DNA of 64,000 bases. Source: Truepera sp. Its GTDB lineage: Bacteria; Deinococcota; Deinococci; Deinococcales; Trueperaceae. This document shows positions 1 through 64,000 of the stretch, piece by piece. The stretch spans positions 1,248,001-1,312,000 of the forward strand of contig CBDCKW010000009.1 in the NCBI GenBank assembly GCA_965218435.1, read 5' to 3'. The stretch's first letter is position 1, and each line of letters starts with the position of its first letter. The notes under the pieces are model-generated. The model saw nothing but the letters and a program-made list of their open reading frames with translations, had not been told where the DNA came from and made no database searches. The translations under genes and the position numbers were made by a program.

Positions 1-161
1 CTGGACCCCACCGATGTAGCGGCTGACATCGGCGCGTCTAACCTCAGCAGGTGTAATAGGGTAGCGTCCAGAAATGTACGAAGCAGGCTGAAGTAGGTGT
101 GCAGGTAGTTATAGCAGGCAACGAAAATAGGTAGCAACACGATGTTTACGGGAGGCAGACC

Positions 162-806
162 ATGAACAACATCCTGAACGAAATCAGCAGACAAGACCCG
201 CAGGCCGCGCTCGAGGCTCCCAGCCAACTGCTCCGGTTTCAGCGCAAACAGACGCTCTATCATAACGGTGACCCGGCCCAATCGGTCTTCCGCGTTCATG
301 ACGGTCTTATCCGTATTACCCGGATGACGCCTGAAGGCCGCATCCTGACGGTGCGCCACGTGATGCCCGGCGACTTCTTCGGCGAAGAAGCGTTTATGGA
401 CGGTCGCCGCGAAGAGATTGCCGAAGCTTTGACCAACGCGCAGGTCGAAGCGATTGACCCGAAACTCATCAATCATCACGACCTGATGACGATTACGCAG
501 TCGCTCTCGAAGCAGATGCAGCGTCTGATGGACTACGAGTATCACCTCCAAACCGGTGATCTGCGTCAGCGCGTCGCCCGCTACCTTATCAACTTGTCGG
601 AAACGCCGCTGGCTGCTAAAAACAGCGAGGGCCACATGGTCGTTTCGGCCACCCACGAGCTGATCGCCGAGGGTACCGCGAGCACGCGTGAAAGCGTGTC
701 GAAAATCATCACCGAACTGCGCAGTGAGGGGCTTATTGAATCAGGCTACCGCTCGATTGTCCTCTTGCAACCTGACGAGCTAGACGAGATTTCGCAAGGG
801 TTCTAA
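162..806 (+). CDS. Crp/Fnr-family transcriptional regulator, LdrP (TTHB099)-like
   Basis: cNMP-binding-like N-terminus (LTVRHVMPGDFFGEEA) and C-terminal HTH (ATHELIAEGTASTRESVSKIITEL). The YEYHLQTGDLRQRVARYL segment resembles Thermus LdrP as I recall it. RBS GGAGG upstream. Confidence 0.9.
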   Translation: MNNILNEISRQDPQAALEAPSQLLRFQRKQTLYHNGDPAQSVFRVHDGLIRITRMTPEGRILTVRHVMPGDFFGEEAFMDGRREEIAEALTNAQVEAIDPKLINHHDLMTITQSLSKQMQRLMDYEYHLQTGDLRQRVARYLINLSETPLAAKNSEGHMVVSATHELIAEGTASTRESVSKIITELRSEGLIESGYRSIVLLQPDELDEISQGF

Positions 807-827
807 AAGCTGCACTTAATCAACCTG

Positions 828-863
828 AAAGGCTGTGGTCGGGAAACTGACCGCAGCTTTTTT
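828..863 (+). terminator. Rho-independent terminator
   Basis: GGCTGTGGTC-loop-GACCGCAGCT stem followed by a T-run, just after the Crp gene. Confidence 0.85.
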
Positions 864-876
864 GCTACACTCCGCT

Positions 877-1684
877 ACGAAACTCAGTCAATGGGTTAGT
901 GCCGGATTGTTACTGATTTTGCTAACTTCATGTAACCTTCTTGAAAGGCGTACGCATGTCGTTGGCGAAATTGACTCGTTTAGAGCTTGTTATGAACCTT
1001 CAAGGTTCATTTGAGCTGTTCGGTTAACGCTTAGAAAATCCGTCCTGCTCCAGCTTTTTGTACTTTCGACGGGCTTTGTTGCATGAATCCTGGAATCAAA
1101 AGTAAGTCTCTGAAACGAGGACGGAAAATCGTCAGAAAGTAGCTTTCCATCATTGAGGTGAAAAATACTCGCAAACGATTTATAAGTAAAAGCATGCTGA
1201 GACCTTCTGATTCTAATTTGTGCAACAACGCCCTTTCGACGGTATTTTTTTAGTGTGCTTGGAGCTTAAACGCAGGCTCGAGTCCGAGGTGCCGAAACAG
1301 CCAAACAATCTACCTGCTGTGTAGGACGCGCACTCAGCCATTACAATCGTCTTAGAGTTCATAACACGCTCTAGTCAACGCGACGCCGTTACCGTTCCTG
1401 CTTCGGTGCAATCAGGGGCGTCTTTCGAGGTTACTGTAACGACTTTGGGCGGCGGCTGTATGGAGCAGGGGGAAACTGACGTTCAGCTTCAAGGCTCACG
1501 GGCCAATATCACACCTTACGATTACGAGGTTACACCGCTGTTCGGCGGTTGTCTTCTCTACGGTAAAGATTACAAGCATACGGCTACGCTGAGTTTTGCC
1601 GCCAAAGGAACAGCCACGATTGTTTTTCACGGGCAAAGTAATGGAGCGATGACGATGCTCGAGCGAACTGTCGAGGTTCGCTAA
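877..1684 (+). pseudogene. Lipoprotein gene interrupted by a MITE
   Basis: Removing 983-1373 joins (ACG)KLSQWVSAGLLLILLTSC-NLLERRTHVVGEIDSF in frame to SQRDAVTVPASVQSG... (the called ORF 1406..1684). Lipobox LTSC; first codon is ACG, 5 nt after TACACT. Confidence 0.8.
983..1371. mobile_element. 389-bp non-autonomous IS-derived element (MITE)
   Basis: TIRs GAGCTTGTTATGAAC (983-997) and GTTCATAACACGCTC (1357-1371), 14/15 match, flanked by duplicated TA. AT-rich interior with no transposase. Confidence 0.85.
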
Positions 1685-2154
1685 TCTTCCTGCGGCTCGA
1701 GCCCCCTCACCTCCGGCACACTGTCTAAACTCCGCTCATACGCCCGCAGCATCCCCCGAAACTGTTCCCGAAAAAGCCGGTGCTCACGTTCGGTTCGGGC
1801 GGCTTCGGCTTTGAGCTCGCGCAGTTCGCGTTCGGCGTCGCGTAAAATCACGGCGCGTTCGTCTCGGGCACCCTGCAATACGCGTTCAGCGTCGTCTTGT
1901 GCGCGCGCTTTGAGTTCACTGCCGAGCCGCTCAGCGGAGACGACGGCGCGGCGCAGCTCGCTCTCGCCGCTCCTAAGTTCCGCGATTAGGTCGTCGCGTT
2001 TACTCAGTTCGGCTTTAAGCGTCTGGTTTTCGCGGAGCGTCGTCTCGAGCGCCTCGGCTGCACCGTCTAAAAAGTCCCTGACCTGCGCTTTGTCGTAGCC
2101 GCGCATGGCGTTGGAAAACTCGTGGTGCTGAATGTCTAACGGGCTTAACTTCAC
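1681..2154 (-). CDS. divIVA: DivIVA domain cell division protein
   Basis: N-terminal LSPLDIQHHEF..AMRGYDKAQVRDFLD signature followed by coiled coil; lies downstream of yggS. Confidence 0.92.
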   Translation of the reverse strand: MKLSPLDIQHHEFSNAMRGYDKAQVRDFLDGAAEALETTLRENQTLKAELSKRDDLIAELRSGESELRRAVVSAERLGSELKARAQDDAERVLQGARDERAVILRDAERELRELKAEAARTEREHRLFREQFRGMLRAYERSLDSVPEVRGLEPQED

Positions 2155-2166
2155 CGTACCTCCTGG

Positions 2167-2829
2167 CTAATCCGGGAAGAGGGCCGACCCGACCCGTACA
2201 TAGGTCGCACCCTCCTCGGCGGCCACTTCAAAGTCGCCGCTCATCCCCATCGAAAGCTCCCTGAGCGCGAGTTTATCACGCAGGTCTCTAAGGGCTCTAA
2301 AGATAGGCCGCGCCGCTTCGGGGTCGTCGTGATACGGGGCGATGGTCATCACCCCGGCGAGGTCCAGGTGCGGTAAGCTCTCGGCGTAACGCGCCAGCTC
2401 TGCGGCTCCAGCCGTGGAGACGCCCTGTTTGTTCGCTTCGCCCGCGACGTTGACCTCGAGTAAGACGCGAAACGTATGGCTCTTTTTCTCGCCAAACGCT
2501 TCTAACGCGTCGGCTAACCGCTCCGAATTGAGCGTATGCAGGGTATGAAAGGGAAGGCAGTATTTGACCTTGTTGGTCTGCAGATTGCCGATCAGGTGCC
2601 ACTCGAGCCCCGCTAGCTCAGCTGTTTTTTTGCGCCATTCCTGAATTCGGCTTTCACCCAACACAGTTTGTCCAGCTTCTAGGATGTTCGTCTGTATTGA
2701 CGCGACACCATGACCCTTCGTCACCGCAATCAGCGTAACCTCGGCGGGGTCGCGGTGGGCGCGTAAACAGGCGCGCCCCAACCGCTCCCGCACCGCTAAA
2801 ATCGGTAGTCCAGGGGCCGAAGAGCTCAA
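2167..2829 (-). CDS. yggS: YggS-family PLP homeostasis protein
   Basis: LIAVTK, GESRIQE, WHLIGNLQTNK, LSMGMSGDF..A.EEGAT.VRVGS motifs. Confidence 0.96.
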   Translation of the reverse strand: MSSSAPGLPILAVRERLGRACLRAHRDPAEVTLIAVTKGHGVASIQTNILEAGQTVLGESRIQEWRKKTAELAGLEWHLIGNLQTNKVKYCLPFHTLHTLNSERLADALEAFGEKKSHTFRVLLEVNVAGEANKQGVSTAGAAELARYAESLPHLDLAGVMTIAPYHDDPEAARPIFRALRDLRDKLALRELSMGMSGDFEVAAEEGATYVRVGSALFPD

Positions 2830-3677
2830 AGCTGTGGGACGAGCGCCTTGACGAGTTTTCTAAAGGTCGGCCCGCTCGCAGCGGCGGTCTCTAAAACTTC
2901 GGTCTCGTCGGCGTGGGCGTGGGCGTCGGGGAGCGCCATATCGGTGACGACGGAAATTCCTAGCACCCGCAGCCCTTCGTGCCGCGCGACCAATACCTCG
3001 TGGACGGTAGACATGCCGATGGCGTCTGCACCCCACGCCCGGAACATCCGGAGTTCGGCCCGGGTCGCGTAGCTCGGGCCGCTGACGGCTAAATAGACGC
3101 CCTCACGGAGCAAAATGTCCTCGGCCCTGGCCGTGTCGCGGGCCAGCCCCAGTAGTCCCGGGTCATACGCGTCAAAGGTCACCGGAAACCGTGGGCCGAG
3201 TTCCGGGTCGTTCGGGCCTAGCAGCGGACTTGCAAAGGTGAAGTTGATCAGGTCGAGTTGCAGCATCAGCTCGCCTGCGCGCCAGTTCGGGTTGAGGCCG
3301 CCGCAGGCGTTGCTGACTAAGAGCGTCCCCGCACCGAGGGCGTGCAGCAGCCGTACTGGAAAGGCGGCCTGCGCCGCCGTCATCCCTTCATAAAAGTGCA
3401 GCCGTCCCTGCATCGCCACGACACGGCGACCGGCGAGTGTGCCTAACACAAGCTTGCCGGCGTGACCGGGGGCCGTGCTCGGCGCGAAGCCGGGCAGCTC
3501 GCTGTAAGGGATCACGGCGTCGGCGTCAATTTCGTCGGCTAAGGGGCCGAGGCCAGAGCCTAAAATCAGCGCGAGTTCGGGCTCGAGGTCAGTTTTGCGC
3601 CGCACAGCGTTGGCTGCGGCGGCAACGGCGATACTTAAAGGTTCAGCACTTGAAGGTTCTGCGGGCGTGTCAATCAT
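2826..3677 (-). CDS. punA: Purine nucleoside phosphorylase (trimeric PNP family)
   Basis: LILGSGLG, GHAGKL, QGRLHFYEG, SNACGG, GPSYAT.AE, GADAIGMSTVHE motifs; 4-nt overlap with yggS. Confidence 0.95.
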   Translation of the reverse strand: MIDTPAEPSSAEPLSIAVAAAANAVRRKTDLEPELALILGSGLGPLADEIDADAVIPYSELPGFAPSTAPGHAGKLVLGTLAGRRVVAMQGRLHFYEGMTAAQAAFPVRLLHALGAGTLLVSNACGGLNPNWRAGELMLQLDLINFTFASPLLGPNDPELGPRFPVTFDAYDPGLLGLARDTARAEDILLREGVYLAVSGPSYATRAELRMFRAWGADAIGMSTVHEVLVARHEGLRVLGISVVTDMALPDAHAHADETEVLETAAASGPTFRKLVKALVPQL

Positions 3678-3810
3678 ACCCCTATCATATGTGCATCATC
3701 ATGAGGCAACTGCACGGTAATGCGTTACTGCGATACTCTTTACAACCTTAGGAAGAGGCGGCGAAACCCCTTCACCTGTTCTCACCCCCCTCAAGGTTAA
3801 ACTGAGCGCC

Positions 3811-6633
3811 ATGTCACCTAACGCCTTGCCCAAGCCCTTTCTCCTGCTCTGTCTATGCGTTTCGCTAACCGCATTCACGTCCGTTACCGCCCAGACTACG
3901 ACCCAGACCCCACCCCAAACCACACCTCAGACTGCTCCCCCAAAAGAGGCGGTAGCTGAGCCCATTCCCGCAGACGCCAAGCTCGCCGAAATCCGTTTTG
4001 AAGGGATCAGCGATTCTACAATCGAGAGTCTGGTGCGTGTCCTGCTCGTCTCGAGACCCGGTGTGCCTGTTTCTGATATTGACCTCTCTGCCGAGCGCAA
4101 CACTATCTTGGGCTTCGGTGCGTTTTCAGAGGTGAGTTTGTCGGTTGAAAACCGCTCTGTAGGGCCGGTCTTATTCGTCCGTGTCAAAGAAAATCCGCCG
4201 ATTCGTGAGGTGGTTTTACAAGGCATACCTAATGTTGCTTTTAGAAAGCAGGTTAGGCAGATTTTGCTTCAAGAAAATCAGCTCGGGGCGGGGCAAATCT
4301 ATAACACGACCCGCGCTCAAGAAGCGATCAATACCTTGCAAGCGATCTACAACGCGCCTGGGGTTGGGTTTCCCGGTCCTATTCCGGTGACGCTGAGCGT
4401 ACGCCCGGTTGCTAAAAAAGCTGCGAACCAAGGTTCGGGTGAAGCCCAGATACAGGCTGCGCCGGTCACACTCGAGAACGCCGCTGCAGTTCGGCTGATC
4501 TATACCATCAACCAAGCACCGCCGGTTGACACCGTAACTTTTTCCGGTGAGACCGTCGTTCCTGAAGCTGAGCTAAAGACGCTCTTTCGCAACGTCACCG
4601 CGGCTGAGACCTTCGATCTGAGCACCTATCTAACGGCGGTACAGGGTGTCGCCGACGCCTACAACAAAGCGGGCTACCGGGGCTCGGGCATTGACCGGAC
4701 CCAGACTCGCCTCGCTGACGGGACTTTAAGTGTCGTCGTTAACGAGCTGCGCATCTTGAGTTTAGACACAACTGCGATTGGAATTGACCCGGCGAAGTTT
4801 TCCCTAAAACCCGGCGACCTGTACAACTACGACACGCTCCTCTCTGACGTAACGCGGCTCGCTCAGGGTCGGAGTGAAGACATTCGGCTCGAGGCGCAAC
4901 CGGTCGGTAACGGGGTCGCGGTCGTCTTTACTTCCGGCCCGCCCGCGTCGGCCGGTCCCATTAAACGCATTGACATTGAAGGTAACACGGTCTTTACCGA
5001 CGCGGAGTTAGAGCAGCAGCTCGGGCTTAAAGTAGGTGAGACCTTCACCTCGGCGCTCGCTACCGACGACTTCCGGCGGCTCTTAGAGTTTTACGCGCAA
5101 GCGGGCTACCTGCTCGTTCAGGAACCGAACTTTAACTTTCGTGACGGCACCTATTCCCAGCGTCTCCGCGAGGTCAAAATTGCCGGGTACCAGGTTGATT
5201 TGCAGACCGCTAACCCGCGTACCAAAAACCGCGTGATTACGCGTTACCTGCCCGAAGTCGGCAGTGTTTATAACCAACCCGAGGTCGAGCGCGCGATTTT
5301 GCAGATCAACGCGCTCCAGATCGTCCGGCTGACCCAGGTTGGCACGCGTATTTCGCATGCGCTCGTGTCGACTGACAACCCCGCACAGGTGATCGTCCGT
5401 TTTATCGCCCAAGAGGTGCCGTCGCGGACTATTACCCCTTCAGCTGAGCTGACGACCGAAGGCGGCGTCACTTTTGGGGCGGACATTTCCGTCGCCGATA
5501 CCAACCTTTTCGGTCTAGCCCACAACGCGAGTGCGTCGGTCAACGCCGGAACGTCCGACTTAGGCTTTTTAGTCGGCGGCAGTCTTTCGTATACGGTTCC
5601 CTGGCTCGACGCTGATTTTCTCGATTTTAGAGAGGTACCGACCAGCGTCAGCGCCGAACTGTTTAGCACGACCACGAGCAACCAACCGATCAGTAGCGGC
5701 GGCAGACGGTGCGTGCCTTTTGGTGCGGGCGCAGGTGTCCCGGTACCAGGTGCAAAAGAAGATTGCACCGCCTCCGATCAGGCTTTAATCGGTGAATATA
5801 CCCAGCGCGATACCGGCTTCCGCTTTAGCGTCGGTCGGCCTATCTTGCCCGACCTGTCGCTCAACGTCTCGACGCGCTTTACGCAGAGTAACTACGCCGT
5901 TGAGCCGCCCGGTAACGTGTGTGATCCGGCTGCTCCGTCTAGCACTTGCTCGCTCCCCTATGAGCAGGCTATTCTATACGCGCCGCAGAGCGGGTTCTCG
6001 AGCTTTCTCGGCTCAGGTCTGACCTATGACAACCGCGACAATCCCGAATACCCGCACGAAGGCTACCGCGCTTCTATCAGCGGCGGGGTCGGGTTTGGCA
6101 ACGATTTTACCCGCAATGATGTTCAGCAAGGCTACACGTATGAGCAGCTCGAGGTCGGCGCGAGCACCTACGTTACGCCGTTTGAAAACAAGAGTCACGT
6201 CTTCGCCTTCCGCGTCAACGCCGGTAAGCAGTTTGGAGGCCGAGAAAACTATCCTGCCAGCCGCTTATTTATTATCGGCAATACGAACAACCAGGCCACG
6301 CAGATACGCGGCTATGGCCGTGACGACCTCAGTCCGGCCTCGAGCTATGTGGCCACGACCGCTGAGTACCGCTACGACTTCGGGCTCTCTACGGCGGTAA
6401 CACAAACGATTGTCGGGATCGGCTTTATAGATTTGGGCTACGTTCCTGCCAACGAAGCCGGACTCGAGCCGGGAACGCTTTTCGCGCCACTGTTACCGAG
6501 CATCGGTGTGGCGGTACAGCTCAACATCGGTTTTGGCGGCGGGTTGGCGTTGCCGCCGCTCCGCTTCGACTACGGTATCAGCCCGAGAAACCCAACCGGC
6601 GTTTTTGGTTTTAGGCTTGGGTTTAACTTCTAG
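3811..6633 (+). CDS. bamA: Omp85/BamA outer-membrane assembly factor
   Basis: Signal peptide, POTRA-like repeats (IDIEGNTVFTDAEL), barrel motifs DTNLFG, YDNRDN and IRGY, and C-terminal beta-signal FRLGFNF. Confidence 0.9.
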   Translation: MSPNALPKPFLLLCLCVSLTAFTSVTAQTTTQTPPQTTPQTAPPKEAVAEPIPADAKLAEIRFEGISDSTIESLVRVLLVSRPGVPVSDIDLSAERNTILGFGAFSEVSLSVENRSVGPVLFVRVKENPPIREVVLQGIPNVAFRKQVRQILLQENQLGAGQIYNTTRAQEAINTLQAIYNAPGVGFPGPIPVTLSVRPVAKKAANQGSGEAQIQAAPVTLENAAAVRLIYTINQAPPVDTVTFSGETVVPEAELKTLFRNVTAAETFDLSTYLTAVQGVADAYNKAGYRGSGIDRTQTRLADGTLSVVVNELRILSLDTTAIGIDPAKFSLKPGDLYNYDTLLSDVTRLAQGRSEDIRLEAQPVGNGVAVVFTSGPPASAGPIKRIDIEGNTVFTDAELEQQLGLKVGETFTSALATDDFRRLLEFYAQAGYLLVQEPNFNFRDGTYSQRLREVKIAGYQVDLQTANPRTKNRVITRYLPEVGSVYNQPEVERAILQINALQIVRLTQVGTRISHALVSTDNPAQVIVRFIAQEVPSRTITPSAELTTEGGVTFGADISVADTNLFGLAHNASASVNAGTSDLGFLVGGSLSYTVPWLDADFLDFREVPTSVSAELFSTTTSNQPISSGGRRCVPFGAGAGVPVPGAKEDCTASDQALIGEYTQRDTGFRFSVGRPILPDLSLNVSTRFTQSNYAVEPPGNVCDPAAPSSTCSLPYEQAILYAPQSGFSSFLGSGLTYDNRDNPEYPHEGYRASISGGVGFGNDFTRNDVQQGYTYEQLEVGASTYVTPFENKSHVFAFRVNAGKQFGGRENYPASRLFIIGNTNNQATQIRGYGRDDLSPASSYVATTAEYRYDFGLSTAVTQTIVGIGFIDLGYVPANEAGLEPGTLFAPLLPSIGVAVQLNIGFGGGLALPPLRFDYGISPRNPTGVFGFRLGFNF

Positions 6634-6649
6634 CACCCGTAAGAGCAGC

Positions 6650-6682
6650 AAAACAGGCGGCTCGGGTAGCCGCCTGTTTTTT
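6650..6682 (+). terminator. Rho-independent terminator (possibly bidirectional)
   Basis: AAAACAGGCGGCT-loop-AGCCGCCTGTTTTTT. Confidence 0.85.
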
Positions 6683-6833
6683 CGCTGTAGTAAAGCCTCA
6701 GTTGGTATTTCCAAAAGAGCTTGCACCAAATCTCAGCCCATTAGGGTAACGGGACTTTATCTCAGAATGTGCGTTCTGGTCAGCGAAACTCAAACGGAGA
6801 GGATTGCTGACTAAATACTACCTGCTGTTAGCT

Positions 6834-7436
6834 TTATGCTCTTCTGTTTCGCCGCCGGACAACCCAAAAGATTGCGAAGATCAATAGCCCGCCTAAGACG
6901 ACAAATGAAATCGGCCCGAGGTACGTGTCAACGAGCTTGTAGTTCTGACCCAACAGTCCGCCAAGCGCGGTAAGCAGCAGCACCCAAAGCGCCGTGCCGA
7001 GTGCTGAATAAAGCCAAAAAGTCGTGAGCGGCATTTCGCTCATCCCCGCGGGGACGGAGATAAGCGAGCGCAGCCCCGGAACCAAACGGGCCAAAAACAC
7101 CGCTTTGTGCCCGTGTCGGTCAAACCAGTCGTCAGCTTTTTTGACATCTTGACCTGAAACCGTCAGCCATTTGCCGTAACGTTCAGCCCACGCGACGAGT
7201 TTGTCTTCGCTGGCCCAGCGGCCCAGATAGTAGAGCGGCAGCTGCCCTAGAAGTGACCCGGACGCGCCCGCAAGCACGACCCCGACGAACGAAAGTTCAC
7301 CCCTAGCGGCGCTAAACCCTGCGAGCGGCATAATCAGCTCGCTGGGAATCGGAGGGAAGACATTTTCTAAAAACATCAGCAAAGCGACGCCCGGATACCC
7401 GAGCGCCGTCATCGTTTGTTGAATCCAGTCGAACAC
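6834..7436 (-). CDS. DedA-family membrane protein
   Basis: LENVFPPIPSELIMPLAGF and ARLVPGLRSLISVPAG motifs. Confidence 0.95.
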   Translation of the reverse strand: MFDWIQQTMTALGYPGVALLMFLENVFPPIPSELIMPLAGFSAARGELSFVGVVLAGASGSLLGQLPLYYLGRWASEDKLVAWAERYGKWLTVSGQDVKKADDWFDRHGHKAVFLARLVPGLRSLISVPAGMSEMPLTTFWLYSALGTALWVLLLTALGGLLGQNYKLVDTYLGPISFVVLGGLLIFAIFWVVRRRNRRA

Positions 7437-7593
7437 GAATAGCTCCTAAAAAATCGCCCTTGTCGTAGAGGTCAGCGAGAAGTCGGCGGATCAAGCAGTT
7501 AGCTGAAAGGTGGCTACTTAAGCGTTAAGGGTTGTGCCTTTAACCTGACTGTATTTTACGGCGCTGAGGTCCGCTGAACGTTTGGTTTGCATG

Positions 7594-7767
7594 CTAGCGT
7601 TCTCTTACCTCGACCTCACCACAACGTAAGCAGACCCGTTGCCGCTGAATGGTCAGGGTACGCGCTCTACGGTAGGGGTCGGCGGTTCTCGAGGCGTGGT
7701 ATTTGACCTCTCCCCACTTATGTCCGAAAATGCGGCAAGCTGAGCGGGCGAGGCTATGTTCGTTCAT
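7594..7767 (-). CDS. Small 57-aa putative Zn-binding protein (DUF1660-like pattern); not in ORF track
   Basis: My translation: MNEHSLARSACRIFGHKWGEVKYHASRTADPYRRARTLTIQRQRVCLRCGEVEVRER. RBS GAGGTG upstream; C-x3-GH-x-W ... CxRCG pattern. Confidence 0.65.
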   Translation of the reverse strand: MNEHSLARSACRIFGHKWGEVKYHASRTADPYRRARTLTIQRQRVCLRCGEVEVRER

Positions 7768-7780
7768 AGGTCACCTCTAG

Positions 7781-7960
7781 TCACAGCAGTAAGGTACGGA
7801 CTAAAATAGCGCCAACTGCCCCGAGCACTGCGAGCGCGGCGGCGCTGCTGAGTCCCCAACGCTTTTTAGACCCCTGCATAAACAACGCGAAAATGGCGAC
7901 CGGAACACTCATATACATACAAAATAAAAGGACCGTTAAAAGGTTATTCATCGCGCCCAT
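7781..7960 (-). CDS. Small 59-aa two-TM membrane protein; not in ORF track
   Basis: My translation: MGAMNNLLTVLLFCMYMSVPVAIFALFMQGSKKRWGLSSAAALAVLGAVGAILVRTLLL. Two hydrophobic helices around a KKR loop; alternative start at 7951. Confidence 0.65.
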   Translation of the reverse strand: MGAMNNLLTVLLFCMYMSVPVAIFALFMQGSKKRWGLSSAAALAVLGAVGAILVRTLLL

Positions 7961-8155
7961 CAGCCTAAACCTTACGCGCCGAACTTGCCTGAGTGCTCAC
8001 GACAAAAGGCTACGGCAACAAGGTAAAACTAAGGTAAAAGGTGCTCGACTGTTTGTGTCAAGTGCGGTAGTTGGGGTGCTTGGGCGGGCGCGTGTTACTT
8101 TGTTGGGTGGCGCTACGTTTGGCGTATTCTGCTCGAGCCTTTAGCGTTCGTTTAG

Positions 8156-8731
8156 TTTAGCGTGAAAACCCACCGTCTTTGGCGGTGGTGATGTAACGTC
8201 GGCTATGCCTTACTGTTTCGCCTGGGACACATAGGTCGTACCCTAAGGCGTGGGGAAGTATAGAAAGCTTGCGCACGTTGTCTATCAGTGTAATTACCAC
8301 ATTGTGTGGGTGCCTAAATACCGTTACCGAGTGCTGACGGGTATGGTCAAAGAGTTGGTTGAGAAGGACGTCCATACGCTTTGTGAGTGGCGCTCTGTAG
8401 AAGTAATAGAGCTGAGTGTTCAAGCCGATCACATCCACTTGGTTTGTTCAATTCCTCCCAAGTTGTCAGTATCGGATTTCATGGGATTTCTCAAAGGGAA
8501 GCTTGCCATCAAGTTGTTCAAAAGCTAGCCAGGCTTACGGAAGAAACCATACTGGGGGAATCACTTTTGGACACGCGGTTACTTTGTCAACACTGTAGGT
8601 ATAAACGAAGACCTGATCCGTCGTTATGTGAAGTACCAAGAGAAGCGCGAAAAAGAGGAAGAACGCAATCAGCAGGACTTTCTCTTCTAGAGTCATTTTC
8701 AAATCCACCGCCTCTGGCGGTGGTCGTTTAA
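8156..8731 (+). mobile_element. IS200-type element (IS200/IS605 family, tnpA only)
   Basis: Subterminal hairpins CCACCGTCTTTGGCGGTGG (8170-8188) and CCACCGCCTCTGGCGGTGG (8705-8723) flank tnpA; no TSD. Ends inferred from the TTAG target and TTAA right end. Confidence 0.88.
8250..8690 (+). pseudogene. tnpA: Y1 (HUH) transposase TnpA with in-frame stop
   Basis: YHIVWVPKYR and DHIH (HUH) motifs. TAG at 8526-8528, then the same frame continues PGLRKKPYWGNHFWTRGYFVNTVG...RRYVKYQ, which holds the catalytic Tyr, to a stop at 8690. Confidence 0.92.
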
Positions 8732-9529
8732 TTTGGTCTTGAGTGGCGAAATAGGTTTGCCTGAACGGTCTACGATGAGGTAGACTTTGGGCTCGCTAGT
8801 TACTCTATACGCTGTAGCCATAATCATCTTTGAGTCTGACACCCACATGTAGCCGTCACCCACATAAGTAAGTGCTATAAATCTGACGAGAGCCGGGGGC
8901 GTAGCCGAAGCGAGGCGGCGCTGAGCTTCTTGACGGGTAAGGGAAAGAGGACCGGTTATCCTCCCGAAGGCAAGTGACTTAGCCTCGAGTTCCGCATGGA
9001 ACAAGTAGCCACAAACGCGGTCGAAGATGGGAATGCGGTAGTAATCCTTGTAGGGGTCAAAAGAACTAGAGGGTGTTTTGGAATTCCCTTCTTCGTCCCT
9101 GACGCATCAAACCTGACTATTGAATTCTCAGAAATACGCCCGAATTCACTGATATTAGGGCTTCTCAGAAGGTTCACGGTTTGGACTTGATAGCTAGAAA
9201 AGCTTAATTTTATTTCCCAAACACCCTCTAGACTCTGTAGCATCTGCGAAGTCAGAGTCCCTCGCTCGAGCGTCCTCAATGCGTCGGCGCAGCCGTTGCC
9301 GGTCTCTTGCTGTAGGGTGTACGAGAGAGCGAATAAAAACAGGTTTTCCCACGTAAAGCCTTTTTTCCCGTAGAGGACAACCAGCTTTGACGAACCTGGG
9401 GGGGTAGCCGTCAAGCGGCCTTGTCAACACGGCGAGGGCACTCTCGAGCGCCGACTGTTTAATCTGCGCGGTGCTATGGGCAAAGGCGCACGTAAGCATT
9501 AGAACGAAGCTCAGCAGGCAAATTTTCAT
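8732..9529 (-). pseudogene. Exported hypothetical protein broken by two frameshifts
   Basis: Three overlapping minus-strand ORFs (9194..9529 with signal peptide, 8956..9414, 8699..9004) read as one protein. First shift at the G7 run 9398-9404, second near 9100; 3-prime end cut by the IS200. Confidence 0.6.
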
Positions 9530-9573
9530 CGAACTAAAGTTAGCACACTGAGGTCTTACGGTTTTGAAGGGAT

Positions 9574-9800
9574 GGAACTTGGAATGAACGCATGGTGGTA
9601 GAAACAGCCCTGGCTATGGTGACGACTGTTTATGACCTCAAACGTATCCGGCACCGCTTAGCCGCTCACATCGAGGCGCGTTTGGCCTTTGTGACCGCCA
9701 TGTTCAACGTACTTCTACGTCTTTTTCACAAGCTCCATCCTGAAACTGACCCTTCAGAATGAGCATCGCTGAGTTCTCCTTATGAACTAGCACCATAGGT
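9574..9800 (+). mobile_element. 3-prime remnant of an IS982-like transposase plus right end
   Basis: Translates as GTWNERMVVETALAMVTTVYDLKRIRHRLAAHIEARLAFVTAMFNVLL, then with a frameshift MSIAEFSL-stop (DDE R-x2-VET helix), followed by the end ACTAGCACCATAGGT. Family call is from memory. Confidence 0.65.
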
Positions 9801-9802
9801 TA

Positions 9803-10045
9803 GTCTCGAGTGCTAGTTGGTTATGAGATATCTAGAAGACTCAAAAAATTTACCGATTGCGTCATAGACGTTGTTTCCAGCTCACTCAGAAGGGTTGAGA
9901 AAGTAACCACGAGCGGCAAGCAGCCTTGAAGATTCACCGAAAGTACTTGTTCGGGTAGGTCAGCAGTCATGGTTGAAATACCATTTTGCGTTACAGACGC
10001 ACTTCCTCGGTTGCAACGGGTCGTTTGTCTACTAGCACTCGAGGT
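9803..10045. mobile_element. About 240-bp MITE-like element
   Basis: Perfect 13-bp inverted repeats CTCGAGTGCTAGT (9805-9817) and ACTAGCACTCGAG (10031-10043), sharing the ACTAGCAC core with the adjacent IS end. No TSD seen. Confidence 0.6.
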
Positions 10046-10087
10046 TGTGTAGCAACCGCTCTTAGGCTTTCAGGAAAACGCCGGTGT

Positions 10088-10113
10088 ACTGTGACAATAA
10101 ACTGTCACAATAG
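10088..10113. promoter_or_regulatory. Candidate operator upstream of gyrA
   Basis: TGTGACA-N6-TGTCACA perfect dyad (10090-10109), which is also a 13-bp-period direct repeat. Confidence 0.4.
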
Positions 10114-10294
10114 GATAGAACCAGAAAAGGCCAAACGTCAGGATGTATAAAATTGTGCTTTGGTCTCGTAAAAAAATGTGGCTGGCTGCCGCGTGGCCTA
10201 AGTGCGCCGTTTTTGCAGTCTCACGCCCCGCAAAACGCCTACTAAATGGTAGAATTGTGTGTTTGCAGCGCACATTCGGCGCTCGGAGGTTCCC

Positions 10295-12790
<2,496 letters not shown>

Positions 12791-13104
12791 GCTGCTGAGT
12801 CTTACGCTGCGTTTTACCCTGTCTGCTCACTCTGTCTGTCCGGACGCCGCAAGGTATCCGGGCAGTTTTGTAATTTTTTCGCCTCGAGACTTGCGCCGCG
12901 CCGCTGTGCAGTTTTATACTTCTCAAATACTTTTAGCAGCACTGTAAACCGACATCTGAGTTTTGCCAAAACCGACTCGCTAGCGCCAACGGGTTTTAGG
13001 AATTCATTTTTTTGTTAGAGCGGTGCGCGTAAGCTGCGCACGAAGGGTCAACGCATCGTAGAGCCGCGTATTAGAGCGGTGCGCACAAGGGAGATACGGG
13101 ATAG

Positions 13105-13428
13105 ATGCTTATCGGCGAAGCCACACTCATCTCACCGGCGTTTAGCCCGCGCCTGACGTCGCTCGTCGGTGACCTTCAGCGTGCCGGATGTACGGTGTGG
13201 CTCGAGGGCCTCCGCTTGCGGTTTGACTGTCTCGACGCCAAAACCGACGCGAGCACGTTCAAGGTGCTCTTAAGCCGCTATGAAGATGTCGTCACTTGGT
13301 CGCCGGAGCCGCGTACTGAGTTTTTTTCCGTCTCTCCTGTGTCACCACGTCCGCACACGCCTCTAGGTTGGTCAAAGCTGTTTAAGGCGACCCCTGATAC
13401 CAAACGGCCCTACGGCTTAAAACGCTGA
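13105..13428 (+). CDS. Hypothetical protein
   Basis: ORF fills the gap and has a purine-rich RBS; no recognisable motif. Confidence 0.55.
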   Translation: MLIGEATLISPAFSPRLTSLVGDLQRAGCTVWLEGLRLRFDCLDAKTDASTFKVLLSRYEDVVTWSPEPRTEFFSVSPVSPRPHTPLGWSKLFKATPDTKRPYGLKR

Positions 13429-13439
13429 GCCTTCGCCAC

Positions 13440-14150
13440 CTAGAGATTCCAGCCCCCGGCGACCTCGAGCGTCACCCCCGTCACGTAACTCGCCTCGTTT
13501 GAAATGAGATACAAGACCGCGCTGCTTAGCTCAGAAAAGCGTCCGGGACGGCCTAGCGGCAACGCATCAGCAGGCTGCGCGACACTCTGCTCCATCACAC
13601 CAGGGCTCACGACGTTGACGGTAATCCCTTCCCCCGCATAGGTTTTGGCGAGCGCCTTGCTGTACAAAATCACGCCGGTTTTCGCGGCGCTGTAGGCGAC
13701 GATGCTGGGCCTTGCTTTAAGCAGTTCGGCCCCGGCAAAGCCTAAGTTAATGATGCGTCCCCAGCCCGCTCGTTGCATCAGCGGCAGCGCCGCGCGGCAG
13801 AGATAAAAGGTGCAGTGCAGGTTCGAGTCAAACATCTCTAGCCAGGTTTCGACGCTCAGCTCAGCGAGCGGCCCCTGATGGTAGTTGCCGACGTTGTTGA
13901 CGAGCACGTCTAAACTGCCCATCGTATGGTAGACGTTTTGAACGAGTCCTTCGGCTTCGTCGGCTTTGGTTACGTCGGCTTGAAAGGTGTGAGCTTGAAC
14001 GCCCTCAGCGCGGGCTTTTTGAGCGGTTTGTTCAGCTTCAGCGGCCGAAAAGCGGTAATGCACCGCCACGTCATACCCGGCCCCGGCGAGCGCCAGTACA
14101 AGCGCCCGGCCGACGCCCTTCGCTGAGCCGGTCACCAGGGCTACAGGCAT
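13440..14150 (-). CDS. tmpR: SDR, bifunctional dihydropteridine/dihydrofolate reductase TmpR-like
   Basis: TGSAKGVG, VHYR.S, LVNNVGNY, Y..AKTGVILYSKA, and C-terminus LEVAGGWNL, as I recall for Thermus/Deinococcus TmpR. Confidence 0.8.
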   Translation of the reverse strand: MPVALVTGSAKGVGRALVLALAGAGYDVAVHYRFSAAEAEQTAQKARAEGVQAHTFQADVTKADEAEGLVQNVYHTMGSLDVLVNNVGNYHQGPLAELSVETWLEMFDSNLHCTFYLCRAALPLMQRAGWGRIINLGFAGAELLKARPSIVAYSAAKTGVILYSKALAKTYAGEGITVNVVSPGVMEQSVAQPADALPLGRPGRFSELSSAVLYLISNEASYVTGVTLEVAGGWNL

Positions 14151-14572
14151 GTGAGGTGCATTTCTAAAGAGAGATGCGCCAGGTAGAACGTAAGCAGTAT
14201 CCGCGTCGGCGTGTTGAGGTCATAGCTCAGCGCGGTCTCCGGCGTGACCCAAACGTAGCGTTGCGCCTCGTCGTTGAGGGTAACATCAGAATCTTCGGTA
14301 AGAGCAATAAAGTTGAGCAAGATAAAATGCGCGTCTCGGTAAAACTCCGGGCTCATCACCGCTTCTTGGACCGGTCCCCAATAGCTGCGAACGAGGCTCA
14401 AACCGGTTTCTTCTAAAACTTCACGTGCTAAGGCGGCCTTGATGGTTTCGCCGTACTCCACTTTGCCCCCCGGTACACCCCAGGTATCTCGCCATTTATG
14501 CGTTTGAATCAGCAAAACCTGTCCGTCCGGGTTACGAATCAGTGCGCCGACGGTTGTTAAAGGCCGTTCCAT
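14141..14572 (-). CDS. NUDIX hydrolase
   Basis: Nudix box GGKVEYGETIKAALAREVLEETGL; overlaps the tmpR start. Confidence 0.93.
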   Translation of the reverse strand: MERPLTTVGALIRNPDGQVLLIQTHKWRDTWGVPGGKVEYGETIKAALAREVLEETGLSLVRSYWGPVQEAVMSPEFYRDAHFILLNFIALTEDSDVTLNDEAQRYVWVTPETALSYDLNTPTRILLTFYLAHLSLEMHLTCL

Positions 14573-14677
14573 TGACTCAGCATACGTGCCGGTTGGTCTA
14601 CGTGTCAGCGCAGTTTGCGGTGCAAAGCTGAGACGAACCTACCCGGAGCCCTCGGCAGCGTTTTACGGTAGACTCTG

Positions 14678-15532
14678 ATGTCAAAAGGAGACACGTTGCA
14701 CGCCTATACCGGTTCGTTTCGTATAGCCCAAGGACCGACGCTCTTTACCCGTACCTACTTGCCGGACGGCGCGGCGAGGGCGGCGGTGATCATCGCGCAC
14801 GGCTACGCCGAACATTCGGGGCGTTATGAAGAACTTGCTTATAGGCTCGTTAGAGAAGGTTACGCGGTCTACGCGCTCGACCACCGCGGGCACGGGCGGA
14901 GCGGCGGCAAACGGGCGAGTATCCGAGTATTTCGTGAATATGTAGACGACCTCGTACGGTTTATTGACCGGGTACGTGAGACGCGGCCCCAACCGCCGCG
15001 CTTTTTGTTCGGTCACAGCATGGGCGGCCTGGTTGCGTTGCAGCTTGTTTTGGAGCATCCTGAAAAGGTCGAAGGCTTGGCGGTGTCAGGGGCGCTCTTA
15101 CAGAACGCAGTACCGGTCCCGCGTCTTCTAGAATTTGCTGCAGGTGTCGTCAGCGCCGCCTTACCCGACCTGCCGGTTCAAGAGCTTCACGCCGAAGATG
15201 TCTCGAGAGACCCTGCGGTCGTGCAAGCGTATAGAGACGACCCGCTCATCTATCATGGCAAAGTTCGGGCTCGGCTCGGCTTTGAGATATTGCGCACTGG
15301 GCCGTATGTCATGGGCCGCGCACACAACATCGAGCTGCCGGTTTTGATTCAGCACGGCACCGCCGATAAACTCGCGTCGGTCGCCGGGGTCGAGGCGCTC
15401 TTTGACGCGGTAGGTTCGGCGGACAAGACGCTCGAGCTCTACAGAGGCGCGTACCACGAAATCTTAAATGACCCCGGTAAAGAAGAGGTCATAGACGACC
15501 TCGTAGCCTGGTTGAACGCACGGGCGAGTTAA
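14678..15532 (+). CDS. Lysophospholipase/monoacylglycerol lipase-type alpha/beta hydrolase
   Basis: HGYAEHSGRY, DHRGHG, GHSMGG, HG.AD and YHE motifs. Confidence 0.92.
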   Translation: MSKGDTLHAYTGSFRIAQGPTLFTRTYLPDGAARAAVIIAHGYAEHSGRYEELAYRLVREGYAVYALDHRGHGRSGGKRASIRVFREYVDDLVRFIDRVRETRPQPPRFLFGHSMGGLVALQLVLEHPEKVEGLAVSGALLQNAVPVPRLLEFAAGVVSAALPDLPVQELHAEDVSRDPAVVQAYRDDPLIYHGKVRARLGFEILRTGPYVMGRAHNIELPVLIQHGTADKLASVAGVEALFDAVGSADKTLELYRGAYHEILNDPGKEEVIDDLVAWLNARAS

Positions 15533-15540
15533 GCGACACT

Positions 15541-16386
15541 TTACCGTAGCGCCGCAAAAAACCGCAGCACCGCCGCGCCGGTTTCGTCCGGCCAATTGTG
15601 CGGGTAGTAACGTCCATCAAAGCCGTAATCTTGCGTATGCGGACACCACAGCACCGGATTTTGAATCTTGAGTGCGCCGTAGCGTTCGCAGTTCAGGCTG
15701 CGCGGTTCGCTCGGCGCAGGTGGCCCCGTAAGCTTGTCCTGCGCTAAAAACTGGTCCCTGGCCTCAATTCCCAGCTCGAAGGGAACGAGCCGGTCATGTG
15801 GATTGTGTAACACCATCGCCGCTACTTTGCCCTGACACGTCCCCGCTGCTGGTCCTCCGCCGAGGCTGGCAACCGCCCGCAGTACCCCCGCCCGGTGACA
15901 ACCGAGGGCGTTGACAAACGAGCCGCCGAGCGAGTGACCGACGGCGAACACCTCTGCTGTGTCAATACAGAGCTGCCCGCTTAAGTTCTTTAAGAGCACG
16001 TCGAATAACCTAAAATCGCGGAGCTTGTCCGGCGCGTCACCGGGGTCCCACCAGCCGAAGGTGCCGTCGGCTTGAGTGAGCGCAACCGGGTAGACGAAGA
16101 TCGTTGAACCTATTTCGGGTGCGTGGGGCTCGAGGTCGTAGTACCGCTGCACTTCAGCCGCCGGACTCGTGCGGCCGTGAAAGGCGAAGACCAGCGCGTA
16201 GGGTGTAGCCGCGACGTAGGGTTCGGGGAGGCTCAAGATAAACTGCCGCTGTTGCCCATCAACCGAAATCGTTTGCAAACCTGACTGTAGGGCAGAACTT
16301 GTGACGCAGCCCCCTGAGGGTGCAGCGAACACGCCGTTTACGAGTGTGGCGAGGAGAAAGCTAAAAGCTAAAAAGATTTGTCTCAC
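15541..16386 (-). CDS. Secreted alpha/beta esterase (CE1/feruloyl esterase or PHB-depolymerase-like)
   Basis: Signal peptide, LVFAFHG, LCID, GHSLGG nucleophile and late His (HNWP). Confidence 0.8.
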   Translation of the reverse strand: MRQIFLAFSFLLATLVNGVFAAPSGGCVTSSALQSGLQTISVDGQQRQFILSLPEPYVAATPYALVFAFHGRTSPAAEVQRYYDLEPHAPEIGSTIFVYPVALTQADGTFGWWDPGDAPDKLRDFRLFDVLLKNLSGQLCIDTAEVFAVGHSLGGSFVNALGCHRAGVLRAVASLGGGPAAGTCQGKVAAMVLHNPHDRLVPFELGIEARDQFLAQDKLTGPPAPSEPRSLNCERYGALKIQNPVLWCPHTQDYGFDGRYYPHNWPDETGAAVLRFFAALR

Positions 16387-16467
16387 GTGTTTAGTTTAGC
16401 CGTCTCTATCGCCCCAAAACTTGCGCCCCGAAACTTGGTAAGGTGCCAAAAGTCTTTACAATAAGGT

Positions 16468-16731
16468 ATGGCTAAAACGACCAAACAACGTAAAGCCGAC
16501 GCTAAGGCCGTCGCTGAAGCAAGACGCTTTACCCCCGGTAAGATGTTCCGCCTCGTCCTTAAAAGCTTGGGATTCGCCATCTTGGTTTCGCTGCTCCTTA
16601 TCTTGCTGCAATCGTTTAAGGTCCCGGTATTTCAAACCTGGTGGCTTCAGTTCGGCGTGATGCTCGTCGTTTACATCGCCGCATATCCTTTTTTGATGAG
16701 CGAGTTTCGGCCCAAACGTAGCGGACGCTAG
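16468..16731 (+). CDS. Small two-TM membrane protein
   Basis: Basic N-terminus plus two hydrophobic helices; TACAAT-N5-ATG. Confidence 0.75.
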   Translation: MAKTTKQRKADAKAVAEARRFTPGKMFRLVLKSLGFAILVSLLLILLQSFKVPVFQTWWLQFGVMLVVYIAAYPFLMSEFRPKRSGR

Positions 16732-16762
16732 GCTGAGCTTATGGCGTTGACATGGTACTAGC

Positions 16763-18583
16763 GTGGCACTGACTCGGCGTACGTCCGCCCCCGTTGCGGG
16801 TACAGAGGCTCCTGGTGTGCCGACTCGGAGCCTTTATCAGCAGATTCGGCGGGCGCGGCTCTGGCTACCGGTTGCGATCGTCGGAGTGGTGCTGTTGCAA
16901 CAACTTATCGTTGGGCCGCTCGGCGAGGCGAGCTGGCAGGTCTGGGTCAATGTAGCTTTTTACAGCACGCTAGGGCCTGCGGTGACGTTTTTGACGCTCA
17001 ACTGGATCGCGTCAGAGGTGCGCCGCCGCGAACAAGCGCAGGGGGAGCTGCGCGGGCTTTACGACGCGCTCAGTCACTCGCACGCACTGTTAGGCCAGAT
17101 TCAGCGGGTGACTGAGCAATTTGCGCTCTCGACCGACCTTAATTCGGTGCTTGTCGTCGCCACCGAAGGCTTGACCGAGGTCACCGGGGCCGAAGGTACC
17201 GCGATCTTGTTCGGCGAACGTGGGCTTAAAATCAGCCATACCCACGGCTTAAGTGCTGAGCAAGAGCAAGTTGCCACAGCCCGCCACGAAAAGCTGCGTC
17301 AGGGTCAGCCGCTAAACGAAGGGCTAGCGGAGGGTTGGGCGCTGTCTTTTTCACTTTATTGGGGGGGGAAGCTCGAGGGCAGCGTACATAGCTTTTTCCC
17401 CGCGCCGCCGAGCCCCGAAGCGCGGGAGAGCTTCGCTATCTTAGCCAACGAGTTTTCTGCCGCTGCCGAAGCAAGTCGTAGCCGCACCAAAGACCTGCTG
17501 ACTCTTTTTGAAGCCGACCGCAGCATCCGGGCCGAAGGGAACTTGGGCCGTTTGTTGGAAAAGCTCTTGACGCAGATGATGCAGCGGACCGACGCCCGTG
17601 TCGGCGGCGTCTACCTGGCTGATGAGGACGGCCTGTTGCAACTTCGCGCCGTACGAGGCGTTCGTGAACCTGCGCTCCGCCTCGGTGAAGGGTTTGTCGG
17701 TCAAGCCGCCGCTGAGCCGCAAGTCGTGCATCAGCTGGCCGCCGCCGAGCAGCAGGGGCCGATTCTTAGTGCAGCCCAGAGCGCCGTAACCTTACCGCTC
17801 GTCAGCGAAGAGGGGCTTTTGGGCGTCGTCGTGCTGGGTCACCCCGAAGCCGCGCACTTCAGCGAAACGAACTTGCCGTTTCTCAACCTACTCGCCGGTC
17901 AGGTCAGTTTGGCAGTTCGGAACGCGAGGGCCTATTTGCAATCCGAAGAGTTAGCCATCGCCGAAGAACGTGCCCGGATTGCCCGCGAAATCCACGACGG
18001 CGTGGCGCAGGCCCTCGCCTTCAGCGCCCTTAAACTCGATTTGGTGGCGCGGCTTTTTACCGGCGAAGCGCCGCAACCTGACAAAGCGACCAGCGAGCTG
18101 CGCACCGCGCAAGCAACGATTCGGGAAAGTATCCGCGAGGTGCGGCGTTCGATCTTTGCACTTCGGCCGATTGACCTAGAGCGGCACGGGTTTCTCGAGA
18201 CCATCCGCCGCTACTGCTCTGACTTTGAAGAGCAAAACGACCTCGGCGTGAGCTTGACCGTAGACGGTACGCCGCAACTCAGCGCTAAATCCGAAGCGGT
18301 ACTCTTCCGCATTTTTCAAGAAGCGATGAACAACATCGCCAAGCACGCGCACGCCCGTTACGTGTTTGTGACCGTCGGGCAAACCTGCGACTCATGTGGC
18401 TACGTCGAAGTCCGCGACGACGGTCAGGGTTTTGACCCTGTTACTGTGTCGGACAGAGTGACGAGCGCCGGGGGCTTAGGTCTCAAGCAGATGCGTGAAC
18501 GGGTACAGGCCAGGGGCGGGCAGTTTGAGGCAGTTTCAGAGCCGGGTGGTGGGACGCGGGTTTACGCGTCAGTGCCCGAGTAA
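16763..18583 (+). CDS. Membrane GAF-domain sensor histidine kinase (HisKA_3, NarX-like)
   Basis: Two TMs, GAF region, H-box EERARIAREIHDGVAQ, N-box QEAMNNIAKHA, DDGQGF and GLGL.QMRER. Confidence 0.95.
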   Translation: MALTRRTSAPVAGTEAPGVPTRSLYQQIRRARLWLPVAIVGVVLLQQLIVGPLGEASWQVWVNVAFYSTLGPAVTFLTLNWIASEVRRREQAQGELRGLYDALSHSHALLGQIQRVTEQFALSTDLNSVLVVATEGLTEVTGAEGTAILFGERGLKISHTHGLSAEQEQVATARHEKLRQGQPLNEGLAEGWALSFSLYWGGKLEGSVHSFFPAPPSPEARESFAILANEFSAAAEASRSRTKDLLTLFEADRSIRAEGNLGRLLEKLLTQMMQRTDARVGGVYLADEDGLLQLRAVRGVREPALRLGEGFVGQAAAEPQVVHQLAAAEQQGPILSAAQSAVTLPLVSEEGLLGVVVLGHPEAAHFSETNLPFLNLLAGQVSLAVRNARAYLQSEELAIAEERARIAREIHDGVAQALAFSALKLDLVARLFTGEAPQPDKATSELRTAQATIRESIREVRRSIFALRPIDLERHGFLETIRRYCSDFEEQNDLGVSLTVDGTPQLSAKSEAVLFRIFQEAMNNIAKHAHARYVFVTVGQTCDSCGYVEVRDDGQGFDPVTVSDRVTSAGGLGLKQMRERVQARGGQFEAVSEPGGGTRVYASVPE

Positions 18584-19437
18584 ACCTGCTTAGTCAAAAG
18601 TTTTAGTTTTGTTTCCCACAAACGGCTAAAAGGTGGCAAAAAGATTAAAGCAAGCGCCAAAAGTGTTACAAACGTGGCGGGAAGTTGTGAGTCTTCGGTT
18701 GGTGGCGAAAACAGCTGAACAGGTGCGTTAAAAAGCGCGTGTACACCTACGGCAATAAAAAGATTCTGTGTCTTGACGTAGCATAAAGCAAAAATAATGC
18801 CCGCAACACCTGTGGCCAATAGCCAAAGTGGTAGTTCAGACCAACCGTGGGTTTCTACGATAAGCTGCTTCGGGATATGGATAAGCGCAAAAAATACTTG
18901 CGAAGTTACCAAAGCTGTCAACAACAGATAACGGATTTTACGGTGGGCTAAAAACAAATAGAGTTGCACAAAAATAAATCCGCGAAAGACGATTTCCTCG
19001 TAGAGCGCGTTGCCTAGAATCTGCGAGACAAATGTACCTAGCACGAAAGTCGGGCCTACTTCTTGCCACGCGCTGTTCCACTGCAACGTACCTAAAACGA
19101 CGAGTTGCCAGATAAGTAGTGCCACTTGAGTCAGTGCCCAGAGCAGCACGGTAAAAATAGCGGCTTTGCGGAGGTAAGATGATAAGCCTAGGTCGCGGAG
19201 CTTTAAGTTGCTAGTAAGTAGGATAAAAATGACGACTAAGAAAGCGGTTGCAGCGTTGTAAAGAGTGTAAAAGTTGAGTAGCCCGTAACTTAGCGTTTCC
19301 GTCACAGTAGCTATGTACTGTGTTGACGTTGGCATGTATATCGGCAAAAGATAAAGAGCGAGAATAGGAGAAAATCCTACGAAAAGTCCGACTATAACGA
19401 AGGTAGGCCAGTTCGTTCTTCTAACATTCTGAAACAT
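18562..19437 (-). CDS. CPBP (CAAX/Abi) intramembrane glutamic endopeptidase
   Basis: EEIVFRG, FALIH and H-ALFN motifs in a multi-TM protein; lower GC than its neighbours. Confidence 0.9.
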   Translation of the reverse strand: MFQNVRRTNWPTFVIVGLFVGFSPILALYLLPIYMPTSTQYIATVTETLSYGLLNFYTLYNAATAFLVVIFILLTSNLKLRDLGLSSYLRKAAIFTVLLWALTQVALLIWQLVVLGTLQWNSAWQEVGPTFVLGTFVSQILGNALYEEIVFRGFIFVQLYLFLAHRKIRYLLLTALVTSQVFFALIHIPKQLIVETHGWSELPLWLLATGVAGIIFALCYVKTQNLFIAVGVHALFNAPVQLFSPPTEDSQLPATFVTLLALALIFLPPFSRLWETKLKLLTKQVYSGTDA

Positions 19438-19463
19438 ACGCGCAGCTTAGGCTTTGTGAACAC

Positions 19464-19492
19464 AAAAAGAAAGAGCCCCGAAAGGGACTCTT
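19464..19492 (-). terminator. Rho-independent terminator of rpmE
   Basis: Minus strand reads AAGAGTCCCT-TTCG-GGGCTCTT then TCTTTTT. Confidence 0.8.
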
Positions 19493-19510
19493 AAGCTCGA
19501 TTTATAAGGC

Positions 19511-19729
19511 TTACTTGCGGTTACGCCGGTACGACTCACCAAAACGCTTTTGAAACTTCTCGACGCGCCCTTCGGTGTCAATAAACCGCTGCTGCCCGGT
19601 GTAAAACGGGTGGTTCCCCGACCACACATCAACGCGCAGTTCGGGTTTGGTGCTGTAGGTCTCCATCACCACTTCGCCGTCACAATAAACTTTGGTGGGC
19701 ACCATTTTAGGGTGAATATCTTTTTTCAT
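19511..19729 (-). CDS. rpmE: 50S ribosomal protein L31
   Basis: MKKDIHP...VDVWSGNHPFYTGQQRFIDTEGRVEKF; start at ATG 19729 behind AGGAGA. Confidence 0.97.
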   Translation of the reverse strand: MKKDIHPKMVPTKVYCDGEVVMETYSTKPELRVDVWSGNHPFYTGQQRFIDTEGRVEKFQKRFGESYRRNRK

Positions 19730-20226
19730 CTGAGTCTCCTTGGGCACGGTCTTAGTCGTGCAAACACACCATTCTAGCAGAAACTTTTCGCGGCTGCCCT
19801 ACCATCACGAACAGGGCCGACATAGCTTAACTGGTAGGAAGCCAGGACCGGACGCATCTACGAGACGATAGACCAAAACGTGTATGTCCGGCGCAGCTGG
19901 AAGACTTGGAATCAGCTTTTCGTCAATCTTAATGTCTGGAACCTTAACGTCTGGAAGCGGATTTTGCCGTGCAGCAGTTGAAGCTTTACGGAGCTTTGGG
20001 AGTGTCTCGGCGTCTAAAACCTGCTAAAAGACACTTTGCAGGTCAGAGGCTCGAGGCTAAGGCCAGCCAGTTTTAAAGTTAGAGGTGTGGCACGGCCGGA
20101 ACGGGTAGTTTGTGCAGCATAAGGAGGCTGTATTCGGGACGATAACCTTTGTCACAAGTTCGGTGAGGTTTATCGCTGCAAGGGTCAAAGCACTCGAGGG
20201 TTTGGCTAGAGAGCCTATAGTGCAGT

Positions 20227-20895
20227 ATGGACGATGTTCTGGTTTTCGACGTTAATGAAACTCTGCTGGACTTGGCCGCGCTCGATGGGCATTTTGAGCG
20301 CATCTTTGGTGACGCTGGTATCCGCACCGAATGGTTTGAAACGATGATTCAGTCGGCGATGTTAGGCATTATTACCGACACCTATCATGACTTCGGGGCG
20401 GTGGCGAAGGGGGCGCTGGAGAGTGTTGCAGCTCGTAAAGACATTACGCTTAAAGAGGCGGATACCCAGGCTGTTTTGAAGCAGATTCGCGCTTTACCAC
20501 CTCACCCCGACGTTGCCGAGGCGTTGTCTCTTTTGCAGAACGCGGGCGTCCGGCTGGCGACCTTGACCAATTCAACGCTCGAGGTCGCCCGCGCGCAGTT
20601 AGACTACGCCGAACTTTCCGGTTATTTTGAACATATCCTCTCGGCGGATACCGTAAAACGTTTGAAACCTGCGTTAGAACCGTATCAGCACGCGGCGGCT
20701 GAGTTGGGCGTCCCAACCTCAGGTCTGAGGCTTATCGCCGCGCACGCTTGGGACGTGGCGGGCGCGAAACGCGCCGGTTGCAAAACGGCGTTTGTGGCGC
20801 GGCCCGGTAAGGTGTTAGACCCGTTGGCACTCCAACCGGATATGACAGGCAGAGATTTATTAGGGGTGGCCCAAAAACTGCTTGCTCTCAGCTAA
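20227..20895 (+). CDS. Haloacid dehalogenase type II
   Basis: FDVNETLLD, LTNS, KPA..PY and AAHAWDVAGA motifs. Confidence 0.93.
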   Translation: MDDVLVFDVNETLLDLAALDGHFERIFGDAGIRTEWFETMIQSAMLGIITDTYHDFGAVAKGALESVAARKDITLKEADTQAVLKQIRALPPHPDVAEALSLLQNAGVRLATLTNSTLEVARAQLDYAELSGYFEHILSADTVKRLKPALEPYQHAAAELGVPTSGLRLIAAHAWDVAGAKRAGCKTAFVARPGKVLDPLALQPDMTGRDLLGVAQKLLALS

Positions 20896-20901
20896 GACGG
20901 C

Positions 20902-21513
20902 TTACCGGCTCGTCAGTACAAGTTTGAGCCCAAGAACTGCAAACGCTACCGAAAAAGACCGCCGCAGCCAGACGATGACTTTGGGTGACCGCACAACGTA
21001 TTGCCGGACTTGGCTTGCCAGAGCGCCGTAAATAGCGAAAACAACGAGGGTTATCAGCATAAACATAAGGCTCAAAAAGAGCAGCGCCGCCAGAGGTGAA
21101 GCCGTGTCCGGCGAAATAGAGAGCGGTAAAAAAGCAAAAAAGAAGAGCGTCAGCTTGGGGTTTAAGACGTTGAGCAACACGCCTTTGGTCACAATCTGCC
21201 ACGCGGTTTGCTCGGGTGCGGCTTCAAAAGACAGCGCACCGCGCTCACGCCACAGCGTCCAGGCGAGATAGAGCAGGTACACCGCGCCTGCAAACTTGAG
21301 CCCTTGAAAAAAAGTCGCGCTCAGTTGCAAAACGAAAGATAAACCGAGAACGCTCGCCAGTAGATGCGGAATGATGCCCAACGTGCAGCCCAACGCTGCT
21401 ACGACACTTGCCCGGAAGCCGTAAAAGAGTCCGCTCGAGACCGTGTAAATGACCCCGGTGCCGGGTATCAGCGCGACGACCAGTGAGGTCAGTAAAAACT
21501 CGGTGCTGAGCAT
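20902..21513 (-). CDS. LysE/RhtB-family amino acid exporter
   Basis: IPGTG, K..GAVYLLYLAW and G.LLNVLNPK motifs. Confidence 0.94.
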   Translation of the reverse strand: MLSTEFLLTSLVVALIPGTGVIYTVSSGLFYGFRASVVAALGCTLGIIPHLLASVLGLSFVLQLSATFFQGLKFAGAVYLLYLAWTLWRERGALSFEAAPEQTAWQIVTKGVLLNVLNPKLTLFFFAFLPLSISPDTASPLAALLFLSLMFMLITLVVFAIYGALASQVRQYVVRSPKVIVWLRRSFSVAFAVLGLKLVLTSR

Positions 21514-21518
21514 GGGCG

Positions 21519-22208
21519 TTATTTGGAACCACTCGCGGCGTAGATGTTCAGCTCAGTTTCGGCGTCGGGGGCGAAAAGCAAGATGTTGTCGCGGACGGCC
21601 TCCAACTGCGCTTGCACCTTTTCCAGCGGTACGCCCGCAGGGGCGTAAGCCACGTAAAGCGCACGGCGGGTGCCTGGAGAAATCGGGGTTCGTGCGTCCT
21701 GACCGGTGATGATTGTGCAGATCACGCTGGCCGCGTCCGTCATCATCATGTCGCCGGGTTTAAGTGTTTTGACGGAGCCGTTCATGCCGGTAAAGGTTTC
21801 GCCGCCCTGGGTGACGTCAAGTGTGAGGGGCAACTCGAGTAAGTCCGCGTCGTGCCCAGCTGTTAGAACGAACGTTTCCAACTCGGCGGCGAAGTTCGCG
21901 TCAACCAGAGGGTTTACGTTCGGGAGTGCTTTACCTTTGTGGACGATAGACTCGAGCTGAAGCTGCACGTGATAGGTGTTGCCGAAGCGTCGGTAGTAGT
22001 CTCGGTAGGCGTTTAAGACCTCGAGTTCTAACAGCTCGGCTCTGGAGAACCCGGCATATTTCTCCTGCAGACGCGCCTCAACTTTTCGTTTGTGCTCATC
22101 TAGCGGGGTTTGGCGTTTTGTGTTGTCTACCTTGCCGACGAGCAACACGCCGACGTGTGCGCCGGGAAAGGTTTTGTGCCAGCGGCTTGTAACCTCGAGT
22201 TGAATCAT
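21519..22208 (-). CDS. Stand-alone B3/B4 (PheRS beta editing-like) domain protein
   Basis: AYRDYYRRFG, LPNVNPLVD, GHDAD, GGETFTGMNG, GDMMMTD and RTPI segments follow the B3/4 layout. Confidence 0.85.
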   Translation of the reverse strand: MIQLEVTSRWHKTFPGAHVGVLLVGKVDNTKRQTPLDEHKRKVEARLQEKYAGFSRAELLELEVLNAYRDYYRRFGNTYHVQLQLESIVHKGKALPNVNPLVDANFAAELETFVLTAGHDADLLELPLTLDVTQGGETFTGMNGSVKTLKPGDMMMTDAASVICTIITGQDARTPISPGTRRALYVAYAPAGVPLEKVQAQLEAVRDNILLFAPDAETELNIYAASGSK

Positions 22209-22254
22209 GCAGCTCCCTCTCGCGCAGCCCAGCTGCTGCGTTTTCGGAGCTTAC

Positions 22255-23106
22255 CTAACCCAAAACTGCGCTGTCTTGTACGGGGTTGCTACCTTGATAT
22301 TGACCCGGCGTATAGCCCCACAACCGTTTGAACCAGCGCGTCAGATGGCTCTGGTCGGTAAAGCCTGTGAGCAGCGCGACCTCGGCGGGCGTTTGCCCTA
22401 AAGCTAACAGCTCTTTTGCGCGCCCAATCCGCACCTGCCGGAGGTAGGCGTGCGGCGGCACCCCGACGGTTTTACAAAAAACCCGGACGAGATGGTAACG
22501 GCTGAGCTGCGTAAGCTGAGCCAAATCTCCCAGCGAAACGGCCTCGGCGTAGTGGCGCTCGAGGTAACCCTTGACTTGCGTCACTGCGCGGGGTTCTCGG
22601 CCTGTAGCCGCGACGGGTGGCGGGTCGTCGGCGTGGCGACTGACGAGTTGCGCCAACACATCTAAAAGATGCGTTTCTTGCTCGAGGCGAGATGCGGATA
22701 TTTCTAACCGGCAGTGTAAGCTGTAAAGTTCCCGTGCTAAAGCGTCATCGTTAATCACGCCCGACTGAAAAAACGGCAGGTCACGCGGCTTAGCAGCGAC
22801 CTCGGTGGCAACGCGCCCGAGCGTAGCAGCGTCAAGGTAAAACATGCGGTAGCTCCAGCCTTCGGGTACGGCGGGCTGTCCGGTGTGAACCTCGCCGGGA
22901 ACGCACAAGTTGACGTCCCCGGCTGCAGCGACGACGTTCTCGCCCCGGTAAAAAAAGCCCAACGCGCCCCGCTCGAGCACGCCCACAGCGTAGCGTTCAT
23001 GTGTGTGTTTGGGGAAAAATTGCGTAACATTTTCGGCGCGGAGTAGCTCGAGGTTGCCAAGGTCTGGGATACGCCACAGCTTGGTCTTTGGAGCTTGAAG
23101 GTTCAC
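22255..23106 (-). CDS. AraC-family regulator with cupin sensing domain
   Basis: FPKHTHERY, PGEVHTG, and C-terminal double HTH (GFTDQSHLTRWFKR.WGYTPGQY). GTGA overlap with the moeA stop. Confidence 0.96.
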   Translation of the reverse strand: MNLQAPKTKLWRIPDLGNLELLRAENVTQFFPKHTHERYAVGVLERGALGFFYRGENVVAAAGDVNLCVPGEVHTGQPAVPEGWSYRMFYLDAATLGRVATEVAAKPRDLPFFQSGVINDDALARELYSLHCRLEISASRLEQETHLLDVLAQLVSRHADDPPPVAATGREPRAVTQVKGYLERHYAEAVSLGDLAQLTQLSRYHLVRVFCKTVGVPPHAYLRQVRIGRAKELLALGQTPAEVALLTGFTDQSHLTRWFKRLWGYTPGQYQGSNPVQDSAVLG

Positions 23107-24335
23107 CTGAGTACGATGACCTCGAGCTTTTCACCCACTCCAATGTCCGTGTGCGGCGGCACGACAGCGAGCGCGTCTGCTAACAGTAGGGAGCGCAGCA
23201 CCCCCGAGCTCTGGTTCCCGGTGCTCGTTGCCACAGTGCGCCCGTCGGCGTCATAACTTAGCGTGACACGGGCAAACGTCTCCTTAAATCCCGCGCCCCT
23301 AAACGGTGTGGCGGCGTAGGCGGGTCTGCGCCGATAGTAGGGGAGAGGTTCGGTGCTCCCTAAAGCCGTAGCTAAAAACGCTTCACCTAAAAGTTTGAAG
23401 ACGACGAGGCTCGAGACCGGATTGCCCGGTAAGCCCAGCAGCGGCAGGTCGCCGTAGCGCCCGAATAACACCGGCCCGCCCGGTTTCATGGCAACTTTCC
23501 AAAAGTAGACGGTGCCTCTAGTAAAGAGCAAATCACGGACGAAATCGTAACGCCCCATCGAGACGCCGCCGGAGGTGAGGAGGAGGTCGAGCTCGAGCCC
23601 CGCCAAGCCAGCCTCTAACAGCTCTAAATCATCTCTCACATTCGGCAAGCGCACCGCCTCGCCACCTGCACTCGTAACGAGCGCGGCGAGCGCGTAGGCG
23701 TTCGAGTTGTAGACCTGCCCCTCACGGAATGATTCGCCTGGTTCAGCAAGTTCGTCGCCGGTCGCTAGAATGCCGATGCGAGGTCGTTTGACGACCGGGA
23801 CTTCGGCGTAACCCATCGCCGCTGCAATCCCGACCGCCGCTTCAGTAAGCCGTTGCCCGCGGCGAAGGTAAACGTCGCCGCGCCGTAAATCTTGCGCTTT
23901 GGGACGGATGTCGCCCCCGCTGGCAGGTTGGCTCAGCGCGACGCGCCCTCCTGACACTTTGGTATGCTCTACCCCGATAATCGCGTCGGCCCCTTGCGGC
24001 ACCGGCGCGCCGGTATAAATCCCGACCGCTTCACCCGGCCCAACTTCGCCGTAAAAAACGCTGCCCGCCGGGATGTCTCCCACAACACGCAGCGTGACGG
24101 GCGTATCCGGGGTTGCAGAGAGCGTATCTGCGGCGCGGCAGGCGTAGCCGTCTAACGCGGAATTGTCTAAGCTCGGATGGTCTACCGGGCTCTCCAAATC
24201 TTGCGCGAGCGTTCGGCTTAGCGCCGTTCCTAACGCGACCCGCTCGGTAGGGAGGGTTGGAGCTTGCTGCTCGAGAGCCCTCAGCGCCTCGGTTACCGTC
24301 AGCTGACTCGGATAGGTCTTACCCTGATACGTCAC
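23103..24335 (-). CDS. moeA: Molybdopterin molybdenumtransferase
   Basis: NSALDGYA, IYTGAPVPQGAD, TGDEL, TSGGVSMG, MKPG and GLPGNPVS motifs. Confidence 0.97.
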   Translation of the reverse strand: MTYQGKTYPSQLTVTEALRALEQQAPTLPTERVALGTALSRTLAQDLESPVDHPSLDNSALDGYACRAADTLSATPDTPVTLRVVGDIPAGSVFYGEVGPGEAVGIYTGAPVPQGADAIIGVEHTKVSGGRVALSQPASGGDIRPKAQDLRRGDVYLRRGQRLTEAAVGIAAAMGYAEVPVVKRPRIGILATGDELAEPGESFREGQVYNSNAYALAALVTSAGGEAVRLPNVRDDLELLEAGLAGLELDLLLTSGGVSMGRYDFVRDLLFTRGTVYFWKVAMKPGGPVLFGRYGDLPLLGLPGNPVSSLVVFKLLGEAFLATALGSTEPLPYYRRRPAYAATPFRGAGFKETFARVTLSYDADGRTVATSTGNQSSGVLRSLLLADALAVVPPHTDIGVGEKLEVIVLR

Positions 24336-24527
24336 CGGACTATGCTACCAACAAGCATGACGGTTTTACTCCTGTTCAAGGAGCGTTCAAACCGCGCACT
24401 TGGGTCAAGTCAAGGCCCAAAATCTTCAATGAAGGTGTCCCAAACTGTGTGCTCGGCGTGAACCTCGCGTCTCTGACAGATTTTTTTGCCTTACACAATT
24501 TGTCCTTATAACTTGTGAGGCACCGCC

Positions 24528-25656
24528 CTAAGTACGGGACAAATCAAAGGAAAAAGGCTTCCTGAGCGAGAATAGCTGTGTGAAAGAATCTCGTGGAAGC
24601 CATTATCAGCATAAGACAAGCCTGAAACAAATACTAGCGGCAAAGTTGCCTATGAATGGAGCAAGGCTGACATGCCTGAGCACGTTGCTACTCGTACTGA
24701 TTCAAGAGAAGACGGTCAACCTAGTAAGTCTGAGCTTAGCATTTCAGGGTAGAGCGGAGCCAGAATCAGCGTACCGTCGCATCAAGCGATTTTTTACAGA
24801 AGTACGCTTAGACAAGGTGAAAGTTGCTCAGTTTATCCTCAACTTGCTACCACCACCGCCTTACACCGTCTGCGTTGACCGCACGAACTGGCAGTTTGGC
24901 AGCCTCGACATCAACATTCTAGTGATTGCCATAGCCCATAGAGGTGTTGCTTTTCCTATCGTATGGTCGTTTCTGAATAAAGGTGGAAATTCATCTAGTG
25001 AAGAACGTATCAGCCTGCTCCAATGTTTTTTCGAGCTTATAGCCTCCAAAGACGTAGCGTTTTTCTTGGCTGATAGGGAGTTTATCGGAGTAACCTGGAT
25101 TAACTATCTGGATAAACGCCAGGTTCCTTTTGCCATTCGTATCCGTAAAGACAGCCTATGTGACAACTGGTGTCCCGTTCGTGCGCTTTTCGCCCACTTA
25201 GCTATAGGCGAACTCAAGGTTCTAAACAATAGCTATGGCTTTTACGGCTGTAACTTGCGTGCCGCTGGTATGAAGCTCTCTGGTAGCGATTACCTCATAG
25301 TTGTCACCAACCGTGCGCCTGCTCAAGCCTTTGTGGTTTACAAGCGTAGGTGGGAGATCGAAATGCTTTTTTCCGCCTTGAAAACAACCGGCTTTGAGCT
25401 TGAAGCTAGCCACCTTACTCGGCTTTATAAACTCGATACCCTTTTTACCCTCTTGGCTCTGGCTTTTACCTGGGCGCATCATGTAGGTGAATGGCTCCAC
25501 GACAGCAAACGAAAGCTTCTGCGTATCAAGTCTCACCTACGCAGAGAAAAGTCTTTCTTCCGTCACGGTCTTGACTATCTCAGGCATCTGCTTAAGAATC
25601 TACACCTCAAGCATGACGACCTGCTTCTCTGTATTCACTTTTTGTCCCGTACTTAG
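24528..25656 (+). mobile_element. Intact IS4-family insertion sequence, 1129 bp
   Basis: Perfect 16-bp TIR CTAAGTACGGGACAAA / TTTGTCCCGTACTTAG and perfect 9-bp TSD GGCACCGCC (24519-24527 and 25657-25665). Confidence 0.96.
24580..25656 (+). CDS. IS4-family DDE transposase
   Basis: VDRTNW, ADREF and YREK motif YKRRWEIE.LF..LK; the stop codon lies in the right TIR. Confidence 0.96.
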   Translation: MKESRGSHYQHKTSLKQILAAKLPMNGARLTCLSTLLLVLIQEKTVNLVSLSLAFQGRAEPESAYRRIKRFFTEVRLDKVKVAQFILNLLPPPPYTVCVDRTNWQFGSLDINILVIAIAHRGVAFPIVWSFLNKGGNSSSEERISLLQCFFELIASKDVAFFLADREFIGVTWINYLDKRQVPFAIRIRKDSLCDNWCPVRALFAHLAIGELKVLNNSYGFYGCNLRAAGMKLSGSDYLIVVTNRAPAQAFVVYKRRWEIEMLFSALKTTGFELEASHLTRLYKLDTLFTLLALAFTWAHHVGEWLHDSKRKLLRIKSHLRREKSFFRHGLDYLRHLLKNLHLKHDDLLLCIHFLSRT

Positions 25657-25758
25657 GGCACCGCCTCATGATAGACTCTAGTTGCGCGACGAATAAGAGC
25701 GATATATTACGCAAGCCAAGCATAGGGCACGTTTCGGCGCTGCTTTGGAGGGAGAACG

Positions 25759-27030
<1,272 letters not shown>

Positions 27031-27194
27031 GGTGGCGGTTTCTACGCCTAAGTTTTAGCTAAGGGCGCTCGAGGTCATAAGCGCCTTTAACCTGGGTATT
27101 TTATGGGCTAGGTATTTTAAGGGCTACCGCAGTGACGCGACCGGCGCAGACTCTGAGCTCATCAAAAGGTAAGTTCTAACGTCTCGAGCTTCGC

Positions 27195-27953
27195 TCAACG
27201 CTGCCGTTCCCCGTCCACATAAAACTCATCAACCTTTTCGCTGTAAAAGCAAAGTTTATCGCGGACATCGAAAGCTTCAGGGAGCGGCGTCTGGTAGTAC
27301 CACACGAGGTCTTGCGCGTTCTCACCGACTTTGAGCGAGTAGTAGCTCGCGTCGCCCTTGTAGGGGCAGTGCGTTACCGTATCAGAAGGCGTAAGCAAAT
27401 CCAAACGCACGTCGGTTACCGGAATATAGTAGCGCGTCGGCACGTCGGTTTCAAAAAGTAACGTTGGATGCTCTGTTTCGGCCACAACCTCACCGCCATG
27501 TACGACTTTGACGCGCCGCGAACTCAGCCGCGTATCTACGCGGTGGTAGGGGTTACGTGCGTGGACGTGAACGGGCTCGTCCTCCTCAAACCAGGCGTCC
27601 ATCTTGTCCCAATAAAACGCCACGTAGTCAGCTAACGGTTCGGCTCCTGCCAGCGGTTCGGGATAACCCCAGACCGCATTTTCAGCCTCTTTGCCCCCGG
27701 CTTGCACCGTCCAGTACACCGCGTCGCCTTTACGTGGGCAGTGAGTCCGGTGCTCGGTCGCGCGGAGTAGAGACATGTCTACGTCGGCTTTGGGCAGGTA
27801 GTAGAGCGGTAAATGACCCTTTTCAAAGAGCATCGTGGCGTTTTTGCTGTCGGCGACAGTCTTGCCACCGAACATCGTGCGGACGCGTTTAGGGGTAGGG
27901 AGCAGCTCGAGCGTAGCTGTTTCAAAAATCGGTTTGATCGTCGAAAGTCTCAT
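27195..27953 (-). CDS. Tandem DUF427-domain protein
   Basis: Two repeats of T.CP.KG.A.Y and W.Y..P, with HARNPYHRVD linker. Start chosen at ATG 27953. Confidence 0.9.
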   Translation of the reverse strand: MRLSTIKPIFETATLELLPTPKRVRTMFGGKTVADSKNATMLFEKGHLPLYYLPKADVDMSLLRATEHRTHCPRKGDAVYWTVQAGGKEAENAVWGYPEPLAGAEPLADYVAFYWDKMDAWFEEDEPVHVHARNPYHRVDTRLSSRRVKVVHGGEVVAETEHPTLLFETDVPTRYYIPVTDVRLDLLTPSDTVTHCPYKGDASYYSLKVGENAQDLVWYYQTPLPEAFDVRDKLCFYSEKVDEFYVDGERQR

Positions 27954-28234
27954 AGCCAAGGGTGGCGCAAGTGGGCACCGTAAACAGCCTGGCATCTTAC
28001 AAAGGTTGATCAAGCTGGTGTCCGAACGGCGAGTGGAACCTCAGTGACGAGACGTTTTTGCAGGTCAGTCTCGAGCTCGTCCGCGCAGGCTGGGCCGACT
28101 TCGAGCGTTCCGCTCAGTACCGAGTTCGCGGCAGACTATACAGACGGTCGGTGTACTACAGATTGTGTAAAAAAGGAATGAACCTGTCAGGGACGCAATA
28201 TTCGCGTTGCGTATAGACAACCTTGGGACACCTT

Positions 28235-29455
28235 CTACAGACGCGGCGCGGCGGGCTGAGCGGGGTCTGCGGGCTGAGAGTTGGGCGCTGTAGGGAGCGT
28301 GTAGGGCGTGGCGAGCGTGCGGCACAGAGCCTCGAGGCCGAGCCTAAAACCTATCAGAGGTTTTGGATAAACGGGTTTTAGATAGTAAGTCGCCTCGTTG
28401 CTGAAGCGGCGGACGAGCAGCAGACGGCTGAGTTTCAGCAGCTTTCGCAGCTTGGTCAGTGTGCTACCTTCACCCACGCTGGGCAGCAGGATAAGTCCAG
28501 ACTTACCAAGCTGTACCGGTTCTGCTAATCCGATACCTTGGGCGGAGAGCTCGAGCAACGCCCCTTCAAACGCTGCGACCGCGTGGAGGTTGAGCGGATA
28601 CGCGCGAAGTGTTTCTCTCGGGTGCGCCGGACAAGGGTAACCGAACGCCTCAATCCCGGCTGCGCAGACGTGTGTCAGCGCCTGCTGCAACGTAGGGTTC
28701 GGTTCTTTTTGCCAGAGCTGCGTCCGGCTTTGGTCGAGTGCGCGGGCGTTTTGGGCTTTCCAGCTTTCGTTGGGTGATGAGACGTTCCGAGCTGTTTTTT
28801 GCGTCTCGAGCATCCCCGGTTCAAAGGTTTCACCGATAAACGCGCATACCCTCGTCAGCACCGCTTCCGGCTCTTTTACCAGGTCTTCGTAGCGTACGGT
28901 GAATGTATTTGCGTCACTACCGAAAAACGGCTGGCTTTTACGGAACCAAGTGTCCCCTAAGTAAGCGTTGGCCAGCGCCGAGCGGCTCGCCCACGGCAGT
29001 TGCCGCACCGAAAGGGCGCTGTCCCGGGGATCGCGTACAATCCGCACGATCGGTGCGCCGGGATAAAGGGCGCGAATTTTGAGCAGGTGTAAAAGGTGGT
29101 TGGGGGTCTTTTCGGCCCAACGCGGTTTGCCTTGTTTCGCGGCGTAAAGGGCAGTTAGCGACTCGAGCATCGCCTGGACACTCGGCTCTCTCGCCGCTAA
29201 AAACGTCTGCATGTCCCGTTCGCTGTGACCGAAGAGTTCAGCGACCGGCTGCTCAGCGAGCGTCAGCGAAGTCACGAGTTTGACCGCCTGCCGGGGCCAC
29301 GCCGGGTCTTTAAGCGCCGCCCTTAACCGAGCGTCGGATTTGTTGAAAAACTGCGTTTCAGGCCCACAAGCGATCTGCGAATGCCCCGCCAACATCGAAG
29401 CGAGTAACGTCGTCCCCGAACGTGGCGCACCGACGATGAAGATGGGCTCAGGCAT
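28235..29455 (-). CDS. Sulfotransferase family protein
   Basis: PAPS loop IFIVGAPRSGTTLL, plus WAEKTP, RDPRD..S and RYEDLV. Confidence 0.93.
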   Translation of the reverse strand: MPEPIFIVGAPRSGTTLLASMLAGHSQIACGPETQFFNKSDARLRAALKDPAWPRQAVKLVTSLTLAEQPVAELFGHSERDMQTFLAAREPSVQAMLESLTALYAAKQGKPRWAEKTPNHLLHLLKIRALYPGAPIVRIVRDPRDSALSVRQLPWASRSALANAYLGDTWFRKSQPFFGSDANTFTVRYEDLVKEPEAVLTRVCAFIGETFEPGMLETQKTARNVSSPNESWKAQNARALDQSRTQLWQKEPNPTLQQALTHVCAAGIEAFGYPCPAHPRETLRAYPLNLHAVAAFEGALLELSAQGIGLAEPVQLGKSGLILLPSVGEGSTLTKLRKLLKLSRLLLVRRFSNEATYYLKPVYPKPLIGFRLGLEALCRTLATPYTLPTAPNSQPADPAQPAAPRL

Positions 29456-29531
29456 AGGTCGGATTATAGGCGAAAAAGCGTTCCTACTGGACGTAAAAGT
29501 ACATGACCTCGGGGCGAGCCGGGTCTTAGGT

Positions 29532-30575
29532 TCAGCGAAGTGACGCAGGCAGGGTCATGTTCGCGATCTTGACGTTGCTGATGACAAACAAGGCGTCTTG
29601 ATAATCGCCGTTTTGGGCCTCCTCGAGGCCGATCAAAAAGCTGTTGGGTATGGGGACGCCGCTCCGGTCTTTAAGCGGATAGACGCGCAGTGCGTGCCGA
29701 ATGTCGCCCTCGTTAAGCCCGTCCAAGCTGTACTGGATTTCTCCCCCTGCTTGACCGTAAACGCCAAAAGGCACCGGGCCGGGGTCGAACGTTGCTGTCC
29801 CCGCCGCGCGTGCCGGGAGCAGCTTTTGCGCTTCGGCGGCTCCGATAACCCCCACCTTTTGGGTGACGGGCTGAGCCGCGTCGAGGGTAAAAAAGCCGTA
29901 AGGGAAAACTTTTTCCGGGGCGTAGCGGGCGACGACCTCGAGCGTAACCGGCCCCGACCCGGCTTTTTCAAATAGGGGCGCGAGCACTTCGTCCCCTACC
30001 ACCTCGTCGCTGCTACCTAAGCTGAGGCCGGTTGCGCCGACGTTGACGTTATACCCGAGGGTATCAACGACCTGCTGGAGGGGCGGCTCGTTTTCGCCCT
30101 GTTCGCCCTCGCTGCCGAGGCCGTAGAGTCCGACGTCAGGCGCTTGTACGTCGCTACTGACGATCTCGAGTTGAGCGGTTTTGCTCCCGGCAGACCCCGG
30201 TACAAACAAGATAGCAGCTTTTAGCGCACCGCCCGGTGCGATTTTTTGCGGCAGGTTCGGCACCTTAAGCGTAAAGGCGCTGGCGTCAGGACCGGCCAAA
30301 GCCAAAGCCTCGAGGTCAAGCGGCGCGTTCCCGACGTTTTTAAGCGTAATATGCTGGGCGTCACTCACGGTGCCTTTAACGCTCGAGAAGATCAGTTCAG
30401 CGTCGTCCGGCGTGGCGATCTCTAATGACAGGTTGGGTGCGCCGGGTTGTGGTTGCGGCGCTGGCTGCGGCACTGGTTGGGGCGGCGCTGAAAACGACTC
30501 GCTGTCGCACGCACCGAGCGTTAGGAGTAGAGAAACGAAAACTGCCTGGTAGACTAGCTGGATTGGTTTGGTCAT
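29532..30575 (-). CDS. Lipoprotein with Ig-like (choice-of-anchor D/ASH-like) domain and C-terminal beta domain
   Basis: Lipobox LGAC, PQP linker, ITLKNVGNAPL...F.P motif, and terminal EEAQNGDYQD...ISNV. Confidence 0.75.
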   Translation of the reverse strand: MTKPIQLVYQAVFVSLLLTLGACDSESFSAPPQPVPQPAPQPQPGAPNLSLEIATPDDAELIFSSVKGTVSDAQHITLKNVGNAPLDLEALALAGPDASAFTLKVPNLPQKIAPGGALKAAILFVPGSAGSKTAQLEIVSSDVQAPDVGLYGLGSEGEQGENEPPLQQVVDTLGYNVNVGATGLSLGSSDEVVGDEVLAPLFEKAGSGPVTLEVVARYAPEKVFPYGFFTLDAAQPVTQKVGVIGAAEAQKLLPARAAGTATFDPGPVPFGVYGQAGGEIQYSLDGLNEGDIRHALRVYPLKDRSGVPIPNSFLIGLEEAQNGDYQDALFVISNVKIANMTLPASLR

Positions 30576-30849
30576 TAATAATCACATCCCCGGCGTAGCT
30601 ACGCCGCAAAGGTAACCCTACCTGAGCGTTTCAGGGGGCCGTGTTGCGAAGCGTACACGCGTCTTTAAGCGCGCCGGTTTGATAGGTCTCAGTTTGGATA
30701 AGCGTTGGTTAAATTACCAGCTGCTGAAACAGCCGTACGCCCAGCCACGACCCGAGTCCGGCTCCTGCAGCTAAGAGTAGCAGAGACACCCCTAAGAAAG
30801 CTGTGACGCCTATGTTTGAAGGGCGGTTTAGGGGTTTGTCGCCGAGGGG

Positions 30850-31165
30850 TCAGGCGTAATGCTCGAGCAAGACCAGGTTACGCAAGTTTGCCTTAAAGGT
30901 CGCGCGAAGATACTGGCCAAAATAGGCACGGCCCCGAAGAGCGTTTCAATCCCGATGTTGAGCGCCATCCGCAAAACTGTGCGGCGCGGCACGTCCAAGC
31001 GGTACGCTTCAAAAACGATATACCCTGCAGGCAAGAGCATCACCGCGTCCCCGAAGCCTGGAATCAGACCGATCATCGGGTCGAGCCCGATCCGGGTACC
31101 AAGCACGGGAAACCGAAACGAGCTGTCGAGCAAGTAGCTGAGCGACCGGAGCCGTGCTACGGTTC
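30850..31165 (-). pseudogene. Degenerate second DUF4112 copy
   Basis: RLRSLSYLLDSSFRFP...GLDPMIGLIPGFGD. A 1-nt deletion near 30905 (IF-[D]-ATFKANLRNLVLLEHYA-stop) and an in-frame stop just upstream with no proper start. Confidence 0.8.
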
Positions 31166-31215
31166 AGCTCCGGTCCGGTGTACCGAGCTCTTGTGTACCA
31201 AACTTTTCAGCTGGT

Positions 31216-31605
31216 TTACGCACGCGCTGAAAGGTGGCGCTCGAGCAGCCGCACATTACGTTTGTTGACCTTCCAAAAAAAGTCAAACACGTCCCCGACA
31301 ACCGGGATGCTGCCGACGACCGCGTCAATCACCGCGTTACCCACCATCCGGGCGACCAGCGACCTGGGCACGCCGAGCCGCGCGGCCCGGACGATCAGGT
31401 AACCCGAGACGATAAACCCGCTGATGTCTCCCACGACCGGAATCAGCCCTAAAATGGGCTCGAGGCCGATCCGGTAACCAATAATTGGAATCCGAAAGGT
31501 CTCGTCTAACAGGTGCGCCAAGCGGCGCAAATTTTGCAGCTCACGCGCGTAGTCCGCACGGTAGGTGTTTCTAAAGGCGTTTCCTCTGGGTCCGTAATTG
31601 CTCAT
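31216..31605 (-). CDS. DUF4112 membrane protein
   Basis: LRRLAHLLDE.FRIP..G.RIGLEPILGLIPVVGD...GSIPVVGDVFD..WK.N.RN; ATGA overlap with the upstream Nudix gene. Confidence 0.9.
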   Translation of the reverse strand: MSNYGPRGNAFRNTYRADYARELQNLRRLAHLLDETFRIPIIGYRIGLEPILGLIPVVGDISGFIVSGYLIVRAARLGVPRSLVARMVGNAVIDAVVGSIPVVGDVFDFFWKVNKRNVRLLERHLSARA

Positions 31606-32075
31606 ACGCTTTTTCCTCCTCGGCCGTCCCACCCGGCATACGAATAAAATCTCCCCGTTTTACCATCGCGCAAATAGTTCGCTAACGGTTCACGAATCGG
31701 CAAAATCGGAATCATCTGCTCAACCTCTTCGACCGGAAAAAAGCGCGCTTCGACGATAAAGCCGTCCGGGTCTCTGGGGTTTAAGAGCCCATCATACGCG
31801 GCGATAAACGCAAACGACAGGGCACGGTCATTCCGGCGCACATCTTCGACGTGAACCGAATACGCGAGCTGTTCGACGTGCGTCACTTTGAGCCCGGTTT
31901 CTTCCATCACCTCACGCGACAAGGCGTCTAAGGTTGATTCACCCCGTTCGACGACGCCGCCGGGCAGTGTATAGCGAACATTTCCAAACCCTTGCCAGTC
32001 GTTGCCTACCAGCAGAACCCGACCCCGCGCATCGAGCAGTATGGCGGCGGCAACGACAAACTCACGCCGCGCCAC
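31602..32075 (-). CDS. NUDIX hydrolase
   Basis: Nudix box GGVVERGESTLDALSREVMEETGL; probable GTG start at 32075 overlaps the prfA end. Confidence 0.92.
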   Translation of the reverse strand: MARREFVVAAAILLDARGRVLLVGNDWQGFGNVRYTLPGGVVERGESTLDALSREVMEETGLKVTHVEQLAYSVHVEDVRRNDRALSFAFIAAYDGLLNPRDPDGFIVEARFFPVEEVEQMIPILPIREPLANYLRDGKTGRFYSYAGWDGRGGKSV

Positions 32076-33168
32076 CGCTGGCCACCCCGTCGGCCAGGTC
32101 ACCGGCCAACTGTGTCAGACGTTCTTGCTGTTCGGCCTCAGAAAGTGCCTCGGTGAGTTCCTCGAGCTTGCCCATCAGCGTATCTGTCAGATTGTGCGTG
32201 GTGTAGCCGATGCGGTGGTCCGTAATCCGCGACTGCGGAAAATTGTAGGTACGGATTTTTTCGCTGCGTTCGCCCGTACCGATCTGGACTAAACGGGCTT
32301 CGCGGGCTTCAGCCGCCGCTTTTTCACGCTCGCGTTCTAACAGCCGTGCTCGCAACACCGTCAGGGCTTTTTCTTTATTTTTAAGCTGTGATTTACCGTC
32401 CTGACACGTGACGATAATCTCATCAGCGGTGCCGGGTTTGTAGGTAATTCGCACCGCCGAGTCAGTGGTGTTGACCGACTGCCCGCCGGGACCCGACGAG
32501 CGGTAGACGTCTACGCGGTAATCCGCGGGGGAGAGGTGCAGGTCCACGTCTTCGGCCTCGGGCAAGACGGCCACCGTAATCGTGCTCGTGTGGATACGGC
32601 CTTGCGTTTCGGTCGCGGGTACGCGCTGGACTCTATGCACGCCCGATTCGAACTTGAATTTGCTGTACGCGCCGCGTCCGGTAATTTCAAAGCTCACCTT
32701 CGAGAGTCCGCCGACGCTGCTCGGATAGGTGTCTAACACCTCGGTCTTAAAGCCTAGTTCGCCTGCGTAACGGCCGTACATCTCAAAGACTTCAGCGGCA
32801 AACAAAGAGGCTTCGTCGCCCCCGGCAGCGGCCCGAATCTCGACGATGACGTTTTTGTCGTCAAACGGGTCTTTGGGCAAGAGCAGGGCCTCGAGCCGCG
32901 ACTCTTGCGCCGCTTTTTGGGGCTCCAACTCAGCCAACTCTTCTCTGGCCATCTCTTCTAGTTCAGAGTCGGCCAGGGCGTCGCGGGCATTCTCGATGCT
33001 GCTCAAGATATCCCGGTAAGTTTGGAAGGCGCGGACGACGGCCTGCAGCTCGCTGTAACGCTGCATCGTCTCGCGGTAACGGGTCTGGTCACTTAGGAGT
33101 TCGGGGTCTCCCAAAGACGCCTCGAGTACCTCGTACTCACGGTTTAGGGTTTGCAGCTTCTCGATCAT
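32062..33168 (-). CDS. prfA: Peptide chain release factor 1
   Basis: RF1 PAT motif (QRVPATETQGRIHTS) and GGQ. Start at ATG 33168, 7 nt after TAGACT. Confidence 0.98.
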   Translation of the reverse strand: MIEKLQTLNREYEVLEASLGDPELLSDQTRYRETMQRYSELQAVVRAFQTYRDILSSIENARDALADSELEEMAREELAELEPQKAAQESRLEALLLPKDPFDDKNVIVEIRAAAGGDEASLFAAEVFEMYGRYAGELGFKTEVLDTYPSSVGGLSKVSFEITGRGAYSKFKFESGVHRVQRVPATETQGRIHTSTITVAVLPEAEDVDLHLSPADYRVDVYRSSGPGGQSVNTTDSAVRITYKPGTADEIIVTCQDGKSQLKNKEKALTVLRARLLEREREKAAAEAREARLVQIGTGERSEKIRTYNFPQSRITDHRIGYTTHNLTDTLMGKLEELTEALSEAEQQERLTQLAGDLADGVASGGAA

Positions 33169-33247
33169 TACAACTAGTCTACTCTTTAAGGGCCGCTTTA
33201 CGTTGTCCGGTGTCGTCGGTAAGACTTCAGGGTACAGGAGGTACGGC

Positions 33248-34420
33248 TTAGGGATAAGGCAAAAAACGTCCGCCGCGCCACGCTCCAAAAACCAGTGAGT
33301 CAGGCAGGAGTCCCGTAGTGCGGTCGGCCACAAGGTCATCCGAAACGCCGAAGAAATTATAGATACCCCCGGCCCCCACCACCGGCCCCAAGCCGCCGAG
33401 TGCGCCCAAAAGTGCTTCTCGCACCGCCGCTGTATTGTCCGGATCATTACCGGCGTCGGTATAGGTCAATACCTGCTCGGCGGCGGCCCCTAAAAGCTGG
33501 GCGGCGTCCCACGCGGCGGCGGCGGTCGTCACCTGTTCTACGTCCGAATCCGAAATCACGCCGCTCAGCGCCCGCCGAAAGCTCGAGACACTGCCCTTTG
33601 AAGGATGCGTGTCGGGCAGCCGGTAGCCTAAGACTGCCGGACTGAGGATGCTCACCGCGCCGGTCAGCTCCGCGCGGCTTAAGGCGTCAAGTTCGCCCCA
33701 GACCTCCGCGCGGACGACCCGGACGCCCGTGTACCCGCGTGCGCTCAGTGCTTCAGCTGCCTGGACGGTTCCTCCGGCATTGTCCCAAATGATGATCGTT
33801 TGCGGCTCTAGCGTCGCCGCTAAAAGCGCCTCGGGCGTCAGTGGCGTCTGCCCGACCGGGTACCGGACGACGCCGAGACTCACCTCTCGCAGTGCAAGGC
33901 TCGCTCGGTCGCCGAGTTTATCGGCTGGGACCAGCAGCGCGAGGGGCCACCCCGGAGGGCTCAGGGCAAGCTTTGTCAAGACCTGCGCGTCGTCCGCGGC
34001 GAGTGACATCAGTGGCCACCGGGCGCTGTCGTCGGCGCTGTCAACCGGTGCGAGGCTCAGCACCGGCAGACCGGCGGCTGTAGCGACCGGTGCGAGTTGC
34101 GCGGCGACCTGCGCTGTCTCGCAGCATACGAGCGCGTGAACCCCTGCGCTAACCAGCTTTTTTGCCTGAGCAGCCGCGTAAACGGCGTTGCTTTGGCTGT
34201 CTAGCACTGTGATATCAAGGTCAATGCCGCGACCGAGCAACGTCTCAGCCGCAGCTCTGAGCGCCGACGCTGCAACCTGCCCGGTGCCCGCCGAGCTGCC
34301 GCTGAGAGGGAGCACTGCGCCCAGCTTAAACGTCGGGGTTGGTGTAGCGGTAGAAGTTTGGGCGCTCGAGATGGGCCAAAAACCTAGAGACAAGATAGCC
34401 AAGGCTAAAAGAAAACGCAT
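33248..34420 (-). CDS. Type 1 periplasmic-binding-fold (LIV-like) substrate-binding protein
   Basis: Signal peptide, KLGAVLPLSGSSA..G, DSQSN and AWDAA.L; no transporter genes adjacent. Confidence 0.8.
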   Translation of the reverse strand: MRFLLALAILSLGFWPISSAQTSTATPTPTFKLGAVLPLSGSSAGTGQVAASALRAAAETLLGRGIDLDITVLDSQSNAVYAAAQAKKLVSAGVHALVCCETAQVAAQLAPVATAAGLPVLSLAPVDSADDSARWPLMSLAADDAQVLTKLALSPPGWPLALLVPADKLGDRASLALREVSLGVVRYPVGQTPLTPEALLAATLEPQTIIIWDNAGGTVQAAEALSARGYTGVRVVRAEVWGELDALSRAELTGAVSILSPAVLGYRLPDTHPSKGSVSSFRRALSGVISDSDVEQVTTAAAAWDAAQLLGAAAEQVLTYTDAGNDPDNTAAVREALLGALGGLGPVVGAGGIYNFFGVSDDLVADRTTGLLPDSLVFGAWRGGRFLPYP

Positions 34421-34692
34421 ATGCTCTACTATTTCACGCATCACGGTTTTGGGGGCGTAAAACAGTCCCTGCGGCCCGAACAGGTGCAGCTAAAAGTGGG
34501 TTGTGCCAAAAGACGGCGCAGCGTGAGGTGAGCAGGTGCAAGAAGACGCGCAACCCTCTAGCTACGCTACTTGGTGGGGTCTTGCGCACTTCTTATGCGG
34601 CGCGGCCCAAGACTCAACAGTCGTTTGCGGTAGACTGCGCTGCGCCGTTAACCCAGTACCTGCCAACCTGAGGGTCGTGCTAAACTGACGCT

Positions 34693-35022
34693 GTGAAGCT
34701 TATCGTAACCATCGTTCAAGATGCGGACGCGGCCAAACTGCAAAACGCGCTGAGTGGGCGCGGCTTGCGTTCGACCAAACTCGCCTCGAGCGGCGGCTTT
34801 TTACGCGAAGGTAACACCACCCTAATCGTCGGTGTTGAAGACCATGAGGTCACCAAAACGAAGGCGATTATTCACGACGTCTGTCGGGAGCGCAGCAAGA
34901 TGCTCCGTCCGCTACCTCATATGAGCGAGATGGGGCCGGTGATGCCCAACGAACCTATCGAGGTGACCGTCGGCGGCGCAACCGTGTTTGTCTTAAGCGT
35001 TGAAGAGTTTGCTAAACTTTAG
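34693..35022 (+). CDS. darA: Cyclic di-AMP receptor DarA/PstA (PII-like)
   Basis: MKLIVTIVQD.DA, TKLASSGGFLREGNTT and VGGATVFVL.VE.F motifs. Confidence 0.93.
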   Translation: MKLIVTIVQDADAAKLQNALSGRGLRSTKLASSGGFLREGNTTLIVGVEDHEVTKTKAIIHDVCRERSKMLRPLPHMSEMGPVMPNEPIEVTVGGATVFVLSVEEFAKL

Positions 35023-35518
35023 TCTTGCAAACGTCTTCTGGGCGCAGGATACGGATTAGACACAACGTAAGACAGAACGAGCTTCGTCTAAAAAGCAACG
35101 TTTGAGTTAATTTCCAAGCTGTGTCAGCTTTTGCTTTTGCCGTTATATTAATTGCTACCACGATATAAGCGTGTGAGAAACGCCGCTTCCTTAATAAGTC
35201 TCGACTTTTTACAGAGCCTGCTAGCAACGTTCTGACTGATCCCGGCAAGTCAACAGAACCCGGACTTTTACACCGTTGTACTTTATGCTCAAAAATTCAG
35301 CGTGGTAAACAGTTTGCTGCTGTATAGTATAAATGTTGTAAACAACTGTAGCAGGATCAACCGGCTGCTTCCGCTCTCGGTTACGAAGGAGTCTTCCCAG
35401 CGGGTATTTTCTCGAGCTGACGCGTCAGCTTCCGGTTTCGTGCTCTAGCTGTTGGCCACCCGTTTTGGCAGCAAACGGTGTTCTTTTGAGGGCGACCTCA
35501 AGTTGTCTATGGAGGCTG

Positions 35519-35704
35519 ATGATGACTAGAACGCAGCAGATTGACCACCTTCTAACTCGTGACCTGACCTTAAAACAGCTTATCGCACTTTCACGTACGG
35601 TCAAAGAGACGAACACTATCTCGACGACGCAGCAGACCAAAATCTTGCAAAACATCTCTAAACGCATCTGGCAACGTTCAGTATGCGAGTACGACGGTTA
35701 CTAG
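35519..35704 (+). CDS. Small hypothetical protein (about 60 aa)
   Basis: GGAGG immediately before ATGATG; helical-looking MTRTQQIDHLLTRDLTLKQLIALS... Confidence 0.55.
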   Translation: MMTRTQQIDHLLTRDLTLKQLIALSRTVKETNTISTTQQTKILQNISKRIWQRSVCEYDGY

Positions 35705-35777
35705 CTGCAGATACCAACCCCCAGCGCGGCGTAACACCTCTCACACCGTTTGGGTGAGCAGCGGCTAAACTTTCTCT

Positions 35778-36095
35778 ATGAAGGTTTGGCCCTCTTTCGT
35801 TTCAGCACTGTTGTTGGCACTGCTAGCCGCGTGTTGTCCTGCGCCGCTACTGGACCAACCGACGGCGTTTCGGGGCGTGGTGGTTGGCGTCTCACCCAAG
35901 GTCTCTGCCTTACACCTCGAGCAAGCTCCCGGCACCCCCCTGTTGACCCTTACGGTCCCGCGAAACAGCGTGCATACAAGTACTGGTCAGGCGCTGCCCC
36001 TCGCTGCGCTTAAAGAAGGCGATACGGTTTACGTTCGGGGGAATCTGCGTAACGGCGAACTACGTGCGTCTGAGGTGCAGCGGCTCGAGGATTAA
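35778..36095 (+). CDS. Small lipoprotein with OB-fold-like (DUF5666-type) pattern
   Basis: Lipobox LAAC, FRGVV and LKEGDTVYVRG...ASEV; TAAACT-N6-ATG. Confidence 0.75.
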   Translation: MKVWPSFVSALLLALLAACCPAPLLDQPTAFRGVVVGVSPKVSALHLEQAPGTPLLTLTVPRNSVHTSTGQALPLAALKEGDTVYVRGNLRNGELRASEVQRLED

Positions 36096-36247
36096 ACGGA
36101 CCCGTTTTAGCAACCGCCTGCATCTTTCGCCTATACTTTTCGCTGGTATCTTTCTAAAACCGTGCATTTTTAGCGATGGTAGGCTGCCTTCCTGTAGAGA
36201 CCGCTTCAACCCTGACATAGTTCGGTACGGGGGAAAGGGAGGCAGAG

Positions 36248-37156
36248 ATGAAGTATTTGGGAAAACTAGGTTTGTGGACGGTACTCGCCGGTTTGGTCTT
36301 GAGTGTGGCCGCAGCGCAGAGCAACAGCGGCATGATGAGCGGCGGCGCTACCTCGGCAGGTCGTTACGTCCAAAACGGCGACGCTCGCATCTACTACGAG
36401 GTTCACGGCGAGGGCGAGCCGCTGGTTTTAGTTCACGGCTACCCGCTTAACAGCGGGTTGTTCCGCGACAATATCGGGCCGCTTTCTGAGCAGTACCAGG
36501 TCATCACACCCGATTTACGGGGCTACGGCCGCAGCGAGACACCTGACGATCAGGGATCGGTAGCGACTTACGCCTCGGACGTTTTTGCAGTCATGGACGC
36601 CGTGGGCGCTGATCAGGCGATTATCGGCGGGATGTCTATGGGTGGACCGACTGTGCTCGAGATGTACCGCGAAGCCCCGGAGCGTTTTCGCGCCATGATC
36701 TTAAATGACACCATTGCCGCGAAGTCGAGCCCCGCAGAGGCCGGCCTCTGGCAGGGCGTGGGCAAACAGGTACAAACGCTGGGTGTTCCGTCGCTCGTGG
36801 ATTTCTTGATGCCCGACATGCTCACTGCTGAAACCCGGATGAACCGTCCCGAGTTGGTGACCTACCTCGGCAGCCTGATCAAAGAGGCGTCACAAAATGC
36901 GGCGGTTGCAGGTGCGAGTGCGCTCGAGACGCGCCCCGACTCAGCGGCGACAGCTTCAGCTATCACGGTGCCTACCCTGATTCTGACGGGTTTAGACGAT
37001 ACGCTCTATCCTTATGAGGTCGCCCAGTCACTGCATAAAGGCATTTTGAACTCCGAACTCGTGCTTCTACCCGGCGCAGCGCACGCCGCGATTCTCGAAG
37101 CGGCGGACGAAGCCAACGCAGCAATCCTCGAGTGGGCTGGAAATTTGCCTGAATAG
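36248..37156 (+). CDS. Exported alpha/beta hydrolase
   Basis: Signal peptide, LVLVHGYP, PDLRGYGRS, GMSMGG and GAAH motifs. Confidence 0.92.
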   Translation: MKYLGKLGLWTVLAGLVLSVAAAQSNSGMMSGGATSAGRYVQNGDARIYYEVHGEGEPLVLVHGYPLNSGLFRDNIGPLSEQYQVITPDLRGYGRSETPDDQGSVATYASDVFAVMDAVGADQAIIGGMSMGGPTVLEMYREAPERFRAMILNDTIAAKSSPAEAGLWQGVGKQVQTLGVPSLVDFLMPDMLTAETRMNRPELVTYLGSLIKEASQNAAVAGASALETRPDSAATASAITVPTLILTGLDDTLYPYEVAQSLHKGILNSELVLLPGAAHAAILEAADEANAAILEWAGNLPE

Positions 37157-37177
37157 GCTGCTTCCGTCTCATTTTTA

Positions 37178-37209
37178 GGGGCAAGCAGCCTAACTGCTTG
37201 CCCTTTTTT
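37178..37209 (+). terminator. Rho-independent terminator with overlapping alternative stem
   Basis: GGGCAAGCAG-cctaa-CTGCTTGCCC followed by TTTTTT. Confidence 0.85.
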
Positions 37210-37313
37210 GTTCTTTTGTTGACGATTCAGTGTGCAAGCAAGAACACGAGTTTGTAGGCACTTCAACAGAGTTTTTAGTTGTGGAACCCGAAGATAATTT
37301 TGGGAGGCAGTAT

Positions 37314-38459
37314 ATGAGAGCACTGGTTTACAACGGCCCGAAAGATGTTTCGGTAATGGATGTTCCTGACGCGCAGATCGAAGCTCCAACCGATGTTTTG
37401 GTGAAGATCACTACGACCAATATCTGCGGTTCTGACCTACATATGTACGAAGGTCGTACCAGCGTCGAACACGGTAAGGTCTTGGGTCACGAGAATCTAG
37501 GTCAAGTTGTCGAGGTCGGTCCGGCAGTAGTTCGGGTCAAAGTCGGCGATTACGTCTGTTTGCCGTTTAATATCGCTTGTGGGTTTTGTAAAAACTGTGA
37601 AAAAGGGTTGACCGGCTTTTGCTTAACGGTCAACCCGGGGTTCGCTGGCGGCGCTTACGGCTACGCCGACATGGGACCTTACAAAGGTGGTCAAGCCGAG
37701 TACCTGCGGGTACCGTTCGCGGACTTTAACTGTTTAATCCTTCCCGAAGATGCCCAGGAAAAAGAAAACGACTATGCGATGTTGGCCGACATCTGGCCGA
37801 CGGGCTATCACGCCACTGAACTTGCGGGCGTTAAACCGGGTGAGTCGGTAGTCGTTTACGGCTCAGGACCCGTGGGGCTGATGGCCGCATATTCAGCCAA
37901 CCTCAAGGGTGCCAGTCAAGTTATGGTCGTTGACCAACATCCCGACCGCCTAAGGCTCGCCGAGCAGATCGGCGCAATTCCGGTAGATTACAGTCAAGGC
38001 GACCCGGTTGAGCAGATTATGGACCTGACTGACGGTGAAGGCGCGGACCGTGGTTGCGAATGCGTCGGCTGGCAGTGTCACGACCCACAAGGTCACGAGG
38101 TCCCGAATATGACGATGAATAACCTCGTCAAGTCGGTACGTGCGACCGGCTCTTTCGGCGTCATCGGTTTGTTTGAGCCCGAAGACCCGAAACCAGTCAA
38201 TGACCTGACGGCTCACGGACAGATCGCCTTCGACATGGGTTTGTTTTTTACCAAAGGGCAGCGTATGGGTACGGGGCAGGCCAACGTCAAAGCGTACAAC
38301 CGCGAACTGATGGAGCTGATCCATAAGGGTAAGGCAAATCCGGCTTTTATAGTGTCGCAAGAACTGTCTTTAGAGGCTGCACCCGACGCTTACAAGCACT
38401 TTGACAACCGTGACGAGGGTTGGACGAAGGTCGTCCTCAAACCGGGGATGGGCAATTAG
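37314..38459 (+). CDS. Glutathione-independent formaldehyde dehydrogenase-like Zn-MDR enzyme
   Basis: ICGSDLHMYEGR, GHE, FNIACGFCKNC..G.TGFC, GGQAEYLRVPFADFN and ECVGWQ. Start at ATG 37314 behind GGAGG. Confidence 0.92.
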   Translation: MRALVYNGPKDVSVMDVPDAQIEAPTDVLVKITTTNICGSDLHMYEGRTSVEHGKVLGHENLGQVVEVGPAVVRVKVGDYVCLPFNIACGFCKNCEKGLTGFCLTVNPGFAGGAYGYADMGPYKGGQAEYLRVPFADFNCLILPEDAQEKENDYAMLADIWPTGYHATELAGVKPGESVVVYGSGPVGLMAAYSANLKGASQVMVVDQHPDRLRLAEQIGAIPVDYSQGDPVEQIMDLTDGEGADRGCECVGWQCHDPQGHEVPNMTMNNLVKSVRATGSFGVIGLFEPEDPKPVNDLTAHGQIAFDMGLFFTKGQRMGTGQANVKAYNRELMELIHKGKANPAFIVSQELSLEAAPDAYKHFDNRDEGWTKVVLKPGMGN

Positions 38460-38544
38460 CCGTGCTGCGCGGGCAGTCTTAGACGCGTTCAGGACGTTTC
38501 AGCTATTTACGGCGCTGTGAGTCACTAAACTAAAGGAGAGTCAA

Positions 38545-38775
38545 ATGGATACTGAGCAGATCAAAGAGCACATGGAAGTCGTCGGGTCAGACGGCGAGCA
38601 CGTCGGTATTGTGGATAAGCTCGAGGGTAAACGCCTTAAGCTGACCCACCACGACTCACAAGCTGAGGGTAAGCACCACTTTTTACCGGTGTCGGCCGTA
38701 GCCAGCGTGGACGAGTTCGTCACGCTTTCTATGACTGCTGAGGAAGCTGAGGCGCAGTGGGAGGAAGAGCAGTAG
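38545..38775 (+). CDS. DUF2171 (PRC-barrel-like) protein
   Basis: IKEHMEVVGSDG.HVG.VD...G..LKLT..D....G.HH.LP...V..V signature. Confidence 0.9.
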   Translation: MDTEQIKEHMEVVGSDGEHVGIVDKLEGKRLKLTHHDSQAEGKHHFLPVSAVASVDEFVTLSMTAEEAEAQWEEEQ

Positions 38776-38901
38776 CTCCCGGAACCTCCGCGTCAAAGTA
38801 ACCTCCGCCTACCCCTTGACGGACGGGCCAACTCGCCCCGGCTGCCAGGGGGTATCTAGCTGGACACGATTTCATTTGGATACTACAGGAGTTAAGGTAA
38901 G

Positions 38902-40083
38902 ATGCAAAAGCAAGCAATACGTACCCCACTAGAGTTACTCGGTCTCTTGGGTGGGCTGCTGGTTTCATGTGCCCCGGCAGCTAGTTCGGCGGCGGTGACG
39001 TTGCCCCAAACGCAGACGACGGGGGAGCTCGAGCAAGTCGCCACCTTTAACGGCCCCATGCCGACCGGGGTCACCGTCTCGCAAACCGGGCGCATTTTCG
39101 TCAACTTTCCGCGTTGGGGCGACCCGGTAGCGGCCACCGTCGCCGAACTCGTAGACGGACAAGCTGTCCCTTATCCCAGCGCAGAGGTCACGGCGCTCGA
39201 CTTAGCGAACGCCGCTGAGACGTTTGTCTCGGTGCAGTCTGTCGTGGTTGACCCGGACGACCGCCTCTGGGTGTTGGATACGGGCAGCATCAACTTTGCC
39301 CCGGTGGTTGAGGGTGGGCCGAAGCTGGTCGGGATTGACCTGAGCACGAACAAGATTTTTAAGACGATCCGTTTTTCAGGTGATGTCGTGTTGCCTACAA
39401 CTTACCTGAACGATGTACGTTTCGACCTGCGCCGGGGCGAGGGCGGGGTTGCCTATATCACCGATTCGTCGGGTACCGGACCCAACGGAATTATCGTCGT
39501 TGACTTGGCCTCCGGCACCAGCCGCCGTTTACTTAACAACCATCCATCAACTCAAGCTCAGAAAAACTTTTTACCGTTTGTCGAAGGTCGCCCTCTGATG
39601 GAGCGCGTCCCTAACGAGTCACCGAAGTATCTGGCGCTTGGCTCGGACGGTATTGCTATAAGCAGTGACGGCAGCCGCCTCTACTACTGCCCGCTGGCCA
39701 GCCGCAGGCTCTACAGCGTAGCTACGGGCGCACTGCTCGACACGAGTCTGAGCGCCGCTCAAGTTGCTGAGACCGTCAGAGACGAAGGCATGAAACCCGC
39801 TTCGGACGGGCTCGAGTCAGACGCTGAGGGACGCGTATACGCAACCGCATATGAGCAAAATGCGGTCACACGGCTGAAACAAAACGGTCTTTATGAAACC
39901 GTCGTGTCCAACCCGCGTATTTTGTGGCCCGATACGTTGTCGCTCGCAGGTGACGGCTACCTCTACTTCACCGCCAATCAGCTTCACCGGCAGGCGAGCT
40001 ACCATAACGGTCAGGACCTGCGCGTCAAACCCTACAGCTTGTTCCGCGTCAAAGTTGACGCTGCGCCGGTACGGTTGCGTTAA
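38902..40083 (+). CDS. Major royal jelly/yellow (L-dopachrome tautomerase-related) beta-propeller lipoprotein
   Basis: Lipobox LVSC; MPTGVTVS..GRIFVNFPRWG, SVQSVVVD, LWVLDTG, YLNDVRFD, WPDTL and NQLHRQ motifs. Confidence 0.92.
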   Translation: MQKQAIRTPLELLGLLGGLLVSCAPAASSAAVTLPQTQTTGELEQVATFNGPMPTGVTVSQTGRIFVNFPRWGDPVAATVAELVDGQAVPYPSAEVTALDLANAAETFVSVQSVVVDPDDRLWVLDTGSINFAPVVEGGPKLVGIDLSTNKIFKTIRFSGDVVLPTTYLNDVRFDLRRGEGGVAYITDSSGTGPNGIIVVDLASGTSRRLLNNHPSTQAQKNFLPFVEGRPLMERVPNESPKYLALGSDGIAISSDGSRLYYCPLASRRLYSVATGALLDTSLSAAQVAETVRDEGMKPASDGLESDAEGRVYATAYEQNAVTRLKQNGLYETVVSNPRILWPDTLSLAGDGYLYFTANQLHRQASYHNGQDLRVKPYSLFRVKVDAAPVRLR

Positions 40084-40089
40084 GTTACG

Positions 40090-40800
40090 TTAGACGATAC
40101 GGCCCCACGGCTCCGGTACAGCGAAGGGCTCGAGCCCCACGTCAGCGTAAAGTGCGTCGGGCAGGTCTAAACCGGTCAGATAAAGCTCGCCGACGTGACC
40201 TCCCGGCGCGGTTCCCGGTTTGGGCAGAGCAAGGGCTAACGTCGCGGTCGCCTGAACCACGTCACCGGGGACGCTGCCGTCATCGGCGTCGAGCCCGGTC
40301 GGAACGTCGAGCGACACCACGGTTGCGCCCAGGTTGTTTAAGACCGTGATCACGTCGAGGGTACGGCCCCGCGGCGGTCCCTCGAGCCCTGTCCCCACCG
40401 CCGCGTCAATCACGCAGCTGAACTTCATCTTAGGTAAGCCGCTCTTTACCCGCACGTTGCTATGTGCAGCGAGTTTCTCGAGCTGTTCTTTGGGGACGCC
40501 CGAGTAGTTTTCGGCCTCGTGTGTCGGGACGACCCAAACCCGGCGGCCCTGTTCGGCCAAGTAGCACGCGGCTGAAATCCCCGCGCCACCGTTGTGGCCC
40601 CGGCCGACGACGACCAGCACCGGACCCTCGGGGGCATAGTGCGCGGCGAGCGCGGCGAGGCTCGAGCCCGCCCGGTCCATTAGGTCAATCATCCGAAACC
40701 CGTAACGGCCGGTTGCTAAGACGGTCAGCTGCCGCAGCTGTGCGCAGCTCATCTTGGGGACGTCGGCCCAGGCGAGGGTCGGTATGTCTACCCCTAGCAT
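40090..40800 (-). CDS. Stand-alone YjeF_N / NAD(P)H-hydrate epimerase-like protein
   Basis: LMDRAG, G.GHNGGAG, IDAAVGTG, SLDVPTG and ATLALALPK motifs. Confidence 0.85.
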   Translation of the reverse strand: MLGVDIPTLAWADVPKMSCAQLRQLTVLATGRYGFRMIDLMDRAGSSLAALAAHYAPEGPVLVVVGRGHNGGAGISAACYLAEQGRRVWVVPTHEAENYSGVPKEQLEKLAAHSNVRVKSGLPKMKFSCVIDAAVGTGLEGPPRGRTLDVITVLNNLGATVVSLDVPTGLDADDGSVPGDVVQATATLALALPKPGTAPGGHVGELYLTGLDLPDALYADVGLEPFAVPEPWGRIV

Positions 40801-41525
40801 CAAGCCGCGCCCTGTAACGCAGGTAAGTTCGCGGTGGTGTAGACGCTCTGCACGTCGTCTAGGTCTTCAAGCGCCTCGATCAGCCGCACCAATTTGTCGG
40901 CGTCGTCCGCGCTCAGCTCGGTTTCAGTTTGCGCAACTTTCGTTAGCTGCGCCACTTCAGCCTCGAGCCCCTGCGCTTGCAACCCTTCGAGTACCGTATA
41001 CAGCTCGGTCGGGCCGGTGTAGATGGTGAGCTGTTCGTCCGCCTCGAGGTCGTCCGCGCCGAGTTCGATCGCAAGTTCTTGGGTCGCTTCAGAGATGTCA
41101 TCTAAAACAATCACGCCACGGCTTTCAAACTGCCACGCCGTCGAACCCGACATATTACCGCCGTGTTTGCTGAACACGTGCCGCACTTCGGCCACAGTGC
41201 GGTTGCGGTTGTCGGTCAACGCCTCAACGAGGAGCGCGACGCCCGCCGGTCCGTAGCCTTCGTAAGCTACTTCGTCGAAATTGTTGCCTTCACCGCCGCC
41301 GAGCGCCCGCTCGATGGCGCGGTCAATGTTGTCTTGCGGTACATCGTCGCTTTTGGCGGCAGCGAGCGCGTTTTTGAGCGGCAAGTTAGCTGAGGGGTCG
41401 CCGCTGCCCCCTTCACGGACGGCGGCCTGTACCGCGCGAATATGTTTACTGATAGCTTTGCCGCGCTGATTGTCGTTCACGGCCTTTTTGCGTTTGATCT
41501 GTGACCACTTGCTGTGACCTGCCAT
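40800..41525 (-). CDS. yebC: YebC/PmpR (TACO1)-family protein
   Basis: [29 protein letters not shown] and LEDLDDVQ motifs. Confidence 0.97.
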
Positions 41526-41772
41526 AACCCTGACTCCTCCGATTTGCGCTTTTAACCTACGCTTATATAGACGAGTATAAAGCTTAAGGCCGGATTTGAG
41601 TCAGGTCTGGGTTGGAGTCTGAGGGTTTGGGCTCAGTTGGGGGCGTTTGAAGCGTGCTGAGTAAGAGAAGTGAGACTTTAGAGTGCAGCCTAAAGAAGTC
41701 TATAGCTCGAGCAGGGAGTCTCTTACGCGCTTAGGTTGATCGTAGCTAAAGCAAAGGCAAGCTCAACCTAAC

Positions 41773-42906
41773 CTAATTTGAACCGGTCACTGGAGCCACT
41801 GACGGAACACCCGCAAAGTTCGGCTGAAAACTGTAGGCGGCGGCGTAACGTCCGTCCGTTTGCGCCTCACCGACGTAAATCGGCTCAGCGTCGCTGAGCC
41901 CGGTCAGGTTGATGCCGGCGCGGGTTCCGTTGACCGTAAGCGGCACCAAGCTGTTACCCTGCCACGCGCTGAGATCCTCCGGCGGCGTCCGGGAAAAGGT
42001 GAGCTGTAACTCGAGACCGCGCTCGAGCTTTTCCGTGTAGGTCACCCCGAGCAGCTGGCCGTACTCGCCACTTATTGCGCCCGAACGAGAGAACCCGCCG
42101 CTATTTAACCACCCGTCGTCTTGCAAGATAAAGCTGCCCTGTGCGCCGCTGCTCCGCAACCCGAGCTGCACCGGGAGGGGTAGGGCCGGAGCCTCAGCTA
42201 GTGGAACGCTCAAGGTTCGGGTGCCCGCGTCTAACGTCTCGGGCCGGCTGCTCTGGTCGCCGTAAAAGAGCGCAACTTCACCGGACGACGAAAGCGAGAC
42301 GGTCGCCTCGAGCGTCGGCACTTGATGTAAGACCGAAATGATTTGCGCACGCTCGAGCGGCGCAGGTTGATACCCCAACACCTGCGCCACGGCGACGCGG
42401 CCGTCCGGGTAGCGGGCCGCACCGAAGCCGACGTGCGTAAACTCTGGGTTGAGCAAATTGGCGCGGTGACCGGGAGACTCGAGCCAACCCGTGGTCGTCG
42501 CCTCGGCTGTATCCGCCTCACCGACCAACGCTAAGTTTTCACCGAGTGTGCCGATAAACGACCCACTCCGCGCAACCCGCTGGCTGACCGTAGCATTTTC
42601 AGGGGTGGGCGAAGTATGCGAAAAGTAGCCGAGCCGCGCCATCTCCTCAGCGTGGTGGCGGGCGGCTTGGGCGAGCCCTTCGTCTGGCTCGAGCGTCCCC
42701 ACCCCATTGTCTGACCTGGCCTCGTTTGTAAGTGTGAGAAGCTGGGCCTCGAGGCTGGCGTCGCCGGGAAGTGGTGTATACGGCGCGGCGTAAACCGGTG
42801 CTACTGCCATAAGTAACAGCGCCCACAGCACGAGTCGCCGTAAATCCTGCCGTAAAACTCGCGGCAAAGCCTGCCGTGAAACTTGCCGTAAAATCTGTGA
42901 CCGCAC
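41773..42906 (-). CDS. Exported CAP (SCP) domain protein
   Basis: LTNEAR, AARHHAEEMA..GYFSHTSP, GENLA and WLESPGHRANLL motifs, with a C-terminal extension. Confidence 0.92.
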   Translation of the reverse strand: MRSQILRQVSRQALPRVLRQDLRRLVLWALLLMAVAPVYAAPYTPLPGDASLEAQLLTLTNEARSDNGVGTLEPDEGLAQAARHHAEEMARLGYFSHTSPTPENATVSQRVARSGSFIGTLGENLALVGEADTAEATTTGWLESPGHRANLLNPEFTHVGFGAARYPDGRVAVAQVLGYQPAPLERAQIISVLHQVPTLEATVSLSSSGEVALFYGDQSSRPETLDAGTRTLSVPLAEAPALPLPVQLGLRSSGAQGSFILQDDGWLNSGGFSRSGAISGEYGQLLGVTYTEKLERGLELQLTFSRTPPEDLSAWQGNSLVPLTVNGTRAGINLTGLSDAEPIYVGEAQTDGRYAAAYSFQPNFAGVPSVAPVTGSN

Positions 42907-42907
42907 G

Positions 42908-43366
42908 TTACTGGATATAGAAGGTAGTTTCGGCCGTGTCTTGTACCGCTGCTGAAGGGTCGCTCGAGACGCTTAAGGTTGCGCGTTGCAACCCGCGCGG
43001 CGGCGCTAAAACGTATTCGGCGCGCTCCCCCGGCGTCGGCAGGGTCACCGTACCACCGGGCAGGTAGACGTTTTGGGCCAAAGTAGACGTGCTACCGTCC
43101 GGCGCGGTCACGCTCAGCGTCGCGTAACCGGGTTCGGTGAGCTGGACCTGAAAACTGATCGTTTCACCCAAGCCGTAAACCGAGCCTGCGCCCTGCGTCG
43201 GCGTAAAGGCGCTGATGGCGGGCGCTGCCGTAACCGTGACCTCGGGTTGTGAGCGCGTTCCCGGCAATGGTCTGACGCGGACGTTCGCGTCAGGTTGAGG
43301 GCTGACGTAAAAAGTACAGGCGCTGAGCAGCAGGGCGAGCGTAAGGGTTGTCCAAAAGGGTTTCAT
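42908..43366 (-). CDS. Lipoprotein, DUF4384-like
   Basis: Lipobox LSAC; Y.LGE.ISF.V....GY..L....PDG and APPRG motifs. Confidence 0.7.
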   Translation of the reverse strand: MKPFWTTLTLALLLSACTFYVSPQPDANVRVRPLPGTRSQPEVTVTAAPAISAFTPTQGAGSVYGLGETISFQVQLTEPGYATLSVTAPDGSTSTLAQNVYLPGGTVTLPTPGERAEYVLAPPRGLQRATLSVSSDPSAAVQDTAETTFYIQ

Positions 43367-43654
43367 CCGGGTAGTGTAGCAAGCCCGTGCGGGCTAAAAG
43401 AGCGGAAAAACCTCAATGACTCTACAGCAAAACCTCATCTAAGTGCTTCTCGACATTCTAACGCCAAGTGCAAGGTTTTGCCCTGTGCTGTTCGGCAAAA
43501 GTCAGTCGCTGAGTCGTCAGCGTTCAGAAGTTGGTAGCTCATAAACGGAAATCGCGTTTCTTATTCACATCACGCTTTTGGTCTACCTGGAACGCGGCGG
43601 TAACAGCAAAGGGTAAGAGTAACTGTCAGCGCAGCTCGAGCCGCCCCTGCTCAA

Positions 43655-44014
43655 CTACTTTGCTTCCTGACCAGGTTGCGGTTTTGACGAGAGCAAATAC
43701 TGCATATCGGTCTGAAAGTATTGCCCCGAAGGGTCGTACCAGTAGACGTAACCGTCAGGTTGGGTCGCTGCGCCGTTGGTCACTTCTGAAACCGAACGCG
43801 TCACCTTACCGTCAACCAGCCCCTGATGTACGGGCGTCCCGTTTAGCGCGTACACCGTAATGTACATTCGTCCACCCGTAAAGTCCTGTAAGTCGCGGCG
43901 GATACGGTTTTGCGTTTCGTTGCGGCACCCTACGAGAAAACCTGAAAGCAGCAGCAGCGCAGTCAGGAGCAGCAGCGTGTTTCGTTTAGACCAGACTATC
44001 TTCTTTGGCTTCAT
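43655..44014 (-). CDS. Hypothetical lipoprotein
   Basis: Basic N-terminus, lipobox LVGC; TATGCT-N6-ATG. Confidence 0.75.
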   Translation of the reverse strand: MKPKKIVWSKRNTLLLLTALLLLSGFLVGCRNETQNRIRRDLQDFTGGRMYITVYALNGTPVHQGLVDGKVTRSVSEVTNGAATQPDGYVYWYDPSGQYFQTDMQYLLSSKPQPGQEAK

Positions 44015-44062
44015 AATCGTAGCATAGCACCGCAGCCTGCTACAGCCTTTTAGGTCCGCTGA

Positions 44063-44083
44063 TTTGACTCTCTAACACTCAAA
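44063..44083 (+). promoter_or_regulatory. HAIR-like HspR operator overlapping the promoter
   Basis: TTTGACT-N7-ACTCAAA versus consensus CTTGAGT-N7-ACTCAAG; overlaps TTGACT and precedes TATAAT-N6-GTG. Confidence 0.8.
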
Positions 44084-44100
44084 TAATATATAATTCTGTA

Positions 44101-45075
44101 GTGACACGGACGCTCGCCGACCCTTACACCACTCTGGGCGTTGCCCGCACTGCCGACGCCGCTGAGATCAAGGCGGCGTACCGTAAGCTGGCTTTGCAGT
44201 ACCACCCTGACCGCAACGCCGGGAGTAAAGAGGCGGAGGAGCGTTTCAAAGAGATTTCTGAAGCGTACGCGACGCTCCGCGACCCCGAACTGCGGGCACG
44301 TTTCGACCGTTACGGCGCAGCGGGTTACAGTTCTGGGTACGGTTCAGGCTATGGCGGCGCAGGCTCGAGTCCGGGTCGCCCCGACTTTAGCACCGTTGAC
44401 TGGCAAACGATCTTTCAAGAGGCGGACATCAAGGTGGACTGGAGTCAGCGGCAGACGGTGCCGCAGACCGGCAACGTGATGTTCGACGCGCTCTTCGGTG
44501 TGATGACCGGGATGATGCGTTCGTCGGGCCTGCTTCCTGGCGAAGACCGTGAGGTGGCGCTCTCGGTCACGGTGCCTGAAGCTAGAGCTGGGGCTGAGCG
44601 CCGCGTTCACGTTCCGGGGCCGAGCGTCTGCCCGACGTGCGGCGGTACCGGACAGGGAGCCGCAGGATTTTGTGAGACGTGTGGTGGGCGCGGCGTAACG
44701 CGTGGCGGCGGCAGTGTCGAGGTCACCGTGCCGCCCCTGCGTAAAGACGACCTGCGTCTCAAGCTTAAAGGCTTAGGGGGTCCCGGTCGTCCCCCCGGTG
44801 ACGCCTACGTCCACGTCAGCGTACAGCTCCCACCGGACGCCACTTTAGACGCAGATGGTACATTGCGTGCACCGCTGACGGTGTTACCCCTCGAGGCGTC
44901 ACGGGGCGTTCAGACGACGGTGCTAGGTGTGCCGGTCACCGTGCCACCGGGCTCGAGTCCCGGCGACGTATTGCACGTTCCTGAGGGCGGCTTGGGCGGC
45001 AAAGACCTCGTGCTGACGCTGCAAACAGACGTCTGGGGCGGTCTCTGGCGGCGTGTTCGGAACGCGCTCAGCTAG
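44101..45075 (+). CDS. DnaJ-family J-domain co-chaperone
   Basis: J domain with HPD, G-rich linker, only two CxxCxGxG repeats, and a degenerate C-terminal domain. Confidence 0.93.
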
Positions 45076-45088
45076 AAGGGAGGAAACC

Positions 45089-45493
45089 ATGTCAAAGAAA
45101 AAAGAAACCAAAACCTCCCATAAACACGAGGACCGGCCCTTATACGTGATCAGCGTCGCTGCTGAACTCGTAGACATGCATCCGCAGACGCTCCGCCTTT
45201 ACGAGCGCAAAGGGCTGATCGAACCGAGCCGTTCGTCGGGCCAAACGCGCCTCTACTCGCAGCGCGACATTGACCACCTGCGCGAAATCCGCCGCCTGAC
45301 CCAAGAACTCGGCGTCAACCTAGCAGGTGTTGAGGAGATCATCCGGTTGCGCCGCCAGCTAGACGAACTCCAAGGCGGGATGGAGACGCGGATCGGCGTG
45401 CTGCAAAGTGAAATCAGTGAGCGCATTTTAGACTACCGGCAACAAGGGGTGCTCGAGGCTCCAGGAGACGACGCCGAATTAGACGACGACTAA
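45089..45493 (+). CDS. hspR: Heat-shock repressor HspR (MerR family)
   Basis: [37 protein letters not shown] and GVNLAGV; start at ATG 45089. Confidence 0.95.
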
Positions 45494-45557
45494 CCAGGCT
45501 GTTTCCGGTTACCCTGTTACCGACTCAACCGGGTGGTGCCAGCGTTATACTCGGCGG

Positions 45558-46925
45558 ATGAGCGACTACAAAACTTACGTCGAAGACAGCAGTGAACGTC
45601 TGTTAGCTGAACTCCAAGACTTTCTAACCATCCCTTCGGTCAGCACCGCGCCGCAGCACAAAGACGACGTGCGCCGCGCGGCTGACTTTGTGTTGGGTCA
45701 GCTTGACGCGTTAGGGTTTACTTCTGAACTTTACGACACGGCCCGTCACCCTGTCGTTTATGCTGAAAAACATGTGTCGGACGACGCCCCGACTGTCCTG
45801 ATTTACGGCCACTACGACGTGCAGCCCCCTGAACCCTTAGGGCTCTGGACCACGCCGCCTTTTGAACCGACCGTGCGGGACGGCGTACTTTACGCGCGGG
45901 GCGCGTCCGACGACAAAGGGCAGATTTTTGCGCACCTTAAAGGCGTCGAGGCGCTTCTATCCGAAACCGGGACGCTGCCCCTGAACGTCAAGTTCTTAGT
46001 CGAAGGTGAAGAAGAGATCGGCAGTCCCAACCTGATGCCGTTTATCGAGCTGCATAAAGAGCTGCTCGAGTGTGACATTGTTTTAATTTCTGACGGCGCG
46101 ATGGCCGCCCCCGAAACGCCGACGATTACCTATGGGCTCAAAGGGCTGGCGTATATCGAGGTTCACGTCAAAGGTGCCGACATGGACCTGCACTCGGGCG
46201 CGTTCGGCGGCGCAGCCCCCAATCCCATCAACGGCCTCGCTAAAATGATTGCTGCGCTGCACGACGGTGAGGGCCGCGTCGCGGTGCCGGGGTTTTACGA
46301 CGCGGTACTCGACATCACGCCTGAAGAGCGCGAGGTTTTCAAGCGTGCGCCCTTTGATGAACAAGCTCTGGAGAAAGAGCTGGGTGTGGACGCGCTACCG
46401 GGAGAAGCGGGTTATACGGTGCTCGAGCGCCTCTGGGCACGGCCGACTTTGGACTGCAACGGCATTGGCGGCGGCTTTCAGGGCGAAGGGTCGAAAACGG
46501 TGATCGCGTCCGAGGCGATGGTGAAGATTTCGTGCCGTTTGGTGCCGAATCAAACCCCGCAAGAGATCGCGCAAAAGCTCGGCGATTATCTGCGCTCTCT
46601 CGTCCCGGCTGGGCTGAGTCTCGAGATCGTTGACCTGCACGGCGGCGACGGGGTGTTGACGCCACTGACCTCAAACGCGGTGCAAGCAGCGGGCCGCGCC
46701 CTTTCCGAGGTTTATGGCAAAGAGACGGTTTTTGCCCGTACCGGCGGGACGATTCCGGTCGGGAGCACCTTTCAAAAAGTTTTAGGCGCAGATGTGGTGT
46801 TTGTCGGCTTGGGGCTCGAGAGCGACCGGGCACACTCACCGAATGAAAAGTTCGATCTAGTGAATTACTACAAGGGGATTGAGGTGAGCGCGGCGCTGCT
46901 GGGGGGGTTTGCAAAGGAAATATAA
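45558..46925 (+). CDS. M20-family dipeptidase
   Basis: YGHYDVQP, ARGASDDKGQ, EGEEEIGS, DLHSG and HSPNEK motifs. Confidence 0.96.
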   Translation: MSDYKTYVEDSSERLLAELQDFLTIPSVSTAPQHKDDVRRAADFVLGQLDALGFTSELYDTARHPVVYAEKHVSDDAPTVLIYGHYDVQPPEPLGLWTTPPFEPTVRDGVLYARGASDDKGQIFAHLKGVEALLSETGTLPLNVKFLVEGEEEIGSPNLMPFIELHKELLECDIVLISDGAMAAPETPTITYGLKGLAYIEVHVKGADMDLHSGAFGGAAPNPINGLAKMIAALHDGEGRVAVPGFYDAVLDITPEEREVFKRAPFDEQALEKELGVDALPGEAGYTVLERLWARPTLDCNGIGGGFQGEGSKTVIASEAMVKISCRLVPNQTPQEIAQKLGDYLRSLVPAGLSLEIVDLHGGDGVLTPLTSNAVQAAGRALSEVYGKETVFARTGGTIPVGSTFQKVLGADVVFVGLGLESDRAHSPNEKFDLVNYYKGIEVSAALLGGFAKEI

Positions 46926-46976
46926 AACACTGAGTTTTTGAGAAACTTGTTCTTGAGGGCTCACTAATTGCTCGAC

Positions 46977-47894
46977 TTATTCGTCGGTCGTTGCTGACTG
47001 AGAGAGTTGCAGCTTACGTTCTTCTTCTCTCATTCGTGCCGACAACCATCCGAAGGCTTCGATAACCTTGGGTAGCCCAGACATATACATTTGCACTTCT
47101 TCCCCTGACTTCAAAGTTTTCAATCTTTCTATTTGTTCTGGCAACAACAGCACTGTCTTGGTAAACTCTTTCCCTACTTTTTCGTTTGAGAGCTTCAAAT
47201 CCACTATGGGTGCGTTGTCAGATTCATAAAGAGGCATGTAGATATTTGAGTCTGTTAAGTCTTCAATCTCAATAAGTTGCCTATCGTAGTTATAAGACTG
47301 AAATCTAAGTGTAAACTTAGTAGATAATCCAGCAACAAGACACATTTTGGGTGGTTCCTCTCTGCATTGAAGCCTTTCTAAAGGTTCGACTCTTTGCTTC
47401 AGTTTCACCTCTTGGTTAATATTTGATAACCCACGACTTCTCAAATGCCTTATCCAAAAATTTAGAACATTAGTTAAAACTTCTGTTAGGTTACGCTGAC
47501 TGCCATCGAGCAAACTAACCTCAATCTGTTTTGTGGAATCTTTATAGACTCCGAACTTATCTTTGTACGCAGTTATAACAACAATTTCGCTTATGGCGTC
47601 TCTCTCATTTTTGACAAGCAACGGTGGGTTTTGGGTCAATGTATGGTGCTTCGTAATATTTGCAATATCCTTGACAATTTTGTAATCGGAACACTGAGTC
47701 AAAACATCCTTCAATTTTATGGCAAATGGTGACGGGAGCTGCTCACGGAAGTGATACAAAGCTATCGCCACATTTGAGCCAGCGCGCGTGTCTTTTCCGT
47801 TGCCTATTTCATCTGCCTCTTGTAGTTCGATAAACTCTTTATAAGGAAGTAGCACGTGTTCATAGAAAAAAGTTGCTAACTGATCAGCACCCAT
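46977..47894 (-). CDS. Low-GC hypothetical protein, N-terminus HEPN-like
   Basis: 305-aa intact AT-rich ORF; helical N-terminus with LYHFRE and KDIANITKH; TATAAT-N7-ATG. Confidence 0.7.
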   Translation of the reverse strand: MGADQLATFFYEHVLLPYKEFIELQEADEIGNGKDTRAGSNVAIALYHFREQLPSPFAIKLKDVLTQCSDYKIVKDIANITKHHTLTQNPPLLVKNERDAISEIVVITAYKDKFGVYKDSTKQIEVSLLDGSQRNLTEVLTNVLNFWIRHLRSRGLSNINQEVKLKQRVEPLERLQCREEPPKMCLVAGLSTKFTLRFQSYNYDRQLIEIEDLTDSNIYMPLYESDNAPIVDLKLSNEKVGKEFTKTVLLLPEQIERLKTLKSGEEVQMYMSGLPKVIEAFGWLSARMREEERKLQLSQSATTDE

Positions 47895-47915
47895 AGCAAA
47901 TATTATATGTCGTTC

Positions 47916-48353
47916 CTATCCCTCCTTCTGAATCTGCTCATGGACGACCAACACCGGCAGCCGCGCATTCCGCACCACCTCTTCGGCAACACTGCCGTTT
48001 AGAAAATGGGCCAACCCGGTACGCCCGTGCGTCCCCATCACAATCAGGTCGGGGTGCCACGCCGCCGCCTGCTCTAAAATTGCCTCGGCGGGTTGACCCA
48101 CAACAACGGCGCATTCTTCGTTCCCTTGGGCAAGTTCTTGCAGTTGTTCTAAAGGCTCGAGCTCGAGCGTCCTTCTCGCCTCGGCTGCGTCAACCGGTGA
48201 GGTAAAGGTGTCGGTGTAAAGTGTGGCAATCCGTTGGGCGCTGAGAATGTGTAAAAGCTGCACCGCTGCGCCCGGAAAGTGTTGCCGCGCAGTCATAAGT
48301 GCAGCGTCTGAGTTGGGCAAAAAATCTATCGGTACGAGCAAACGGCCAAACAT
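47916..48353 (-). CDS. Universal stress protein
   Basis: LLVPIDF and DLIVMGTHGRTG....GSVAEEVVR...PVLVV motifs; start at ATG 48353. Confidence 0.95.
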   Translation of the reverse strand: MFGRLLVPIDFLPNSDAALMTARQHFPGAAVQLLHILSAQRIATLYTDTFTSPVDAAEARRTLELEPLEQLQELAQGNEECAVVVGQPAEAILEQAAAWHPDLIVMGTHGRTGLAHFLNGSVAEEVVRNARLPVLVVHEQIQKEG

Positions 48354-48656
48354 AGGGAACCTCCAGAGTGCTTGCCGAGACAAACTCGTAAAGACGTGTA
48401 GCTAGTTTAACGTTCAAAGTGCGTTGCACTCTCCTGGCGTGTAGGGCACAATAGACAGAGCGCGGGGCTGGACGTACCGCCCGCACCCGGTTGTATGACG
48501 TTGTACGCTCGAGGCTCACCTATCCATCCGACCCTCTTGACGCTAACAGCATCCTTCTAAATTCAAAAGGACAAATCTTCGTAACTGTTTGCTTTCTGCC
48601 GTCTACTTTTTACGCCTCTCCCCAGGTATCTGCCTGACTCTAAAAAAGAGGTTATT

Positions 48657-50138
48657 TTGTTTTCATCAACGCTTAAACGCGAGTGGTTTGGTAACGTTCG
48701 CGGTGACATTCTCGCCGGTCTCGTCGTGGCGCTCGCTCTCATCCCCGAGGCTATCGCGTTCTCTATTATCGCTGGTGTTGACCCAGCCGTCGGGCTTTAC
48801 GCATCGTTTTCGGTTGCGGTGGTCATTGCGTTTGTCGGAGGCCGTCCGGGGATGATCAGCGCCGCGACCGGTGCGATGGCGCTCCTGATGATTACGCTGG
48901 TGCGCGATTACGGGCTCGAGTATCTCTTTGCGACCACCATCATGACCGGCGTCATTCAGATTTTGTTCGGCGTCTTTAAGCTCGGGCGCTACCTCAAGTT
49001 TGTGCCGCGCAGCGTGATGATCGGCTTTGTTAATGCACTCGCCATCCTGATCTTTATGGCGCAGCTGCCGCAGTTTGCCGGGGAAAACTGGCATATGTAC
49101 GCAATGGTCGCCGCTGGTCTCGCCATCATCTACGGGTTGCCGAGGCTGACCAAAGCGGTACCGAGTGCGCTCGTGGCGATTGTCGTGCTGACGCTCGTAA
49201 GTATTCTTACGGGGGCGAATGTGGGCACCGTCGGCGATATGGGCGAGTTGCCGAGTGCGTTGCCCTTTTTTGGCCTGCCTGCGGTGCCATTGACGTTGGG
49301 GACGCTCGGAATTATCCTTCCAGTCGCGCTGACCTTGGCGCTCGTAGGACTTTTGGAGTCCCTTCTGACCGCGCAGATCGTAGACGATATGACCGATACC
49401 GGCAGTGACAAAAATAAAGAGGCCAGGGGCCAGGGGATGGCGAATATCGTCACCGGCTTTTTCGGCGGGATGGCGGGTTGCGCGATGATTGGACAGTCGG
49501 TCATCAACGTCAAATCGGGTGGGCGCGGTCGTCTGTCAACGCTCGTCGCCGGGGTCGTGTTGATCTTTTTAATCTTGGTACTGTCGCCGTGGGTCAAACA
49601 GATTCCGATGGGTGCGCTCGTTGCCGTGATGATCATGGTATCGGTGAGCACCTTCGACTGGTCATCGCTCCGTAGCCTGACGGTGGTGCCCAGGGGCGAA
49701 GCGATTGTCATGGTGGCAACCGTGGCGACGACCGTGCTGACGCACAACTTGGCGCAAGGCGTCCTCGTCGGGGTACTCCTAAGCACCCTGTTTTTTGCCC
49801 GTAAAGTGTCGCAACTCTCGAGCGTCAGCAGCACCCTCAGTGACGACGGTCAAACGCGCACCTACACGGTAAGCGGTCAGCTCTTTTTCGTCTCGACGCA
49901 AGGTTTTATTGACGGTTTTGACCTGCAAGAAGAGGTCAGCCATGTGGTCATTGACCTATCGAGCGCGCACATCTGGGACGGTTCAGCGATTGCGGCGCTC
50001 GATAAGGTGGCGATAAAGCTGATGCGGCGCGGCGTCACTGTCGAATTGGTCGGTCAAAACGAGGCGAGCGCCGCGCTGATTGCGCGGTTGGCGCAGCATG
50101 ACAAGTTAGGAACGCTTTTGAGTAGCCCTGCACATTAG
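48657..50138 (+). CDS. SulP-family anion transporter with STAS domain
   Basis: [39 protein letters not shown] and STAS segment GQLFF...D.SA. Confidence 0.96.
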
Positions 50139-50172
50139 GACTTAGCAGCTTCACTGACTTGAGCGAGACAAG

Positions 50173-50312
50173 TCATACTAATTCCGATTGATTTGTTTGC
50201 ATAAACGGATCAATCCGAGCGGAGCGAGTGGGAACAAATATACGGGTAGAGCGTAATGGACGATCACCGAGGCTTTTTCTTGGTGATCGGGAATAAAGCG
50301 GAATCCGTATCA
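50173..50312. repeat. Deinococcus-type small non-coding repeat / MITE (about 140 bp)
   Basis: Imperfect TIR TCATACTAATTCCG ... CGGAATCCGTATCA with two internal hairpins. The minus-strand core ACTCGCTCCGCTCGGATTGA...TCAATCGGA resembles Deinococcus intergenic repeats as I recall them. Confidence 0.7.
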
Positions 50313-50392
50313 GGTACTTGTAACGCAGTCGAAAACAAAACACTAGAGGGAGAGCAACCTTGCTCTCCCTTTCGACGTGCAATATCAGGCTA

Positions 50393-53300
50393 TTAGCTGA
50401 GCAGGCGCTCGAGCCCCCGAAGCGGCAAACTCACCCAGTCCGGGCGGCTGCCGAGTTCGTAACGCACTTCGTACAAAACCTTGTCGAGCTGATACGCCCA
50501 GATCACGAGGTCGCGGGTTTCGGGGTCTTGCGGCAGATAGCTGGCGGCGTCTCCGGCAGTTGACAGGTACGCCTCTAAAAAGACGGCTTCGCTCCAGCGG
50601 GTGAGCAGGTCGGTCCACACGTCGTCGGTGCTGCTCGTCTCCCCTGCGTAATTCTCCCACGAGACGAGTCCAGCGTATTCTAAAGAGCGCAGCATCCCCG
50701 CCACGTCGCGGAGCGCTTGGTCTTTTTCGCGGCGCTCACTTAGCGGGCGGGCGGGTTCGCCCTCAAAGTCGAGGATGTAGAGCTGGCTTTCGGCGCGGAT
50801 AACTTGGCCTAAATGATAGTCGCCGTGAACGCGGATTTTTTGCCAGTCGGGGGTGGTCTCGGCGAACTGCTCGAGCCGCTCCAGCCCTCTAGCTAACGCC
50901 GCCCGGTCAACGTCGTGACCTTGCGCTCTCAGCTGCGCTAGCGTCGTTTCCGCGTCGCGGCGGACACGTGCGGCAAAGCTCTGTAAGTCTTCGCCGGTTG
51001 TAGCTTCGGGCCGGAGTGCGGGCGCTTGGGCGCGGGCCAAGGCGCTGTGAAGTTCAGCCGTGCGCACACCCAAGAGGCTGGCGAGTTGCAAGCTTTCCCC
51101 GGCGGCGTCCTCGAGCCACGCCGGAACCGGGTCATTAAACCTCTCGGGATAGGCGTTTTCGGGCAGGCTCGTCTCGGCGGTGCGGCCCAGGTAGCGCCCA
51201 AATTCTTCCAAAGCGTACTCCCAGGCGTCGCTTCCTCCCTCGATAAAGCTCTGAAAGATACCGAGGGTCAAGGGTTTTTCGCCGCGCCTAAAGGTCAAGC
51301 TGCCCTGCAGCGGTGGCGAAAAGGGAAACCCGGCGTCGGTCAGGTAGCTGAGCATCTCCACTTCGGGGTTCGATTCGTCCTCCAACTTGCGGTAAAGCTT
51401 ACCGAAGACCTGATCACCCAAAATGGCTGACGAGTTACTCTGTTCGACGCCCATGACCCTGGCTTCAGTGGCGTCAGGGAGCGTGACACCTGAAGTCGGG
51501 GTGGCGTTGTAAAGACCTTGTAGGGAGCGCCCCCGCCAGTTCCGCTGCGTAGCGCGGTAAAGAGACAGCCAGAAGTCGGCGTCGGCAGTGGCGTCGTGGA
51601 GCAGCAGACGGCCCGACGGCCCGCTGAGCCACGCAACGGCGGCGCGGGGGTACGCGTCAATCAGCGCCCTGGCTTCATCGCCTTGTTTTACGGCGAGCGG
51701 CAAGAAGTAACGCTCGACGCCGCCGTCTTCAAAGTCGGCGCGAACCAAGGCTAAATAATTTTGCGGCTGTGCTTGGAGCCGCACCGCGTCTACCAGTCGT
51801 GCCTGCCGGATGGCGCGTCCTTTAGAACCGAACCAACGCTGAATCCCCAGATATTCGGGGAGGGCACGCTCGAGCCTTACCCGCGCGTCGCCTTGCACCA
51901 TCGTCTCGACGAGCAGGGTTTCTAGCCCGCCGGAAAGCCGAAAGGTCGGCAGTTTACGGTCGGGAATGTCGTCGCTCTCTTCGGGTTCACTCTCGCCGAC
52001 CGCATCACGTTTAAGCACAAACCAGTAGAACCCGTGCGGGCTCATGGTGATCGGGTAGGCTCCGGTGTCTTCGCTGTCTCCCAGCGGCGGAATCGGCGGA
52101 AACGGGGCTTGGCTAAAAAGTTCAATCGGTACGGCGTCCGTGTAGTCGTGCAGCGGCAGGTACGCCGCTTGCGCAAAACGCGACAAGTTGGCGACGACCA
52201 AAATCGTCTCGCCTTCATACTCGCGTAAAAAGGCAAACACGCGTTGATTTTCCACCGGCAAGATTTGCAGCGACCCACGCCCGAAGGTCTTGCCGTGCTG
52301 GTTGCGGAGCCGCAAAATCCGCTGCATAAAGCCGTAAAGCGAGTAGGCGCTGCGCTGCGCGTCCTCGACGTTGACAAACTGATAACCGTAAACGCCCTCA
52401 CTGATCGGCGGTAAAAAGAGCTGGTGAAACGGTGCCCGTGAAAAGCCGCCGTTACGGTCGGGGCTCCACTGCATCGGGGTACGGACGCCGTTGCGGTCCC
52501 CTAAAAAGGTATTGTCGCCCATGCCGATTTCGTCGCCGTAGTAGACAATCGGGCTGCCTTTTAGGGACAAGACAAGTGCGTTCATCAGTTCGATACGGCG
52601 GCGCTCCCCGCCTAAAAGCGGCGCTAACCGGCGGCGGATGCCTAAATTCAACCGAAACTGCCGGTCCACCGCGTACTCGTTATACATAAAGTCGCGTTCT
52701 TCATCGGTGACCATCTCTAAGGTCAACTCGTCGTGGTTGCGCAAGAATAGCGCCCACTGCGCGTCGTCGGGGATGTCTTCGGTGAGTTTAAGCATCTCGA
52801 CAATCGGCTGCCGGTTCTCGCGGCGGAGTGCCAGGTACATCCGGGGCATCAGCGGAAAGTTAAAGGCCATCTGCACGCCGTCGCCTTTGCTACTGTCGTC
52901 CGGGTCGCCACCAAAGTACGGCAGCGTATCTTCTGGCCACTGATTCGCCTCGGCGAGCAAGATACGCCCCGGCCCGTAGCGGTCTTCGATGCCTTTACGC
53001 AGGCGTTTGATGGCGTCGAGGGTCTCCGGCAGGTTTTCGCCCGACGTGCCTTCACGTTCGTACAGATACGGCACGGCGTCGAGCCTCACGCCGTCCACGC
53101 CCATATCGAGCCAGTAGAACAACACTTCGTGCAGCGCCGCCTCGACTTCAGGATTGTCCCAGTTGAGGTCGGGTTGATGGCCGAAAAAGCGGTGCCAGTA
53201 GTACGCGCCCGCCACCGGGTCCCAGGTCCAGTTCGAGTGTTCGGTATCGGTAAAGATGATACGGACGTCTTTATATTTGTCCGAGGTGTCGCTCCAGACG

Positions 53301-53746
53301 TACCAGTCGCGCTTCGCTGAGCCGGGTTGCCGCGACTCCTGAAACCACCTATGCTGGTCCGAGGTGTGGTTTAAGACCATCTCGGTTACGACGCGCATCC
53401 CACGTGCGTGCGCCTCGTCTAAAAACGCTTTGAAATCGTCTACATCGCCGTGAACGGGGAGAATCTTCCAGTAGTCGGCGATGTCGTAACCGTCGTCCCG
53501 CAGTGGCGATTCGTAGAAGGGCAGCAGCCAGAGTGTGTTGACGCCCAACTCTTCCAGGTACGGCAGTTTCTTGAGCAGACCGCGAAAGTCGCCGTAGCCG
53601 TCGTCGTTGGCATCAAAAAATGAGCGCACGTGAATCTGGTAGATGACGGCGTCTTTGTACCAAAACGGATCGTTGATAAATGATTTGCTCTCGGGAGCCG
53701 GGGTCGAAAGTGCGTCTGATTTTGTTTGCGTGGTTGTTTCGGTCAT
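50393..53746 (-). CDS. treS: Trehalose synthase fused to maltokinase (TreS-Mak/Pep2)
   Basis: WYKDAVIY, SPLRDDGYDIADY, RLDAVPYL, LAEANQWP and LRNHDELTLEMVT; kinase part with EQSNSS, RVHGDYHLGQV, DFEGEP and DVAGMLRS. Confidence 0.97.
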   Translation of the reverse strand: MTETTTQTKSDALSTPAPESKSFINDPFWYKDAVIYQIHVRSFFDANDDGYGDFRGLLKKLPYLEELGVNTLWLLPFYESPLRDDGYDIADYWKILPVHGDVDDFKAFLDEAHARGMRVVTEMVLNHTSDQHRWFQESRQPGSAKRDWYVWSDTSDKYKDVRIIFTDTEHSNWTWDPVAGAYYWHRFFGHQPDLNWDNPEVEAALHEVLFYWLDMGVDGVRLDAVPYLYEREGTSGENLPETLDAIKRLRKGIEDRYGPGRILLAEANQWPEDTLPYFGGDPDDSSKGDGVQMAFNFPLMPRMYLALRRENRQPIVEMLKLTEDIPDDAQWALFLRNHDELTLEMVTDEERDFMYNEYAVDRQFRLNLGIRRRLAPLLGGERRRIELMNALVLSLKGSPIVYYGDEIGMGDNTFLGDRNGVRTPMQWSPDRNGGFSRAPFHQLFLPPISEGVYGYQFVNVEDAQRSAYSLYGFMQRILRLRNQHGKTFGRGSLQILPVENQRVFAFLREYEGETILVVANLSRFAQAAYLPLHDYTDAVPIELFSQAPFPPIPPLGDSEDTGAYPITMSPHGFYWFVLKRDAVGESEPEESDDIPDRKLPTFRLSGGLETLLVETMVQGDARVRLERALPEYLGIQRWFGSKGRAIRQARLVDAVRLQAQPQNYLALVRADFEDGGVERYFLPLAVKQGDEARALIDAYPRAAVAWLSGPSGRLLLHDATADADFWLSLYRATQRNWRGRSLQGLYNATPTSGVTLPDATEARVMGVEQSNSSAILGDQVFGKLYRKLEDESNPEVEMLSYLTDAGFPFSPPLQGSLTFRRGEKPLTLGIFQSFIEGGSDAWEYALEEFGRYLGRTAETSLPENAYPERFNDPVPAWLEDAAGESLQLASLLGVRTAELHSALARAQAPALRPEATTGEDLQSFAARVRRDAETTLAQLRAQGHDVDRAALARGLERLEQFAETTPDWQKIRVHGDYHLGQVIRAESQLYILDFEGEPARPLSERREKDQALRDVAGMLRSLEYAGLVSWENYAGETSSTDDVWTDLLTRWSEAVFLEAYLSTAGDAASYLPQDPETRDLVIWAYQLDKVLYEVRYELGSRPDWVSLPLRGLERLLS

Positions 53747-53755
53747 ACAGTTCCT

Positions 53756-55726
53756 CTAGCTGGCGCGTTGCCGTGCGGCGTGCGCTGTGCTGCGCCCCGA
53801 CAGGCGAAAGATATGGGCGGGAAAACGGTCGGGGCTCAGCTCGACGTAGTTACGCGGCCCGTTCCAGGTGTAGTATTCGCCGCTGAGCAAATCTTCGGCG
53901 ATGAACGGTTCGTTTTGCGGAAGCCCTAAAGTGTCTAAATCCAGGTTGGTAAAGCCGGACTGGGTATGGTCCGGGTCAAAGTTGACGATCATCAAGAGTT
54001 TGTTGTCGCCGTCGCGTTTTGAATAGGCTAAAAGTTGGTCGTTATCGACGCCGTGAAAGCGCAAGCTGCGGTTGTTGCGTAGGGCGGGGTTCTCGAGCCT
54101 CACCCGGTTCACTTGCGTCACGAGCGGTTTGAGCGACGCCGGGTCATCTAAGTTCCAGTTTTTTAGCTCGTACTTCTCGTTATTTTTGTTCTCTTCCCGC
54201 AGCTCGTGCGGCACATTGTCCATCAGCTCAAACGCGGGGCCGTAAATCCCATACGACGCGGCCATCGTCGCGGCCATCACCAACCGGACCTGATACGTGG
54301 GTTTGCTCCGCAAATACGGCGGCAAGATGTCGTGCGTGTTCGGCCAGAAGTTAGGGCGGAAAAACTCGGCGACTTCGGTTTGGTCCAACTCGGTCAGGTA
54401 CTCGGTAAAGTCATCTTTGCTGTAACGCCAAGTAAAGTAGGTGTAAGACTGTGAAAACCCGAGTTTAGCGAGGGCGTACATCAGTTTGGGGCGGGTAAAC
54501 GCTTCGGACAACAGCACGATGTCGGGGAACTCTTCGCGGAGCGAGGCGATACACCAACCCCAAAACGGCAACGCTTTGGTGTGCGGGTTGTCTACCCGAA
54601 ACACGCGGACGCCCTTCCGTGCCCAGAACGCAAACACCTCGCGGAGCGCCTCCCATAAGTTTTGCCAGTCGTCGCTTTCAAAGTCGAGCGGGTAGATGTC
54701 CTGATACTTTTTCGGTGGGTTTTCGGCGTAGCGGATGGAACCATCCGAACGCTGCTTAAACCAGTTGGGGTGCTCTTTGACCCACGGATGGTCAGGCGAG
54801 CAGTTGAGCGCGACGTCTAAGGCGACCTCGAGCCCCTTGGTTTTCGCCGCCTTCATAAACCGCTCGAACGCAGGCATTCCGCCGAGGTCGGGATGAACAC
54901 TCATGAGTCCGCCCGCTTCGCTACCAATCGCGTACGGGCTACCGGGTTCACCCTCCTGCGCGGTCGGCGCGTTGTCTTTGCCTTTACGAAAACTCGTGCC
55001 GATCGGGTGAATCGGCGTCAGATAGGCGATGTCAAAGCCCATCTCTTTGATGTAATCCAGATGCTCAGCCGCGTCGTCAAGCGTGCCGTGCGCCCCGTCT
55101 TTGCCGAGCGAACGCGGAAAAAACGAGTACCACGACGAAAACTGCGCGAGCGGGCGTTCGACCAAGACCTCTAAAGGTTTGCTCTCAGCGGTGCGTTCAC
55201 GGGGGTCGTAGGTCTGTGCGAGTTCTGCGACGGATTCCTCCAACGCAGCTTCGGCTTCTCCTGCCTCAAAGCGTTTGATATAACCTTGCAGCGCCTTTTT
55301 GTCGGCACCTTTGGCTTTCGCTGCAGCTTTTTTGAGGTGACCGGCTCCCTCTAAAAGTTCGCTCCTAAGCTCAGCCTCGCCGCTCCCGGTTTCAACCCGG
55401 CGGGCAAACACGTCGCGCCAGCTCGTAAACGTGTCTACCCACGCGCGTACCGAGTAGTGCCAGATACCCACCGCGTCCACCCTAAAGGTACCCTCATAGA
55501 GGTCGTTGCCGAGAAAGTCTAAACGTGTACTCTTCGGTTTCTCTCCGGCAAGGCCGTATAAGAGTTCGGCGGCGACGGCGTCGTGACCGTCGGCGACGAT
55601 ATCGGCGGAGACCGTCACGCTGTCGCCGGTTATGCGTTTGCTGGAAAAGCGGCCTTCGTCTACGGTGGGGCGGACGGTTAGGACCATCACCCGTGACCAG
55701 GTTTTGGGTAAATTCGGTGACTCCAT
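53756..55726 (-). CDS. glgE: Alpha-1,4-glucan:maltose-1-phosphate maltosyltransferase
   Basis: WYSFFPRS, PIHPIG..RKG..N, GSPYAIG, AENPPKKYQDIYP, RVDNPHTK and GFSQSYTYFTWR motifs. Confidence 0.97.
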   Translation of the reverse strand: MESPNLPKTWSRVMVLTVRPTVDEGRFSSKRITGDSVTVSADIVADGHDAVAAELLYGLAGEKPKSTRLDFLGNDLYEGTFRVDAVGIWHYSVRAWVDTFTSWRDVFARRVETGSGEAELRSELLEGAGHLKKAAAKAKGADKKALQGYIKRFEAGEAEAALEESVAELAQTYDPRERTAESKPLEVLVERPLAQFSSWYSFFPRSLGKDGAHGTLDDAAEHLDYIKEMGFDIAYLTPIHPIGTSFRKGKDNAPTAQEGEPGSPYAIGSEAGGLMSVHPDLGGMPAFERFMKAAKTKGLEVALDVALNCSPDHPWVKEHPNWFKQRSDGSIRYAENPPKKYQDIYPLDFESDDWQNLWEALREVFAFWARKGVRVFRVDNPHTKALPFWGWCIASLREEFPDIVLLSEAFTRPKLMYALAKLGFSQSYTYFTWRYSKDDFTEYLTELDQTEVAEFFRPNFWPNTHDILPPYLRSKPTYQVRLVMAATMAASYGIYGPAFELMDNVPHELREENKNNEKYELKNWNLDDPASLKPLVTQVNRVRLENPALRNNRSLRFHGVDNDQLLAYSKRDGDNKLLMIVNFDPDHTQSGFTNLDLDTLGLPQNEPFIAEDLLSGEYYTWNGPRNYVELSPDRFPAHIFRLSGRSTAHAARQRAS

Positions 55727-56129
55727 AGGGTTTACTATACCTGTCGGTTGCGCCTGTGAAAGCGCAACGTGCGCGTAGAAGTTGCGTCAACCTCGAGCAG
55801 TCAACTCCAGGCTCTCTACTTTGGAAGTTTCGGCGTCTGTAATTTTTCAACACGGCCTTTTCAGATGAAATGTTAAGGTTTAAGCCCGGTTTTGACGGTG
55901 TGTGCGTACTACTTCGGTCAAAGGGGCATCGCCCTAAAACAGCAACGAGGGCAGCTTCTGCGCTCGAGGAGACCCGACTTTGTCTGTCTCACAGTTGTGA
56001 CAAGGGAAACTGTTTTATGGCCGCCTCCAGAAACCTGCTTGATCGAGCCCCAGGGGGTGCGTGCTATTCTCATACACGTTTAGCCGTAGGGTCTAGTCAC
56101 TACTGAGACCCAAACGGTAGCCTGGCTGT

Positions 56130-59100
56130 ATGACACTTGACCCGTCTGGAGAGGACGACATGGACACATTTTATTTTAAGGGGGCGCGGGCTACACCTGA
56201 ACTGCCGCTAAGCGCCTCGGCAAAAACGCGTTACAGTTTTTCTGAAAAGACTTTAGGGGCACAGGGTGCGCTACAGATCGAGACGTTTGCGGTTGCGCAG
56301 ACCTTGAGTCAGACCATCAACGAGGTGCGGGACGCGCGGCGTTTTCCGGAGTCGGTAGTCCGCGCCGGTGAACTCTACGCGGCGGCGCTCGTGCAAGAGA
56401 TGCTCCGGTTGATCGTTGCAGACTACCTCACCTCAAGGCCAGACGCGCTCGCGCGTGCGACGGCGCAGCTCGAGTCCCAACTCGGACGCCGTGAGCTCGA
56501 CAAGGCGCTGGCGCAGTATCTTGGGTTGTTTCCACCCAAAATCGTCTCTGACGGTGAGGTTACTCCCGACGTTTACCTGACCGGTGAACAAGAGGGCGTG
56601 TCAAATCGGCAGATTGCCGTTGAAAGCCTGATGCTGCTCTATCTGGCGAACCTCAACCCGGCGTTGGGCCGGTTCCGCGACCTGTTTGACGACACGCCCT
56701 TAGCCGAAACGCGCTACCCGGAAGTGGTGACGGGACTCGAGACCTTTTTTGCCGGTGAACCCGACGCCGGAACCGGGCAAAAACTTTTCGACCTCCTCCG
56801 TGCACCTATGGACGGAGCGCCGACCTCGTTAGAAGGTCAGCTCGGCGGTCTCCGCGAACGCCTCAGCACCTTGGGTCTGAGTGTTGGCGGGATAGAGGCG
56901 CTGTTCCGGGACGCGCTCCGCGCGGGTGATACGCTCCGCGAAGAGCAGAAGGTCAGCTTCGGCGGCGGCCCCGGCCCCACCGAGATTATTGATCCGGTTG
57001 CGGCGAGTCAGGCCAGAAGGGGCGGCGCAGCTGGTTTCGTCCCGGACGAATACGAAGCCTTTTCACAAGATTCGTCGTGGATGCCGCGCGTGGTCATGCT
57101 CGCCAAAAGCACCTTCGTCTGGCTTGGGCAACTTTCCAAACAGTACGGCCGCGACATTTCCCGCTTAGACGAAATCCCCGACGAAGAACTCGACGAACTC
57201 GCCCGCCGCGGCTTTACCGGTTTGTGGCTCATCGGCCTCTGGGAGCGTTCCAAAGCCTCGAAAACGATCAAAAACCTGCGCGGTAACCCGGACGCGGTGG
57301 CGTCGGCGTACTCGCTCTATGATTACGTGATTGCACACGACTTAGGCGGCTCTGAAGCGTTTGAAAATCTTAAAGCGAGGGCGTGGCAACGCGGCATCCG
57401 GGTAGCTTCAGATATGGTTCCCAACCACTTTGGGATTGACGGTCGCTGGGTCGTCGAGCACCCCGAGTGGTTTTTACAATTAGACACGTCGCCCTATCCG
57501 AGCTATACCTTTAACGGCCCTGACTTATCGCAGGACGGGCGGGTAGGCATCTTTTTGGAAGACCATTACTACGATTCGTCGGACGCGGCGGTGGTCTTTA
57601 AGCGCCAAGACAAAGCGAGCGGCGACACTAAATATATCTATCACGGCAACGACGGCACCACGATTCCGTGGAACGACACCGCGCAGATTGACTACTTAAA
57701 CGCTGAGGCGCGTGAGGCGGTCATTCAAACCATTTTGCACGTCGCGCGGCTGTCACCCATTATCCGCTTCGACGCGGCGATGGTGTTGGCGAAACAACAT
57801 ATCCAGCGGCTCTGGTACCCGGAACCCGGTTCAGGTGGCGCGATTGCCTCACGCGCTCAGTACGGCAGCATGAGTACCGAGGACTTTGAAAAGGCCATCC
57901 CGCAAGAGTTTTGGCGTGAGGTTGTAGATAGGGTTGCCGAAGAGGTCCCGGACACCTTGCTCCTCGCTGAAGCCTTCTGGATGATGGAAGGCTACTTCGT
58001 CCGCACGCTCGGGATGCACCGCGTCTACAACAGTGCCTTTATGCACATGTTCAAAAATGAAGACAACGCGCAGTACCGCCGGAGCATCAAAAACGTCTTG
58101 GAGTTTGAACCCGAAATCTTAAAACGCTTCGTCAACTTCATGAGCAACCCCGACGAAGAGACCGCCGTGGCGCAGTTCGGCAAAGATGATAAATACTTCG
58201 GCGTCGCGGTGATGATGGCGACGATGCCGGGGTTGCCGATGTTCGGGCACGGGCAGGTCGAAGGCTACGCGGAAAAGTACGGGATGGAATACCGCCGCGC
58301 CAAGTTGGACGAAACGCCGGACACGTGGCTGATAGACCGCCACCACCGCGAGGTCTTTCCGCTTCTCCACCGCCGCTATCAATTTGCTGAAGTCGAAAAC
58401 TTTCAGCTCTACGATATGCATACCAGTCACGGGATTGACGAAGACGTCTACGCCTACTCGAATTTGGTAGACGGACAGGCGTCTTTGGTGACCTTTAACA
58501 ACAACTTTGGCCACGCGAGCGGTTGGATTCGTGAGGCGACGCCGCAAGCAGGGAAGGCGCAGCGGACGCTGCTTCAAGGACTCGGCCTACGGGCTGGCGA
58601 ACGCGATTTTGTCCGGTTCCGTGAACAGGTCTCGGGGTTGTGGTTTATCCGCCGGAGCCGTGACTTGGAGGGTGGTTTGGCCCTTTCGCTCGACGCGTAC
58701 AAATATCAGGCGTTTGTTGACTTTGACGAGGTGACCGACACCGACGGGCACTTTGAGCGGCTTCACGACGCGTTAGCCGGGCGCGGGGTCTATGACCTCG
58801 AGGCTGAACTCTCCGGGTCACAGCTAGAGCCCGTCCATCAAGCGTTTTCGCAAGTGCTCAGTGCCGACGTGATTCGCACACTCCGTAGTGAGCGCGGCGA
58901 GGGACGGTTGCGGTCGTTGGAACGCGATTTACCTACGAGGCTCACTGAACTTGTCCGCGTTGCCGGGGGACAGGTTGATAAACTCAATCTTACGGACGCT
59001 GAAACCGGTTCTGAACCTCGAGCCGATACATCTTCCTTTACAAATGCAGATGACGCTCAAGCAGGTAAAGCTGAGACAACCCAAACGGATAGCTCTGAAA

Positions 59101-59978
59101 AAACGGCTGAAAAAACGACTTTTGCAACGCAGCTGGCGCGGCTGATCGCTTTGCCGTCGCTCGAGTTCGCCCCGGACAGCGCCTACCGTGCGCCCATCGA
59201 AGAAGAACTTTCAGCCAAGCTAACCGACGAGGGGAGCGGGACGCTCTACGTTGCGCTGGTGCTGAGCACACTTGCACAAGCTGACGTGGACACTGAAAAT
59301 TTGCAGCTCGAGGTGTTTGTTCACGAAACCTTTGTCGGGGCCGGTCTCCCGGACGCTGAACGCGCCCGTTTACTCGTCCGGTTGTTGCGGCGTTATGGTC
59401 CTGTCTATTCAGAAGGTGCTGAGGCGCTGCTAGGGCGTCTCAAAACTGATGAAGACGCCAAACGCTTCGTTCGCTACGACGCTGAAACCGACGGCTTTAG
59501 CGAGTCGGCCTACCGCGAGGCCACGGTGCGCCCGCTCGCCTACGCGCTCCTCAGTGCCGATGCGGGCAAACTCGAGCCCCTAGCTGCAACCATGAATGAG
59601 CTAAGCCGGGCCGAAGAGCAGGCAGAGGGAAAATGGGCGGCGCTGGCGGTGCCGCAGCCCAAAGCCGCTGAAAAAGCCTCTGAACCCAAAGCTGATACTG
59701 AGGTCGGTACGTCTGAACAACCTGAGACGGACTCCGCGCAAGCTAAAGATGACGCGGTGACTCCGGCTAAAATCGCTGAACCTGCGTCAGCCGGTTCTAA
59801 AACTGACTCAGAGTCCAAAACGTCTACTGCGACCAAGACCGCTGATTCCAAGACTGTGGCTTCTAAAAGTACGGCTACAAAACCCGCGACCAAGAAAGGT
59901 ACCGCCACGAGGACTACCAGGTCTAAAAAAGCTAAACCAAGCAGGTCAAAACGGAAAAAAACGCCGAAGAAGAGTTGA
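56130..59978 (+). CDS. Large GH13 alpha-amylase-family protein with low-complexity tail
   Basis: DMVPNH, RFDAAM, LLAEAFW and NPDE catalytic-type motifs. Possible start at 56160 (RBS GGAGAGG). K/T/A/S-rich C-terminus. Confidence 0.92.
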   Translation: MTLDPSGEDDMDTFYFKGARATPELPLSASAKTRYSFSEKTLGAQGALQIETFAVAQTLSQTINEVRDARRFPESVVRAGELYAAALVQEMLRLIVADYLTSRPDALARATAQLESQLGRRELDKALAQYLGLFPPKIVSDGEVTPDVYLTGEQEGVSNRQIAVESLMLLYLANLNPALGRFRDLFDDTPLAETRYPEVVTGLETFFAGEPDAGTGQKLFDLLRAPMDGAPTSLEGQLGGLRERLSTLGLSVGGIEALFRDALRAGDTLREEQKVSFGGGPGPTEIIDPVAASQARRGGAAGFVPDEYEAFSQDSSWMPRVVMLAKSTFVWLGQLSKQYGRDISRLDEIPDEELDELARRGFTGLWLIGLWERSKASKTIKNLRGNPDAVASAYSLYDYVIAHDLGGSEAFENLKARAWQRGIRVASDMVPNHFGIDGRWVVEHPEWFLQLDTSPYPSYTFNGPDLSQDGRVGIFLEDHYYDSSDAAVVFKRQDKASGDTKYIYHGNDGTTIPWNDTAQIDYLNAEAREAVIQTILHVARLSPIIRFDAAMVLAKQHIQRLWYPEPGSGGAIASRAQYGSMSTEDFEKAIPQEFWREVVDRVAEEVPDTLLLAEAFWMMEGYFVRTLGMHRVYNSAFMHMFKNEDNAQYRRSIKNVLEFEPEILKRFVNFMSNPDEETAVAQFGKDDKYFGVAVMMATMPGLPMFGHGQVEGYAEKYGMEYRRAKLDETPDTWLIDRHHREVFPLLHRRYQFAEVENFQLYDMHTSHGIDEDVYAYSNLVDGQASLVTFNNNFGHASGWIREATPQAGKAQRTLLQGLGLRAGERDFVRFREQVSGLWFIRRSRDLEGGLALSLDAYKYQAFVDFDEVTDTDGHFERLHDALAGRGVYDLEAELSGSQLEPVHQAFSQVLSADVIRTLRSERGEGRLRSLERDLPTRLTELVRVAGGQVDKLNLTDAETGSEPRADTSSFTNADDAQAGKAETTQTDSSEKTAEKTTFATQLARLIALPSLEFAPDSAYRAPIEEELSAKLTDEGSGTLYVALVLSTLAQADVDTENLQLEVFVHETFVGAGLPDAERARLLVRLLRRYGPVYSEGAEALLGRLKTDEDAKRFVRYDAETDGFSESAYREATVRPLAYALLSADAGKLEPLAATMNELSRAEEQAEGKWAALAVPQPKAAEKASEPKADTEVGTSEQPETDSAQAKDDAVTPAKIAEPASAGSKTDSESKTSTATKTADSKTVASKSTATKPATKKGTATRTTRSKKAKPSRSKRKKTPKKS

Positions 59979-59994
59979 GCAGAGTTGGGGATGT

Positions 59995-60021
59995 GGGAGG
60001 GCGGCTCGAGTCGCCTTCTTT
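59995..60021 (+). terminator. Hairpin between convergent GH13 and ruvC genes
   Basis: GGAGGGCGGC-TCGA-GTCGCCTTCTT stem with a weak U-tract. Confidence 0.55.
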
Positions 60022-60029
60022 AGTTCTCG

Positions 60030-60542
60030 TCAGCGTAACGCCTGCAACTGCCGCGCATTCAGATGTGTCAGCGCGAGCGCGAGCGCGTCAGCGACGTGGT
60101 GACTTTCGGGTGTTTCTTTCAGCGAGAGCATCGCCCGCACCATATACGAAACTTGCGCCTTGCTCGCCCGACCCGACCCGACGAGCGCCTGTTTGACCTG
60201 CATCGGGCCGTATTCGACGACGGTGACGCCCTGCTGTTTGGCCGCTAAAAGGCACACGCCGAACGCCTGACCGACCTTAAACGACACCTCGCGTTGGCGG
60301 TGAAAATACTGTCCTTCGACGGCTAACATATCGGGCCGGTACGCCCTCAAAAAGTCCGACACGGCGGTGTAGAGGGTCTCGAGCCGCTCTGCTTGCGTCT
60401 GTGCGGGTGTGGTGCGGACGAGCTGAGCGCCCAAACAGGTCACGTCGCGCCCGATTTCACGAATGGCTCCCAACCCCAAGTTGGCTAAACCGGGGTCGAG
60501 CCCGACGACAACGAGTGGATTAGCAGGTTTGGCTTGCTTCAT
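60030..60542 (-). CDS. ruvC: Holliday junction resolvase RuvC
   Basis: GLDPGLA, AVE, EY.P..VK...VGSGRASK.QV and ADALALA motifs; start uncertain (60542 or 60566). Confidence 0.96.
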   Translation of the reverse strand: MKQAKPANPLVVVGLDPGLANLGLGAIREIGRDVTCLGAQLVRTTPAQTQAERLETLYTAVSDFLRAYRPDMLAVEGQYFHRQREVSFKVGQAFGVCLLAAKQQGVTVVEYGPMQVKQALVGSGRASKAQVSYMVRAMLSLKETPESHHVADALALALTHLNARQLQALR

Positions 60543-60570
60543 AAGTTCACCACAACAGTTCACCATACCG

Positions 60571-60599
60571 AAAAAAGGCCCCGTTAGCGTAGGGGCCTT
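60571..60599 (-). terminator. Rho-independent terminator downstream of the minus-strand glnA
   Basis: Minus strand reads AAGGCCCC-loop-GGGGCCTTTTTT. Confidence 0.8.
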
Positions 60600-60755
60600 G
60601 AGCTGGGTAAGACGACTTTGACATTAGCTTTTCGCGCTCTGGGCACACAAGAGAAGCTTTTTTCTTTTGCGTACTACTGACTTCTCAATTCTGTATTCTG
60701 ACTTCTTCCACGTAGCACGTCGCAAACGCTGCGGGCTGATTTCGGGCTGCAGAGC

Positions 60756-62096
60756 CTAATACTCCGCCAGATAAGTTTGCAATTCCCACTCGTGAACCGC
60801 GACGCGGTAGGCGTCGAACTCTTGGCGTTTGGCGTCAATAAAGTGCGTGTAGGTGTGCTCGCCTAACGCCGCCTTCATCACGGGGTCTTTCTCGAGCGCC
60901 GAGATCGCTTCACTCAGCGTACCGGGCAACTCTTTAATCTTGTGCTTGCGGCGGTCACGGACGCTCATCTGGTAGATGTTGCGCTGAATCGGCGGCGGCG
61001 GCGTGAGTTTGTTTTCTACGCCGTCCATCCCCGCCGCCATCATCGCAGTCAGGGCCAGGTAAGGGTTACACGACGGGTCGGGCATCCGCAGTTCGCTCCT
61101 CGTGCCGACGCCGCGCCGCGCCGGAATCCGGATCATGGCCGAGCGGTTCGAGGCGGACCAGGCGATGTTGGTCGGCGCTTCAAACCCCGGGGTCAAACGC
61201 TTGTACGAGTTGACGGTCGGGTTGGTCAGCGCGACCATCCCTTCGGCGTGCTCCAAGAGTCCTGCAATCCAGTTGAGAGCTGTTTTAGAGAGCTGATACT
61301 CGGCGTTCTCATCAAAGAAGGCGTTTTTACCGTTCTTAAAGAGCGACAGGTGTGTGTGCATCCCCGAGCCGTTGATGCCGCCGACCGGTTTGGGCATAAA
61401 GGTGGCGTGCAGGTTGTGTTTGACCGCGATGCGTTTAACGATCAGCTTAAAGGTGGCGATGCTGTCGGCTGTTGTGAGCGCATCTTCGTACTTAAAGTCA
61501 ATTTCGTGCTGACCCGGCGCGACCTCGTGGTGCGCCGCTTCGATCTCAAACCCCATCTCGACGAGCGCATTGACCATATCGCGCCGCGCCTCTTCGCCGT
61601 TATCAACCGGCGCGAGGTCAAAGTAACCGGCCGCGTCGTGCGTCAGGGTCGTCGGGCGGCCTTCGTGGTCGCGCCAGAAGAGGAAAAACTCGGGTTCGGG
61701 ACCGGCGTAAAGGTCATCGAAACCCATCTTTTTAAGCTTTTCAATCTGCCTTTTAAGGACCTGACGTGGGTCGCCGGGGAAGGGGCTGTCGTCGGGGCGG
61801 GCGATGTCGCAGATCAGCCGCGCGACGCGGCCCCGTTCGTTGCCCTCGACAATGGTGGGAAAGATCAAAAAGGTGTCGAAGTCGGGTTTTAAGAGCATGT
61901 CGGACTCTTCGATCCGGGTAAACCCTTCAATCGAGGAGCCGTCGAACATGATCTCGCCGTCTAGTGCTTTGTCGAACTGCGAGGTAGGCAGCTCGATATT
62001 TTTATTCATCCCCATGATGTCGGTAAACTGCAAACGCAAAAACTTGACGTTTTCTTGCTCGAGTATCTGCCTAATCTCAGACTGTGAATAAGCCAT
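60756..62096 (-). CDS. glnA: Glutamine synthetase type I-alpha
   Basis: [46 protein letters not shown] and NRSAMIRIP; 446 aa with no beta insertion. Confidence 0.96.
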
Positions 62097-62128
62097 ATAA
62101 CCTCCTACCGGCCGAGCCGGATGTGCTC

Positions 62129-62158
62129 AATATGACGTACGTTTTGGGGTAATGTCAA
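62129..62158 (-). promoter_or_regulatory. Sigma70-type promoter for GSI-alpha
   Basis: Minus strand TTGACA-N18-CATATT, upstream of the RBS AGGAGG. Confidence 0.5.
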
Positions 62159-62385
62159 CTCAAAGCCCGAGTTGGTGACAAGAATTGGGAACACTCGAGC
62201 CAATTTTGCTTTACAAAGCTGTGAGTAACCCCAGCAACGCGGGTTCACTTTACAAGATAACACTATAGTAAGGTGCTTCAAAGACTAGATTCGACAAATG
62301 AACTATTTTTAGCAGCGTTTCCTAACACAAATGTCAAAAATGTGCAAGTTGTTAGCTAAAACCTGAGCAAAGTTACCAAAGCGTG

Positions 62386-62414
62386 TTGACACTTTACTGA
62401 CCCCGACATAAACT
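62386..62414 (+). promoter_or_regulatory. Sigma70-type promoter for GSI-beta
   Basis: TTGACA-N17-TAAACT. Confidence 0.75.
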
Positions 62415-62466
62415 TGGAACAGTTTGCAGAGGTGCTGCAATACTCGCCGCAACCAGAAAGGTCTCT

Positions 62467-63873
62467 ATGTTCGAAACTCCAGCAGAAGCCCTGACTTTCA
62501 CTGAAGAACAAAATGTCGCCTTTATTGACGTCCGTTTTACCGACGTACCGGGGCGGTGGCAGCACTTCAGCATTCCGGCGCACGCGCTAGACGAAGACGT
62601 GTTTGATGAAGGTTTAGGGTTCGACGGCTCGTCCATTCAGGGTTTTCAGGGGATCGAAGCCTCCGATATGCTCCTTTTGCTCGACCCCAGCAGCGCGTTT
62701 ATAGACCCGTTTATGCAGCATAAAACGCTCGTGTTCGTGGCCGGGGTCAAAGACCCGGTAACCGGTGAACTCTACGGGAAAGACCCGCGTGGGGTGGCGA
62801 TTCGCGCTGAAGCGTACCTTGAACAAACAGGGTTTGCCGACACCAGCTTTATGGGACCTGAAGCTGAATTTTTTGTCTTCGACGCGGTGTCGTTTAGCAG
62901 CGACCCCTTTAACTACGGTTACCGCGTGTTGGCAGACGAGGCGCATACCGACGGTGACACGTTAGGCGACGGTCACTGGATTCGGCCTAAATCGGGGTAT
63001 TTTCCGGTGCCACCTTCGGATAAAACGCAGGATTTGCGCGCGGTGATGGTGCAGACGCTCGAGGCGCTCAATATCGAGATCGAACTGCACCACCACGAGG
63101 TCGCGACGGCGCAGCACGAGATTGATATCAAGTTCGACAAACTGACCCGCGTCGCCGACAAGCTCATGACCTACAAGTACGTCGTTAAAAATGTGGCGGC
63201 GCAGGCGGGTAAAACGGCGACCTTTATGCCGAAGCCCATTTTTGGGGATAACGGCTCGGGGATGCATACGCACCAGTCGCTCTGGCAGGGTGGCGAACCG
63301 CTTTTTTACGATCAAGACGGCTACGCCGGACTTTCTAAAATGGCGATGCACTACGTGGCCGGGCTTTTAACGCACGGCCCGGCGTTGTCTGCGCTTACGA
63401 ACCCAACCGTTAACTCGTACCGTCGGCTCGTGCCCGGTTACGAAGCGCCGGTCAACCTGATCATCTCGGCGCGGAACCGTTCGGCCATCGTGCGCGTGCC
63501 GATGTACTCAGAGTCACCCAAAGCCAAACGCGTTGAATACCGTGCCCCCGACCCGAGCGCGAACCCCTACTTAGCCTTTGCCGCCATGCTGATGGCCGGT
63601 CTCGACGGGATCAAACGCGAACTGCAACCCCCGACCCCGGTGGACAAAAACCTCTACTCGCTCTCAGCCCGTGAAGCGCGGCGAATTCGTAAGTTGCCCA
63701 AGAGCCTCGACGAGGCGATTGAGGCCCTCGAGCGCGACCACGACTTTTTGCTCGAGGGGGGCGTCTTTACCGAAGACCTGTTAGAGAGTTACTTAGACCT
63801 TAAACGCGACGAGGCGGACATGGCCCGGTTGCGGCCCAGCCCTATCGAATACACCATGTACTACGACATCTAA
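62467..63873 (+). CDS. glnA: Glutamine synthetase type I-beta
   Basis: FDGSSIQGF, GPEAEFF followed by the beta-type insertion, GYFPVPP.D, GDNGSGMH, PGYEAP, and adenylylation-loop Tyr in DKNLYSL. Confidence 0.96.
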   Translation: MFETPAEALTFTEEQNVAFIDVRFTDVPGRWQHFSIPAHALDEDVFDEGLGFDGSSIQGFQGIEASDMLLLLDPSSAFIDPFMQHKTLVFVAGVKDPVTGELYGKDPRGVAIRAEAYLEQTGFADTSFMGPEAEFFVFDAVSFSSDPFNYGYRVLADEAHTDGDTLGDGHWIRPKSGYFPVPPSDKTQDLRAVMVQTLEALNIEIELHHHEVATAQHEIDIKFDKLTRVADKLMTYKYVVKNVAAQAGKTATFMPKPIFGDNGSGMHTHQSLWQGGEPLFYDQDGYAGLSKMAMHYVAGLLTHGPALSALTNPTVNSYRRLVPGYEAPVNLIISARNRSAIVRVPMYSESPKAKRVEYRAPDPSANPYLAFAAMLMAGLDGIKRELQPPTPVDKNLYSLSAREARRIRKLPKSLDEAIEALERDHDFLLEGGVFTEDLLESYLDLKRDEADMARLRPSPIEYTMYYDI

Positions 63874-63921
63874 GTACTGTGACATCCAAGTATCGTGACG
63901 TCTGAGTACTAAGGCATCTGG
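63858..63921 (+). repeat. Degenerate 16-bp tandem repeat x4
   Basis: GTACTACGACATCTAA / GTACTGTGACATCCAA / GTATCGTGACGTCTGA / GTACTAAGGCATCTGG. Confidence 0.75.
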
Positions 63922-64000
63922 GTACGGTTTATGAGAACGCGCCTCGAGCCCATCACCCAAACCCAGCTGAGATGAGACGAGTTGCGCCGCTTGGCAGTCG

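Follow-up and report, generated by a model that had tools for sequence, protein, structure and literature searches.

A conserved AraC-B3/4-exporter cassette carrying a distinct subfamily of stand-alone B3/4 proteins in Truepera

Introduction

The B3/4 domain is the editing fold of phenylalanyl-tRNA synthetase (PheRS), and transporters of the LysE/RhtB and EamA families function generally in export, those of the LysE/RhtB family acting on amino acids and their analogues. The closest described systems are summarized here from the available portions of the reports cited. CtdA, which defines the CtdA-1 clade of stand-alone B3/4 proteins, is a canavanyl-tRNA(Arg) deacylase (PDB 9f7e, 9mkl; PMC10018355, PMC12449066) that is controlled by a guanidine riboswitch or linked to canavanine catabolism. 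The CtdA mutations Y104F, N105D, E118Q and E191V abolish editing (10.1101/2024.11.30.626143), as do N105A and G116H/W (PMC12449066). Asn105 is the one catalytic residue common to CtdA and bacterial PheRS. Archaeal and eukaryotic PheRS editing domains are described as lacking the bacterial catalytic motifs (10.1101/2024.11.30.626143). CtdA-2 is a divergent stand-alone B3/4 protein of undefined substrate from Chloroflexi and Bacillota (PMC12449066). In the AerA/AexA and AerB/AexB pairs of B. subtilis, an AraC-family protein activates an EamA exporter whose activity gives protection from toxic amino acids and their analogues (PMC11005379, 10.1101/2025.03.07.642037). The compounds that AexA transports out of the cell under control of its AraC regulator are Ser, Ala, beta-Ala and 2,3-diaminopropionate (PMC11005379).

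Here, we describe a locus of Truepera sp. that combines features of these systems. As in the B. subtilis pairs, an AraC protein with a cupin domain adjoins an amino-acid exporter, although activation is suggested here by a conserved element. The available portions of the B. subtilis reports describe no editing-domain gene, the exporter here is LysE (EamA in relatives), and the likeness considered here is one of layout. The B3/4 protein resembles CtdA in standing alone, in length and in fold, including the long helical insertion, but it is 15-18% identical, carries replacements of Tyr104, Asn105, Ser108, Gly116, Glu118 and Glu191, has fewer basic rim residues, belongs to a separate clade and is under putative AraC control. 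It shares with CtdA-2 its character as a divergent stand-alone B3/4 protein, and with the B3/B4 region of the PheRS beta-subunit the core fold; in contrast to the latter, it is free-standing and has no equivalents of Asn254, His265 and Glu334. The locus is a conserved, probably co-regulated cassette of known kinds of parts (CtdA; AerA/AexA-type AraC-exporter pairs) with a distinct B3/4 subfamily. The initial annotation had named it a candidate for an undescribed system. This was overstated, because each layer has a precedent (CtdA; AerA/AexA), a CtdA clade of undefined substrate already appears in PMC12449066, and two subfamily members, the YHV..QLES proteins of Methylomusa (A0A348AEK8) and Sporomusa (A0A259UYM4), are already in the alignment of that paper. 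In a literature search that took in few subscription papers, we found no description of an AraC-B3/4-exporter cassette or of the element described below, and the available text of PMC13149037 mentions neither B3/4 nor CtdA.

Results

Organization of the locus

The cassette lies on the minus strand of the window, the 64,000-nucleotide stretch of DNA that was analysed (Table 1). Open reading frames and Pfam matches agree with the three co-oriented, closely packed genes of the initial annotation: 46 bp separate araC from the B3/4 gene, and 5 bp separate the B3/4 gene from lysE. The B3/4 protein is free-standing, with its own start and stop codons, and scores 41.4 bits against Pfam B3_4 (cut-off 29.3). 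The exporter belongs to the LysE family (Pfam LysE, 103.5 bits); it reaches 103.1 bits with the RhtB homoserine exporter model NF007812, under the cut-off of 209, and 21 bits with a lysine-exporter model. Orthologues of the AraC protein (58-80% identity) stand ahead of B3/4 and/or LysE genes at other loci. The GC content of the cassette is that of its surroundings, and PADLOC gave no match there. The host genome encodes one PheT, together with this single stand-alone B3/4 protein. This PheT looks intact, with all of its Asn, His, Gly and Glu editing motifs in place, so a backup function for a defective PheRS was rejected.

Table 1. Features of the cassette and its flanks, in window coordinates.
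Feature	Position	Strand	Basis and remarks
L-2-haloacid-dehalogenase-type HAD	20227-20895	+	TIGR01428 above cut-off; convergent neighbour, outside cassette
LysE-family exporter, 203 aa	20902-21513	-	Pfam LysE; RhtB-type models closest
Stand-alone B3/4 protein, 229 aa	21519-22208	-	Pfam B3_4; CtdA fold; YHVQxQxES / F..E / LTAGHD subfamily
RBS-like GAGAGGGAG ahead of B3/4 ATG	22213-22221	-	Read from sequence
-10-like hexamer TAAGCT	22248-22253	-	19 bp after 17-bp element; TA[ACG][AG][CT]T pattern of cassette loci
Conserved 17-bp element GCAACCCCGTACAAGAC	22273-22289	-	araC 3'-end alignment; within araC 3' end, read there as N-P-V-Q-D; putative AraC operator overlapping -35 position
AraC-family activator, cupin ligand-binding domain and HTH, 283 aa	22255-23106	-	Pfam AraC_binding and HTH_18; GTG start
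moeA	23103-24335	-	Pfam MoeA; upstream neighbour, outside cassette; may supply read-through transcription of araC

The cassette had also been described as attached to moeA. The moeA stop and araC start do overlap, as GTGA at 23103-23106, but the adjacency is confined to the same genus and appears incidental. It recurs there in G005 (27-bp gap, ATG start) and in G004, which has lost araC and retains only a remnant of the B3/4 gene, and moeA was seen beside none of the other cassette loci; a moeA link was accordingly rejected as part of the cassette. On the other flank, the HAD stop codon lies 6 bp from that of lysE. We rejected this gene as an analogue hydrolase, because it matches L-haloacid dehalogenases and is absent beside the cassette at other loci. 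A lower-GC ORF of 358 aa between moeA and isocitrate dehydrogenase (window 24580-25656, plus strand) resembles a transposase gene.

Conservation and spread of the cassette

A profile built from the alignment of the B3/4 subfamily, with members counted at E < 1e-50, showed that 18 of the 364 genomes searched in the window's phylum, Deinococcota, carry the subfamily. An AraC gene lies within 1.5 kb upstream in all 18 carriers and an exporter gene accompanies it in 16 (LysE in 9, EamA in 7), though these genomes are kin and represent a few events, not 18. Eight of the nine LysE-bearing loci have the same gene order as the window, and the ninth (G012) is arranged LysE-AraC-B3/4; an internal stop interrupts LysE in one genome (G351). 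The seven AraC-EamA-B3/4 loci, of which a Deinococcus aetherius plasmid is a named example, carry a different AraC with about 40% identity (Pfam checked at four of the seven). One carrier has AraC-B3/4 only (G170), and one has AraC-DUF3291 with a broken B3/4 gene (G060). The trio also extends beyond the phylum, to two records from Chloroflexota and two from Cyanobacteria, and one Acidobacteriota record has AraC-B3/4. Across nine trio loci, the three genes vary together in their pairwise identities (Spearman 0.65-0.81, 36 non-independent pairs). The trio association, whose absence was one part of the refuting condition set in the initial annotation, is therefore conserved across phyla and exceeds chance, and the exporter is exchangeable between two unrelated families, LysE and EamA.

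Individual loci have further neighbours. In one record, an Lrp regulator and a tryptophanase/tyrosine-phenol-lyase-type gene lie upstream of the cassette (L017:1642-3685). An Aeromonas plasmid with a class 1 integrase gene carries aac(6')-Ib4 behind it and, immediately after that, a 56% identical LysE gene (L348:4001-4615), a position consistent with an integron cassette.

A promoter-like element in the araC 3' end

Alignment of araC 3' ends showed a shared element, GCAAnnGCGTACAAGAC, followed 18-19 bp on by the hexamer TA[ACG][AG][CT]T. Element and hexamer are present at 14 of 14 cassette loci, the same 14 from which the pattern was derived. At five of these, the element lies in non-coding DNA past the araC stop codon, which indicates that it is conserved as DNA, independent of reading frame. 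A scan of 166 other upstream regions gave seven matches of at least 15 bits, and shuffled sequences reached 14.5; the seven comprise two duplicates of training genomes, L022, L032, the identical pair L023/L101, and L134, which has no hexamer. In L023 and L101, the element persists about 100 bp upstream of B3/4 with no detectable araC, which suggests decay of the regulator. The host genome contains 27 sites of at least 15 bits, and only the cassette site has the hexamer downstream. At a rearranged locus with the order LysE-AraC-B3/4 (L039), one copy of the element precedes LysE and another precedes B3/4. A variant of the element also stands ahead of the downstream gene in all nine loci that carry the second type of AraC.

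Class II activation by AraC proteins works at the -35 position. Together, these observations point to a putative AraC-activated promoter in the araC 3' end, which would drive both the B3/4 and exporter genes upon AraC binding. The inducible module proposed in the initial annotation is supported to this extent: the trio is conserved, and the common promoter-like element indicates that AraC governs both genes. Riboswitch control was rejected, because Rfam gave no match in window positions 18000-27000. A scan with the sigma-70 consensus returned no promoters, and the count of terminator-like sites (8, versus 6.4 in shuffles) was uninformative.

Fold, pocket and phylogeny of the B3/4 protein

The structure model of the B3/4 protein (pLDDT 92.7) includes helices 35-50, 56-59, 63-73 and 80-91, in keeping with the CtdA topology and its long helical insertion. 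The comparison with CtdA and PheRS suggested in the initial annotation identified CtdA 9f7e as the best match (TM 0.78, Z 22.0, rmsd 2.8, 216 residues aligned), above all PheRS matches (Z of 17 or less; 14-17 for bacterial entries). The ESM Atlas gave only B3_4 clusters, and a profile search of PDB sequences found nothing significant.

Residues were mapped from the sequence register to 9f7e (E 0.11), a mapping that rests on alignments and is consistent with those of the family; it is less secure around residues 76-91, where the register crosses a short deletion. By this mapping, Tyr104, Asn105, Ser108, Gly116, Glu118 and Glu191 of CtdA become Asn105, Phe106, Glu109, Ala117, His119 and Tyr188. 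Cys166 and Gln173 correspond to Cys164 and Gln170 (the latter slightly uncertain owing to a one-residue gap), which are kept in 119 of 119 near homologues; the same positions hold Ser in 68 and Pro in 87 of 106 distant representatives. Phe106, Glu109, Ala117, His119 and Tyr188 occur in 193/193 family sequences, and Tyr79, His80, Gln84 and Glu86 in 192/193. The distant representatives retain Gln84 (106), Glu109 (104), His119 (100) and Phe106 (99). The invariant Phe at the catalytic position contrasts with Asn in 32 of 32 CtdA-1-like sequences. CtdA-2, as presented in the available text of PMC12449066, has Asn105 and Gly116 and no Cys166, and the present family, with Phe106, Ala117 and Cys164, is opposite at all three positions. 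Segment 164-176 has 1.2 basic residues instead of 3.9, and segment 84-91 has 1.0 instead of 2.3; the overall count in residues 73-93 is similar (4.75 versus 5.25).

The initial annotation had noted YHVQLQLES in place of a PS.EAL.RR-like motif, and in alignments this segment (residues 79-87) does fall opposite the PS.EAL.RR-type stretch that other stand-alone B3/4 proteins have. Its proposal of a divergent editing pocket is likewise supported by the replacements. Because both acidic floor residues are gone, Asn105 and much of the basic rim are replaced, and the protein falls outside the CtdA-1-type clade, the pocket appears remodelled and canavanine is an unlikely substrate. As Asn105 is replaced by Phe, we infer tRNA deacylation rather than take it as given.

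In quick trees, the family forms a clade (SH-aLRT 96-97) apart from the CtdA-1-type clade (95-96), the latter being represented by WNWRQ-type proteins from collected loci rather than by characterised enzymes. The family is sister to a Desulfobacterota group (98-99). Three bacterial proteins that we assign as CtdA-2-like (YRPSSEALLRR/VSDSERT) form a group of their own, with weak support (83) for the deep order in trees built from non-archaeal rows. The Desulfobacterota sister group (L275-L289) consists of further stand-alone B3/4 proteins, with the motifs GYECPLPxHLKRT / HF.AE / CQGAD or FQGPD, that also lack the catalytic Asn; its neighbours are varied, and two members lie beside ORFs that resemble amino-acid dehydrogenases by eye.

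B3/4 genes outside the cassette

Most members of the family have neither AraC nor an exporter beside them. Among the best 80 genome loci, AraC is present at nine and the trio at eight, and AraC is present at two of 80 metagenome loci, many of which are short. Contexts read from ORF lists gave a similar picture for other phyla: family members occur in 18 of 401 sampled Chloroflexota genomes (cassette in 1/18, the centre genome of the sample), in 7 of 301 Desulfobacterota genomes plus one broken copy (cassette in 0/7), and in 1 of 301 Cyanobacteria genomes, again the centre genome. The immediate neighbours of 193 distinct members fall into 209 clusters, the largest being AraC (16), LysE (11), TtuA (7) and EamA (7). 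No recurring pathway emerged from 101 neighbour ORFs, which were chosen from the first 150 of 179 references and belong to scattered families, and no synthetase fusion was found among longer proteins, which is weak evidence. Within the window's taxonomic family (128 genomes), the AraC orthologue is present in 11, two of which have LysE directly behind it and no B3/4, and LysE is present in 20, eight of which have neither partner within 1.5 kb. AraC-LysE pairs without B3/4 and mostly solo B3/4 genes identify AraC-exporter as the core pair and B3/4 as an add-on to this common pair that lives alone elsewhere.

At seven related Chloroflexota loci (L038, L049, L050, L051, L078, L088, L089), the gene immediately behind a ttuA-like tRNA thiolase gene is a family member, mostly with an AhpC/TSA gene after it; these seven may stem from one insertion. 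In a single case, a YbaK/ProXp-type tRNA_edit gene lies right behind the family member (L026:2255-2743).

A second B3/4 lineage in the same layout

Searching with LysE led to plasmid records with a different B3/4 lineage, in the order AraC-B3/4-LysE in Pseudochrobactrum and Roseomonas and AraC-DMT-B3/4 in Rhizobium and likewise Ralstonia, where araC is divergent. This lineage matches 163 plasmid records, and its layouts were taken from four of them (L347, L351, L353, L354); a Streptantibioticus record examined alongside has no annotation. It has the motifs YRCASEALLRR / PVAVFD / ARRWTNRQ, keeps Asn105 and groups on the CtdA-1 side of a quick tree. A related element is present in all four plasmid records and is intergenic in Ralstonia. 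By these sequence criteria, a second B3/4 lineage is independently recruited into the same cassette layout. Its presence marks the layout as a recurring module, which supports a functional link and makes the Truepera locus less unique.

Discussion

We lean towards an inducible defence with two layers, directed at an amino-acid analogue or a toxic intermediate of non-protein kind, in which a ligand-activated AraC would turn on both export and tRNA deacylation of a non-guanidino compound. The probable role of the cassette is to shield protein synthesis from an amino-acid look-alike. The AraC cupin domain would bind the compound and activate the promoter at the araC 3' end, where the element is conserved; the exporter, by family of LysE/RhtB type, would lower the cytoplasmic pool of the compound; and the stand-alone B3/4 protein, by its fold an editing domain, would hydrolyse the analogue from mischarged tRNA. 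Invariant Gln84, Glu109 and His80/His119 would most likely stand in for Asn105, placing the water and the ester. The absence of the acidic floor residues (His119 and Tyr188 occupy their positions), together with an RhtB-like exporter, makes a neutral, polar or acidic compound most likely, and a guanidino analogue less so. There are precedents for such a defence (PMC10018355, PMC12449066, PMC11005379). It is supported by the CtdA fold, AraC in 18/18 and an exporter of two unrelated families in 16/18 carriers in the phylum, the trio in Chloroflexota and Cyanobacteria, the frame-independent element with separate copies at L039, recruitment of a second lineage, and a near-invariant pocket across 193 sequences. 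Against it stand the replacement of all four CtdA-essential residues Tyr104, Asn105, Glu118 and Glu191, the reduction in basic residues, the many family members with neither AraC nor exporter, AraC-LysE without B3/4 in two of 11 genomes and, weakly, the lack of synthetase fusions.

The main rival keeps the same regulon and a toxic compound but takes B3/4 off tRNA, where it would bind, sequester or hydrolyse the free or activated compound (adenylate, thioester or lactone). Such a role fits the absence of Asn105 and of the RR/RR basic patches that other stand-alone B3/4 proteins have kept, and it fits the new invariant His/Glu/Gln/Tyr set. We nevertheless consider it unlikely: the basic count in residues 73-93 hardly differs, Cys164 and Gln170 match CtdA in the near clade, archaeal and eukaryotic PheRS editing domains are also described as dispensing with the bacterial motifs (10.1101/2024.11.30.626143), and the gene sits directly behind the tRNA-thiolase gene ttuA in seven related loci. 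A metabolic safety valve of the AerA/AexA kind, relieving an excess of an ordinary amino acid or intermediate (Ser, Ala, Cys, homoserine, norvaline class), where the target of B3/4 would be a near-cognate error and not a toxin from the environment, would suit the range of AexA substrates, the RhtB-like exporter and the absence of recurring catabolic or biosynthetic genes among the scanned neighbour ORFs. The patchy, mobile distribution with decay and loss better fits intermittent external stress than housekeeping, and makes this reading quite improbable.

It is more doubtful still that B3/4 is a functionally unrelated passenger in an AraC-exporter operon. Solo genes dominate (209 neighbour clusters for 193 members), AraC-LysE exists without B3/4 and all cassette members belong to one subclade; yet B3/4 was retained while both regulator and exporter were exchanged, has its own promoter copy after rearrangement (L039), and was recruited independently from another lineage. 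Least probable, to the point of being nearly dismissed, is that the protein deacylates canavanyl-tRNA or backs up PheRS in editing Tyr or m-Tyr, despite CtdA being the best structural match and the host having no other stand-alone B3/4. Against it, both guanidinium-binding acids are gone, the protein lies outside the CtdA-1-type clade, the PheT motifs are intact, and equivalents of PheRS His265 and Glu334 are missing.

It is possible, though we hold this tentatively, that the family represents a third branch, by function, among the stand-alone B3/4 proteins, with a Gln/Glu/His site in place of the Asn site, and that it edits or directly destroys an analogue so far not known to endanger translation; the cassettes would then be a general, repeatedly assembled module whose promoter could be used as an analogue reporter. 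The available text of PMC12449066 leaves open the substrates of divergent CtdA-like proteins. Here, such a protein is accompanied by a sensor and by a promoter element of known position, so that a single reporter screen might reveal the compound and open the substrate question to testing. If the protein is active without Asn105, the single catalytic feature thought common to editing by CtdA and by bacterial PheRS would need revision; a new specificity, if true, would provide an extra editing tool for work with non-canonical amino acids.
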